DNA from: a virus
Taxonomy: Duplodnaviria > Heunggongvirae > Uroviricota > Caudoviricetes
Length of the DNA stretch: 5,696 nucleotides
Reading direction: 5' to 3' (one strand)
IMG/VR virus record: IMGVR_UViG_2706794691_000016
In this document: piece after piece, positions 1 to 5,696 of the stretch
How positions within the stretch are numbered: the first letter of the stretch is position 1
Layout of the letters: every line of letters begins with the position of its first letter
The notes under the pieces: model-generated
What the model was told of the DNA's origin: nothing
The model's database searches: none
What the model saw: only the letters and a program-made list of their open reading frames with translations
Translations under genes and position numbers: made by a program

Positions 1-122
1 CAGAATGCATAAACTAAAAGTAAAACAAATAGTTATACGAAAAACAACCATATTTATTCTATCTTCTCCTCTAATCAACATATCAATTATGTGTTTCATA
101 ACAGCTTGACATAACCCTCCAA

Positions 123-145
123 AAGATGCATTTTTAATGCATGTT
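123..145 (+). promoter_or_regulatory. Putative NsrR-type operator: AAGATGCATTT-t-TAATGCATGTT, an 11-1-11 imperfect inverted repeat, just upstream of the DUF1971 gene
   Basis: Seen in sequence: two ATGCAT cores in inverted-repeat context at 123-133 and 135-145. A TTGACA -35-like hexamer lies at 106-111. From memory the NsrR consensus is AAnATGCATTT-n-AAATGCATnTT and E. coli yeaR is in the NsrR regulon. Not verified by scoring. Confidence 0.45.
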
Positions 146-160
146 TTGGAGGAGGTGGTT

Positions 161-577
161 ATGACACACAAGAGAATTCCTAAAGATTGGGTAATCAAAC
201 GCTCAACTCCGTTCTTCACAAAAGAGAACGTACCTTCAGCGTTATTAACACATCATAATACAGCAGCAGGTGTTTTTGGGCAGTTGTGCGTAATGGAAGG
301 CACTGTAACATATTATGGTTTNNNNNNNNNNNNNNNNNNNNNNNNNNNNNNNNNNNNNNNNNNNNNNNNNNNNNNNNNNNNNNNNNNNNNNNNNNNNNNN
401 NNNNNNNNNNNNNNNNNNNNNNNNNNNNNNNNNNNNNNNNNNNNNNNNNNNNNNNNNNNNNNNNNNNNNNNNNNNNNNNNNNNNNNNNNNNNNNNNNNNN
501 NNNNNNNNNNNNNNNNNNNNNNNNNNNNNNNNNNNNNNNNNNNNNNNNNNNNNNNNNNNNNNNNNNNNNNNTTGTAA
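161..577 (+). CDS. DUF1971 domain protein (YeaR-like, tellurite-resistance-related family)
   Basis: ATG at 161 preceded by GGAGGAGG (148-155) with a 5-nt spacer. Visible N-terminus MTHKRIPKDWVIKRSTPFFTKENVPSALLTHHNTAAGVFGQLCVMEGTVTYYG resembles E. coli YeaR as I recall it (TRSTPFw, GV.. L.VM.G.V.Y.GY pattern). The 3' end lies in or just after the 322-571 mask; 577 is the first visible in-frame stop, so the end is uncertain. The ORF-track start at 137 is rejected because it lacks an RBS and sits inside the operator. Confidence 0.6.
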   Translation: MTHKRIPKDWVIKRSTPFFTKENVPSALLTHHNTAAGVFGQLCVMEGTVTYYGXXXXXXXXXXXXXXXXXXXXXXXXXXXXXXXXXXXXXXXXXXXXXXXXXXXXXXXXXXXXXXXXXXXXXXXXXXXXXXXXXXXXL

Positions 578-689
578 ATATATTGGTTCTACATTGACAG
601 GAGACTTCAACCATAAGAAGTAATCTGAATACTTGAGCAATAAATTTACTTAAGATTAATGAGCGCACCTTGCCGGACAAAGATAAACC

Positions 690-708
690 AAGGTAACACC
701 TTTTTTCT
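690..708 (+). terminator. Weak candidate intrinsic terminator: AAGGT-aac-ACCTT hairpin followed by TTTTcT
   Basis: 5-bp stem, 3-nt loop, then a T-tract, downstream of the DUF1971 gene. The stem is short and AT-rich, so this is weak. Confidence 0.2.
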
Positions 709-1127
709 AGCCAGTATGTAATCAATCAGAAAGCCGCTCCATAAGAACAACAGCAAGACAATAAATTGCCATTACAGCCGCAATAGCCAGCGCACATTTG
801 AGAACCAGCACGACAACCCCCTGTATTAGACGCACACCAGTCCTGATAAATATGAGGCTGTCTCGTCAGTGATTCAATACAACTATTGGGTATAGTTTCT
901 GTGATTTTATTCTGTAGAAATGGAACACAACAACCAGTCACCACCAGCACTTCCTTAAATGCTCTAAGTCAGAAACAAGCCAACATTTTAGTCCGCTTTG
1001 AGCGATCTGCAGACATTGCTAGCAGCCTTCTGTGTGAATTCTCAGGGAGCAGGTCGGCATAGCATCACGTTGAGGCTCTTACCCTACTTGTTCACACCAA
1101 CCCTAACTCCACAGACTGATTCATAAA

Positions 1128-2024
1128 TTAGTAATCTGCGTGTTTCGCACTTTTCAGAAATGCTTTCATATTTTCATTAGGTCGCTCAATTTCGAAGTTA
1201 CTTCCATATAACTCTTGTAATTTTGGCCATAACTTACTTAATAACCCTCTCCTGCGATAAAATGGATGTATCCAAACGGTAGATAGGTACGGAGAATTTG
1301 CATTTGAATTGTTTATTGTGACCAGCCCAACTAAACATTGTCGATAACCACTATTATCCATTGATTGTATTTCTTCGACGAATGGATACGCGATTACATC
1401 AGTCCAACCATGATCGGTTGTATCCCATTGCATTCCGTCATGACATTCCTTCGACTGATAGCGGCGTAAAGCTACACACGCGAGCTTTTGCCAATCTGGA
1501 GAATTAATTGTGATCTCTTCATCGTATGACGCGCCTATTGGAGCGGGTATTGGTCTGATTAATCCAGCATGGCATTCATCATAGAACTTCATGNNNNNNN
1601 NNNNNNNNNNNNNNNNNNNNNNNNNNNNNNNNNNNNNNNNNNNNNNNNNNNNNNNNNNNNNNNNNNNNNNNNNNNNNNNNNNNNNNNNNNNNNNNNNNNN
1701 NNNNNNNNNNNNNNNNNNNNNNNNTCTTAAGAGTTTAATTAAGTTAATACAAGCTTCTTCACTAGTCTTGCCGTTGATGCGAAGTATGTTAGGACTAAAG
1801 TAATATTCATCCATATCAGGGAATGCAGCTTCGCAAAACTCCTGTACATAATTTAGCACCTGGATTCTACAGAGATCATCATAGCTGGTAATAACTAAGG
1901 GGGTATCTTCATTACTATTATGATTATCAATAATGCAATCTATAGCGAGACTTACTGCTTTGCGTATCACTTCAGTTGAATCTAACGACTCTAAAAATTT
2001 TGTCTTTCGTGTGCGAATATCCAT
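1128..2024 (-). CDS. Hypothetical protein P3 (298 aa) with a GNAT-acetyltransferase-like C-terminal region and an unrecognised N-terminal region
   Basis: Single open frame on both sides of the 1594-1724 mask. ATG at 2024-2022 with an AGGT SD-like element 4 nt upstream, starting 15 nt after the P2 stop. C-terminus ...VWIHPFYRRRGLLSKLW...NENMKAFLKSAKH resembles GNAT motif A and the C-terminal N..A..FY.K motif by eye only. Two ECH-G motifs (DECHAG, KECHDG) about 43 residues apart. Confidence 0.7.
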   Translation of the reverse strand: MDIRTRKTKFLESLDSTEVIRKAVSLAIDCIIDNHNSNEDTPLVITSYDDLCRIQVLNYVQEFCEAAFPDMDEYYFSPNILRINGKTSEEACINLIKLLRXXXXXXXXXXXXXXXXXXXXXXXXXXXXXXXXXXXXXXXXXXXXMKFYDECHAGLIRPIPAPIGASYDEEITINSPDWQKLACVALRRYQSKECHDGMQWDTTDHGWTDVIAYPFVEEIQSMDNSGYRQCLVGLVTINNSNANSPYLSTVWIHPFYRRRGLLSKLWPKLQELYGSNFEIERPNENMKAFLKSAKHADY

Positions 2025-2039
2025 GTATGACCTGCGCTA

Positions 2040-2602
2040 TTAAAATTCATGAATGAACGGTTTGTCATCTGGTTGCAAAATGGTGGTTTTATTCGTTGCT
2101 ACATTTAAACTGTTGTAGAGCATAATTGCCAGGTTCGATGCATTTTCAATCAGCGTTTCAAGATCCTGGTCTGTAATCACTACGAGGTTCCCTTCTTTAT
2201 CCTTTCCACCACGATGCACTAAGTGATTTCGATTGAGGGTTGCCAATTCAATAGCTTCTATCGGACAGTCTTTTTGTACTTTTATATCGAATGTAGCTTC
2301 ATAGCGGTCGATTACCTTTTTAGTGCTATGCCAGCTTGCACTGATCAAGTGTTCCTTGATTGACCTGATTAGCTCTCCCCTAATTTTCTCGATGGGTTCA
2401 CCCTTGAAAGGCAACGCAGCAATATCTTTGCTTACTTTAAATTCAGTCTTACCTTTTTCTATACAATTGGCTATGTAGACATCATCTTTCTCTATAGAAT
2501 TAATGAATAGCTCAACATAAAGCGTTTCCAAAGCTGTAATAACATTCGTGTAGAGCAAACTAAGCAAGTGGTTTTTTTGCTGTTGTTCAGTTTTATCTTT
2601 TG
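2040..2602 (-). CDS. Hypothetical protein P2, C-terminal 186 aa visible, containing a candidate HEPN-type Rx4H motif (RNHLVH, codons at 2214-2231)
   Basis: 186-codon open frame in AT-rich DNA ending at TAA 2040-2042; the N-terminus is inside the 2603-2852 mask. Motif context ...ELATLNRNHLVHRGG... fits the R-[N]-x3-H signature of HEPN RNases. The family call is a motif-level inference only. Confidence 0.65.
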
Positions 2603-2852
2603 NNNNNNNNNNNNNNNNNNNNNNNNNNNNNNNNNNNNNNNNNNNNNNNNNNNNNNNNNNNNNNNNNNNNNNNNNNNNNNNNNNNNNNNNNNNNNNNNNN
2701 NNNNNNNNNNNNNNNNNNNNNNNNNNNNNNNNNNNNNNNNNNNNNNNNNNNNNNNNNNNNNNNNNNNNNNNNNNNNNNNNNNNNNNNNNNNNNNNNNNNN
2801 NNNNNNNNNNNNNNNNNNNNNNNNNNNNNNNNNNNNNNNNNNNNNNNNNNNN

Positions 2853-3072
2853 CATAGCCACCTTCTCTACTTTCATACGGACAAGCATTTGCCGGATCTT
2901 CAAAGTTTTCAAAGAACCAGTTTTTCATTACTTCGAGTTGATCTTTTTTGCTTATGTATTTTAAAGATTTTAGTGGAACTTTCTTTCCATTAACCTCGAA
3001 AACAATTTTCACGATGTAACGCTCCCTTGTATCAATTGCGCAACTATTATACCACAGCGAAATACAGGGCAT
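2853..3072 (-). CDS. Hypothetical small protein P1 (N-terminal 73 aa visible; 3' end within or just past the 2603-2852 mask)
   Basis: ATG at 3072-3070 preceded by AAGGAGG with a 6-nt spacer. Translation MPCISLWYNSCAIDTRERYIVKIVFEVNGKKVPLKSLKYISKKDQLEVMKNWFFENFEDPANACPYESREGGY. Under a length-preserving mask it is in a different frame from P2, so it is either a separate upstream gene or there is a frameshift. The first visible in-frame stop is at 2593. Confidence 0.5.
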
Positions 3073-3110
3073 AACCTGCCTCCTTAAACTAACATACCAT
3101 GAGCCAGCAA

Positions 3111-3136
3111 TGTCCGCTATTGGCACAAAGCGGACA
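3111..3136 (-). promoter_or_regulatory. Perfect 8-bp inverted repeat TGTCCGCT-N10-AGCGGACA upstream of P1, next to a TTGACA hexamer on the coding strand; candidate operator or promoter element
   Basis: Seen in sequence in the 137-nt gap between the gene Y stop (3211) and the P1 start (3072). The function is inferred. Confidence 0.25.
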
Positions 3137-3210
3137 ACCACGCTAGCTCTCCCCTGTGCCAGAAAAATGTCAATTTACATATGAACTAATGCTCTTTGAT
3201 CTAGTAACGT

Positions 3211-3627
3211 CTATAAATACCGAAGATTTCCTTGATAAAATGCCAGTACACGTTTCATAACTTCACTCTTCCGGCACTCGCGACAGATTATGTTCTGACG
3301 CCTGTCATAGCGGCGTATTTCTCCGTCTGGTAATGACCAGATAAGGTCAGGATCAACCACAACCGTTTTTTTCACCTTTGCCCTGGATAGTTTTTTGCGG
3401 GCGTTTTTCCAATCCTTACGAGCCTGTTCAGACGGGAATAACCCATAGCCAGAGTTGTATACATCGCCACTGGCAACCAACTCTCTGGCAAGAATGCTCA
3501 TCAGATATCTTGTCGCACCTGTCTTGGCCTCCAGTTGCCTTAACGTCTCGCGCCCACTCTGGCGTACCAACTCAACAACCTGCTCCTTAATTTTTTCACG
3601 CTCTTCCTGTGTAAAAACTTTTGCCAT
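3211..3627 (-). CDS. Hypothetical prophage protein Y (138 aa) with a possible helix-turn-helix region and a basic C-terminal half
   Basis: ATG at 3627-3625 with GGAGG 5 nt upstream; stop TAG at 3213-3211. Translation MAKVFTQEEREKIKEQVVELVRQSGRETLRQLEAKTGATRYLMSILARELVASGDV... Lies immediately downstream of gene X in the replication-module operon. No family recognised. Confidence 0.65.
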   Translation of the reverse strand: MAKVFTQEEREKIKEQVVELVRQSGRETLRQLEAKTGATRYLMSILARELVASGDVYNSGYGLFPSEQARKDWKNARKKLSRAKVKKTVVVDPDLIWSLPDGEIRRYDRRQNIICRECRKSEVMKRVLAFYQGNLRYL

Positions 3628-3642
3628 AAGCGCCTCCGGCAA

Positions 3643-4203
3643 TCACTTTTCCGACACAATACGACTGGAGGAATCGACAATCTGTCGGACAATATCCCGG
3701 TGCTTGTTCAGCTCCCGCAGCGCGGCGCAGACTCGCTCCCACTTCTGGACATGATTTTTCGCCCGACGCAGTTCGCGGTTTGCCATATGCAGCGATGGTA
3801 AAACTAGGTCATCCGCTTGCGTTTCAGTAAACGATGGCAGCGACTGCACAATGTCCGCCACAGTTTCTGTTTTAATATCTTCCTGTGTTGCCGCTTCCTG
3901 TACTGGTAACGCAACACCGGCTGGCTGAGGAANNNNNNNNNNNNNNNNNNNNNNNNNNNNNNNNNNNNNNNNNNNNNNNNNNNNNNNNNNNNNNNNNNNN
4001 NNNNNNNNNNNNNNNNNNNNNNNNNNNNNNNNNNNNNNNNNNNNNNNNNNNNNNNNNNNNNNNNNNNNNNNNNNNNNNNNNNNNNNNNNNNNNNNNNNNN
4101 NNNNNNNNNNNNNNNNNNNNNNNNNNNNNNNNNNNNNNNNNNNNNNNNNNNNNNNNNNNNNNNNNNNNNNNNNNNNNNNNNNTTCCGGCAGTTCTGCCTG
4201 CAT
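3643..4203 (-). CDS. Hypothetical prophage protein X (C-terminal 96 aa visible; start at or upstream of 4203)
   Basis: Open frame ending at TGA 3645-3643, 15 nt before the gene Y start. Visible C-terminus ...LHMANRELRRAKNHVQKWERVCAALRELNKHRDIVRQIVDSSSRIVSEK. An ATG (MQAELPE) sits at 4203-4201 but the frame stays open upstream into the mask, so the true start is unknown. Confidence 0.55.
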   Translation of the reverse strand: MQAELPEXXXXXXXXXXXXXXXXXXXXXXXXXXXXXXXXXXXXXXXXXXXXXXXXXXXXXXXXXXXXXXXXXXXXXXXXXXXXXXXXXXXXPQPAGVALPVQEAATQEDIKTETVADIVQSLPSFTETQADDLVLPSLHMANRELRRAKNHVQKWERVCAALRELNKHRDIVRQIVDSSSRIVSEK

Positions 4204-4476
4204 TGGCTGTTCCTGCTGAACGTNNNNNNNNNNNNNNNNNNNNNNNNNNNNNNNNNNNNNNNNNNNNNNNNNNNNNNNNNNNNNNNNNNNNNNNNNNNNN
4301 NNNNNNNNNNNNNNNNNNNNNNNNNNNNNNNNNNNNNNNNNNNNNNNNNNNNNNNNNNNNNNNNNNNNNNNNNNNNNNNNNNNNNNNNNNNNNNNNNNNN
4401 NNNNNNNNNNNNNNNNNNNNNNNNNNNNNNNNNNNNNNNNNNNNNNNNNNNNNNNNNNNNNNNNNNNNNNNNNAAT

Positions 4477-5208
4477 TCACCCATCGNNNNNNNNNNNNNN
4501 NNNNNNNNNNNNNNNNNNNNNNNNNNNNNNNNNNNNNNNNNNNNNNNNNNNNNNNNNNNNNNNNNNNNNNNNNNNNNNNNNNNNNNNNNNNNNNNNNNNN
4601 NNNNNNNNNNNNNNNNNNNNNNNNNNNNNNNNNNNNNNNNNNNNNNNNNNNNNNNNNNNNNNNNNNNNNNNNNNNNNNNNNNNNNNNNNNNNNNNNNNNN
4701 NNNNNNNNNNNNNNNNNNNNNNNNNNNNNNNNNNNNNNNNGATAGCTGCCGCTAAGTGATTCTTCCCGGTACCAGGTTTTCCGCTGAACGCAAAATTTGT
4801 ACACCCGGTCATCAGTTCATCGGCGATGGATTTCGCCTGGCTTAACGCGTATCGCTGGCCGTCGTTCTGCACCTGGTAATTCGCAAACGAGCATTTACGG
4901 TGCAACGGCTGGATGCCTGAGCGATTCAGAATTTTTTCCACCCGCAACTGGCGATTNNNNNNNNNNNNNNNNNNNNNNNNNNNNNNNNNNNNNNNNNNNN
5001 NNNNNNNNNNNNNNNNNNNNNNNNNNNNNNNNNNNNNNNNNNNNNNNNNNNNNNNNNNNNNNNNNNNNNNNNNNNNNNNNNNNNNNNNNNNNNNNNNNNN
5101 NNNNNNNNNNNNNNNNNNNNNNNNNNNNNNNNNNNNNNNNNNNNNNNNNNNNNNNNNNNNNNNNNNNNNNNNNNNNNNNNNNNNNNNNNNNNNNNNNNNN
5201 NNNNNNNN
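4477..5208 (-). CDS. DnaC-like (IstB/AAA+) replicative helicase loader of a prophage replication module
   Basis: Visible segment 4741-4956 translates to NRQLRVEKILNRSGIQPLHRKCSFANYQVQNDGQRYALSQAKSIADELMTGCTNFAFSGKPGTGKNHLAAAI. This closely parallels E. coli DnaC as I recall it (FNRSGIRPLHQNCSFENYRV...FIFSGKPGTGKNHLAAAI), including the Walker A motif. Both ends are masked: 4477 is the first visible in-frame stop, which would make the C-terminus about 38 aa shorter than E. coli DnaC, and the start is somewhere in 4957-5208. Confidence 0.75.
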   Translation of the reverse strand, partial: XXXXXXXXXXXXXXXXXXXXXXXXXXXXXXXXXXXXXXXXXXXXXXXXXXXXXXXXXXXXXXXXXXXXXXXXXXXXXXXXXXXXNRQLRVEKILNRSGIQPLHRKCSFANYQVQNDGQRYALSQAKSIADELMTGCTNFAFSGKPGTGKNHLAAAIXXXXXXXXXXXXXXXXXXXXXXXXXXXXXXXXXXXXXXXXXXXXXXXXXXXXXXXXXXXXXXXXXXXXXXXXXXXXXXXXXXXXXDG

Positions 5209-5601
5209 CAATAGCCTCCGGCTCGAATTTTTTAGACGCTCGTTTTTGGCGAGGGGGAGATCAGTATTTAGATCTTCCTCTTCCTCTTCCTCTGGTAACG
5301 CTTTTTGATCCGTTTGTGTAACGCTGGCAGCGTTACCTTTTCGTTTCAGTTCGCGTATTTTTGTTACTCGCTCGTTTGTAACCGCCCGTTTTTTTTAGAG
5401 CTTTTTCCGTTATGACGTTCAAAGTTAGGTAGAGAAAGCCCTCCGTCATTTTCGACCAGCCATCCAACCTGAATTAACGCATCAGCAAAACCAGACATAA
5501 AAGTGATGCGATCTATTGCACTTTTTGTAACGCCGCGAGCGTTACAATCTGCATTACCGTCTATCATTTGTTGATCCGCCCATGCCCAGAAGCGAATAAC
5601 C
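5209..5601 (-). pseudogene. Lambda O-like replication initiator gene, 5'-truncated by an IS insertion and frameshifted at an A8 tract
   Basis: Frame 0 (5601-5367) reads VIRFWAWADQQMIDGNADCNARGVTKSAIDRITFMSGFADALIQVGWLVENDGGLSLPNFERHNGKSSKK and stops at 5366-5364. The -1 frame opens inside the A8 tract (plus-strand T8 at 5389-5396) and runs open into the mask as KKRAVTNERVTKIRELKRKGNAASVTQTDQKALPEEEEEEDLNTDLPLAKNERLKNSSRRLL with no start codon. The ...QGG..P...NEGKSPKTR region of lambda O, as I recall it, aligns across the shift. Sits immediately upstream of the DnaC-like gene. Confidence 0.55.
5295..5382. repeat. Iteron-like repeats inside the O-like gene (candidate prophage origin): GTAACGCT at 5295-5302, palindrome GTAACGCT-GGC-AGCGTTAC at 5318-5336, GTTAC at 5363-5367, GTAAC at 5378-5382, interspersed CGTTT(G) motifs
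   Basis: Repeats seen directly in the sequence. By analogy to lambda, where ori lies within gene O and consists of dyad-symmetric iterons next to an AT-rich tract; here the T8/A8 tract and flanking AT-rich bases are adjacent. Confidence 0.35.
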
Positions 5602-5696
5602 TGAGGTAGCCTGAGTTTAACGGACACTCCTTCCTGAAATAGAATGGCATCAGAAGGAGCTAATAATGAGCAGAAAAACCCAACGTTACTCTAAAG
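5602..5696 (+). mobile_element. Left end of an IS3-family insertion sequence (IS600-like by recollection), truncated by the window edge
   Basis: Sequence beginning TGAGGTAGCCTGAGTTTAACGGACAC (IS3-family ends start with TG), followed by a strong SD (AAGGAG, 5654-5659) and an ATG at 5666 encoding MSRKTQRYSK, which matches my memory of the IS600 OrfA N-terminus. The O-like gene is cut off at this junction. Only about 95 bp is visible and the right end is absent, so the exact boundary and identity are unconfirmed. Confidence 0.5.
5666..5696 (+). CDS. IS3-family transposase OrfA, first 10 codons only (MSRKTQRYSK), continues beyond the window
   Basis: ATG at 5666 with AAGGAG and a 6-nt spacer. N-terminal peptide consistent with IS3-family OrfA (IS600-like) from memory. 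Confidence 0.45.
   Translation, partial: MSRKTQRYSK

Follow-up and report, generated by a model that had tools for sequence, protein, structure and literature searches.

A mobile two-gene operon encoding HEPN and GNAT-fold proteins in a variable prophage slot: a candidate conflict cassette

Gene structure beneath the masks

The window, by which we mean the whole 5,696-nucleotide stretch of DNA that was analysed, carries seven masked runs of N, and the lengths of these runs do not equal the true lengths of the sequence they cover. The sequence beneath the masks was inferred from identical relatives. Escherichia coli FORC_081 (L001) is 100% identical to the window on either side of two of the masks, and there the 250 N at 2603-2852 correspond to 240 bp, while the 131 N at 1594-1724 correspond to 236 bp. 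The original prediction had read three genes, P1, P2 and P3, from the masked sequence. Without the mask, as in this relative, P1 and P2 run together into one open reading frame, which PGAP annotates as one protein of 320 aa (WP_014639476.1). The apparent frame break between them arises because the mask has the wrong length (250 N for 240 bp), and the three-gene reading was ruled out as an artefact of that length. The region is a two-gene operon on the minus strand. Gene A (P1 plus P2; 2040-3012, minus strand), broken up by the mask at 2603-2852, encodes a predicted HEPN/RES-NTD1 domain followed by a RiboL-PSP-type HEPN domain. Gene B (P3; 1128-2024, minus strand; WP_000354966.1) is split by the mask at 1594-1724 and encodes 333 aa in unmasked relatives rather than the 298 aa first proposed.

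Several structural features of the earlier reading held. The genes are co-directional, all on the minus strand, and 15 nt separate the stop codon of the HEPN gene from the ATG of the GNAT gene. The GC content falls to 36.6% in A and 39.1% in B, against 47.5-49% in the flanks. A Cys-rich 74-aa open reading frame (726-950, minus strand) was considered as a third gene and rejected, as it lies outside the cassette, is missing from diverged A-B loci and is conserved in the E. coli prophage flank only. Rfam and ARAGORN found no RNA genes.

The start of gene A also required revision. An ATG at 3072 preceded by AGGAGG had appeared to be the start codon, but the resulting 20-codon N-terminal extension (3013-3072, minus strand) is not conserved as coding sequence and was rejected as non-coding leader and promoter DNA. 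Stop codons or a non-ATG start interrupt it in five relatives (L116, L117, L125, L127 and L129), and its residues 1-20 are disordered in the structural model, with pLDDT values of 30-41. Homologues of A begin at MKIVF, which corresponds to a GTG at 3012, and PGAP starts the protein at the same position. A ribosome-binding site, AAGGGAG (3022-3028, minus strand), lies 9 nt 5' of this GTG. The claim that the genes have strong ribosome-binding sites of their own failed for B, which has a weak Shine-Dalgarno sequence, GCAGGT. Within the supposed N-terminus of P1 sits an extended -10 promoter-like element, TGGTATAAT (3046-3054, minus strand), which we read as the putative promoter of the A-B operon. 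The pattern TGnTATAAT is conserved in the listed loci whose A is at least 90% identical, including those with a disrupted reading frame, and is not kept at that position in L127 and L129, in which A is about 85% identical. A simple promoter scan missed the element because its -35 region is poor.

Domains and conserved motifs of the two proteins

The N-terminal domain of A is visible at 2853-2937 (minus strand) and continues under the mask. It matched the HEPN/RES-NTD1 profile PF18870 over aa 46-112 at an E-value of 2.5e-4 and 21.8 bits, below the gathering cut-off of 27.4. Across the A family, 30 of 39 members matched this profile at E<=1e-3, and one relative fused to a PIN domain (P0116) exceeded the cut-off with 28.7 bits. 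Residues M49, W52, F53, P60, P65 and the E70-G-G stretch are invariant in the visible part of the domain. The C-terminal domain, visible at 2079-2602 (minus strand), was modelled with the all-alpha fold of HEPN domains (pLDDT of the A model, 84.5). It contains RNHLVH (2231-2214, minus strand), a candidate Rx4H catalytic motif whose R and H are R278 and H283 in the numbering of the 340-aa extended protein, equivalent to R258 and H263 in the 320-aa protein. Both residues and the R that follows are invariant in 39 diverse family members, which bears out the HEPN call made for P2. The profile PF18735 gave no direct match to the window's own protein, while 14 of the 39 homologues matched it at E<=1e-3, the homologue P0101 with 36.1 bits against a cut-off of 28.4. 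On the strength of these family-member profile matches and the predicted fold, we assign gene A to the RiboL-PSP-HEPN family.

Protein B (model pLDDT 89.3, pTM 0.81) consists of two parts. Its N-terminal alpha/beta domain, aa 1 to about 175, is visible at 1725-2024 (minus strand) and is an orphan by sequence. The C-terminal module, aa about 180-333 (1131-1593, minus strand), has the GNAT fold in the model, in agreement with the earlier proposal of a GNAT-like C-terminus behind an unfamiliar N-terminal region. The window's B scored 19.9 bits against PF00583, for which the gathering cut-off is 20.7, and two homologues exceeded that value (P0164, 27.0; P0166, 26.2). In the beta4-alpha3 region, where GNAT motif A is located, B carries WIHPFYRRRG (1245-1274, minus strand). 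W286, H288, P289 and R292 are invariant in the B family, which is rare in its full-length form, and in stand-alone relatives of the module the P and R are invariant and the H nearly so. Compared with the motif A consensus Q/RxxGxG/A, R292 is invariant, the G position varies (G, K, R or Q) and the last position is L. The protein ends past the helix that follows beta5 and does not have the C-terminal strands usual in GNATs. The modelled fold suggests that B may be an acyl-CoA-dependent modifying enzyme; the variable motif A glycine and the missing C-terminal strands count against this. Purifying selection acts on both genes, with omega values of 0.12-0.18 for A and 0.2-0.48 for B.

Neither protein matched a named defence system in the catalogue check that had been proposed. 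PADLOC-DB v2.0.0 gave no significant match, the best for A having E-values of 0.01-0.026 over short stretches and B giving none. NCBIfam returned nothing for the cassette proteins, PHROGs only families of unknown function (phrog_17908 for A, phrog_16994 for B), and sequence searches for relatives of solved structure nothing for either protein. Our literature searches found no paper naming A, B or the pair. The combination of domains had not been recognised as any named system, yet its HEPN half is on record: the fusion of HEPN/RES-NTD1 to HEPN was catalogued computationally in 2013 (Anantharaman et al., PMC3710099). The same catalogue notes no GNAT partner, the terms 'GNAT' and 'acetyltransferase' having no occurrences in it.

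Genomic contexts and linkage of A and B

The cassette is cargo of a Rac-like lambdoid prophage, in which it occupies the slot behind the replication module. As predicted, it lies directly downstream of replication genes of the DUF1376/YdaU-like, DnaC-like, DUF1627 and DUF977 types. The DUF977 (YdaW-like) gene (3211-3642, minus strand; PF06163, E 3e-31) lies outside the cassette and forms the upstream border of a variable slot; the same gene borders different cargo in four other loci (L151-L154). Prophages of E. coli with the same flanks carry in this slot an AIPR (Abi-like) gene, a DUF5677 gene or another hypothetical gene. AT-rich accessory cargo, a slot of changing content and an Abi-like gene in one relative all lend support to the suggestion that this is a position for morons or defence genes. 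Of 5426 complete E. coli genomes, 200 (about 3.7%) carry the cassette, which also occurs on plasmids with resistance genes; it was not found in the cultured phage genomes searched. The A-B pair further occurs on an IncF plasmid, on an IncFIB plasmid and in a Serratia chromosome, so that A and B travel together among prophage slot, plasmids and chromosomes.

We examined whether the two genes behave as one system. The junction between them, TAA-TAGCGCAGGTCATAC-ATG (15 nt; 2025-2039, minus strand), measures 14-15 nt in each of 26 distinct A-B pairs, no terminator-like site was found between the genes, and the two proteins diverge together, A down to 83% and B down to 78% identity. Beyond this range they part: A proteins no more than 76% identical are encoded alone, and B proteins no more than 62% identical occur without A. 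In 77 of 80 A-family loci B is absent, clustering of all neighbours in the 80 loci found no recurrent partner, and in the closest solo relative of A (L004) a terminator directly follows the gene. Outside these pairs, most members of either family stand alone. The pairing seemingly arose only once, and for that reason the co-occurrence of A and B is weak evidence of shared function. Two independent natural deletions have removed A and kept an intact B; one of these cassettes (L102) is placed after a P4-alpha-like primase-helicase. After the loss of A, B is still under strong purifying selection (omega 0.02, L101 versus L123). Since A was removed twice independently and B was kept, the pair is not obligate. 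The proposal of a single conserved system, and the neighbourhood check that accompanied it, therefore stood in part: the junction and the co-divergence of the 26 pairs support it, whereas the solo A loci, the deletions of A and the distant B relatives without A do not. Individual copies are also damaged: an internal stop codon interrupts B in L122, and in a single E. coli genome an IS3-family element has inserted into the cassette.

Relatives of B occur in defence islands and mobile elements beside Abi_2, AAA_13, retron-type RT, BrxC/TerB and ParE genes, the AAA_13 protein near one of them being possibly PrrC/RloC-like, judged from its C-terminal sequence. Stand-alone relatives of the GNAT module follow primase or helicase genes in phages and satellites; scans of viral contigs gave no match for those relatives in which a conserved stretch could serve as query.

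Interpretation and relation to known systems

We favour, with a probability of about 0.55, the reading that the cassette is a mobile two-gene operon in which A is a latent HEPN RNase effector and B a separable GNAT partner. A would then be an autonomous effector. Its HEPN domains would pair to form a composite Rx4H site, which its own N-terminal domain would keep switched off until a phage cue arrived; once triggered, A would cut RNA (tRNA or mRNA), and the resulting arrest of translation would amount to abortive infection. B would be co-transcribed with A, probably translationally coupled to it, and functionally separable from it. That B provides an independent second layer has close to an even chance in our estimation, and that it acts as a brake or modulator of A or of A's RNA target is a somewhat weaker possibility.

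If A were instead a constitutive HEPN RNase toxin, then B could neutralise it by acetylation or could protect its RNA target, in the manner of an enzymatic type VII-like toxin-antitoxin system and in parallel with the AMPylation of HepT by MntA. A would be set free when B was lost or inhibited, be it in infection or on loss of the plasmid. The fixed A-B junction, of a length suited to coupling, agrees with this arrangement, as does the distribution of derivatives: the A-B clade holds B-only forms, from the two independent deletions of A, and no A-only forms, which is the asymmetry expected of an antitoxin and a toxin. Selection on B persists after A is lost, and distant B relatives lie, as raw adjacency, within two genes of the HEPN-type genes Abi_2 (twice), AAA_13 and HEPN_Toprim_N. 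A precedent for covalent inhibition of an HEPN toxin exists in HepT/MntA. We nevertheless regard this arrangement as doubtful. The A family is overwhelmingly solo, and a terminator stands right after the gene in L004, so A generally needs no antidote. Moreover, B relatives in L164, L157 and L161 have no HEPN gene nearby, the pairing is of single origin, and the A proteins of the paired clade have no lysine whose conservation is specific to them. A related idea, to which we give slightly less credence, is that B represents a new class of HEPN RNase partner, a GNAT that acetylates the nuclease or its tRNA target and so forms an acetylation-gated switch. If so, the B family would be a general regulator tied to HEPN genes, which would explain both its proximity to Abi_2, PrrC/RloC-like AAA_13, HEPN_Toprim_N and RiboL-PSP genes and the survival of B-only forms.

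It is improbable that B serves the mobile element itself, for example as an anti-defence or replication-accessory acetyltransferase, and that the HEPN moron beside it in the operon is simply unrelated. Stand-alone homologues of the GNAT module do overlap the stop codon of, or follow, genes of primase/helicase type, namely DUF3987, DUF3631 or an unannotated 802-aa open reading frame, in contexts comprising one phage and satellite-like elements; the A-deleted cassette of L102 follows a primase-helicase, and the window's own cassette comes after a replication module. However, full-length B relatives are also found in chromosomal defence islands and in an ICE without phage replication genes, B is in no cultured phage record, and the place behind replication genes is already known to receive accessory and defence genes (PMC13043305). 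The internal stop in L122 and the IS3-family insertion would suit decaying or neutral cargo, and a housekeeping or metabolic role would likewise leave both genes outside any conflict. This we consider very improbable, given that A and B are both under purifying selection, that their catalytic motifs are invariant across phyla and that mobile elements and defence islands repeatedly carry the cassette. A-B is a credible, uncharacterised conflict cassette, plausibly of anti-phage or toxin type.

On the preferred reading, B would bring a rare GNAT family that is missing from PADLOC into the defence-island repertoire. The natural variants that have lost A and kept B provide existing material for telling an antidote from an independent function of B. 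Given its presence in E. coli (about 3.7% of the complete genomes) and on resistance-gene plasmids, the cassette may affect the phage susceptibility of clinical and livestock strains.

Among known systems, A shares its conserved Rx4-6H motif with the RiboL-PSP-HEPN family (PF18870, PF18735), which is described as distantly related to AbiD/AbiF (PMC3710099). HepS, a single-HEPN abortive-infection anticodon nuclease of the Gifsy-1 prophage that is both sensor and effector (Nature 2026, PMC13043305), resembles A in being a prophage HEPN protein with an Rx4-6H motif in an accessory slot adjoining lambdoid replication genes. It differs in having one domain of less than 250 aa and neither NTD1 nor a partner, whereas A has 320 aa and two domains, and a profile search of PDB sequences with the A family did not return the HepS chains (9OIJ, 9OIK) at E<=10. 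HepT, of about 130 aa, does not have the N-terminal domain of A, and its partner MntA is a nucleotidyltransferase (MNT), whereas the only partner of A has a GNAT fold. ApeA and DARNA (PD-T7-3) are stand-alone HEPN tRNA anticodon nucleases with an extra sensing domain that act by abortive infection; A is likewise an HEPN protein with an extra domain, although the HEPN families and domain orders differ. ApeA and PD-T7-3 are presumably among the PADLOC v2 models. TacT, AtaT, ItaT and KacT are small enzymes of GNAT fold that mobile elements carry and that target the translation apparatus (aminoacyl-tRNA). Toxins of the TacT/AtaT type pair with an RHH/DUF1778 antitoxin gene, of which there is none in the cassette or its flanks, and, unlike type II GNAT toxins, B carries an additional domain, the orphan of about 175 aa. 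That B survives on its own, with no antidote, makes a toxin role for it unlikely.

The closest comparison is with aRES, defined by its authors through HEPN/RES-NTD1 (PF18870) and validated as a stand-alone antiphage protein of defence islands that halts growth upon infection (Osterman et al., bioRxiv 2026, doi 10.64898/2026.01.28.702374). The predicted N-terminal domain of A is the same, and the A family, like aRES, is mostly without an operonic partner, although in the window A is operonic with B. The effector of aRES is a RES domain that degrades NAD+, whereas that of A would be HEPN, with no match to RES. The logic of A would be that of its RES-domain sibling, with RNA cleavage in place of NAD+ depletion. 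Should A prove to confer protection against phage, it would stand beside the newly validated aRES proteins as their counterpart with an HEPN effector, and HEPN/RES-NTD1 would be a portable sensing or regulatory module that drives different effectors.

Gene content and operon layout

The original prediction divided the cassette into three genes, P1, P2 and P3; our analysis gave two. Seven runs of N mask the window (322-571, 1594-1724, 2603-2852, 3933-4182, 4224-4473, 4487-4740 and 4957-5208), mostly about 250 N long, and comparison with E. coli FORC_081 (locus L001), which is 100% identical to the unmasked parts of window 572-3811, indicated that these lengths do not equal those of the true sequence: the 250 N at 2603-2852 correspond to 240 bp in L001, and the 131 N at 1594-1724 to 236 bp. 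Reading frames and protein lengths that span the masks are therefore unreliable, and the masked bases used here were inferred from identical relatives rather than read directly. The 10-nt difference in mask 2603-2852 shifts the frame and had split one gene into P1 and P2. Without masks, P1 and P2 form a single continuous ORF (gene A, 2040-3012), followed 15 nt on by a 333-aa ORF (gene B, 1128-2024, formerly P3), both on the minus strand. PGAP likewise predicts only two hypothetical proteins here, WP_014639476.1 (320 aa) and WP_000354966.1 (333 aa), so we count two genes in the cassette.

An ATG at 3072, preceded by AGGAGG, was rejected as the start of A because the 20 codons it would add are not conserved as coding. 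In related loci this stretch contains stop codons or a non-ATG codon, its DNA rather than its reading frame is conserved, and its pLDDT in AlphaFold is 30-41. Homologues of A start at MKIVF..., corresponding to the GTG at 3012. The conserved DNA includes an extended -10 element, TGGTATAAT (3054-3046, minus strand), and on its 3' side, on the same strand, AAGGGAG can be read 9 nt upstream of the GTG; we infer that this stretch is the promoter and leader of an A-B operon. At the junction, TAA-TAGCGCAGGTCATAC-ATG, the Shine-Dalgarno sequence is only weak and no terminator-like site was found, which suggests that A and B are co-transcribed and translationally coupled. The earlier observation of AT-rich cargo was borne out, with GC contents of 36.6% for A and 39.1% for B versus 47.5-49% for the flanking replication and nin-like genes.

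A variable cargo slot in lambdoid prophages

The cassette immediately follows the DUF977 (YdaW-like) gene in a Rac-like lambdoid prophage. At this position, related E. coli prophages that share its flanks have an AIPR (Abi-like) gene, a DUF5677 gene or a reverse-strand hypothetical gene instead, which makes it a variable cargo slot. Its other border in the window's prophage is a DUF1971/TehB-like gene convergent with the cassette (137-577, plus strand; PF09313, E 2.6e-26 on the L001 copy), replaced by hokD/rem in other prophages. An unannotated 74-aa Cys-rich ORF (MLVVTGCCVPF...CAGYCGCNGNLLSCCCSYGAAF; 726-950, minus strand, equal to L001 8346-8570) is found downstream of B. Other E. coli prophage copies have it with about 89% conservation and diverged A-B loci lack it, which assigns it to the prophage flank rather than the cassette; the ORF may encode a small Cys-rich peptide or have arisen by chance. 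The full cassette was present in 200 of 5426 complete E. coli genomes, and none was found in cultured-phage records.

Upstream of the cassette in FORC_081 (L001 4440-5558), the replication genes are degraded, with a frameshifted ydaU and fragments of DnaC and DUF1627. Window 3811-5696 has no match to L001 and apparently retains longer DnaC-like and DUF1376-like ORFs, so that the window represents a different, less decayed prophage copy. Some cassette copies are themselves decaying: one B copy (L122) contains an internal TAG stop, and E. coli MB56 (NZ_CP073936, hit H6) carries an IS3-family (ISSen4) insertion in the cassette region.

Linkage of A and B, and relatives of B

Where B shared at least 75% identity, A (83-100% identity) lay directly upstream in almost all loci. 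Across 26 distinct pairs the two proteins co-diverge and the junction is fixed at 14-15 nt. Besides the prophage slot, A and B are found together as a unit on a Citrobacter IncFIB plasmid and in the Serratia grimesii chromosome. Identical A and B proteins, with relB and IS26 either side, are encoded on a multi-replicon E. coli IncF conjugative plasmid (NZ_CP069974, 34967-36946). As erm(B) is a few kb away, the cassette travels with resistance plasmids. Both proteins are also 100% identical in a 3.3-kb contig labelled Collinsella sp. MAG (JAIHTM010000277.1), probably a binning contaminant in this actinobacterial assembly.

The association is not obligate: B was absent from 78 of the 80 loci fetched with the A-family profile (78 of 81 including L001). 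Clustering of all neighbours in these loci gave no other recurrent partner. The closest solo A (Aeromonas, 76% identity) is directly followed by a terminator, and all surveyed B relatives at or below 56% identity were without A. The pairing appears to have arisen once, and A-B co-occurrence consequently counts as one evolutionary event.

The N-terminal ~175 residues of B form an alpha/beta domain for which we found no sequence relative and no convincing structural relative. When 1.84 billion representatives were searched exhaustively with a profile, only about ten full-length B relatives emerged, together with many stand-alone ~160-aa proteins that are homologous to its GNAT-like half and have signature motifs in common with it. 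This uncharacterised family has no Pfam model. Where context was recoverable, its members follow or overlap primase/helicase-type genes in a phage and in satellite-like elements (L165 3619-5411, L166 536-3420 and L168 1761-4614, beside DUF3987, DUF3631 and an 802-aa ORF).

Distant B relatives were found in defence islands or mobile elements, and some alone amid housekeeping genes. They adjoin an Abi_2 gene (two lineages), an AAA_13 ATPase of PrrC/RloC-like appearance or a HerA-like ATPase; others lie near HigBA, in an ICE with ParE, or in islands with a retron-type RT, SLATT_5 and DUF4062, or with TerB, BrxC/D, a helicase, Mrr_cat and HEPN_Toprim_N. This repeated nearness to HEPN-type genes is suggestive. 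In an Idiomarina-type subclade, B relatives are directly followed by a conserved 273-aa protein (L143 3199-4020, L158 9021-9842; 77% identity between loci) that has no Pfam match, is Cys-rich and zinc-ribbon-like at its N-terminus, and may be an alternative partner.

Candidate mechanism and known systems

Apparent B-only loci (86% identity) proved to be internal deletions of A. Two (L101 and L123) have a common deletion junction and the third (L102) a different one, indicating independent deletions. All three retain part of the A leader, the last 13-20 codons of A, the junction and an intact B. L102, which lies downstream of a P4-alpha-like primase-helicase gene, has lost the -10 element, so B expression there may depend on that gene; its deletion has created an in-frame mini-ORF of 13 codons (M-LQPDDKPLIHEF*) that terminates at the stop codon of A. 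Between L101 and L123 the dN/dS of B is 0.02, indicating that B is kept even where A has been lost. The paired clade yielded no A-only derivatives. Such an asymmetry would be expected of an enzymatic toxin-antitoxin system, with B as antidote of a HEPN toxin A and HepT/MntA as precedent; it is equally compatible with loss of a costly nuclease and retention of a useful independent gene, and we consider the antidote reading unlikely.

We favour, with a probability of roughly 0.55, a reading in which A would act alone as a latent HEPN RNase causing abortive infection, its NTD1 domain serving, by analogy with aRES and with single-protein HEPN defences, as a sensing or auto-inhibitory module, and B would be a co-transcribed yet separable GNAT-type modifying enzyme. 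B could well constitute an independent layer, at a little short of even odds; that it restrains A or the RNA that A targets is a more doubtful proposition.

Neither A nor B matches a defence system in the PADLOC catalogue. The literature searched contained no paper naming A, B or the pair, and a PDB sequence search, HepS chains included, returned no solved structure related to A. From its domains the cassette is a predicted HEPN-based conflict module of a known kind, with a GNAT partner unreported in that literature. The combination of PF18870 with RES is a sibling architecture of A: recent work showed that aRES protects against phage as a stand-alone protein, arresting growth via NAD+ depletion (doi 10.64898/2026.01.28.702374). 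The proposed autonomous A would be analogous to the single-protein HEPN defences HepS, ApeA and DARNA, and HepS, a Gifsy-1 single-HEPN anticodon nuclease, occupies a prophage slot comparable to the variable cargo slot of the cassette (PMC13043305).

Follow-up and report, generated by a model that had tools for sequence, protein, structure and literature searches.

A prophage-borne gene encoding a minimal GNAT-fold module and its co-inherited HEPN neighbour

The DNA analysed here is a stretch of 5,696 nt from a Caudoviricetes record (IMG/VR IMGVR_UViG_2706794691_000016), in the following referred to as the window. It contains an uncharacterised, prophage-borne gene on the minus strand (1128..2024), the product of which is WP_000354966.1, a 333-aa protein of PHROG 16994 (function unknown); all further features described below are located on the same strand. 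The original prediction had called an open reading frame with the C-terminal sequence VWIHPFYRRRGLLSKLW...NENMKAFLKSAKH at this position, and the frame indeed contains this sequence together with the motifs DECHAG and KECHDG. The gene is real; its homologues form 66 protein clusters of ~330–345 aa that extend down to 35–39% identity, its dN/dS amounts to 0.02–0.40, and its AlphaFold2 model is confident (pLDDT 88.4, pTM 0.82). The length of 298 aa first given for the protein, however, is a masking artefact. In Escherichia coli FORC_081, whose DNA is 100% identical and annotated as WP_000354966.1, the 131 N found at 1594–1724 of the window stand for 236 nt; they hide aa 101–179 and fall 105 nt short of the real sequence, so that the reading frame is kept by chance and the true protein comprises 333 aa. 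Literature searches by accession or keyword found no publication on this family, and keyword searches for a system of HEPN and GNAT proteins found no paper.

Upstream of the GNAT gene lies a partner gene (2040..3012, GTG start at 3010–3012) coding for WP_014639476.1, a protein of 320 aa with a HEPN/RES-NTD1 domain and a RiboL-PSP-type HEPN domain. A second run of N (2603–2852) hides part of this gene and breaks its frame in the window. Precomputed matches to PF18735 (HEPN_RiboL-PSP) and PF18870 (HEPN_RES_NTD1) are available for many homologues of the partner; the protein itself matches PF18870 with an E-value of 1.9e-4, which is below the cut-off. By alignment, the Rx4H motif of the HEPN protein, R-N-H-L-V-H, is encoded at 2214..2231, with its Arg and final His being invariant in 25 HEPN homologues down to 26% identity; given this invariance, the protein is probably an active RNase.

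A spacer of 15 nt (2025..2039) separates the stop codon of the HEPN gene from the start codon of the GNAT gene. According to locus comparison, nearly all paired loci have a spacer of 14–15 nt, and even loci with a deleted HEPN reading frame still contain it. A candidate extended −10 element, TGgTATAAT (3046..3054), precedes the GTG start of the HEPN gene by 33 nt; it is a consensus match only, was missed by a two-hexamer scan, and its region is kept in three out of four HEPN-deleted loci. Scanning for promoters and terminators yielded nothing above shuffled expectation, and Rfam returned no RNA family in and around the cassette. The HEPN gene is found immediately upstream in 23 of the 27 assessable loci with a GNAT protein identity of 73–96%. 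Both cassette genes co-diverge (GNAT from 100 to 78%, HEPN from 100 to 83%), the HEPN gene being the more conserved one, and each is present in 209 complete E. coli genomes out of 5,426 (about 4%). In UTI89, the HEPN gene is found at NC_007946.1 1397505–1398467, and the GNAT gene follows it directly after the 15-nt spacer. That the two are chance neighbours, an impression gained from 12 genome loci, was rejected because 43 metagenome loci revealed the co-divergence and the fixed spacer.

The C-terminal ~150 aa of the 333-aa protein is a minimal GNAT-fold domain, which keeps the putative acyl-CoA-binding β4-α3 motif and ends after α4. This module (aa 181–333, 1131..1589), defined by the structure model, by profiles and by stand-alone relatives, is composed of α1 (212–229), β2 (245–255), β3 (262–273), β4 (281–287), α3 (289–308), β5 (313–314) and α4 (319–327). 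Its core is a mixed β-sheet, and β4-α3-β5-α4 superposes on solved GNATs at a sequence identity of 9–17% for the module. The strands β6 and β7 are absent, with both model and sequence stopping six residues past helix 319–327, and the stand-alone relatives—proteins of 150–180 aa consisting of the module alone, recovered at E-values of 1e-37 to 1e-10 in an HMM search that covered 1.84 billion representatives and gave ~445 relatives—terminate at the same point. In IMG/VR, three single-protein scans for more stand-alone relatives found none, and, apart from three chance matches, a degenerate DNA pattern of motif A yielded no contigs beyond the E. coli ones known before.

A GNAT-like character had originally been proposed for the C-terminal ~70 aa; the structure model bears out the fold, but the module is about twice as long, with ~150 aa. 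In profile searches, PF00583 scores 19.9 bits on the protein versus a gathering cut-off of 20.7, and among PDB sequences RibT is matched with an E-value of 0.002 by the module profile. The same Pfam family matches 6 of 25 stand-alone relatives (best E-value 5e-6), the alignment with small GNATs such as RibT extends across the entire core, and PanZ and RibT, which are very small GNATs, are among the structural and profile matches of the module. From the viral structures of BFVD, generic GNAT matches with E-values of 1e-3 or weaker were obtained, and no full-length relative. A similarity of the N-terminal segment of the module to ribosomal protein bS18 was discarded (E about 0.1, not significant, with mutually homologous hits).

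The motif A region (aa 285–301, 1227..1277), identified by alignment as V-W-I-H-P-F-Y-R-R-R-G-L-L-S-K-L-W, contains four residues, W286, H288, P289 and R292, that are invariant in 34 full-length homologues. The canonical Q/R-x-x-G-x-G/A is replaced by R292-x-x-G295-x-L297, where G295 is kept in 27 of the 34 homologues and exchanged for R/K/Q in 7, and where the last position is always L/M/I. Likewise by alignment, the motif B-like helix α4 (aa 317–325, 1155..1181) has the pattern P-N-x-N-M-x-A-F-L with invariant M321 and F324; the position usually occupied by the general-acid Tyr, assigned by motif reading and not by structural superposition, is Leu/Met/Ile/Val. Full-length and stand-alone families have S210, W213, R223, E228, W242, G268, L282, W286, H288, P289, R292, W301, P317 and M321 in common, and the best-conserved part of the module is its N-terminal half (IRP..G..D..IT..SP.WQK....RRY...EC.DG). 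When compared with small GNATs—RibT (5xxr), SSAT2/thialysine acetyltransferase, Gcn5 HAT, RimI, AAC(3) and PanZ—the protein differs in lacking β6/β7, in carrying Leu for the last Gly/Ala of motif A and a hydrophobic residue at the Tyr position of motif B, in the unusual conservation of the N-terminal half of its module, and in the fusion of that module to an N-terminal domain of ~165 aa.

The two "ECH" motifs had been attributed to an N-terminal region of unknown nature, whereas both are situated within the C-terminal module (aa ~181–333). DECHAG (aa 184–189, 1563..1580) is found at the C-terminal end of helix 175–187 and KECHDG (aa 227–232, 1434..1451) at the C-terminal end of the GNAT helix α1. 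The two Glu residues, E185 and E228, do not vary among the 34 full-length homologues; in the first motif, C186 is changed to Ala in 17 and position 187 is His in 7, and in the second motif C229 and G232 are each kept in 33, with His at position 230 in 6. In the 25 stand-alone relatives, E228 is the sole nearly invariant residue of the two motifs (24/25), and C229 is kept in 13. Cys and His of these motifs do not form a conserved site; within the full-length family, Glu alone is invariant in both and His is variable. Even if the cassette should have no role in defence, the record is corrected in these respects: a protein of 333 aa, a GNAT module of 150 aa instead of 70, and "ECH" motifs that are not Cys/His sites.

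Given Leu at position 297, the replacements of G295, the hydrophobic Tyr position and the missing strands β6/β7, the module could be catalytically dead. The truncated fold would then bind (acyl-)CoA or a partner and act in a regulatory manner as a pseudo-enzyme or CoA sensor, by analogy with PanZ/PanM. In line with this, the chain stops after α4, motif A is degenerate, the Pfam score is sub-threshold and PanZ and RibT are among the matches; yet the CoA-loop residues W286, H288, P289 and R292 are invariant, the acidic E228 at the end of α1, invariant here and nearly so (24/25) in the stand-alone proteins, fits a preserved active site, and small GNATs such as RibT align across the whole core. 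Taken together, we regard a non-catalytic module as unlikely, albeit deserving of consideration.

The N-terminal domain (aa ~1–165), of which aa 1–100 are visible in the window (1725..2024), is a family-specific α/β domain with the core fold of P-loop NTPases but without a phosphate-binding loop. Structure comparison of the model identified an ASCE-type α/β core, and ASCE P-loop NTPase cores are the folds it is most like, with ORC/Cdc6/DnaA/RFC among its structural neighbours. Strand β1 (aa 43–47, LVITS) leads through Y-D straight into helix 50–67; as this loop is only two residues long, there is no place for a Walker A motif, and neither GxxxxGK[ST] nor a Gly-rich loop or Lys was found between β1 and α1 in any homologue. 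I28, D29, C30, N34, R100, D110, P119, R135 and N138 are invariant, with D110 occupying a Walker-B-like position. The HMM search of 1.84 billion representatives returned no independent relatives of this domain beyond short, mostly fragment-like entries of 45–146 aa. Among PDB sequences, the full-length and N-domain profiles matched nothing but a radical-SAM protein, and this only weakly (E 0.09 and 0.03, respectively); the match was attributed to chance, as the protein has nothing that corresponds to the aligned CxxxCxxC region. In comparison with the RNA cytidine acetyltransferases TmcA/NAT10, which combine a P-loop helicase with a GNAT domain, the protein is much smaller and devoid of Walker A; the Pfam families of TmcA/NAT10 do not match it, and NAT10 is one among hundreds of generic ASCE matches, outside the top 60 for the full model.

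The GNAT toxins AtaT, TacT, ItaT and KacT are single-domain proteins of ~170–180 aa belonging to type II toxin–antitoxin systems. The protein under study shares with them the GNAT fold and carriage by mobile elements, but has two domains and 333 aa, an architecture kept in all 34 aligned full-length homologues, and its gene is stable on its own. The original prediction had implied an atypical toxin of this class that acetylates aminoacyl-tRNA and bears an extra N-terminal domain. In favour of such a toxin, the conserved N-terminal half of the module is rich in Arg, Lys and Trp and might thus bind RNA, and in several loci the gene adjoins effectors that are predicted to target RNA or tRNA (HEPN and a PrrC-like protein). 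On balance, it is nevertheless very improbable: the upstream neighbour is a 320-aa HEPN protein, a small RHH/DUF1778 antitoxin gene adjoins in none of the loci examined and there is no fixed partner; the gene is maintained alone under purifying selection; stand-alone relatives reside in replication modules of phages or satellites without an antitoxin; the motif B position of the general-acid Tyr is Leu/Met/Ile/Val; and profile searches of all PDB sequences (E up to 10 and up to 1) recovered no AtaT or TacT chain.

The GNAT and HEPN genes are mutually dispensable, and neither needs the other. Two independent internal deletions have removed the HEPN reading frame and left the GNAT gene intact, with the upstream region, the last ~42–64 nt of the HEPN gene and the spacer being kept; within the HEPN-less solo clade, the dN/dS of the GNAT gene is 0.02–0.06. 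In strain SF-173, an IS1 element is inserted inside the GNAT gene, with an intact HEPN gene whose protein is identical, and in strain AHB12 the IS1 element is in the HEPN gene, with an intact GNAT gene. HEPN homologues at ≤75% identity are found solo at the edges of prophages and islands, and none of the GNAT homologues at ≤62% identity has HEPN next to it, yet their full architecture is kept. On account of these natural knock-outs—the HEPN deletions, SF-173 and AHB12—an obligate toxin–antitoxin pair was rejected.

HEPN-MNT pairs are type VII toxin–antitoxin systems with an enzyme as antitoxin, in which the minimal nucleotidyltransferase (MNT) AMPylates its HEPN partner and the two genes depend on each other. 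The cassette resembles them as a two-gene operon of an Rx4-6H HEPN protein and a partner with the fold of a small-molecule transferase; it differs in that this partner has a GNAT fold, that the HEPN gene is upstream and its product carries a HEPN/RES-NTD1 domain, and that each gene survives without the other. By analogy, the GNAT protein might neutralise a HEPN RNase toxin by acetylating it. This would agree with the co-diverging operon, whose 15-nt spacer stays fixed in different genera and kinds of element, with HEPN as the more conserved and, considering the invariant Rx4H motif, probably RNase-active partner, and with the intact "orphan" GNAT genes that two independent HEPN deletions left behind. 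It is hard to reconcile with SF-173, where the identical HEPN protein is intact in the presence of a split GNAT gene, with the common solo occurrence of HEPN homologues, with the complete GNAT homologues at ≤62% identity that are never accompanied by HEPN, and with the strong purifying selection on solo GNAT genes; we consider an enzymatic antitoxin quite unlikely.

For the HEPN gene, a comparison is offered by HepS, a "HEPN solo" of the Gifsy-1 prophage shown to be a self-sufficient abortive-infection element, in which a single HEPN protein with canonical Rx4-6H and no obligatory partner is accessory cargo of a lambdoid prophage (PMC13043305). This likeness in description concerns the HEPN neighbour and not the GNAT gene; in contrast to HepS, the neighbour is a HEPN/RES-NTD1 and RiboL-PSP-type HEPN protein and is co-inherited, in this clade, with a GNAT-fold gene downstream.

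The cassette resides in a Rac-like lambdoid prophage and fills a cargo slot of variable content that is flanked by the replication module and the Nin/hok region; in other E. coli prophages, this slot is occupied by an AAA ATPase and a hypothetical protein or by a methyltransferase. It also occurs in other elements, e.g., in an Aeromonas relaxase island adjoining SIR2 and cREC and in Serratia adjoining McrBC. The settings of the GNAT homologues at ≤62% identity include an ICE, a CP4-like island and a P4-like satellite, and among their neighbours are HerA (E 1e-176), a PD-T4-5/AbiD-like gene and, on the downstream side, a PDC-S06/PrrC-like AAA_13 gene (E 1.7e-137) and a ThsA-like SIR2 gene (E 1.2e-19) at distances of 43 and 14 nt, respectively. 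In PADLOC-DB v2.0.0, the GNAT protein matched none of the families at E-values up to 1, and its HEPN neighbour gave only noise (E 0.009 or weaker). Generally, guilt by association with defence genes cannot separate defence from counter-defence or other cargo functions. One stand-alone relative is located after the chromosomal dnaG-rpoD, and its called neighbours comprise neither a mobile-element nor a defence gene.

Other neighbourhoods hint at replication. In two unrelated contigs, stand-alone relatives overlap a primase gene (phrog_3022) at its stop codon, an arrangement of translational coupling; another one lies behind a DUF3631 gene within an AlpA-type island, a full-length homologue follows a P4 α-like primase-helicase, and in the window the cassette itself comes after the replication module. 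Together with the ORC/Cdc6/DnaA/RFC likeness of the N-terminal domain, these arrangements would suit a factor of phages or satellites that, instead of protecting the host, acts on the replication or defence apparatus of its own element or of a competitor. On the other hand, the position after the replication genes is the usual cargo slot of lambdoid prophages and satellites and variable here, replication genes are missing from the vicinity of many homologues, and DNA and protein searches of 50,697 deposited phage genomes found the family to be absent, which makes a replication-linked or counter-defence factor decidedly unlikely.

Based on its companionship with a HEPN RNase gene and its surroundings of defence genes, the GNAT gene is a candidate for a new defence component. 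The reading we prefer, with a probability of roughly 40%, is that its product is an acyltransferase dependent on acyl-CoA or, should it have no such activity, a module that binds acyl-CoA, and that it serves in the conflict between mobile elements and phages. As for the putative acceptor substrate, it is normally the N-terminal half of GNATs that shapes the acceptor site, and this half varies within the superfamily; because it is best conserved here, the module may modify a conserved macromolecular target. The Walker-A-less N-terminal domain would function in sensing, regulation or targeting, and in the Enterobacterales/Aeromonas clade, where it is wired in an operon with a HEPN RNase effector of the solo type, the protein probably modulates or complements that effector. 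Functionally, the protein would be autonomous, neither a classical toxin nor an obligate antitoxin. Against this reading stand the degenerate motifs A and B, the missing strands β6/β7, the Pfam score below the cut-off, the outcome of the PADLOC search, the family's absence from the deposited phage genomes, the primase-coupled stand-alone relatives and the one located after dnaG-rpoD.

Within an inferred defence phenotype, a more specific arrangement can be envisaged, in which the protein is the conserved sensor/regulator or a second effector of a new, modular anti-phage system. Its degenerate NTPase-like domain would couple the sensing of phages to a minimal GNAT module that acetylates a target in the translation apparatus or the neighbouring effector. 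The effector would have been swapped in the course of evolution: Enterobacterales and Aeromonas would have the HEPN RNase in this role, and marine gammaproteobacteria SIR2, PrrC-like or unknown genes. In this detailed form, the proposal is possible but on the unlikely side. If the cassette of GNAT and HEPN genes is a defence module, acetylation chemistry tied to a HEPN RNase would join the prophage immune repertoire, and a new GNAT subfamily without the C-terminal strands would be defined as well. The natural variants—two HEPN deletions and an IS1 element in either gene—are ready-made genetic controls, and the cassette is carried by the well-studied ExPEC strains UTI89, NU14 and ATCC 11775.

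The window covers part of a lambdoid (Rac-like) prophage of E. coli, and it is masked in several places by runs of N (322–571, 1594–1724, 2603–2852, 3933–4182, 4224–4473, 4487–4740 and 4957–5208) that do not keep the true length. The open reading frame predicted on the minus strand at 1128–2024 is present, with the C-terminal sequence reported for it and the motifs DECHAG and KECHDG, and its region is, N run aside, 100% identical to 200-odd complete E. coli genomes. Because the 131 N at 1594–1724 stand for 236 nt in E. coli FORC_081, the real gene comprises 1,002 nt, with a product of 333 aa (WP_000354966.1, annotated as “hypothetical protein”). The length of 298 aa given in the original prediction is, thus, a masking artefact, and the frame is kept across the run only because the length difference of 105 nt is a multiple of three. 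In the upstream neighbour, a HEPN gene, 973 nt in the window (2040–3012) versus 963 nt in a relative break the frame, resulting in two false entries in ORF lists; lengths or frames read over any N run of the window are unreliable. The gene at 1128–2024 is clearly real, based on 66 clusters of homologous proteins (nearly all 327–347 aa, aligning end to end down to 35–39% identity, from Enterobacterales, Aeromonas, Shewanella, Marinomonas, Idiomarina and relatives), dN/dS values of 0.02–0.40, and a confident AlphaFold2 model (pLDDT 88.4, pTM 0.82). That its product has two domains, one of them a minimal GNAT fold, is held with very high confidence.

The most informative step was an HMM search of 1.84 billion representative proteins, which returned a few full-length relatives and a larger set of stand-alone proteins of 150–180 aa, matching profile positions ~181–331 (E 1e-37 to 1e-10) and sharing the C-terminal end of the protein. 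The evolutionary unit is, therefore, aa ~181–333; the GNAT likeness originally proposed for the last ~70 residues holds, while its extent was drawn too short. Pfam Acetyltransf_1 is reached by 6 of 25 stand-alone relatives (best E 5e-6), their profile matches the small GNAT RibT (E 0.002), and PGAP already labels a few members “GNAT family N-acetyltransferase”; by fold, the protein is a member of the GNAT superfamily. The model shows a module that consists of α1 (212–229), β2–β4 (245–287), α3 (289–308), β5 (313–314) and α4 (319–327), after which the chain terminates; the β6/β7 strands of canonical GNATs are absent. The CoA-loop motif is retained but degenerate: motif A reads W286-x-H288-P289-F-x-R292-x-x-G295-x-L297, with invariant W, H, P and R and a Leu (L297) at the usual Gly/Ala position, yet it is recognisable. 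Motif B (P317-N-x-N-M321-x-A-F324-L325) has a hydrophobic residue at the usual Tyr position, as placed by motif reading and not by structural superposition. The missing β6/β7 and Tyr would suit a catalytically dead CoA sensor, a reading that we consider doubtful.

The N-terminal half of GNATs is normally their most variable part, and the region at the end of α1 usually shapes the acceptor site. In the present module, the N-terminal half is the best-conserved part (I-R-P, G199, D203, I-T, S210-P-x-W213-Q-K, R222-R223-Y, E228). The two ECH motifs, which had been assigned to an N-terminal region of unknown nature, both lie inside the GNAT module, each ending a helix C-terminally (175–187 and 212–229). 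Their comparison among homologues revealed no conserved Cys/His site: in the 34 full-length homologues, E185 and E228 never vary and C229 and G232 are kept in 33, the C186 position is Ala in 17, and His occurs at H187 in only seven and at H230 in only six. Among the stand-alone relatives, E228 alone is nearly invariant (24/25). Judged from these alignments, the deep conservation signal is the acidic residue ending α1.

Two side observations concern the module. The segment at aa ~190–226 (window ~1452–1562; positions 8–51 of the alignment profile A3), reading I-R-P..G...IT..SP.WQ(K/R)......RRY, weakly matches PDB chains of ribosomal protein bS18 (E ~0.1); the matches are non-significant and probably due to chance, a curious coincidence, as RimI, itself a GNAT, has bS18 as its substrate. 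Eight proteins of 437–568 aa (P0113, P0122, P0124, P0125, P0127, P0128, P0133 and P0144) match only in the motif A/B region (profile positions 278–331), located at their extreme C-terminus, with no Pfam domains found; they may represent additional fusions, in which this truncated type of GNAT is joined to different N-terminal regions of unknown nature.

In the N-terminal domain (aa ~1–165), a Walker A motif is absent from the sequence, and in every homologue a two-residue link connects strand 43–47 to helix 50–67. An invariant Asp (D110) is situated at the Walker-B-like end of strand 106–109, and D29, N34, R100, R135 and N138 are further invariant polar residues. The domain is probably a degenerate, non-hydrolysing NTPase-like domain.

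The HEPN gene (WP_014639476.1, 320 aa) shares the strand of the fusion gene and lies 15 nt upstream of it. Pfam HEPN_RES_NTD1 and HEPN_RiboL-PSP are found in its homologues, and in its R-N-H-L-V-H motif, the Arg and the final His do not vary across 25 homologues with identities as low as 26%; the neighbour is a predicted HEPN-type (Rx4H) RNase. The two genes form a co-inherited operon. An initial impression from 12 genome loci, that the pairing is recent and accidental, was overturned by 26 viral and 43 metagenomic loci. The HEPN gene is directly upstream in 23 of 27 assessable loci with homologues of 73–96% identity, with a spacer of 14–15 nt in almost all of these 23, and both genes diverge in step (100 to 78% for the GNAT fusion, 100 to 83% for HEPN). 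The cassette is found in a Rac-like prophage, in a relaxase-bearing Aeromonas island by SIR2 and cREC, and next to McrBC in Serratia grimesii; each gene occurs in 209 of 5,426 complete E. coli genomes, with UTI89, NU14 and the type strain among the carriers. A 3.3-kb contig of a “Collinsella sp.” MAG (JAIHTM010000277.1) carries the cassette with 100% protein identity to E. coli and almost certainly stems from E. coli, having been mis-binned into an actinobacterial genome. The HEPN GTG start is preceded, at a distance of about 100 nt, by an inverted repeat TCCGCT-N10-AGCGGA (3113–3134, minus strand), which is kept in paired loci and in three of four HEPN-deleted loci, with a substitution in both arms in locus L037; the repeat could act as an operator or terminate the preceding gene.

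Each gene is dispensable to the other. In four loci with a solo GNAT-fusion gene (~86% identity), ~100 nt with homology to the sequence preceding the HEPN start of E. coli abut the last 42–64 nt of the HEPN ORF, followed by the spacer and the intact fusion gene; because two different junctions occur, HEPN was deleted at least twice with its partner kept. The deletion derivatives have since spread into several contexts, among them a CP4-like island and a P4-like satellite, and the HEPN-deleted clade has evolved under strong purifying selection (dN/dS 0.02–0.06). Conversely, strain SF-173 (NZ_CP012631.1; 1501–3279 of locus L103) carries IS1 in the fusion gene at ~aa 187, the boundary of the two domains, beside an identical, intact HEPN gene, while in strain AHB12, HEPN is truncated by IS1 and the fusion gene is intact. 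The SF-173 insertion leaves a C-terminal fragment of 149 aa, equivalent to the stand-alone family and named “GNAT family N-acetyltransferase” by PGAP. HEPN homologues of ≤75% identity are solo genes at the edges of prophages and islands. The cassette genetics and the orphan pattern would fit an acetylating, type VII-like antitoxin of HEPN; set against SF-173, the solo HEPN homologues and distant clades lacking HEPN, this reading is unlikely. The GNAT-toxin frame of the original prediction is very improbable, given that no antitoxin gene adjoins it in the loci examined and the gene is stable by itself.

Beside homologues of ≤62% identity, the HEPN neighbour was never found in the loci examined. 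These homologues sit among recognisable defence genes, including a PDC-S06/PrrC-like AAA_13 gene (E 1.7e-137) and a ThsA-like SIR2 gene, 43 and 14 nt downstream, respectively, as well as a HerA gene (E 1e-176) and a PD-T4-5/AbiD-like gene, and in an ICE (DUF4400). In marine gammaproteobacteria, genes encoding 267–273 aa follow at 36–45 nt (L013, 7051–7872; L095, 3199–4020; L086, 1163–1966); two of the three share 77% identity, none matches Pfam, PHROG or PADLOC, and they may be alternative partner genes. Some stand-alone relatives come directly after primase-type genes in the replication modules of phages or satellites: two of ~160 aa, on unrelated contigs, overlap the primase (phrog_3022/DUF3987) stop codon, a third is located behind a DUF3631 gene in an AlpA-type island, and one full-length homologue follows a P4 α-like primase-helicase (L016, 2691–4483; L050, 536–3420; L133, 1621–4474; L037, 2352–6002). 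This primase coupling would favour a replication-linked or counter-defence factor, which we deem quite unlikely. One stand-alone relative is chromosomal, after dnaG-rpoD, its called neighbours including no mobile-element or defence gene.

With the gene located in mobile-element cargo slots and defence islands, we favour, at a probability of about 0.4 for the reading as a whole, that the GNAT module uses or binds acyl-CoA and that the protein would act on a conserved macromolecular target in phage or mobile-element conflict. The Walker-A-less domain would serve in sensing, regulating or targeting, and in the Enterobacterales clade, the protein may co-operate with or modulate the HEPN RNase without being needed to keep it harmless. 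The features that define the AtaT/TacT toxin family, HEPN-MNT pairs and TmcA/NAT10 are lacking, no PADLOC v2 model is matched, and searches by accession or keyword found no literature on the family or on a HEPN plus GNAT system. In function, the neighbour comes closest to HepS (PMC13043305), which is encoded by the lambdoid prophage Gifsy-1 and acts in abortive infection as a solo HEPN protein; HepS is its nearest precedent. The original observation is, thus, confirmed in part and its interpretation supported in part: the protein joins a GNAT-fold domain of a distinctive truncated subfamily to a novel NTPase-like domain, its gene is linked to a HEPN gene, and the cassette can reasonably be considered a candidate new defence module carried by prophages.

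The cargo slot (window 1128–3012) is variable and behaves as an accessory-gene hotspot, the same flanks enclosing other genes in other E. coli prophages, such as an AAA family ATPase with a 325-aa hypothetical protein, or a hypothetical protein with a class I SAM methyltransferase (NZ_CP106924.1/NZ_CP049967.1). Directly downstream of the fusion gene, ~300 nt (~710–1010) recur in 1,758 of the 5,426 complete E. coli genomes at 88–95% identity and carry no annotation in any of them. The stretch overlaps a Cys-rich ORF of 74 aa (726–950, minus strand) and has no Rfam match, nor has the ORF a Pfam match. In other prophages, it is found at the margin of the variable slot, 200–500 nt upstream of hokD, and it may mark a conserved boundary of the slot with a part in regulation or recombination.

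What the first reader, a model, noticed from the sequence alone, without database searches (positions are those of the whole stretch)
2040..2602. P2 carries a HEPN-type Rx4H motif (RNHLVH) near its C-terminus
The context LATLNRNHLVHRGG at codons 2214-2231 matches the R-[N]-x3-H catalytic signature of HEPN ribonucleases, which are common effectors in abortive infection, toxin-antitoxin and CRISPR-accessory systems. The N-terminal part of P2 is masked, so the domain architecture is incomplete.
Basis: inference. Interest (0 to 1): 0.6.

Follow-up and report, generated by a model that had tools for sequence, protein, structure and literature searches.

The report
Known anti-phage HEPN protein DS-33A

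Summary
RNHLVH is encoded at 2214-2231 on the minus strand, as reported. An identical unmasked copy shows the gene is 320 aa (WP_014639476.1, window 2040-3012).

It has two domains:
- an N-terminal domain of the Pfam family HEPN_RES_NTD1;
- a C-terminal HEPN domain of the RiboL-PSP type.

This exact protein, together with the downstream GNAT-like gene (window 1128-2024), is the validated defence system DS-33 of DeWeirdt et al. (Science 2026). In their raw plaque tables:
- deleting the HEPN gene abolishes protection against T7, T3, Bas26 and Bas67;
- the R258A mutation does the same;
- deleting the GNAT gene does not.

My survey agrees. Only 2 of 80 species-level homologues have the GNAT neighbour, and no other partner is conserved.

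Points I did not find in the papers read:
- the N-terminal domain is the one used to define the aRES defence proteins;
- proteins with this domain end in a C-terminal phenylalanine far more often than expected;
- the tested GNAT allele carries Leu at an invariant Pro.

Verdict: correct, already known.

The parts
2040..3012 (-). P2 = DS-33A coding sequence. It is 320 aa, WP_014639476.1, with a GTG start at 3010-3012 and a stop at 2040-2042. The interior 2603-2852 is masked with a run 10 nt longer than the real sequence.
   Evidence: A copy 100% identical over the unmasked bases and its annotation. Same accession and sequence as DS-33A in PMC13092281 Tables S6 and S8.
2214..2231 (-). Codons for R258-N-H-L-V-H263, the HEPN Rx4H catalytic motif. 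It continues as R264-G-G266.
   Evidence: Translation. R, H, R and G are invariant in 38 homologues. R258A abolishes defence.
2079..2585 (-). HEPN domain of the RiboL-PSP type, about residues 140-308. It comprises a long first helix, a helical insert, helix 3 ending in the motif, a short hairpin-like loop, and a long last helix.
2853..3012 (-). Visible part (residues 1-53) of the N-terminal HEPN_RES_NTD1 domain, which spans about residues 25-115. The rest is masked.
   Evidence: PF18870 hit on P2 residues 25-91: E 1.9e-4, 22.2 bits, below the curated cut-off of 27.4. 37 of 38 homologues match. The same domain occurs fused to other C-terminal regions.
2043..2078 (-). C-terminal tail, residues 309-320 (LQPDDKPFIHEF), ending in the family-typical acidic residue plus Phe.
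   Evidence: 92 of 120 hits of the P2 search and 65 of 120 proteins carrying this N-terminal domain end in Phe, against 4 of 104 control ORFs. Its function is unknown.
3022..3054 (-). Possible own promoter and ribosome site: an extended -10-like TGGTATAAT (3046-3054) and a Shine-Dalgarno-like AAGGGAG (3022-3028) upstream of the GTG.
   Evidence: Read from the sequence. Conserved in Serratia and Aeromonas copies as TGGTACAAT and TGATACAAT. The system works from its native upstream region on a plasmid. The consensus scan found no enrichment, so this is inference only.
1128..2024 (-). P1 = DS-33B-type gene. It is 333 aa, WP_000354966.1, and starts 15 nt after the P2 stop. It has an N-terminal alpha/beta domain and a C-terminal GNAT acetyltransferase fold. 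The interior 1594-1724 is masked.

Best explanation
P2 is DS-33A, a stand-alone two-domain anti-phage protein carried as cargo in a Rac-like lambdoid prophage.

Its C-terminal domain is a HEPN nuclease of the RiboL-PSP type, with active-site residues R258 and H263. Its N-terminal domain is HEPN_RES_NTD1, a module also found fused to other effector domains.

Shown by published assays: the cassette, expressed from its native upstream region, reduces plating of T7, T3, Bas26 and Bas67 by about 2 to 6 logs across two replicate series. This needs the HEPN gene and R258. It does not need the downstream GNAT gene.

Inferred:
- the protein is held inactive in uninfected cells;
- a phage cue acts through the N-terminal domain, possibly with the C-terminal Phe tail;
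- HEPN domains then pair into a composite active site and cleave RNA (tRNA, mRNA or rRNA) without metal;
- translation stops, and with it phage growth, probably at the cost of the infected cell.
For: Identity:
- The accession (WP_014639476.1) and sequence are those of DS-33A, which is scored 'defensive TRUE'.

Genetics, as log10 protection in two replicate series:
- wild type: T7 3.8/2.6, T3 3.3/2.4, Bas67 4.0/2.0, Bas26 5.0/5.9;
- HEPN gene deleted: all values at or below 0.54;
- R258A: all values at or below 0.78;
- GNAT gene deleted: T7 4.8/4.3, T3 3.3/3.3, Bas67 4.0/3.3, Bas26 5.0/4.9.

Domain assignment:
- The motif is invariant.
- PF18735 matches 26 of 38 homologues and PF18870 matches 37 of 38.
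- The motif lies at the end of helix 3, as defined for HEPN.

Stand-alone status:
- Only 2 of 80 species-level loci have P1 downstream.
- 112 immediate neighbours share no family.
- The commonest neighbour Pfam family is phage integrase, in 4 of 104.

Defence context:
- The gene sits in a low-GC stretch (34-43% against about 50%) between the prophage replication genes and the late-region genes.
- It lies next to a Thoeris system in Aeromonas.
- It lies after the lambda O/P-like replication genes in a Spartinivicinus prophage-like region.

Analogues:
- aRES is a stand-alone defence protein defined as a RES domain plus PF18870.
- HepS is a solo HEPN in the same kind of prophage locus; it is a tRNA anticodon nuclease triggered by a phage tail protein.
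Against: - No biochemical RNase assay, RNA target, trigger or abortive-infection test for this protein was found in the papers read.
- P2 itself gets no PF18735 hit. Its PF18870 hit is below Pfam's cut-off, 22.2 against 27.4 bits.
- Foldseek against the PDB found nothing significant; the best E-value was 0.25.
- A sequence profile against PDB chains found nothing.
- No PADLOC model matched.
- Only R258A was tested, not H263A.
- The sensor role of the N-terminal domain is pure inference.
Confidence: 0.88

Rival explanations
1. P2 and P1 form a true two-gene system. The GNAT acetyltransferase would control the HEPN nuclease, either as an enzymatic antitoxin (as MNT does for HepT in type VII toxin-antitoxin pairs) or as a damper of its activity.
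For: - The two genes are 15 nt apart and move together. A 2.08-kb block covering exactly both genes is shared by E. coli and Aeromonas at 86% nucleotide identity, and is also in Serratia grimesii.
- About 200 of 205 E. coli copies of P2 have both genes.
- Deleting the GNAT gene gave equal or higher protection in 8 of 10 comparisons, with T7 up by 1.0 and 1.7 log.
- The tested GNAT allele has Leu at the otherwise invariant Pro289, so the consensus allele found in this window is untested.
Against: - Cells with the GNAT gene deleted were viable enough to be assayed and defended fully. GNAT is therefore not an essential antitoxin.
- 78 of 80 species-level P2 homologues lack it.
- P1 homologues occur without P2 in Vibrio, Marinomonas and Serratia.
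- DefensePredictor scored P1 low, at log-odds 1.08.
Confidence: 0.1
2. The HEPN domain is not a nuclease here. It would bind a nucleotide or a protein, as some HEPN domains do, and R258 would matter for folding or ligand binding while another activity arrests the phage.
For: Some HEPN families are non-catalytic. No RNase assay exists for this protein. No second catalytic-residue mutant is available.
Against: - The non-catalytic HEPN families have lost the Rx4-6H motif. Here R, the polar residue after it, and H are all kept across phyla.
- No other enzymatic domain is present in the protein.
Confidence: 0.03
3. The motif is a chance match in an unrelated helical protein.
For: Rx4H appears in 10.7% of shuffles of P2. 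Foldseek gave no significant match.
Confidence: 0.005

Closest known systems
DS-33 (DS-33A + DS-33B), DeWeirdt et al., DefensePredictor, Science 2026 (PMC13092281)
   Same: DS-33A is the identical protein (WP_014639476.1). The gene pair, order and spacing are the same. Defence against T7, T3, Bas26 and Bas67 depends on the HEPN gene and on R258.
   Different: The window's P1 is WP_000354966.1, with Pro289. The tested DS-33B (WP_000354965.1) has Leu289. The searches of the main text found no mention of DS-33 by name, and the papers read do not address its N-terminal domain, its trigger or its target.
RiboL-PSP-HEPN family (Pfam PF18735; Anantharaman et al. 2013), including PD-T4-2 component B
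   Same: Same HEPN subtype by profile hits in homologues. The DS-33 authors' own HHblits hit to a PD-T4-2_B-type protein had probability 96.1 over 55% of the query. The Rx4H motif is conserved.
   Different: P2 itself does not reach any PF18735 or PADLOC PD-T4-2 score. It has no L-PSP fusion and no ParB operon. It is a one-protein unit with its own N-terminal domain.
aRES (Osterman et al., bioRxiv 10.64898/2026.01.28.702374)
   Same: A stand-alone anti-phage protein of similar size with two domains, the N-terminal one being PF18870. It occurs in defence islands without an operon partner and causes growth arrest on infection.
   Different: Its effector is a RES NAD+ phosphorylase, not a HEPN nuclease. 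I did not recover any RES-bearing relative of P2's N-terminal domain among the best 150 representatives. The link therefore rests on the Pfam family and on that paper's detection rule.
HepS of Salmonella prophage Gifsy-1 (Nature 2026, PMC13043305)
   Same: A solo HEPN defence protein encoded in the accessory slot after the replication genes of a lambdoid prophage, with no partner gene and a required Rx4H motif. It gives a worked example of activation by a phage protein and of tRNA cleavage.
   Different: No HepS entry appeared in my sequence or fold searches of solved structures. In HepS the motif is at R100-H105. [quoted passage not shown]
HepT-MntA (HEPN-MNT) type VII toxin-antitoxin pairs
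   Different: P2 has no adjacent nucleotidyltransferase and no antitoxin requirement, and it is about twice the size because of the extra N-terminal domain.

Membership tests
HEPN superfamily (RNase type) | An Rx4-6H motif with a polar residue (N, D or H) after the R, conserved across the family | tested here: met
   R258-N-H-L-V-H263. R and H are invariant in 38 homologues, and position 2 is N or H.
HEPN superfamily (RNase type) | A four-helix up-down bundle with an insert between helices 2 and 3, and the motif at the end of helix 3 running into the loop to helix 4 | tested here: met
HEPN superfamily (RNase type) | Metal-independent RNA cleavage that depends on the motif | not testable with these tools
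   Only genetics is available: R258A abolishes defence.
RiboL-PSP-HEPN (PF18735) | A profile match to PF18735 | tested here: inconclusive
   P2 itself gets no hit at E up to 10. 26 of 38 full-length homologues match, best E 1.4e-9. These homologues match P2 at about E 1e-26 to 1e-66.
HEPN_RES_NTD1 (PF18870) | A profile match to PF18870 at the N-terminus of a HEPN or RES protein | tested here: inconclusive
   P2 scores 22.2 bits, E 1.9e-4, below the cut-off of 27.4. 37 of 38 homologues match. Relatives of the N-terminal domain alone reach 27.7-40.2 bits.
DS-33 (DefensePredictor) | The same protein pair, WP_014639476.1 plus a 333-aa GNAT-like protein immediately downstream | tested here: met
   P1 differs from the tested DS-33B at residue 289 (Pro against Leu).
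aRES | A RES domain together with PF18870 in one stand-alone protein | tested here: not met
   The C-terminal domain is HEPN, not RES. Only the N-terminal domain is shared.
HepT-MntA type VII toxin-antitoxin | An adjacent MNT nucleotidyltransferase that modifies the HEPN toxin | tested here: not met
   The neighbours are a DUF977 protein and a GNAT-like protein. No conserved neighbour was found in 80 loci.
PD-T4-2 / PD-T4-5 / PD-T7-3 / ApeA (HEPN defence systems in PADLOC) | A match to the system's PADLOC profile | tested here: not met
   No such hit at E up to 10. The DS-33 authors report only a remote HHblits link to PD-T4-2_B.
HepS | Sequence or fold similarity to the Gifsy-1 HepS tetramer protein | tested here: inconclusive

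The most novel reading that the evidence does not exclude
The N-terminal domain and the conserved C-terminal phenylalanine together form a common switch, either an intramolecular latch or a head-to-tail contact. Evolution would have plugged this switch onto many different killing domains: HEPN in DS-33A, RES in aRES, a GmrSD-like nuclease, and a large unannotated group with hydrophobic tails. One type of phage cue would then fire a whole family of otherwise unrelated one-protein immune effectors.
Probability: 0.25. Interest if true: 0.55.

Novelty: already known. Interest (0 to 1): 0.22.

Why it matters
The call itself adds nothing new. The protein is a published, mutationally validated defence factor, found in about 4% of complete E. 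coli genomes (209 of 5426).

What could matter is the family-level picture assembled here:
- One small N-terminal domain is present in at least 1,671 protein clusters.
- It is shared by DS-33A and, by definition, by aRES.
- It is joined to several different C-terminal regions.
- It goes with a C-terminal Phe in 54-77% of members, against about 4% in controls.

If that tail and domain form the activation switch, DS-33A would be a convenient E. coli model for how such single-protein sensors are triggered.

Tried and rejected
- **Pfam, NCBIfam and PADLOC on P2.** No HEPN hit on P2 itself, either on the visible C-terminal part or on the full protein. PHROGs gave only families of unknown function.
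- **Sequence profile against PDB chains.** Only noise.
- **Foldseek.** Nothing significant against the PDB. The afdb50 library was unavailable.
- **Third homology search, with the N-terminal domain alone.** It returned only short proteins and fragments, so it did not show architectures. I replaced it with a profile search of representatives. That search showed many architectures, but none with RES among the best 150.
- **P1 as an obligatory partner.** Rejected by the 80-locus survey, by P1 homologues found without P2, and by the published GNAT deletion.
- **Small genes next to P1 homologues as relatives of P2's N-terminal domain.** No similarity.
- **Conserved neighbour of any kind.** None found.
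- **Promoter and terminator scan.** Counts equal to shuffled sequence.
- **Rfam on the region.** No family.
- **Phage genome collection.** Only 2 distant hits in 50,697 records. The gene is prophage, plasmid or island cargo rather than a feature of isolated phages; 27 plasmid records carry the domain.
- **SSB-tail mimicry by the acidic-Phe tail.** I considered this from memory. It fits only the HEPN subgroup, because the tails of the other subgroup are not acidic. I kept it as speculation only.

Full report
**Observation.** The window is a partly N-masked stretch of an E. coli Rac-like lambdoid prophage. window:2214-2231 on the minus strand translates to RNHLVH, within LATLNRNHLVHRGG. The mask runs do not keep native length. 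The minus-strand ORF therefore appears split into two frames in the window.

A megablast of window 1128-3200 found about 200 complete E. coli genomes carrying most of the region, with the unmasked bases up to 100% identical. From strain FORC_081 (locus L001) I read the two full genes:
- P2 is 320 aa (WP_014639476.1). It runs from a GTG start at window 3010-3012 to the stop at 2040-2042.
- P1 is 333 aa (WP_000354966.1, window 1128-2024). It starts 15 nt downstream of the P2 stop.

The motif is R258-H263 of P2.

**Is it more than chance?** On its own the motif is weak. At least one Rx4H appears in 10.7% of shuffles of P2, and R[NDH]x3H in 1.8%. Conservation settles the matter. A protein search found 125 relatives. 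In an alignment of 38 of them, with as little as 27% identity, R, H, R and G of R-x4-H-R-x-G are invariant, as are a W-H pair and a Glu further upstream. The motif is present in 103 of the 106 family hits; the three that lack it are short proteins of 180-210 aa.

**What the protein is.**
- *Profiles.* P2 itself gets no HEPN profile hit. However, 26 of the 38 homologues match Pfam PF18735 (RiboL-PSP-HEPN, best E 1.4e-9), and 37 of 38 match PF18870 (HEPN/RES N-terminal domain 1). P2's own PF18870 hit covers residues 25-91 at 22.2 bits, below the 27.4 cut-off.
- *Motif position.* The motif lies at the C-terminal end of the penultimate core helix and runs into the loop before the last helix. Anantharaman et al. 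2013 place it exactly there. They also list Ribo L-PSP-HEPN as a motif-keeping family distantly related to AbiD/AbiF.
- *Negative results.* Foldseek against the PDB gave nothing significant. A sequence profile against PDB chains gave only noise.

**The N-terminal domain is modular.** The weakest hits of the P2 search share only the first ~100 residues. They carry other C-terminal regions, for example a GmrSD_N nuclease domain, or an unannotated region ending in a hydrophobic stretch. A profile of the domain alone finds 1,671 clusters in 1.84 billion representatives. Among 120 of the best that are at least 200 aa long:
- 99 match PF18870;
- 16 match PF18735;
- single examples carry a KAP NTPase, an RNase E/G domain, or HTH domains;
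- most have no annotated C-terminal domain.

**Partner or no partner.** In E. coli the two genes nearly always travel together. A 2.08-kb block covering exactly P2 and P1 is shared with Aeromonas at 86% nucleotide identity, where it lies beside a Thoeris system. Across the wider family this link disappears:
- Of 80 species-level loci from many phyla, only 2 have P1 downstream.
- The 112 immediate neighbours form no recurrent family.
- Their commonest Pfam family is phage integrase, in 4 of 104.
- P1 homologues also occur without P2.

Other contexts seen:
- a prophage-like region just after lambda O/P-like replication genes;
- beside a ParE-toxin/HTH gene pair;
- at the end of an Aeromonas prophage;
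- on plasmids.

The cassette is low in GC (34-43%) compared with the replication genes beside it, which are about 50%. P2 is therefore a stand-alone unit, and P1 is a fellow traveller in one recent clade.

**Literature.** The decisive result came from a search of supplementary tables. WP_014639476.1 with WP_000354965.1 is the unit given the working name 'GNAT' and the final name DS-33 in DeWeirdt et al., Science 2026 (PMC13092281). It was cloned with its native upstream region on a low-copy plasmid in MG1655 and is scored as defensive. Their raw plaque table gives log10 protection in two replicate series:

| Construct | T7 | T3 | Bas67 | Bas26 | T5 |
|---|---|---|---|---|---|
| Wild type | 3.8 / 2.6 | 3.3 / 2.4 | 4.0 / 2.0 | 5.0 / 5.9 | below 1 |
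| HEPN gene deleted | all values at or below 0.54 | | | | |
| R258A | all values at or below 0.78 | | | | |
| GNAT gene deleted | 4.8 / 4.3 | 3.3 / 3.3 | 4.0 / 3.3 | 5.0 / 4.9 | not summarised |

The independence from P1 that I inferred from genomics is confirmed by the published deletion. The main text does not discuss DS-33 by name.

Two further papers frame the mechanism:
- aRES (Sorek lab, 2026) is a stand-alone defence protein detected by requiring a RES domain plus PF18870. It depletes NAD+ on infection with growth arrest.
- HepS of Gifsy-1 is a solo HEPN in the same accessory slot of a lambdoid prophage. It is kept as an inactive tetramer and opened by the phage tail-tip protein J to cut tRNAs.

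**Mechanism.**
- *Shown:* defence requires P2 and R258, and P1 is not required.
- *Inferred from family knowledge:* HEPN domains pair to form a metal-independent RNase site. The protein is silent until infection. The N-terminal domain takes part in sensing or in holding the enzyme off. RNA cleavage halts translation.
- *Untested:* RNase activity, the target, the trigger, and whether the infected cell dies.

**Things not reported in the papers I read.**
1. P2's N-terminal domain belongs to the family that defines aRES.
2. Proteins with this domain end in phenylalanine far more often than expected: 92 of 120 hits of the P2 search and 65 of 120 representatives, against 4 of 104 neighbouring ORFs and 2 of 67 P1 relatives. 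This holds with the HEPN motif (15 of 25) and without it (50 of 95). The HEPN group has an acidic tail of the type E-x-E-F; the others have a hydrophobic tail ending P-F. The model is not confident about the tail.
3. The tested DS-33B has Leu at residue 289. The window's allele and all 36 aligned homologues have Pro there, next to the predicted acetyl-CoA loop. The consensus GNAT is therefore untested.
4. Deleting the GNAT gene gave equal or higher protection in 8 of 10 comparisons. This is a hint, no more, that P1 may damp P2.

**Verdict.** The feature is an already published, experimentally validated defence protein. Interest is low for the finding as stated. Some residual interest lies in the shared N-terminal domain and the C-terminal Phe.

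Noticed in passing
window 2043-2078 (-); proteins P0001-P0120 and P0308-P0447: Proteins carrying the HEPN_RES_NTD1 domain end in a C-terminal Phe in 54-77% of cases, against about 4% in controls. This holds whatever effector domain they carry. The tail is acidic-x-acidic-Phe in the HEPN group and hydrophobic plus Pro-Phe in the rest.
   Followed up: partly
window 1128-2024 (-), P1 residue 289: The window's GNAT-like protein has the invariant Pro289 (WIHPFYRRRG). The DS-33B allele tested in the published assays has Leu there. The conclusion that the GNAT gene is dispensable was therefore drawn with a non-consensus allele.
   Followed up: partly
PMC13092281 Table S7: Deleting the GNAT gene gave equal or stronger protection than the two-gene construct in 8 of 10 phage-by-replicate comparisons (T7 up by 1.0 and 1.7 log). 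P1 may mildly damp P2, or the deletion may alter expression.
   Followed up: no
window 1128-2024 (-): P1 is a two-domain protein: an N-terminal alpha/beta domain with no family assignment, followed by a C-terminal GNAT fold. Its roughly 67-cluster family is found mainly in gamma-proteobacteria. It sits in mobile or defence-type contexts on its own, for example beside HipA and Mrr in Vibrio, and inside a conjugative element in Serratia.
   Followed up: partly
window 1594-1724, 2603-2852 and other N runs: The masked runs do not preserve the native length. P1 is 105 nt shorter than in reality and P2 is 10 nt longer. Reading frames and coordinates across masks are therefore unreliable.
   Followed up: yes
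L010 / L011 4942-7011 (Aeromonas), L022 (Serratia grimesii): The P2-P1 cassette has moved between genera as a discrete 2.08-kb block. It includes about 60 nt of upstream sequence with a conserved extended -10-like element. In Aeromonas it lies next to a Thoeris system and TIR genes rather than in a prophage.
   Followed up: partly
window 600-1127; ORF 726-950 (-): About 500 nt between the DUF1971 gene and P1 carries no annotated gene. It contains a 74-aa Cys-rich ORF with no Pfam match, and no Rfam family was found. This is probably non-coding or decayed sequence.
   Followed up: partly
L019 3038-3679 (-), Marinomonas: One P1 homologue without P2 sits divergently next to an Abi_2 (AbiD/F-type HEPN) gene that has its own RNRVAH motif. 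This may be coincidence within a defence island.
   Followed up: no

What the first reader, a model, noticed from the sequence alone, without database searches (positions are those of the whole stretch)
5209..5627. Prophage replication initiator disrupted twice, indicating a defective prophage
The O-like initiator has lost its N-terminus to the IS insertion at about 5602, and its frame breaks at the A8 tract (0-frame stop at 5364-5366, with the -1 frame continuing for at least 62 codons). Together with the uncertain DnaC-like C-terminus, this argues that the replication module is non-functional and the prophage cannot replicate autonomously, while the adjacent cassette P1-P3 may be retained for host benefit.
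Basis: partly seen in the sequence, partly recalled or inferred. Interest (0 to 1): 0.5.

Follow-up and report, generated by a model that had tools for sequence, protein, structure and literature searches.

The report
Dead phage replication gene in Shigella
This is the broken remnant of a phage DNA-replication starter gene in a decayed Shigella sonnei prophage, hit three times rather than twice, which is ordinary for Shigella, and the stretch that places it beside the neighbouring gene cassette is probably an assembly error.

Summary
On the minus strand, 5209-5601 is the 5'-truncated remnant of a 262-aa lambdoid replication-initiator gene.

Three lesions separate it from intact E. coli copies:
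- An IS600 insertion. The IS end starts at 5602 and cuts codon 36.
- A6→A8 (+2) at 5389-5396, which gives the stop at 5364-5366.

Only 48 of the "62 open codons" are native.

The lesions are real, not read errors. The exact 87-aa junction product is on 492 contigs named Shigella sonnei. All 14 S. sonnei loci inspected carry all three lesions.

The protein is not lambda O. It has no Pfam Phage_rep_O or DUF1376 hit. It matches PHROG 2509 and has a YdaU/DnaT-like C-terminal domain.

In long S. sonnei assemblies the pseudogene lies in an IS-riddled remnant next to modABC. The cassette at 1128-3062 belongs to a separate Rac-like prophage with intact ydaT-ydaU-ydaV. The window joins the two loci inside a masked ydaV. 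That hybrid occurs on only four S. sonnei draft contigs, with two different switch points inside identical stretches. An assembly chimera is the likely cause.

Verdict: an ordinary, already annotated pseudogene of low interest.

The parts
5602..5696 (+). Left end of IS600 (IS3 family). The terminal inverted repeat TGAGGTAGCCTGAGTTTAACGGACAC starts at 5602. The orfA start codon is at 5666-5668 (MSRKTQRYSK...). The element runs off the window.
   Evidence: 100% identity to copies annotated 'IS3-like element IS600 family transposase'. Sequence read.
5599..5601 (-). Right-hand copy of the 3-bp target-site duplication (GGT on the coding strand, nt 105-107 of the intact gene, codons 35/36).
   Evidence: In L004 the other flank of the same IS600 ends ...GGGAAGGT. 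This side starts GGTTATTCGC. The intact gene reads GGGAAGGTTATTCGC.
5209..5601 (-). Visible part of the 5'-truncated replication-initiator pseudogene (YdaU-family / PHROG 2509), native codons 36 to about 168. The last ~284 nt of the gene lie under the mask at 4957-5208.
   Evidence: 96.8% nucleotide identity to an intact 789-bp E. coli gene. The only differences are 12 gap columns and 1 mismatch. The masked 3' part is lesion-free in the twin locus L009.
5389..5396 (-). A8 tract (T8 on the plus strand). Intact genes have A6 encoding K104-K105, so this is a +2 frameshift.
   Evidence: Alignment A1. A8 is present in all 14 S. sonnei loci inspected.
5364..5366 (-). Premature TAA stop reached in the shifted frame. 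It ends the 87-aa junction ORF at 5364-5627.
   Evidence: The exact 87-aa product is on 492 contigs, all named S. sonnei.
5252..5258 (-). Scar of a 10-bp deletion. One TCCCCCTAAA unit was lost between TCCCCCT direct repeats (native codons ~149-152). This is a second frameshift. +2 and -10 sum to -8, so the frame is not restored.
   Evidence: Alignments. The deletion junction is present in all 14 S. sonnei loci and absent from intact genes.
5272..5289 (-). (GAGGAA)3 hexamer repeat encoding the acidic EEEEEE linker. The copy number varies: 2, 3, 6 or 7 in related loci.
5318..5336 (.). Perfect palindrome GTAACGC-N5-GCGTTAC, a candidate initiator or origin binding site inside the gene.
   Evidence: Two matches in the window against 0 expected. 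A third copy lies upstream of the start codon in intact loci. Spacing is 207 and 192 bp.
5527..5545 (.). Second copy of the GTAACGC-N5-GCGTTAC palindrome.
4741..4956 (-). 5' part of the DnaC-like helicase-loader gene ydaV, of the allele that belongs with the pseudogene ('p2' type). The Walker A motif GKPGTGKN is visible.
   Evidence: 100% identical to the ydaV next to the pseudogene in long S. sonnei assemblies, and 94.4% to the Rac-type ydaV. Pfam IstB_IS21 and Bac_DnaA hits.
4224..4740 (-). Masked middle and 3' part of ydaV. The switch from p2-type to Rac-type sequence lies here. It is the junction of two different prophage loci.
   Evidence: Discriminating-site analysis. Everything left of it (1-4223) is 100% Rac-like S. 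sonnei prophage.

Best explanation
Window 5209-5601 (minus strand) is a dead copy of a lambdoid-prophage replication-initiator gene in Shigella sonnei.

The intact gene. It encodes 262 aa and sits between ydaT and the DnaC-like loader ydaV. Its unclassified N-terminal domain is inferred to bind DNA. An acidic, repeat-rich linker follows. The C-terminal domain is 81% identical to that of Rac YdaU and homologous to the C-terminal domain of the host primosome protein DnaT. By analogy with O/P and DnaT/DnaC, the N-domain would recognise the origin. Candidate sites are three TGTAACGC-N5-GCGTTACA palindromes in and just upstream of the gene. The C-domain would then hand DnaB over through YdaV. This mechanism is inferred, not shown.

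The copy here carries three independent lesions:
1. A simple IS600 transposition into codon 36, with a 3-bp GGT duplication. It separates the promoter, start codon and first 35 codons from the rest.
2. A +2 slippage in a homopolymer (A6→A8).
3. A 10-bp slippage deletion between direct repeats.

Both small indels lie in the repeat-rich linker. All three lesions are fixed across S. sonnei assemblies.

True setting. The pseudogene sits in a scrambled prophage remnant bounded by IS600 copies next to int'-acrZ-modABC.

The window's layout. The window fuses this pseudogene, through ydaV, to DUF1627-DUF977-cassette-TehB. That layout is most likely an assembly path swap. ydaV has two paralogues that are about 94% identical, and they share stretches of 80 and 142 identical bases.
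For: Identity and lesions:
- 690 E. coli genomes carry the homologue, and it is annotated as a single 789-bp CDS, 'phage replication initiator YdaU family protein'.
- The alignment shows the IS, the +2 and the -10 lesions.
- IS600 identity is 100%. The TSD is reconstructed from L004.

Fixation:
- The exact 87-aa junction product is listed in 481 blocks and on 492 contigs, named S. sonnei.
- All 14 loci checked carry A8, the 10-bp deletion and the same junction.

Family:
- PHROG 2509, E 1e-89 over the full length.
- The C-terminal domain is 81% identical to Rac YdaU.
- Homology to the DnaT C-terminal domain in PDB 2ru8 and 9zbt, E about 1e-4.
- Palindromes at 0 expected by chance.

True context:
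- The seven longest contigs returned (984 kb to 4.86 Mb), plus 11 similar places not shown, have IS600-'initiator-ydaV-DUF977(140)-118aa-QueH-hok-Rem-DUF1367'-IS600-int'-acrZ-modABC.
- 397 of 481 blocks have contigs of 2-5 kb, which fits the 4.4-kb inter-IS600 segment.

Chimera:
- The window is 100% identical to scaffold L009.
- L009 has a single N exactly where the Rac ydaV homology ends and IS600 begins.
- L009 contains the Rac-type ydaV 3' end twice.
- The hybrid YdaV is on only 5 contigs, none longer than 55 kb.
- Two switch points exist, at nt 346-425 and nt 484-625. Each lies inside a perfectly shared stretch.
- The reciprocal hybrid occurs only on 20 draft contigs of 80 kb or less.
- 24 of 25 contigs carrying the S. 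sonnei DUF1627 allele show an uninterrupted Rac module.
Against: - No reads were available. The homopolymer length and the ydaV join rest on comparison of assemblies only.
- Two of the four S. sonnei contigs with the window's arrangement (L026, L027) are gap-free, come from other assemblies, and start exactly at the IS600 boundary. A real recombinant sublineage is therefore not excluded.
- L028 shows the same hybrid YdaV beside an intact initiator in another strain. It may be a natural mosaic allele.
- The role of the palindromes and the DnaB-loading mechanism are inference. No experiment on this family was found.
- Only one block with a contig above 1 Mb holds the exact S. sonnei DUF1627 allele. 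I did not see the Rac region in the same complete genomes that carry the pseudogene.
Confidence: 0.85

Rival explanations
1. The window's arrangement is real. In a minority S. sonnei sublineage, homologous recombination between the two ydaV paralogues placed the dead initiator directly upstream of DUF1627-DUF977-cassette. The lesions are as described, but the adjacency is biological.
For: Four S. sonnei contigs from different assemblies show it. Two of them are gap-free and start at the IS600 edge. The reciprocal hybrid protein also exists in S. sonnei drafts. Shigella genomes rearrange often (PMC7373316).
Against: - There are two different crossover points among four contigs, both inside perfectly identical stretches.
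- Hybrids are never seen on contigs longer than 80 kb, whereas parental alleles are on at least 1000 contigs, including complete genomes.
- In L009 the same scaffold also contains Rac-5'+Rac-3' ydaV. That is incompatible with a reciprocal exchange.
- Sister scaffolds L012, L013 and L031 join the same pieces in other orders, with N gaps.
Confidence: 0.15
2. The A8 tract is a sequencing or assembly error. The gene is broken only by the IS.
For: Homopolymers are error-prone. One partial S. sonnei-labelled protein (P0002) reads KSSKKKRAV, which implies an in-frame A9 variant without the IS. The tract length therefore does vary.
Against: A8 is found in all 14 loci from draft and complete assemblies. 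The exact frameshifted 87-aa product is on 492 contigs, and a 67-aa alternative start call is on 73 more. The independent 10-bp deletion breaks the frame in any case.
Confidence: 0.03
3. The short ORF is the native product and the downstream frame is a separate gene, or the A-tract is a programmed frameshift or phase-variable switch.
For: The tract length is polymorphic, with A6, A8 and an inferred A9.
Against: - Homologues are one continuous 260-266-aa ORF with A6.
- The N-terminal nine residues of the 87-aa ORF are encoded by IS600 sequence.
- The downstream frame has no start of its own and is broken again by the 10-bp deletion.
- The promoter and start codon lie on the far side of a 1.26-kb IS.
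Confidence: 0.02

Closest known systems
Rac prophage replication module ydaT-ydaU-ydaV (E. coli K-12 and relatives)
   Same: The gene order is the same: ydaT, initiator, DnaC-like ydaV, then DUF1627/DUF977. The C-terminal 124 residues are 81% identical to YdaU. PGAP names some copies 'phage replication initiator YdaU family protein'.
   Different: The N-terminal ~135 residues are unrelated to YdaU. Rac YdaU hits Pfam DUF1376 at 2.7e-26 and this protein has no hit. The copy here is a triple-lesion pseudogene.
Phage lambda O (initiator) / P (loader), with ori inside O
   Same: The position after cro/cII-type genes and before the helicase-loader gene is shared. So is the two-domain logic with a repeat-rich linker region and repeated DNA motifs inside the initiator gene.
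   Different: There is no sequence similarity (BLASTP E 1.5) and no Pfam Phage_rep_O hit. The loader is DnaC/IstB-like, not P. The motifs are three palindromes about 200 bp apart, not four tandem iterons.
Host primosome pair DnaT-DnaC
   Same: The C-terminal domain (170-262) aligns with the DnaT C-terminal domain, including the terminal ...NTVS-PDS-IPPGFRG motif (PDB 2ru8, 9zbt). The gene lies directly upstream of a dnaC-like gene, as in dnaTC (my own knowledge of that operon).
   Different: It scores only 16 bits against the NCBIfam DnaT equivalog, whose cut-off is 201. The N-terminal half is unrelated. The context is a phage.
IS-driven pseudogenisation in Shigella (Hawkey et al. 2020, PMC7373316)
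   Same: IS600 is one of five IS expanded in all Shigella. At least 5% of CDS are pseudogenes, inactivated by IS or other mutations. This locus shows exactly that pattern.
   Different: Nothing of substance. This particular gene is not discussed in that paper as far as I read it, and 'prophage' does not occur in its main text.

Membership tests
Lambda O-type initiators (Pfam Phage_rep_O, PF04492) | N-terminal domain matching the Phage_rep_O profile, or similarity to lambda O | tested here: not met
   There is no Pfam hit at E<=1 for the fragments or for the intact 262-aa homologue. BLASTP against lambda O gives a best E of 1.5. One weak link exists: PHROG 678 'replication initiation O-like' matches residues 77-236 at 7e-26. 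That region is the linker and C-domain also shared with YdaU.
Lambda O-type initiators | Tandem origin iterons within the initiator gene | tested here: inconclusive
   Lambda has four adjacent 18-bp iterons (annotation). Here there are three 19-21-bp palindromes spaced 207 and 192 bp apart, one of them upstream of the gene. Binding was not tested.
YdaU / DUF1376 (PF07120) | N-terminal DUF1376 domain | tested here: not met
   Rac YdaU from L009 hits PF07120 at 2.7e-26. The intact homologue of this gene gives no hit.
YdaU family (PGAP product name) | Shared C-terminal domain and position upstream of ydaV | tested here: met
   81% identity over 124 C-terminal residues. The gene order ydaT-initiator-ydaV is seen in L001, L002, L003 and L022.
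PHROG 2509 'replication initiation protein' | Full-length profile match | tested here: met
   The intact homologue matches residues 1-262 to profile positions 1-277 of 277, E 1.2e-89. The window remnant is 96.8% identical in DNA to that homologue.
DnaT (primosomal protein 1) | Equivalog-level match to NCBIfam NF002770 | tested here: not met
   16.2 bits against a cut-off of 201, covering only the last 19 residues. The C-terminal domain is homologous at E about 1e-4 to PDB 2ru8 and 9zbt. This is a shared domain, not orthology.
IS600 (IS3 family) | Terminal sequence and orfA identical to IS600, with a 3-bp target duplication | tested here: met
   100% identity over 95 nt to annotated IS600 copies. 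The GGT duplication is reconstructed from both flanks in L004.
Pseudogene | Intact orthologues exist, and the copy has disabling lesions relative to them | tested here: met
   682 E. coli genomes have near-full-length matches, annotated as one CDS in every copy inspected. Three lesions are present.
Programmed ribosomal frameshift / phase-variable gene | Two-frame architecture at the slippery tract conserved among homologues | tested here: not met
   Homologues have A6 and one frame. The downstream frame is broken again by the 10-bp deletion.

The most novel reading that the evidence does not exclude
The intact relatives of this pseudogene (PHROG 2509) may define an uncharacterised class of lambdoid initiators. 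In this reading, an N-terminal domain with no Pfam model recognises three widely spaced TGTAACGC-N5-GCGTTACA palindromes, one before the gene and two inside it. This domain is fused to a DnaT-like C-terminal domain that recruits DnaB through the DnaC-like YdaV. That would be a phage origin built on borrowed replication-restart (primosome) parts rather than on the O/P scheme. A smaller alternative is that the hybrid ydaV join is a real, recurrent in-vivo recombination between prophage remnants in S. sonnei.
Probability: 0.3. Interest if true: 0.35.

Novelty: already known. Interest (0 to 1): 0.12.

Why it matters
It matters little biologically. IS600 insertions and slippage frameshifts in prophage remnants are the expected face of Shigella genome decay (PMC7373316), and this ORF is already deposited hundreds of times as 'putative bacteriophage protein [Shigella sonnei]'.

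There are three practical lessons:
- Conclusions about "the prophage" and its "adjacent cassette" cannot be drawn from this window. It probably stitches together two prophage loci through a paralogous ydaV.
- The cassette's own Rac-like prophage keeps an intact ydaT-ydaU-ydaV module.
- The N masks hide the join and are not length-faithful.

One minor side value: the intact family links phage initiators to the DnaT C-terminal domain and has candidate origin palindromes that could be tested.

Tried and rejected
Searches that found nothing:
- Pfam on the 87-aa ORF, the 62-aa frame and a repaired 133-aa fragment gave no hits (one search failed on stop codons).
- An exact scan of genome contigs for the gene/IS600 junction gave 0 matches.
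- A megablast of the junction against 5,426 complete E. coli genomes found no genome with the junction. Matches stop at 5602.
- PADLOC on the two cassette proteins gave nothing significant.
- A literature search for ydaU/ydaV found only Rac regulatory papers and no functional work on this initiator.

Technical failures:
I worked around it with a protein id from the listing of cluster members.

Ideas rejected:
- Homopolymer sequencing error.
- A native short ORF with a separate downstream gene.
- Programmed frameshift.
- A compensating pair of indels (+2 and -10 sum to -8, not a multiple of 3).
- An IS600-mediated deletion of the N-terminus. In long assemblies the 35-codon 5' fragment sits intact on the other side of the IS with a 3-bp duplication.
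- A large deletion under the 4957-5208 mask. The apparent 185-nt shortfall against L001 is due to masks that do not keep length.

Full report
**What is in the sequence**

The window holds seven N runs. The target lies on the minus strand.

- A mechanical ORF at 5364-5627 encodes 87 aa. Its first nine residues are read from the inverted-repeat end of an insertion sequence.
- Window 5602-5696 is 100% identical to copies annotated as the IS3-family element IS600.
- Homology to related genes ends at 5601/5602.
- A T8 run (A8 on the coding strand) lies at 5389-5396.
- The 0-frame stop lies at 5364-5366.
- Another frame stays open for 62 codons down to the mask at 5208.

**Comparison with intact genes**

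Megablast of 5209-5601 finds the gene in 690 of 5,426 complete E. coli genomes, and 682 of those matches are near full length. None reaches 99% identity over the full length.

In the records inspected the region is a single 783-789-bp CDS. It lies between a ydaT-family gene and the DnaC-like ydaV. It is labelled 'hypothetical protein' or 'phage replication initiator YdaU family protein'.

Aligning the window with two intact copies shows three differences:
- The first 104-107 nt are replaced by IS600.
- The homopolymer is A8 where intact genes have A6 (codons K104-K105).
- A 10-bp unit, TCCCCCTAAA, is missing between TCCCCCT direct repeats (scar 5252-5258, native codons ~149-152).

+2 and -10 sum to -8, so the frame is not restored. 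Of the 62 open codons only 48 (KKRAV...DLPL) are native. The last 14 are out of frame, and the native reading continues in the third frame.

The gene is therefore disrupted three times. Apart from these lesions it differs from the closest intact copy by a single synonymous base. That suggests recent decay.

**Are the lesions real?**

The exact 87-aa junction product requires both this IS600 junction and A8.
- The assembly index lists it in 481 blocks.
- It is on 492 contigs, under names such as 'putative bacteriophage protein [Shigella sonnei]'.
- A 67-aa version from an alternative start call is on 73 more contigs.
- All 14 S. sonnei loci I fetched carry A8, the 10-bp deletion junction and the same IS600 junction. 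They include seven contigs of 984 kb to 4.86 Mb.

A read error in one assembly is excluded.

In L004 the other flank of the IS holds the intact first 35 codons. The two flanks share GGT. This was a simple IS600 transposition with a 3-bp target duplication, not a deletion.

**What the gene is**

The intact 262-aa protein has no Pfam hit. It is neither Phage_rep_O nor DUF1376. It has no similarity to lambda O.

- It matches PHROG 2509 'replication initiation protein' over its full length (E 1e-89).
- Its C-terminal 124 residues are 81% identical to Rac YdaU, while the N-terminal halves are unrelated.
- Residues 170-262 are homologous to the C-terminal domain of the primosomal protein DnaT, including the terminal IPPGFRG motif (PDB 2ru8 and 9zbt, E about 1e-4). 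The score is far below the DnaT equivalog cut-off.

Three palindromes, TGTAACGC-N5-GCGTTACA, lie about 200 bp apart. One is upstream of the start codon and two are inside the gene (window 5318-5336 and 5527-5545). None is expected by chance.

I infer a modular initiator. The N-domain would bind the origin, and the DnaT/YdaU-like C-domain would engage the DnaC-like YdaV and DnaB. This mechanism is inference. I found no experimental work on it.

Both small indels lie in the linker-coding part, which is rich in simple repeats. The same region holds a (GAGGAA)n repeat that varies between 2, 3, 6 and 7 copies among related loci. This is consistent with replication slippage.

**Context and the problem with the window**

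The unmasked pieces of the window are 100% identical to L009, a 54.9-kb scaffold of GCA_001248565.1. The N runs do not keep true length. For example, 252 N stand for 437 nt. Using L009, the rest of the pseudogene has no further lesion and the DnaC-like ORF is an intact 248 aa.

The seven longest contigs returned, plus 11 similar places not shown, place the pseudogene elsewhere. The layout is cI-cro-ydaT'-initiator'(41 aa)-IS600-'initiator-ydaV-DUF977(140 aa)-118 aa-QueH-hok-Rem-DUF1367'-IS600-int'-acrZ-modABC. In that locus ydaT is also frameshifted.

Most blocks (397 of 481) carry the ORF on 2-5-kb contigs. That fits the 4.4-kb segment between the two IS600 copies.

Window 1-4223 covers TehB-like, the 333-aa and 340-aa genes, DUF977(138 aa) and DUF1627. 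It is 100% identical to a Rac-like S. sonnei prophage. In 24 of 25 contigs read, DUF1627 there is preceded by intact Rac-type ydaV (248 aa), ydaU (DUF1376, 285 aa) and ydaT. E. coli Rac prophages show the same order.

The ydaV in the window's twin is a hybrid. It is p2-type up to nt 483 and Rac-type from nt 626. Several observations point to an assembly artefact:
- L009 has a single N exactly between the last base shared by the two ydaV alleles and the IS600 end.
- L009 contains the Rac-type ydaV 3' part twice.
- Sister scaffolds join the same pieces differently, with N gaps (L012, L013, L031).
- The hybrid protein is on only five contigs, none longer than 55 kb.
- One of the five (L028) has an intact initiator and belongs to another strain.
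- The four S. sonnei contigs use two different switch points, each inside a stretch identical in both paralogues (80 nt and 142 nt).
- The reciprocal hybrid is on 20 draft contigs of at most 80 kb.
- The S. sonnei global collection was sequenced with reads of mean length 59 bp (PMC7373316). I could not verify that these assemblies come from that collection.

I conclude, at roughly 75-80% confidence, that the adjacency of the pseudogene to the cassette is an assembly path swap through paralogous ydaV. A real, rare recombinant is the alternative.

**Verdict on the interpretation**

'O-like' is right only by analogy.

The inference that the cassette's prophage cannot replicate, or that the cassette is retained beside a dead module, is not supported. 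The cassette's own prophage has an apparently intact replication module.

IS600 expansion and pseudogene accumulation in Shigella are well documented (PMC7373316). This is an ordinary, already annotated feature, so interest is low.

Noticed in passing
window 1128-3062 (minus strand); L009 12811-14850: The two-gene cassette sits in a variable cargo slot of Rac-like prophages, between DUF977 and the TehB-like gene. The 340-aa protein has a weak, sub-threshold HEPN/RES N-terminal domain 1 hit (E 2.5e-4). The 333-aa protein has a weak, sub-threshold GNAT hit (E 9e-4). In L014, L020 and L028 the same slot holds genes with a PDDEXK_GAPS4 domain, so it looks like a defence-island hotspot. PADLOC gave nothing for either protein.
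   Followed up: partly
window N runs, e.g. 4957-5208, 1594-1724: The masked stretches are not length-faithful. 252 N stand for 437 nt, 131 N for 236 nt, and 250 N for 240-265 nt in the identical locus L009. Distances across masks in window coordinates are therefore meaningless.
   Followed up: yes
window 5272-5289; L006-L011 around 10330-10380: A (GAGGAA)n repeat encodes the acidic linker and varies in copy number. There are 3 copies here and in L004/L005, 6 in L006-L010, 7 in L011, and 2 in E. coli L022/L028. It behaves as a VNTR inside a pseudogene.
   Followed up: partly
L004 8150-8580: In the true S. sonnei locus the neighbouring ydaT is also a pseudogene. A 1-nt deletion near codon 14 leaves a 101-aa ORF where the intact gene has 140 aa.
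   Followed up: partly
protein P0002: A partial 136-aa protein labelled S. sonnei (2 contigs, up to 2.2 kb) has the intact N-terminus without IS600. It reads KSSKKKRAV, which implies an in-frame A9 tract. This may be a second, undisrupted copy in some isolates, or contamination.
   Followed up: no
protein P0019: S. flexneri carries a 113-aa truncated form of the p2-type DnaC-like YdaV, ending ...GKPDTG inside the Walker A motif. It is on 330 contigs. This looks like independent decay of the same replication module in another Shigella species.
   Followed up: no
L009 8762; L012 8928, 14123, 17546; L013 8736-8772, 15545; L031 62, 5960: Several draft scaffolds with CXF*/CWX* accession prefixes join IS600 ends and ydaV fragments through single-N or short-N gaps. 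Each does so in a different order. Prophage synteny taken from these scaffolds is unreliable.
   Followed up: partly
L001 6119-6142, 6326-6349, 6518-6541; window 5318-5336, 5527-5545: Three near-identical 21-bp palindromes, TGTAACGC-N5-GCGTTACA, are spaced 207 and 192 bp apart in and just upstream of the initiator gene. They are candidate origin or operator sites. In S. sonnei the IS600 separates the upstream copy from the other two.
   Followed up: partly
intact homologue residues 170-262 (L001 5720-6000): The C-terminal domain shared by this initiator and Rac YdaU is homologous to the C-terminal domain of host DnaT, ending in the same IPPGFRG motif. The gene pair initiator-ydaV mirrors dnaT-dnaC.
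   Followed up: partly

What the first reader, a model, noticed from the sequence alone, without database searches (positions are those of the whole stretch)
5386..5399. Frame change at an A_AAA_AAC heptamer within an A8 run: homopolymer error, decay, or -1 frameshift site
On the coding (minus) strand the frame switch maps exactly to A AAA AAC (plus-strand T8 at 5389-5396), which has the X_XXY_YYZ form of a -1 slippery site. The downstream frame has no start codon and continues the protein sensibly (GKSSKK then RAVTNERVTKIRELKRKG). The likeliest explanations are a sequencing or assembly homopolymer error or a genuine inactivating mutation; programmed frameshifting or transcriptional slippage is a less likely but testable alternative.
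Basis: seen in the sequence. Interest (0 to 1): 0.45.

Follow-up and report, generated by a model that had tools for sequence, protein, structure and literature searches.

The report
Frameshifted, IS-broken prophage replication gene
The run of eight A's is a real slippage mutation, one of three independent lesions in a dead replication-initiator gene of a decaying Shigella sonnei prophage; it is not a programmed frameshift signal, so the finding is ordinary gene decay.

Summary
T8 lies at 5389-5396 (A8 on the coding minus strand). The in-frame heptamer A_AAA_AAC lies at 5394-5388, and the -1 frame continues the protein.

The gene is a lambda-O-like/YdaU-family replication initiator (PHROG 2509) of a Rac-like prophage. 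The window is 100% identical to a contig of an assembly whose copy of this ORF is named as Shigella sonnei.

Functional orthologues read straight through in one frame with A6 (AAA AAA = Lys-Lys), not A9. This holds for E. coli prophages, the isolated phage vB_EcoS-666R9, and Mixta, Erwinia, Rahnella and Pectobacterium.

The window copy carries three lesions:
- An IS600 insertion removes the first ~35 codons (IS end at 5602-5696).
- The tract has expanded from A6 to A8 (+2).
- A 10-bp deletion between TCCCCCT direct repeats lies at ~5252-5258.

A -1 shift at the heptamer would restore only 47 authentic residues and then run into nonsense.

The A8 allele is not a sequencing error: the exact 87-aa product occurs on 492 contigs. 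Sister alleles carry A7, A8 or A9, always in broken genes, so the tract is a recurrent replication-slippage hotspot.

Verdict: pseudogene decay, low interest.

The parts
5389..5396 (-). A8 homopolymer on the coding strand (T8 on the + strand). It is expanded from the A6 (AAA AAA, Lys-Lys) of intact orthologues, a +2 frameshift.
5388..5394 (-). A_AAA_AAC heptamer in the X_XXY_YYZ register of the zero frame. It is a by-product of the tract expansion and is absent from functional alleles.
   Evidence: plus codon arithmetic from the ORF start at 5627. Orthologues read TCT AAA AAA CGG.
5209..5601 (-). Visible part of the 5'-truncated replication-initiator pseudogene (YdaU-family / lambda O-like, PHROG 2509). 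It corresponds to codon ~36 onward of the 262-aa orthologue. The rest lies under the N mask at 4957-5208.
5364..5627 (-). Chimeric 87-aa ORF, annotated in public records as 'putative bacteriophage protein [Shigella sonnei]'. Its GTG start and first 8 codons plus two bases of the ninth (MSVKLRLPQ) lie inside the IS600 terminal repeat. It ends at the stop created by the A8 frameshift.
5602..5696 (+). Left end of IS600 (IS3 family). The terminal repeat TGAGGTAGCCTGAGTTTAACGGACACTCC starts at 5602. orfA starts with ATG at 5666 (MSRKTQRYSK...) and runs off the window. The insertion removes the initiator's start codon and first ~35 codons.
5599..5601 (-). GGT on the coding strand, one copy of the 3-bp IS600 target-site duplication. 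The other copy is seen on the far side of the IS in locus L003.
5252..5258 (-). Single remaining TCCCCCT copy, the scar of a 10-bp deletion (TCCCCCTAAA) between two direct repeats. This is the second frameshift; +2 and -10 give a net -8, so the frame is not restored.
5276..5293 (-). (AGAGGA)3 tandem repeat encoding the poly-Glu linker. Copy number varies from 2 to 7 among alleles. This is a third slippage-prone site in the same linker.
5318..5336 (.). Palindrome GTAACGC-N5-GCGTTAC, a candidate initiator-binding site (iteron-like).
5527..5545 (.). Second copy of the GTAACGC-N5-GCGTTAC palindrome.
4477..4956 (-). ydaV (DnaC/IstB-like helicase loader), the gene downstream of the initiator. It is partly masked and its start lies under the 4957-5208 mask.

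Best explanation
The frame change is a genuine slipped-strand (replication-slippage) expansion of a Lys-Lys A6 tract to A8. It sits in the linker of a lambda-O-like/YdaU-family replication-initiator gene of a defective Rac-like prophage in Shigella sonnei.

The gene is dead three times over:
- IS600 inserted at codon ~35 and removed the start of the gene.
- The tract gained two A's.
- Ten bases were lost between two TCCCCCT direct repeats.

The slippery-looking heptamer is a by-product of the expansion and has no decoding role.

Shown: the three lesions, A6 in the functional alleles, and the presence of A8 in hundreds of assemblies.

Inferred: slippage as the mutational mechanism, and the order of events. 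IS600 is probably last, since A8 + 10-bp-deletion alleles without IS600 exist. The tract probably drifted under relaxed selection in the lineage carrying the 10-bp deletion, where both A8 and A9 occur.
For: (1) Nearest intact orthologues (E. coli FDAARGOS_944 and COL60J, 262 aa) differ from the window copy only by the IS600 junction, the 2 extra A's, the 10-bp deletion and one substitution.

(2) A6 is the functional state.
- 55 of 67 IMG/VR loci have A6. Adding the three reference A6 alleles (L001, L002, L011) gives 58 A6 alleles, of which 47 encode 260-264 aa.
- Every A7, A8 or A9 allele is truncated.
- All 60 listed E. coli complete-genome hits span 86 nt (A6), and none of the 162 matching genomes exceeds 97.7% identity.
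- The isolated phage vB_EcoS-666R9 has A6 and an intact 262-aa 'DNA replication protein O'.
- Mixta, Erwinia, Rahnella and Pectobacterium homologues are single ORFs with SSKKR = AAAAAA. More distant homologues have AKTR or AKNR and no run at all.

(3) IS600.
- The 5602-5696 stretch matches IS600 copies in 3057 E. coli genomes, annotated as 'IS3-like element IS600 family transposase'.
- The orfA start is confirmed.
- L003 shows a clean 3-bp GGT target duplication, with the 41-aa N-terminal fragment on the other side of the IS.

(4) A -1 shift would give 47 authentic residues and then 63 residues of nonsense. The real C-terminal domain lies in the third frame.

(5) It is not an error.
- The exact 87-aa product is on 492 contigs, named as S. 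sonnei.
- All 8 fetched loci have A8 plus the 10-bp deletion.
- The window is 100% identical to L008.

(6) The tract is a recurrent hotspot.
- A7 is the only frameshifting lesion in two different sequence backgrounds (L035, L083).
- Both A8 and A9 occur in the 10-bp-deletion background.
- S. flexneri SFBU1023 keeps A6 but carries an independent 11-bp deletion.

(7) Context: IS600 expansion and mixed IS-plus-indel pseudogenes are documented for S. sonnei (PMC7373316).
Against: No read-level data were inspected, so the reality of A8 rests on agreement among public assemblies.

The A7 alleles in IMG/VR could themselves be assembly errors.

The order of the three lesions is inferred from a handful of alleles without a phylogeny.

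RNA polymerase can slip on runs of about 8-9 A's (PMC1088944), so a small fraction of transcripts may differ in tract length. Nothing suggests this is used.
Confidence: 0.93

Rival explanations
1. Programmed -1 ribosomal frameshifting at A_AAA_AAC, or programmed transcriptional slippage on A8, joins the two frames to make a functional initiator.
For: The heptamer has the X_XXY_YYZ form in the correct register, and the -1 frame continues the orthologous protein for 47 residues. Runs of 8-9 A's can support transcriptional slippage in bacteria, and Shigella uses this in mxiE (PMC1088944).
Against: The motif is absent from every functional orthologue; these have A6 and a single ORF. The gene lacks its start codon and first ~35 codons because of IS600. 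A second frameshift 140 nt downstream puts the C-terminal domain in the third frame. There is no downstream stimulatory structure: MFE -15.3 kcal/mol, z = -0.65, and 57 of 200 shuffles fold at least as well. There is no Shine-Dalgarno-like element upstream (read from the sequence).
Confidence: 0.01
2. Sequencing or assembly homopolymer error: the true genome has an in-frame tract.
For: Homopolymers are classic error sites. Several of the long-contig assemblies fetched show other broken gene calls.
Against: The identical A8-derived 87-aa product is on 492 contigs (481 index blocks). A further 73 contigs carry the 67-aa version with the same KKNGRLQTSE tail. The difference from the functional allele is +2, not +/-1. 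All 8 fetched loci and 8 IMG/VR loci agree on A8.
Confidence: 0.02
3. The tract is a phase-variable (contingency) switch that reversibly turns the prophage initiator off and on.
For: Tract length is polymorphic among near-identical alleles (A6, A7, A8, A9). A7 arose as the sole lesion in two backgrounds.
Against: A6 is short for a contingency tract and is nearly invariant in intact genes across E. coli and other genera. The long-tract alleles (A8, A9) all carry the irreversible 10-bp deletion, and most A8 copies also carry IS600. No in-frame long-tract allele encodes a full-length protein.
Confidence: 0.03

Closest known systems
IS- and indel-driven pseudogene formation in Shigella (genome degradation; Hawkey et al. 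2020, PMC7373316)
   Same: IS600 sits inside a coding sequence, and frameshifting indels lie in the same gene. The allele is seen in hundreds of S. sonnei-labelled contigs. That paper reports that 12% of interrupted S. sonnei genes carry both an IS and another inactivating mutation.
   Different: Nothing essential differs. The gene here is prophage-borne rather than a core metabolic gene, and this specific locus was not looked up in that paper.
Lambda O / Rac YdaU type phage replication initiators with a DnaC-like or P-like loader downstream
   Same: The gene lies in the cro - cII/ydaT - initiator - ydaV(DnaC-like) order. The full-length match to PHROG 2509 'replication initiation protein' has E = 1.2e-89. 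The C-terminal 124 residues are 81% identical to Rac YdaU. Repeated palindromes lie inside the gene, as lambda's ori iterons lie inside O.
   Different: The N-terminal domain is not DUF1376 (no Pfam hit), so it is a different DNA-binding module from Rac YdaU. The window copy is a non-functional remnant.
Programmed -1 frameshift sites (E. coli dnaX A_AAA_AAG; IS3-family orfA/orfB) and programmed transcriptional slippage (T. thermophilus dnaX A9, S. flexneri mxiE T9)
   Same: An A-rich heptamer sits in the X_XXY_YYZ register within a run of 8 A's.
   Different: The site is not conserved, has no stimulatory element, and yields no functional product in the shifted frame. The gene is otherwise destroyed. 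The neighbouring IS600 has its own A7G run inside orfA about 250 nt beyond the window end. That this run is the IS3-family frameshift site is my recollection, not something tested here.

Membership tests
Programmed -1 ribosomal frameshift site | Slippery heptamer X_XXY_YYZ in the zero-frame register | tested here: met
   TCT AAA AAA AAC; A_AAA_AAC at 5394-5388.
Programmed -1 ribosomal frameshift site | The heptamer and the two-frame gene layout are conserved in orthologues | tested here: not met
   Functional orthologues have A6 and one ORF. This holds for 55 of 67 IMG/VR loci, all 60 listed of the 162 matching E. coli genomes (86-nt span), phage vB_EcoS-666R9, and Mixta, Erwinia, Rahnella and Pectobacterium.
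Programmed -1 ribosomal frameshift site | Stimulatory element: a downstream hairpin or pseudoknot 5-9 nt away, or an upstream Shine-Dalgarno-like sequence | tested here: not met
   The 80 nt downstream fold to -15.3 kcal/mol with z = -0.65. No GGAGG-like element lies 6-14 nt upstream (sequence).
Programmed -1 ribosomal frameshift site | The shifted frame yields a complete functional product | tested here: not met
   Only 47 authentic residues follow, then 63 out-of-frame residues. The N-terminus is removed by IS600.
Programmed -1 ribosomal frameshift site | Measured frameshifting efficiency above background | not testable with these tools
   This needs a reporter assay or mass spectrometry.
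Programmed transcriptional slippage site | An A/T run long enough to slip (about 9 in many bacteria) that is conserved among homologues | tested here: not met
   The run is 8 here, is A6 in functional homologues, and is variable only in broken alleles (the length criterion is from PMC1088944).
Pseudogene by slipped-strand indel in a degraded prophage | Closely related intact orthologues read through in one frame, and the difference is confined to a repeat tract | tested here: met
Pseudogene by slipped-strand indel in a degraded prophage | Additional independent disabling lesions in the same gene | tested here: met
   IS600 insertion with a GGT target duplication, and a 10-bp deletion between direct repeats.
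Pseudogene by slipped-strand indel in a degraded prophage | The allele is reproducible across independent assemblies, so it is not an artefact | tested here: met
   492 contigs carry the exact product. 8 loci from the assembly collection and 8 IMG/VR loci have A8.
YdaU-family / lambda O-like phage replication initiator | Sequence membership | tested here: met
   PHROG 2509 matches the intact orthologue at E = 1.2e-89 and the window fragment at E = 9.3e-37. RefSeq names WP_001737256.1 'phage replication initiator YdaU family protein'.
YdaU-family / lambda O-like phage replication initiator | N-terminal DUF1376 domain, as in Rac YdaU | tested here: not met
   No Pfam hit for the 262-aa orthologue, whereas Rac YdaU hits PF07120 at 2.7e-26. 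Only the C-terminal 124 residues are homologous (81% identity).
YdaU-family / lambda O-like phage replication initiator | Synteny: after cro and ydaT/cII, before a DnaC-like loader | tested here: met
IS600 (IS3 family) | Terminal repeat TGAGG..., orfA HTH_Tnp_1 plus orfB rve, 1264 bp, 3-bp target duplication | tested here: met
   Only the first 95 nt lie in the window.

The most novel reading that the evidence does not exclude
The Lys-Lys A-tract of this initiator family might act as a reversible slippage switch (phase variation) on prophage replication. A6 to A7 changes would silence the initiator in otherwise intact prophages, and the A8/A9 alleles would be its decayed end state. A related idea is that the tract lies between iteron-like palindromes, in what may be an origin embedded in the initiator gene, so that instability of the tract and linker is tied to origin function.
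Probability: 0.03. Interest if true: 0.35.

Novelty: already known. Interest (0 to 1): 0.07.

Why it matters
It matters little biologically. This is a textbook case of multi-hit decay of a cryptic-prophage gene in an IS-rich Shigella genome.

It has practical value for annotation:
- The 87-aa 'putative bacteriophage protein' carried in hundreds of S. sonnei records is a chimeric artefact. It starts inside an IS600 terminal repeat and ends at a frameshift-induced stop.
- It shows that an in-register slippery heptamer can arise purely as a by-product of homopolymer expansion in a dead gene. Frameshift-site scans should therefore check orthologue conservation and the integrity of the whole gene first.

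Tried and rejected
- A 60-nt megablast query centred on the tract found nothing. The low-complexity filter left flanks shorter than the 28-nt word size. An 88-nt query worked.
- Pfam gave no hit for the 262-aa orthologue or the 87-aa ORF. NCBIfam gave only a far sub-threshold hit to the DnaT C-terminus. PHROGs resolved the family.
- Folding the 80 nt downstream of the heptamer showed no structure better than shuffles, so no stimulator could be proposed.
- I considered that the Rac prophage context upstream of IS600 in L008 reflects a real IS-mediated rearrangement. The junction carries an N, so it may be a scaffolding join, and I did not rely on it.
- I considered that +2 and -10 might compensate each other. 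The net change is -8, and the zero frame stops 7 codons after the tract, so they do not.
It returned only 11 loci, but these included the useful S. flexneri and cross-genus orthologues.
- The deep protein searches, structure prediction and RNA-model tools were not used, because the question was settled without them.

Full report
**Observation.** The window holds a T8 run at 5389-5396, its longest homopolymer. About 0.35 runs of 8 or more are expected from base composition. On the minus strand the ORF 5627-5364 (87 aa) reads ...GGA AAA AGC TCT AAA AAA AAC GGG..., which translates as G K S S K78 K79 N80 G. A_AAA_AAC at 5394-5388 is therefore in the X_XXY_YYZ register. The zero frame stops seven codons later (KKNGRLQTSE*). 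The -1 frame opens at the tract and reads KKRAVTNERVTKIRELKRKG....

**What the gene is.** The stretch from 5601 downward is about 96-97% identical to a 789-nt gene found in 312 complete E. coli genomes. It lies between cro/ydaT and the DnaC-like ydaV. RefSeq annotates it as 'hypothetical protein' or 'phage replication initiator YdaU family protein'.
- The intact 262-aa protein matches PHROG 2509 'replication initiation protein' end to end (E = 1.2e-89). The window's 87-aa fragment matches it at 9.3e-37.
- Its C-terminal 124 residues are 81% identical to Rac YdaU. Its N-terminal domain is not DUF1376.
- An isolated phage, vB_EcoS-666R9, carries an intact copy annotated 'DNA replication protein O'.

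**Source.** The exact 87-aa product is in the public collection on 492 contigs, named 'putative bacteriophage protein [Shigella sonnei]'. The window is 100% identical over all its unmasked segments to contig CXFB01000014.1 of GCA_001248565.1 (locus L008). That contig also supplies the sequence hidden under the window's N masks. The masks are fixed-length placeholders: the 252 N's at 4957-5208 stand for 437 real bases.

**Three lesions.** Alignment with the nearest intact alleles shows that the window copy differs by one substitution plus three lesions.
1. *IS600 insertion.* Everything upstream of 5601 is replaced by the left end of IS600. The terminal repeat TGAGGTAGCC... starts at 5602, and orfA (MSRKTQRYSK) starts at 5666 on the + strand. 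In most assemblies (for example L003) the insertion is simple. The 41-aa N-terminal fragment lies on the other side of a 1264-bp IS600, and GGT is duplicated at the two ends.
2. *Tract expansion.* The tract is A8 where intact alleles have A6.
3. *10-bp deletion.* TCCCCCTAAA is lost between two TCCCCCT direct repeats (scar at 5252-5258).

The indels sum to -8, so the frame is not restored. A -1 shift at the heptamer would give 47 authentic residues followed by 63 residues of nonsense. The authentic C-terminal domain sits in the third frame.

**Is the heptamer conserved?** It is not.
- In IMG/VR, 55 of 67 loci matching the flanks have A6. Adding three reference A6 alleles gives 58, of which 47 encode 260-264 aa.
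- Eight IMG/VR loci have A8, two have A7 and two have A9. All of these are truncated.
- In 162 complete E. coli genomes matching an 88-nt probe, the best identity is 97.7%. All 60 listed hits span 86 nt, which equals A6. An A7 or A9 allele would have scored 98.9%.
- Homologues in Mixta, Erwinia, Rahnella and Pectobacterium are single ORFs with SSKKR encoded by AAAAAA. More distant homologues have AKTR or AKNR and no run.
- No stimulatory structure follows the heptamer (z = -0.65).

**Is A8 an error?** It is not. Besides the 492 contigs, all eight fetched loci have A8 with the 10-bp deletion. A 67-aa version with the same tail is on 73 more contigs.

**Mechanism and history (inferred).** The linker of this protein contains three slippage-prone sequences, and all three are polymorphic among near-identical alleles: the A tract, an (AGAGGA)n repeat, and the TCCCCCT(AAA)TCCCCCT direct repeat.
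- A7 occurs as the only frameshifting lesion in two different backgrounds (L035, L083).
- A8 and A9 occur only in the 10-bp-deletion background, with or without IS600.
- An A9 allele labelled S. sonnei carries an IS end at a different position.
- S. flexneri SFBU1023 keeps A6 but has an independent 11-bp deletion.

The simplest account is repeated replication slippage in a gene under relaxed selection in cryptic prophages. IS600 entered the A8 + 10-bp-deletion allele in the S. sonnei lineage. This fits the documented IS600 expansion and mixed IS-plus-indel pseudogenes of S. sonnei (PMC7373316). It also fits the known hypermutability of long A/T runs (PMC1088944).

**Comparison and verdict.** The site looks like a -1 frameshift heptamer, but it fails every other defining feature of programmed ribosomal frameshifting or programmed transcriptional slippage: conservation, a stimulator, and a functional product. 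It is a member of the well-known class of decayed prophage genes in Shigella. Novelty: already known. Interest: low.

Noticed in passing
window 5318-5336 and 5527-5545 (half-site at 5295-5301); L001 2862-2885, 3054-3077, 3261-3284: Three copies of a ~20-bp palindrome, TGTAACGC-N5-GCGTTACA, lie ~200 bp apart in the intact gene. One is just upstream of the initiator's start codon and two are inside the gene. GCGTTAC occurs 7 times in the window against 0.30 expected. They look like binding sites for a dimeric protein. They may be iterons of an origin embedded in the initiator gene, as in lambda O, or autoregulatory operators. The A tract lies between copies 2 and 3.
   Followed up: partly
window 5364-5627 (-): The publicly annotated 87-aa 'putative bacteriophage protein [Shigella sonnei]' is a chimeric ORF. 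Its GTG start and first 8 codons plus two bases of the ninth lie in the IS600 terminal inverted repeat, and its stop is created by the A8 frameshift. It is likely an annotation artefact propagated over hundreds of records.
   Followed up: yes
window N runs 322-571, 1594-1724, 2603-2852, 3933-4182, 4224-4473, 4487-4740, 4957-5208: The masked stretches are placeholders of roughly fixed length, not true lengths. For example, the 252 N's at 4957-5208 replace 437 bases in the identical contig L008. ORFs listed across N runs are therefore artefacts, and window coordinates are not colinear with the genome.
   Followed up: yes
window ~1128-2912 (-); L008 12811-13830 and 13849-14847: A two-gene cassette lies downstream of the DUF1627/DUF977 genes. 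The first gene encodes a 340-aa protein with a sub-threshold HEPN/RES N-terminal domain hit (E = 2.5e-4). The second encodes a 333-aa protein with a sub-threshold GNAT acetyltransferase hit at its C-terminus (E = 9e-4). Neither has a meaningful PADLOC hit. It may be a prophage-borne toxin-antitoxin or defence-type moron. It is absent from the other S. sonnei-type prophage (L003), which has QueH/Hok there.
   Followed up: partly
window 5276-5293 (-): The (AGAGGA)n repeat encoding the poly-Glu linker varies from 2 to 7 units among near-identical alleles, always in frame. The window has 3 units, like the intact E. coli alleles.
   Followed up: yes
L008 8763 (left IS600 junction) compared with L003 and L004: The sequence on the far side of the IS600 differs between assemblies. 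In L003 it is the ydaU N-terminal fragment, in L004 another transposase, and in L008 a truncated Rac ydaV preceded by an intact Rac ydaU. The L008 junction carries an N, so it may be a scaffold join rather than a real IS-mediated rearrangement.
   Followed up: partly
L003/L008 IS600, about 250 nt beyond window position 5696 (IS position 316-323): The adjacent IS600 has an A7G run (TTA AAA AAA GCA) near the end of orfA. That IS3-family elements place their genuine programmed -1 frameshift at such a site is my recollection and was not tested. If correct, a real recoding site sits next to the spurious one.
   Followed up: no
L011 (Shigella flexneri SFBU1023) 3001-3769: The S. flexneri copy of the same initiator keeps A6 and has no IS600. 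It is inactivated independently by an 11-bp deletion (GGGCGCTAACG) between short direct repeats. This is parallel decay of the same prophage gene in two Shigella lineages.
   Followed up: yes

Follow-up and report, generated by a model that had tools for sequence, protein, structure and literature searches.

Dyad repeats within YdaU-family initiator genes as a candidate replication origin of Rac-like lambdoid prophages

We analyzed the repeats in 5,696 nucleotides of DNA from a virus of the Caudoviricetes (IMG/VR record IMGVR_UViG_2706794691_000016), a stretch that is called here, at its full length, the window. These repeats, based on the heptamer GTAACGC, are probably the sites recognized by an initiator whose own gene contains them, and together they would constitute the origin of a Rac-like lambdoid prophage; we give this reading a probability of about 0.62. 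The sites were observed directly, as were their positions, their conservation and their co-variation with the initiator N-domain. Since such co-variation of sites and N-domain is typical of lambdoid origins, a lambda-like origin appeared to be the best reading of the data. Origins inside initiator genes are textbook knowledge for lambdoid phages. We found no sequence-level description of the origin of this initiator type in the literature on oriJ, YdaU, DUF1376 and epsilon15 iterons; what is new, and may deserve follow-up, is a candidate origin for a Pfam-less initiator family and its unusual split, mainly palindromic layout over ~400 bp.

Repeats and the initiator-gene remnant in the window

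The features of the window that are considered in this analysis are as follows:

4421-5103, minus strand (approximate coordinates, both ends in masked sequence): ydaV, a DnaC/IstB-like helicase loader gene
5209-5600, minus strand: pseudogene remnant of a Rac-type YdaU-family initiator gene, with 96-97% DNA identity to intact E. coli genes
5258-5259: junction of a 10-bp deletion between TCCCCCT direct repeats, the second frameshift
5273-5293: tract GAGGAAGAGGAAGAGGAAGA, polypurine on the coding strand and polypyrimidine on the plus strand, a candidate DNA-unwinding region
5295-5301: lone half-site (GCGTTAC on the coding strand) within the block CAAAAAGCGTTACCAGAGGAAGAG
5318-5336: dyad D2, GTAACGC-tggca-GCGTTAC, in the linker-coding part, at +368 of the intact gene
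5363-5385: two degenerate half-sites, GTTACTCG and GTAACCGC
5389-5396: T8 run with a +2 frameshift (A8 on the coding strand, compared with A6 in intact genes)
5527-5545: dyad D1, GTAACGC-cgcga-GCGTTAC, in the N-domain-coding part, at +161 of the intact gene
5551-5557: degenerate extra half-site GCATTAC (GTAATGC on the coding strand), 12 nt from D1
5601-5696, plus strand: left end of IS600 (IS3 family), with 100% identity to IS600 copies on Shigella (virulence) plasmids

Analysis of both strands of the window revealed seven occurrences of GTAACGC, compared with 0.36 expected (0 of 200 shuffles reached seven), and five of the seven fell within 5295-5545. The original prediction had placed motifs of this type at 5295, 5318-5336, 5363 and 5378, and these positions were borne out by direct reading of the sequence: GTAACGC(T) is present at 5295 and 5318 with its reverse complement at 5330, the copy at 5378 (GTAACCGC) is a half-site plus one additional base, and the copy at 5363 (GTTACTCG) is degenerate, the E. 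coli relatives having GTAACTCG on the same strand and several genera CGCGTTACA on the coding strand. The dyad at 5318-5336 had been described as having perfect 8-bp arms; the dyad was confirmed, with arms of 9 nt in the window (GTAACGCTG-c-CAGCGTTAC), whereas the arms conserved throughout the family are 7 nt with a 5-nt spacer. Similarly, the interval originally proposed (5290-5400) does contain repeats but excludes the second perfect dyad, D1, which in the window encodes C-N-A-R-G-V-T. At the position equivalent to 5551-5557, most relatives have GGT AAC GCA (GGT in 13 of 14, AAC in 14 of 15), and the block around the lone half-site was near-invariant as DNA. The interspersed CGTTT motifs that had been reported are indeed present and enriched, with five of the 11 copies on the plus strand of the full window located in 5241-5391, although this enrichment is partly due to Lys-Arg codons (AAA CGN) on the coding strand.

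Two further exact copies of GTAACGC were found outside ydaU, at 3016-3022 and 3906-3912. Both are single and form no dyad; one is close to where a minus-strand ORF begins, the other within the DUF1627 gene, with an equivalent at 4443 of an intact E. coli locus (L001). These single half-sites may have arisen by chance.

A marked AT-rich block beside the repeats was not found, as 5338-5400 is 60% A+T and the window mean is 57.8%. Thus, the AT-rich tract of the original prediction is weak, and 5389-5396 is a T homopolymer (T8) with two gained bases; in E. coli-type copies, too, the DNA next to the repeats is only 58-60% A+T. The tract at 5273-5293 is located on the opposite side of the repeats from 5338-5400, directly after the last half-site. 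It was the least stable 40-bp duplex between -300 and +1000 in five of seven family loci, and the second or third least stable in the other two. In eight loci, its purine content was 62-87%. Its A+T content was only 51-73%, and 60% in the window. A search for DnaA boxes between -400 and +1000, with at most one mismatch, yielded none except two far-upstream, chance-like matches.

All genes around the repeats are on the minus strand of the window. The initiator remnant comprises codons ~35-165 of a 262-aa protein and runs on into the masked block 4957-5208. Intact E. coli matches of 5209-5600 are annotated as 'phage replication initiator YdaU family protein', and this segment showed 91% identity to ydaU of 'Escherichia phage Rac' (MN652886). 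Homology to intact ydaU ends at 5600, the first 103 nt of the gene having been lost through insertion of IS600, whose orfA starts at 5666. The insertion parts the upstream dyad D0 from the remaining sites, and D0 is absent from the window. The ORF beginning with 'MSVKLRLPQ...' does not have a genuine start, because this start lies within IS600. The +2 frameshift at the T8 run stops the reading frame at 5364, and the remnant is broken across three reading frames. Judged from its sequence, this copy of the initiator gene is a dead pseudogene relic. With its initiator destroyed by IS600, frameshift and deletion, the window copy can hardly fire alone; neither an intact initiator frame nor the complete set of sites was found in the window, and the surviving sites could act only with an intact initiator of the same specificity in trans. 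Two of the point changes of the window recur in L003, a copy from Shigella flexneri, and the change in the 5363 half-site is shared with an S. flexneri copy as well; together with the IS600 end, this makes a genome of the Shigella lineage the probable source. All that the window itself records is how a replication module of a prophage decayed in a Shigella-like genome.

The masked blocks 4957-5208 and 4487-4740 were 185 nt and 64 nt shorter, respectively, than their counterparts in L001, and positions 1-4956 of the window aligned to 5113 nt of E. coli JP538. These length gaps reflect either further out-of-frame deletions in ydaU and ydaV or masks that do not preserve length.

Initiator family, conservation and co-variation of the sites

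The intact initiator gene is 789 nt long. Its product (P0001) matched PHROG 2509 'replication initiation protein' with an E-value of 2.2e-89 over residues 1-262, and PHROG 678 'O-like' at residues 77-236 only. No Pfam family was detected for it even at E <= 1, NCBIfam gave only a sub-threshold match to the DnaT tail, and a sequence search of PDB gave no match below E 0.36. Structural comparison with PDB by Foldseek yielded no significant match (E >= 0.4), the top matches being winged-helix proteins, and homology to the Rep_3/RepA families was not detected; the N-domain is predicted to be a winged helix. The gene had originally been called O-like, which should be abandoned in the sense of a lambda O homologue: the DNA-binding part is not homologous to that of O, and there is no match to Phage_rep_O or any other Pfam family at E <= 1. 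In addition, a common initiator variant of 374-380 aa (P0011-P0058) has a ~115-aa insertion right after the acidic linker (alignment columns 170-305).

The unmasked parts of ydaV translate to NRQLRVEKILNRSGIQ...GKPGTGKNHLAAAI, and its intact homologue matched IstB_IS21 at 5e-20 and Bac_DnaA at 1e-8. In L001, ydaV starts 7 nt past ydaU, which places the loader directly downstream of the initiator. The Rac-type gene order ydaT, ydaU, ydaV, DUF1627, DUF977 was found in L001, L002 and JP538 (L259), and the window matches it. Between the DUF977 and DUF1971 genes of the window are two hypothetical genes (1128-2024 and 2040-2912, minus strand), which are intact in JP538 (2620-3621 and 3637-4599). PADLOC gave no match for either of them, and the Pfam matches of the pair were only sub-threshold (GNAT acetyltransferase, E 9e-4; HEPN/RES N-terminal domain, E 2e-4); the two genes might form a defence pair or be cargo of the prophage. 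At its left end (161 to ~500, plus strand), the window contains a partly masked DUF1971 (TehB/YeaR-like) gene, which is annotated as DUF1971 in the E. coli relatives.

In the intact locus L001, we found three perfect GTAACGC-N5-GCGTTAC dyads: D0, D1 at +161 and D2 at +368. D0 is non-coding; it precedes the ATG by 13-32 nt and lies immediately next to the Shine-Dalgarno sequence. GTAACGC occurred nine times in this locus (1.04 expected), and six of these copies make up the three dyads. Conservation was assessed in 24 loci from at least 20 genera, including Escherichia, Mixta, Erwinia, Yersinia, Serratia, Pantoea, Pectobacterium and Novipirellula as well as an Ignavibacteriae contig, down to ~42% protein identity. 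The arms were identical or one base off in 22 of the 24 loci for D1 and in 21 for D2, D0 was present in 14, and the 5-nt spacers varied freely. D2 is flanked by two to four single half-sites, among them one within the CAAAAAGCGTTACCAGAGGAAGAG block in L001. One to three direct half-sites, up to two of them extra, precede D2 at a 12-bp pitch in the relatives, and the D1-D2 distances step through 207, 219, 231 and 243. Absence of the repeats from related phages with the same initiator had been named as evidence against the original prediction; when looked at, every relative with this N-domain was found to carry the repeats. Exactly the same GTAACGC-N5-GCGTTAC dyads were present in Novipirellula rosea (L020) and an Ignavibacteriae MAG (L021), which could be due to an exceptionally wide host range, to contamination or to wrong binning.

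YdaU of the K-12 Rac prophage has only its C-terminal 119 aa in common with the window type (85% identity, with homology from residue ~144/167 on), and its N-terminal 165 aa form an unrelated DUF1376 N-domain. The K-12 gene contains no GTAACGC; it has its own TGTTCAAACA repeats, five to six mostly direct copies located at +353 to +461, in the linker-coding part. In JP538, the downstream genes are 99.6% identical to those of the window, yet ydaU (6767-7624) is of the K-12 type with DUF1376, an indication of recombination within ydaU, with the junction where the acidic linker (DL[KN]TD) ends. Thus, it appears that the N-domain and its repeats move as one module. A scan of IMG/VR with the family alignment returned near-identical copies only, and distant phage homologues were then used as queries. 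Phages CP2, PAN70 and TL-2011b have kept GTAACGC-type dyads. The dyads were GTAGACG-N6-CGTCTAC at +154/+370 in the clade of Ralstonia phage Raharianne, GTCACG-N7-CGTGAC at +152/+359 in a Vibrio-phage clade, and GTCCGC-N7-GCGGAC at +66/+345 in the epsilon15 clade. Dyads of these distant clades were conserved within their own clade and had variable spacers, and their positions were mostly those of the GTAACGC clade. At least two perfect dyads with the same arms and more than 60 bp apart were detected in 68 of 114 distinct N-domains, compared with three of 1140 shuffled controls. The repeats therefore co-vary with the DNA-binding domain, with four half-site classes in four clades plus the DUF1376-associated repeat. 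Since the flanking genes differ among the phages that have these sites, the initiator is their sole constant partner.

Constraint on the DNA and alternative explanations

Codons overlapping the arms were represented by one synonymous codon in 96% of sequences, compared with 62% at other conserved residues (Mann-Whitney p = 1.3e-6), the site codons of this test having been picked after the motif had been seen. In D1, the codons AAC (14/14), AGC (12/12) and GTT (14/14) were frozen; the corresponding counts were 15/15 for AAC, 15/15 for GTT and 13/14 for ACA in D2, and 13/13 for CAA, 13/14 for AAA, 12/12 for GCG, 15/15 for TTA and 16/16 for CCA in the block of the lone half-site. Residues encoded by xGT/xGC codons varied among C, S, G and R, which matches the prediction of a fixed GT/GC. 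The lone half-site is read as A-L-P, unlike the frame used in the dyads, and translation passes through the D2 cluster in a different frame (VTQKVT..ALQ) in Samsonia (L012) and phage TL-2011b. As judged from these codon patterns, selection is on the DNA and not on the peptide. In an AlphaFold model of an intact homologue, pLDDT was below 50 for the segments encoded by D1 and by the D2 cluster, and thus the sites appear to sit where the protein tolerates them. If this reading is right, it shows a binding site carried within the coding sequence of disordered protein segments.

Chance occurrence of the repeats was rejected on the basis of the GTAACGC count in the window (7 vs. 0.36) and of the dyad pairs (68/114 N-domains vs. 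3/1140 shuffles). The repeats might also represent a peptide motif, G/C-N-A-x-S-V-T, of which the DNA symmetry is a by-product, and N-A and V-T are indeed conserved in the protein at two places. However, this is contradicted by the frozen synonymous positions, by the identical dyad D0 in upstream non-coding DNA, and by the reading of the same DNA in other frames (A-L-P, and V-T-Q-K-V-T in L012 and TL-2011b). Moreover, both segments are predicted to be disordered, and the variable residues are exactly those that a fixed GT/GC allows, so that a peptide repeat is extremely improbable. Somewhat more can be said for the palindromes being RNA hairpins in the ydaU mRNA that serve stability, processing or translational control: each dyad folds to 8-10 bp (-10.9 to -11.9 kcal/mol, z-scores -2.4 to -3.4), all dyads are on the transcribed strand, and both arms change together between clades with pairing kept. 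Within the GTAACGC clade, however, the arms are invariant and show no compensatory change, which points to sequence-specific recognition. Imperfect dyads with arm mismatches (L009, L017, L018, L019, CP2 and PAN70) had mostly non-wobble mismatches (A-C, G-G, C-A), only two of ~9 giving G-U, and hairpins leave no role for the unpaired half-sites at 12-bp pitch or the conserved lone half-site at 5295-5301. Based on the invariant arms, the non-wobble mismatches and the unpaired half-sites, RNA hairpins were rejected as quite improbable, though less certainly than chance or a peptide repeat.

On the other hand, the dyads could be operators only, at which the initiator or another phage protein represses or roadblocks transcription of ydaU-ydaV, with the origin at another place such as ydaV. 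Dimeric repressors classically bind perfect 7-N5-7 palindromes, only three full sites ~200 bp apart are typical of looping repressors, and published 'oriJ' primers map inside K-12 ydaV. In addition, D0 abuts the ribosome-binding site, and autoregulation may be the chief or even the sole function. However, two of the three sites are deep within coding sequence, and the D2 cluster has one to three extra direct half-sites at 12-bp pitch, at the position of the lambda iterons and adjoining the least stable DNA. K-12-type genes have their five to six mostly direct repeats at the same place, and the sites follow the initiator across unrelated neighbourhoods, in which no second protein is constant. 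Autoregulation is also compatible with origin function, as plasmid Rep proteins are generally known to do both. We therefore consider it unlikely that the dyads are operators and nothing else, although the operator reading may be partly true.

Proposed mechanism and comparison with known origins

By analogy with lambda O and its ori, we infer that an origin at these repeats would involve initiator binding, looping, melting and YdaV-DnaB loading. Dimers of the N-terminal winged-helix domain would bind D0, D1 (+161) and D2 (+368), plus the neighbouring half-sites in a ~12-bp register, and the bound initiators would form a higher-order complex like the lambda O-some. Looping is probably involved, because the dyads are ~200 bp apart. 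The resulting strain would open the adjoining low-stability purine/pyrimidine tract, and the C-terminal domain of the initiator would recruit the DnaC-like YdaV with host DnaB.

More speculatively, a widespread initiator family might use a split origin, with two or three identical 19-20-bp palindromes located 200-400 bp apart and looping needed for opening of the purine tract; we regard this generalization as possible but rather doubtful. It is just as tentative that one palindrome would either be encoded in a disordered loop of the DNA-binding domain or closely precede the gene, with the other in the linker, and that the family would be defined, with no greater confidence, by a Pfam-less winged-helix N-domain, a disordered linker and a DnaT/O-like C-domain. 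Members of the initiator family were found in lambdoid prophages, epsilon15, Xanthomonas phage CP2, and Ralstonia, Pseudomonas and Vibrio phages. If the split origin is true, the GTAACGC, GTCCGC, GTAGACG and GTCACG classes would be replication-specificity groups. If the repeats are an origin, this would provide a sequence-level origin for an unstudied initiator family of ~1,200 proteins (by word-indexed search) plus hundreds of viral contigs, and would permit the annotation of origins across numerous phages and prophages, among them relatives of Stx phages, epsilon15 and phages of plant pathogens. It would also offer ready-made specificity classes for tests of initiator-DNA recognition.

The core of the prediction of a lambda-like ori in the linker-coding region is strongly supported by comparison, in that the repeats are located in the linker part of their own initiator gene, next to DNA of low duplex stability, are conserved and co-vary with it, and have a loader gene downstream. 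As in lambda, the sites occur inside the gene of the initiator, where the sequences coding for its N- and C-domains adjoin (lambda iterons at +349 to +433 of O, the D2 cluster at +320 to +410), measure ~19 bp and have dyad symmetry. A purine-rich tract is directly downstream in both, that of lambda being rich in A+T and the one here a candidate for easy melting, and the helicase-loader gene comes next. Among relatives, both show site sequences that change together with the N-domain and a common C-terminal part. However, the layout departs from lambda in several respects. Lambda has four tandem iterons at a 20-24-bp pitch and no distant sites, whereas here one full dyad with flanking half-sites is accompanied by two identical dyads ~200 bp off, in the N-domain part and upstream; a cluster of at least three to four closely spaced tandem dyad iterons was not found, the linker holding a single full dyad. 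The A+T enrichment is weak, with no marked AT-rich block, no sequence similarity of the initiator N-domain to lambda O was detected, the loader is DnaC/IstB-like and not P-like, and the initiator gene of the window is destroyed.

An active origin of the Rac prophage, oriJ, is reported in PMC3945230 and PMC11014345, the latter citing Potrykus 2000. The 'framing oriJ' primers of De Paepe 2014 (PMC3945230 supplement) map inside K-12 ydaV (L025, 5241-5395), and this amplicon, the only one traced in the literature, is located ~0.7 kb downstream of the K-12 ydaU repeats. The K-12 Rac prophage resembles the loci studied here in prophage type, in the gene order from ydaT to DUF977, in the kind of ydaV, in the C-terminal 119 aa of the initiator (85% identical) and in the presence of repeats in the linker-coding part of ydaU. 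In contrast, its DUF1376 N-domain, its TGTTCAAACA repeats and the lack of any GTAACGC distinguish it, and the two do not have the same repeat sequence.

Finally, the repeats may be compared with those of iteron plasmids such as pPS10, F, R6K and P1, which likewise combine a winged-helix initiator with repeated sites, fold and binding being predicted in the present case. In both cases, inverted copies near the gene start could serve autoregulation and the others initiation. Plasmid iterons are direct repeats outside rep, whereas the sites described here are mainly palindromes within coding sequence.
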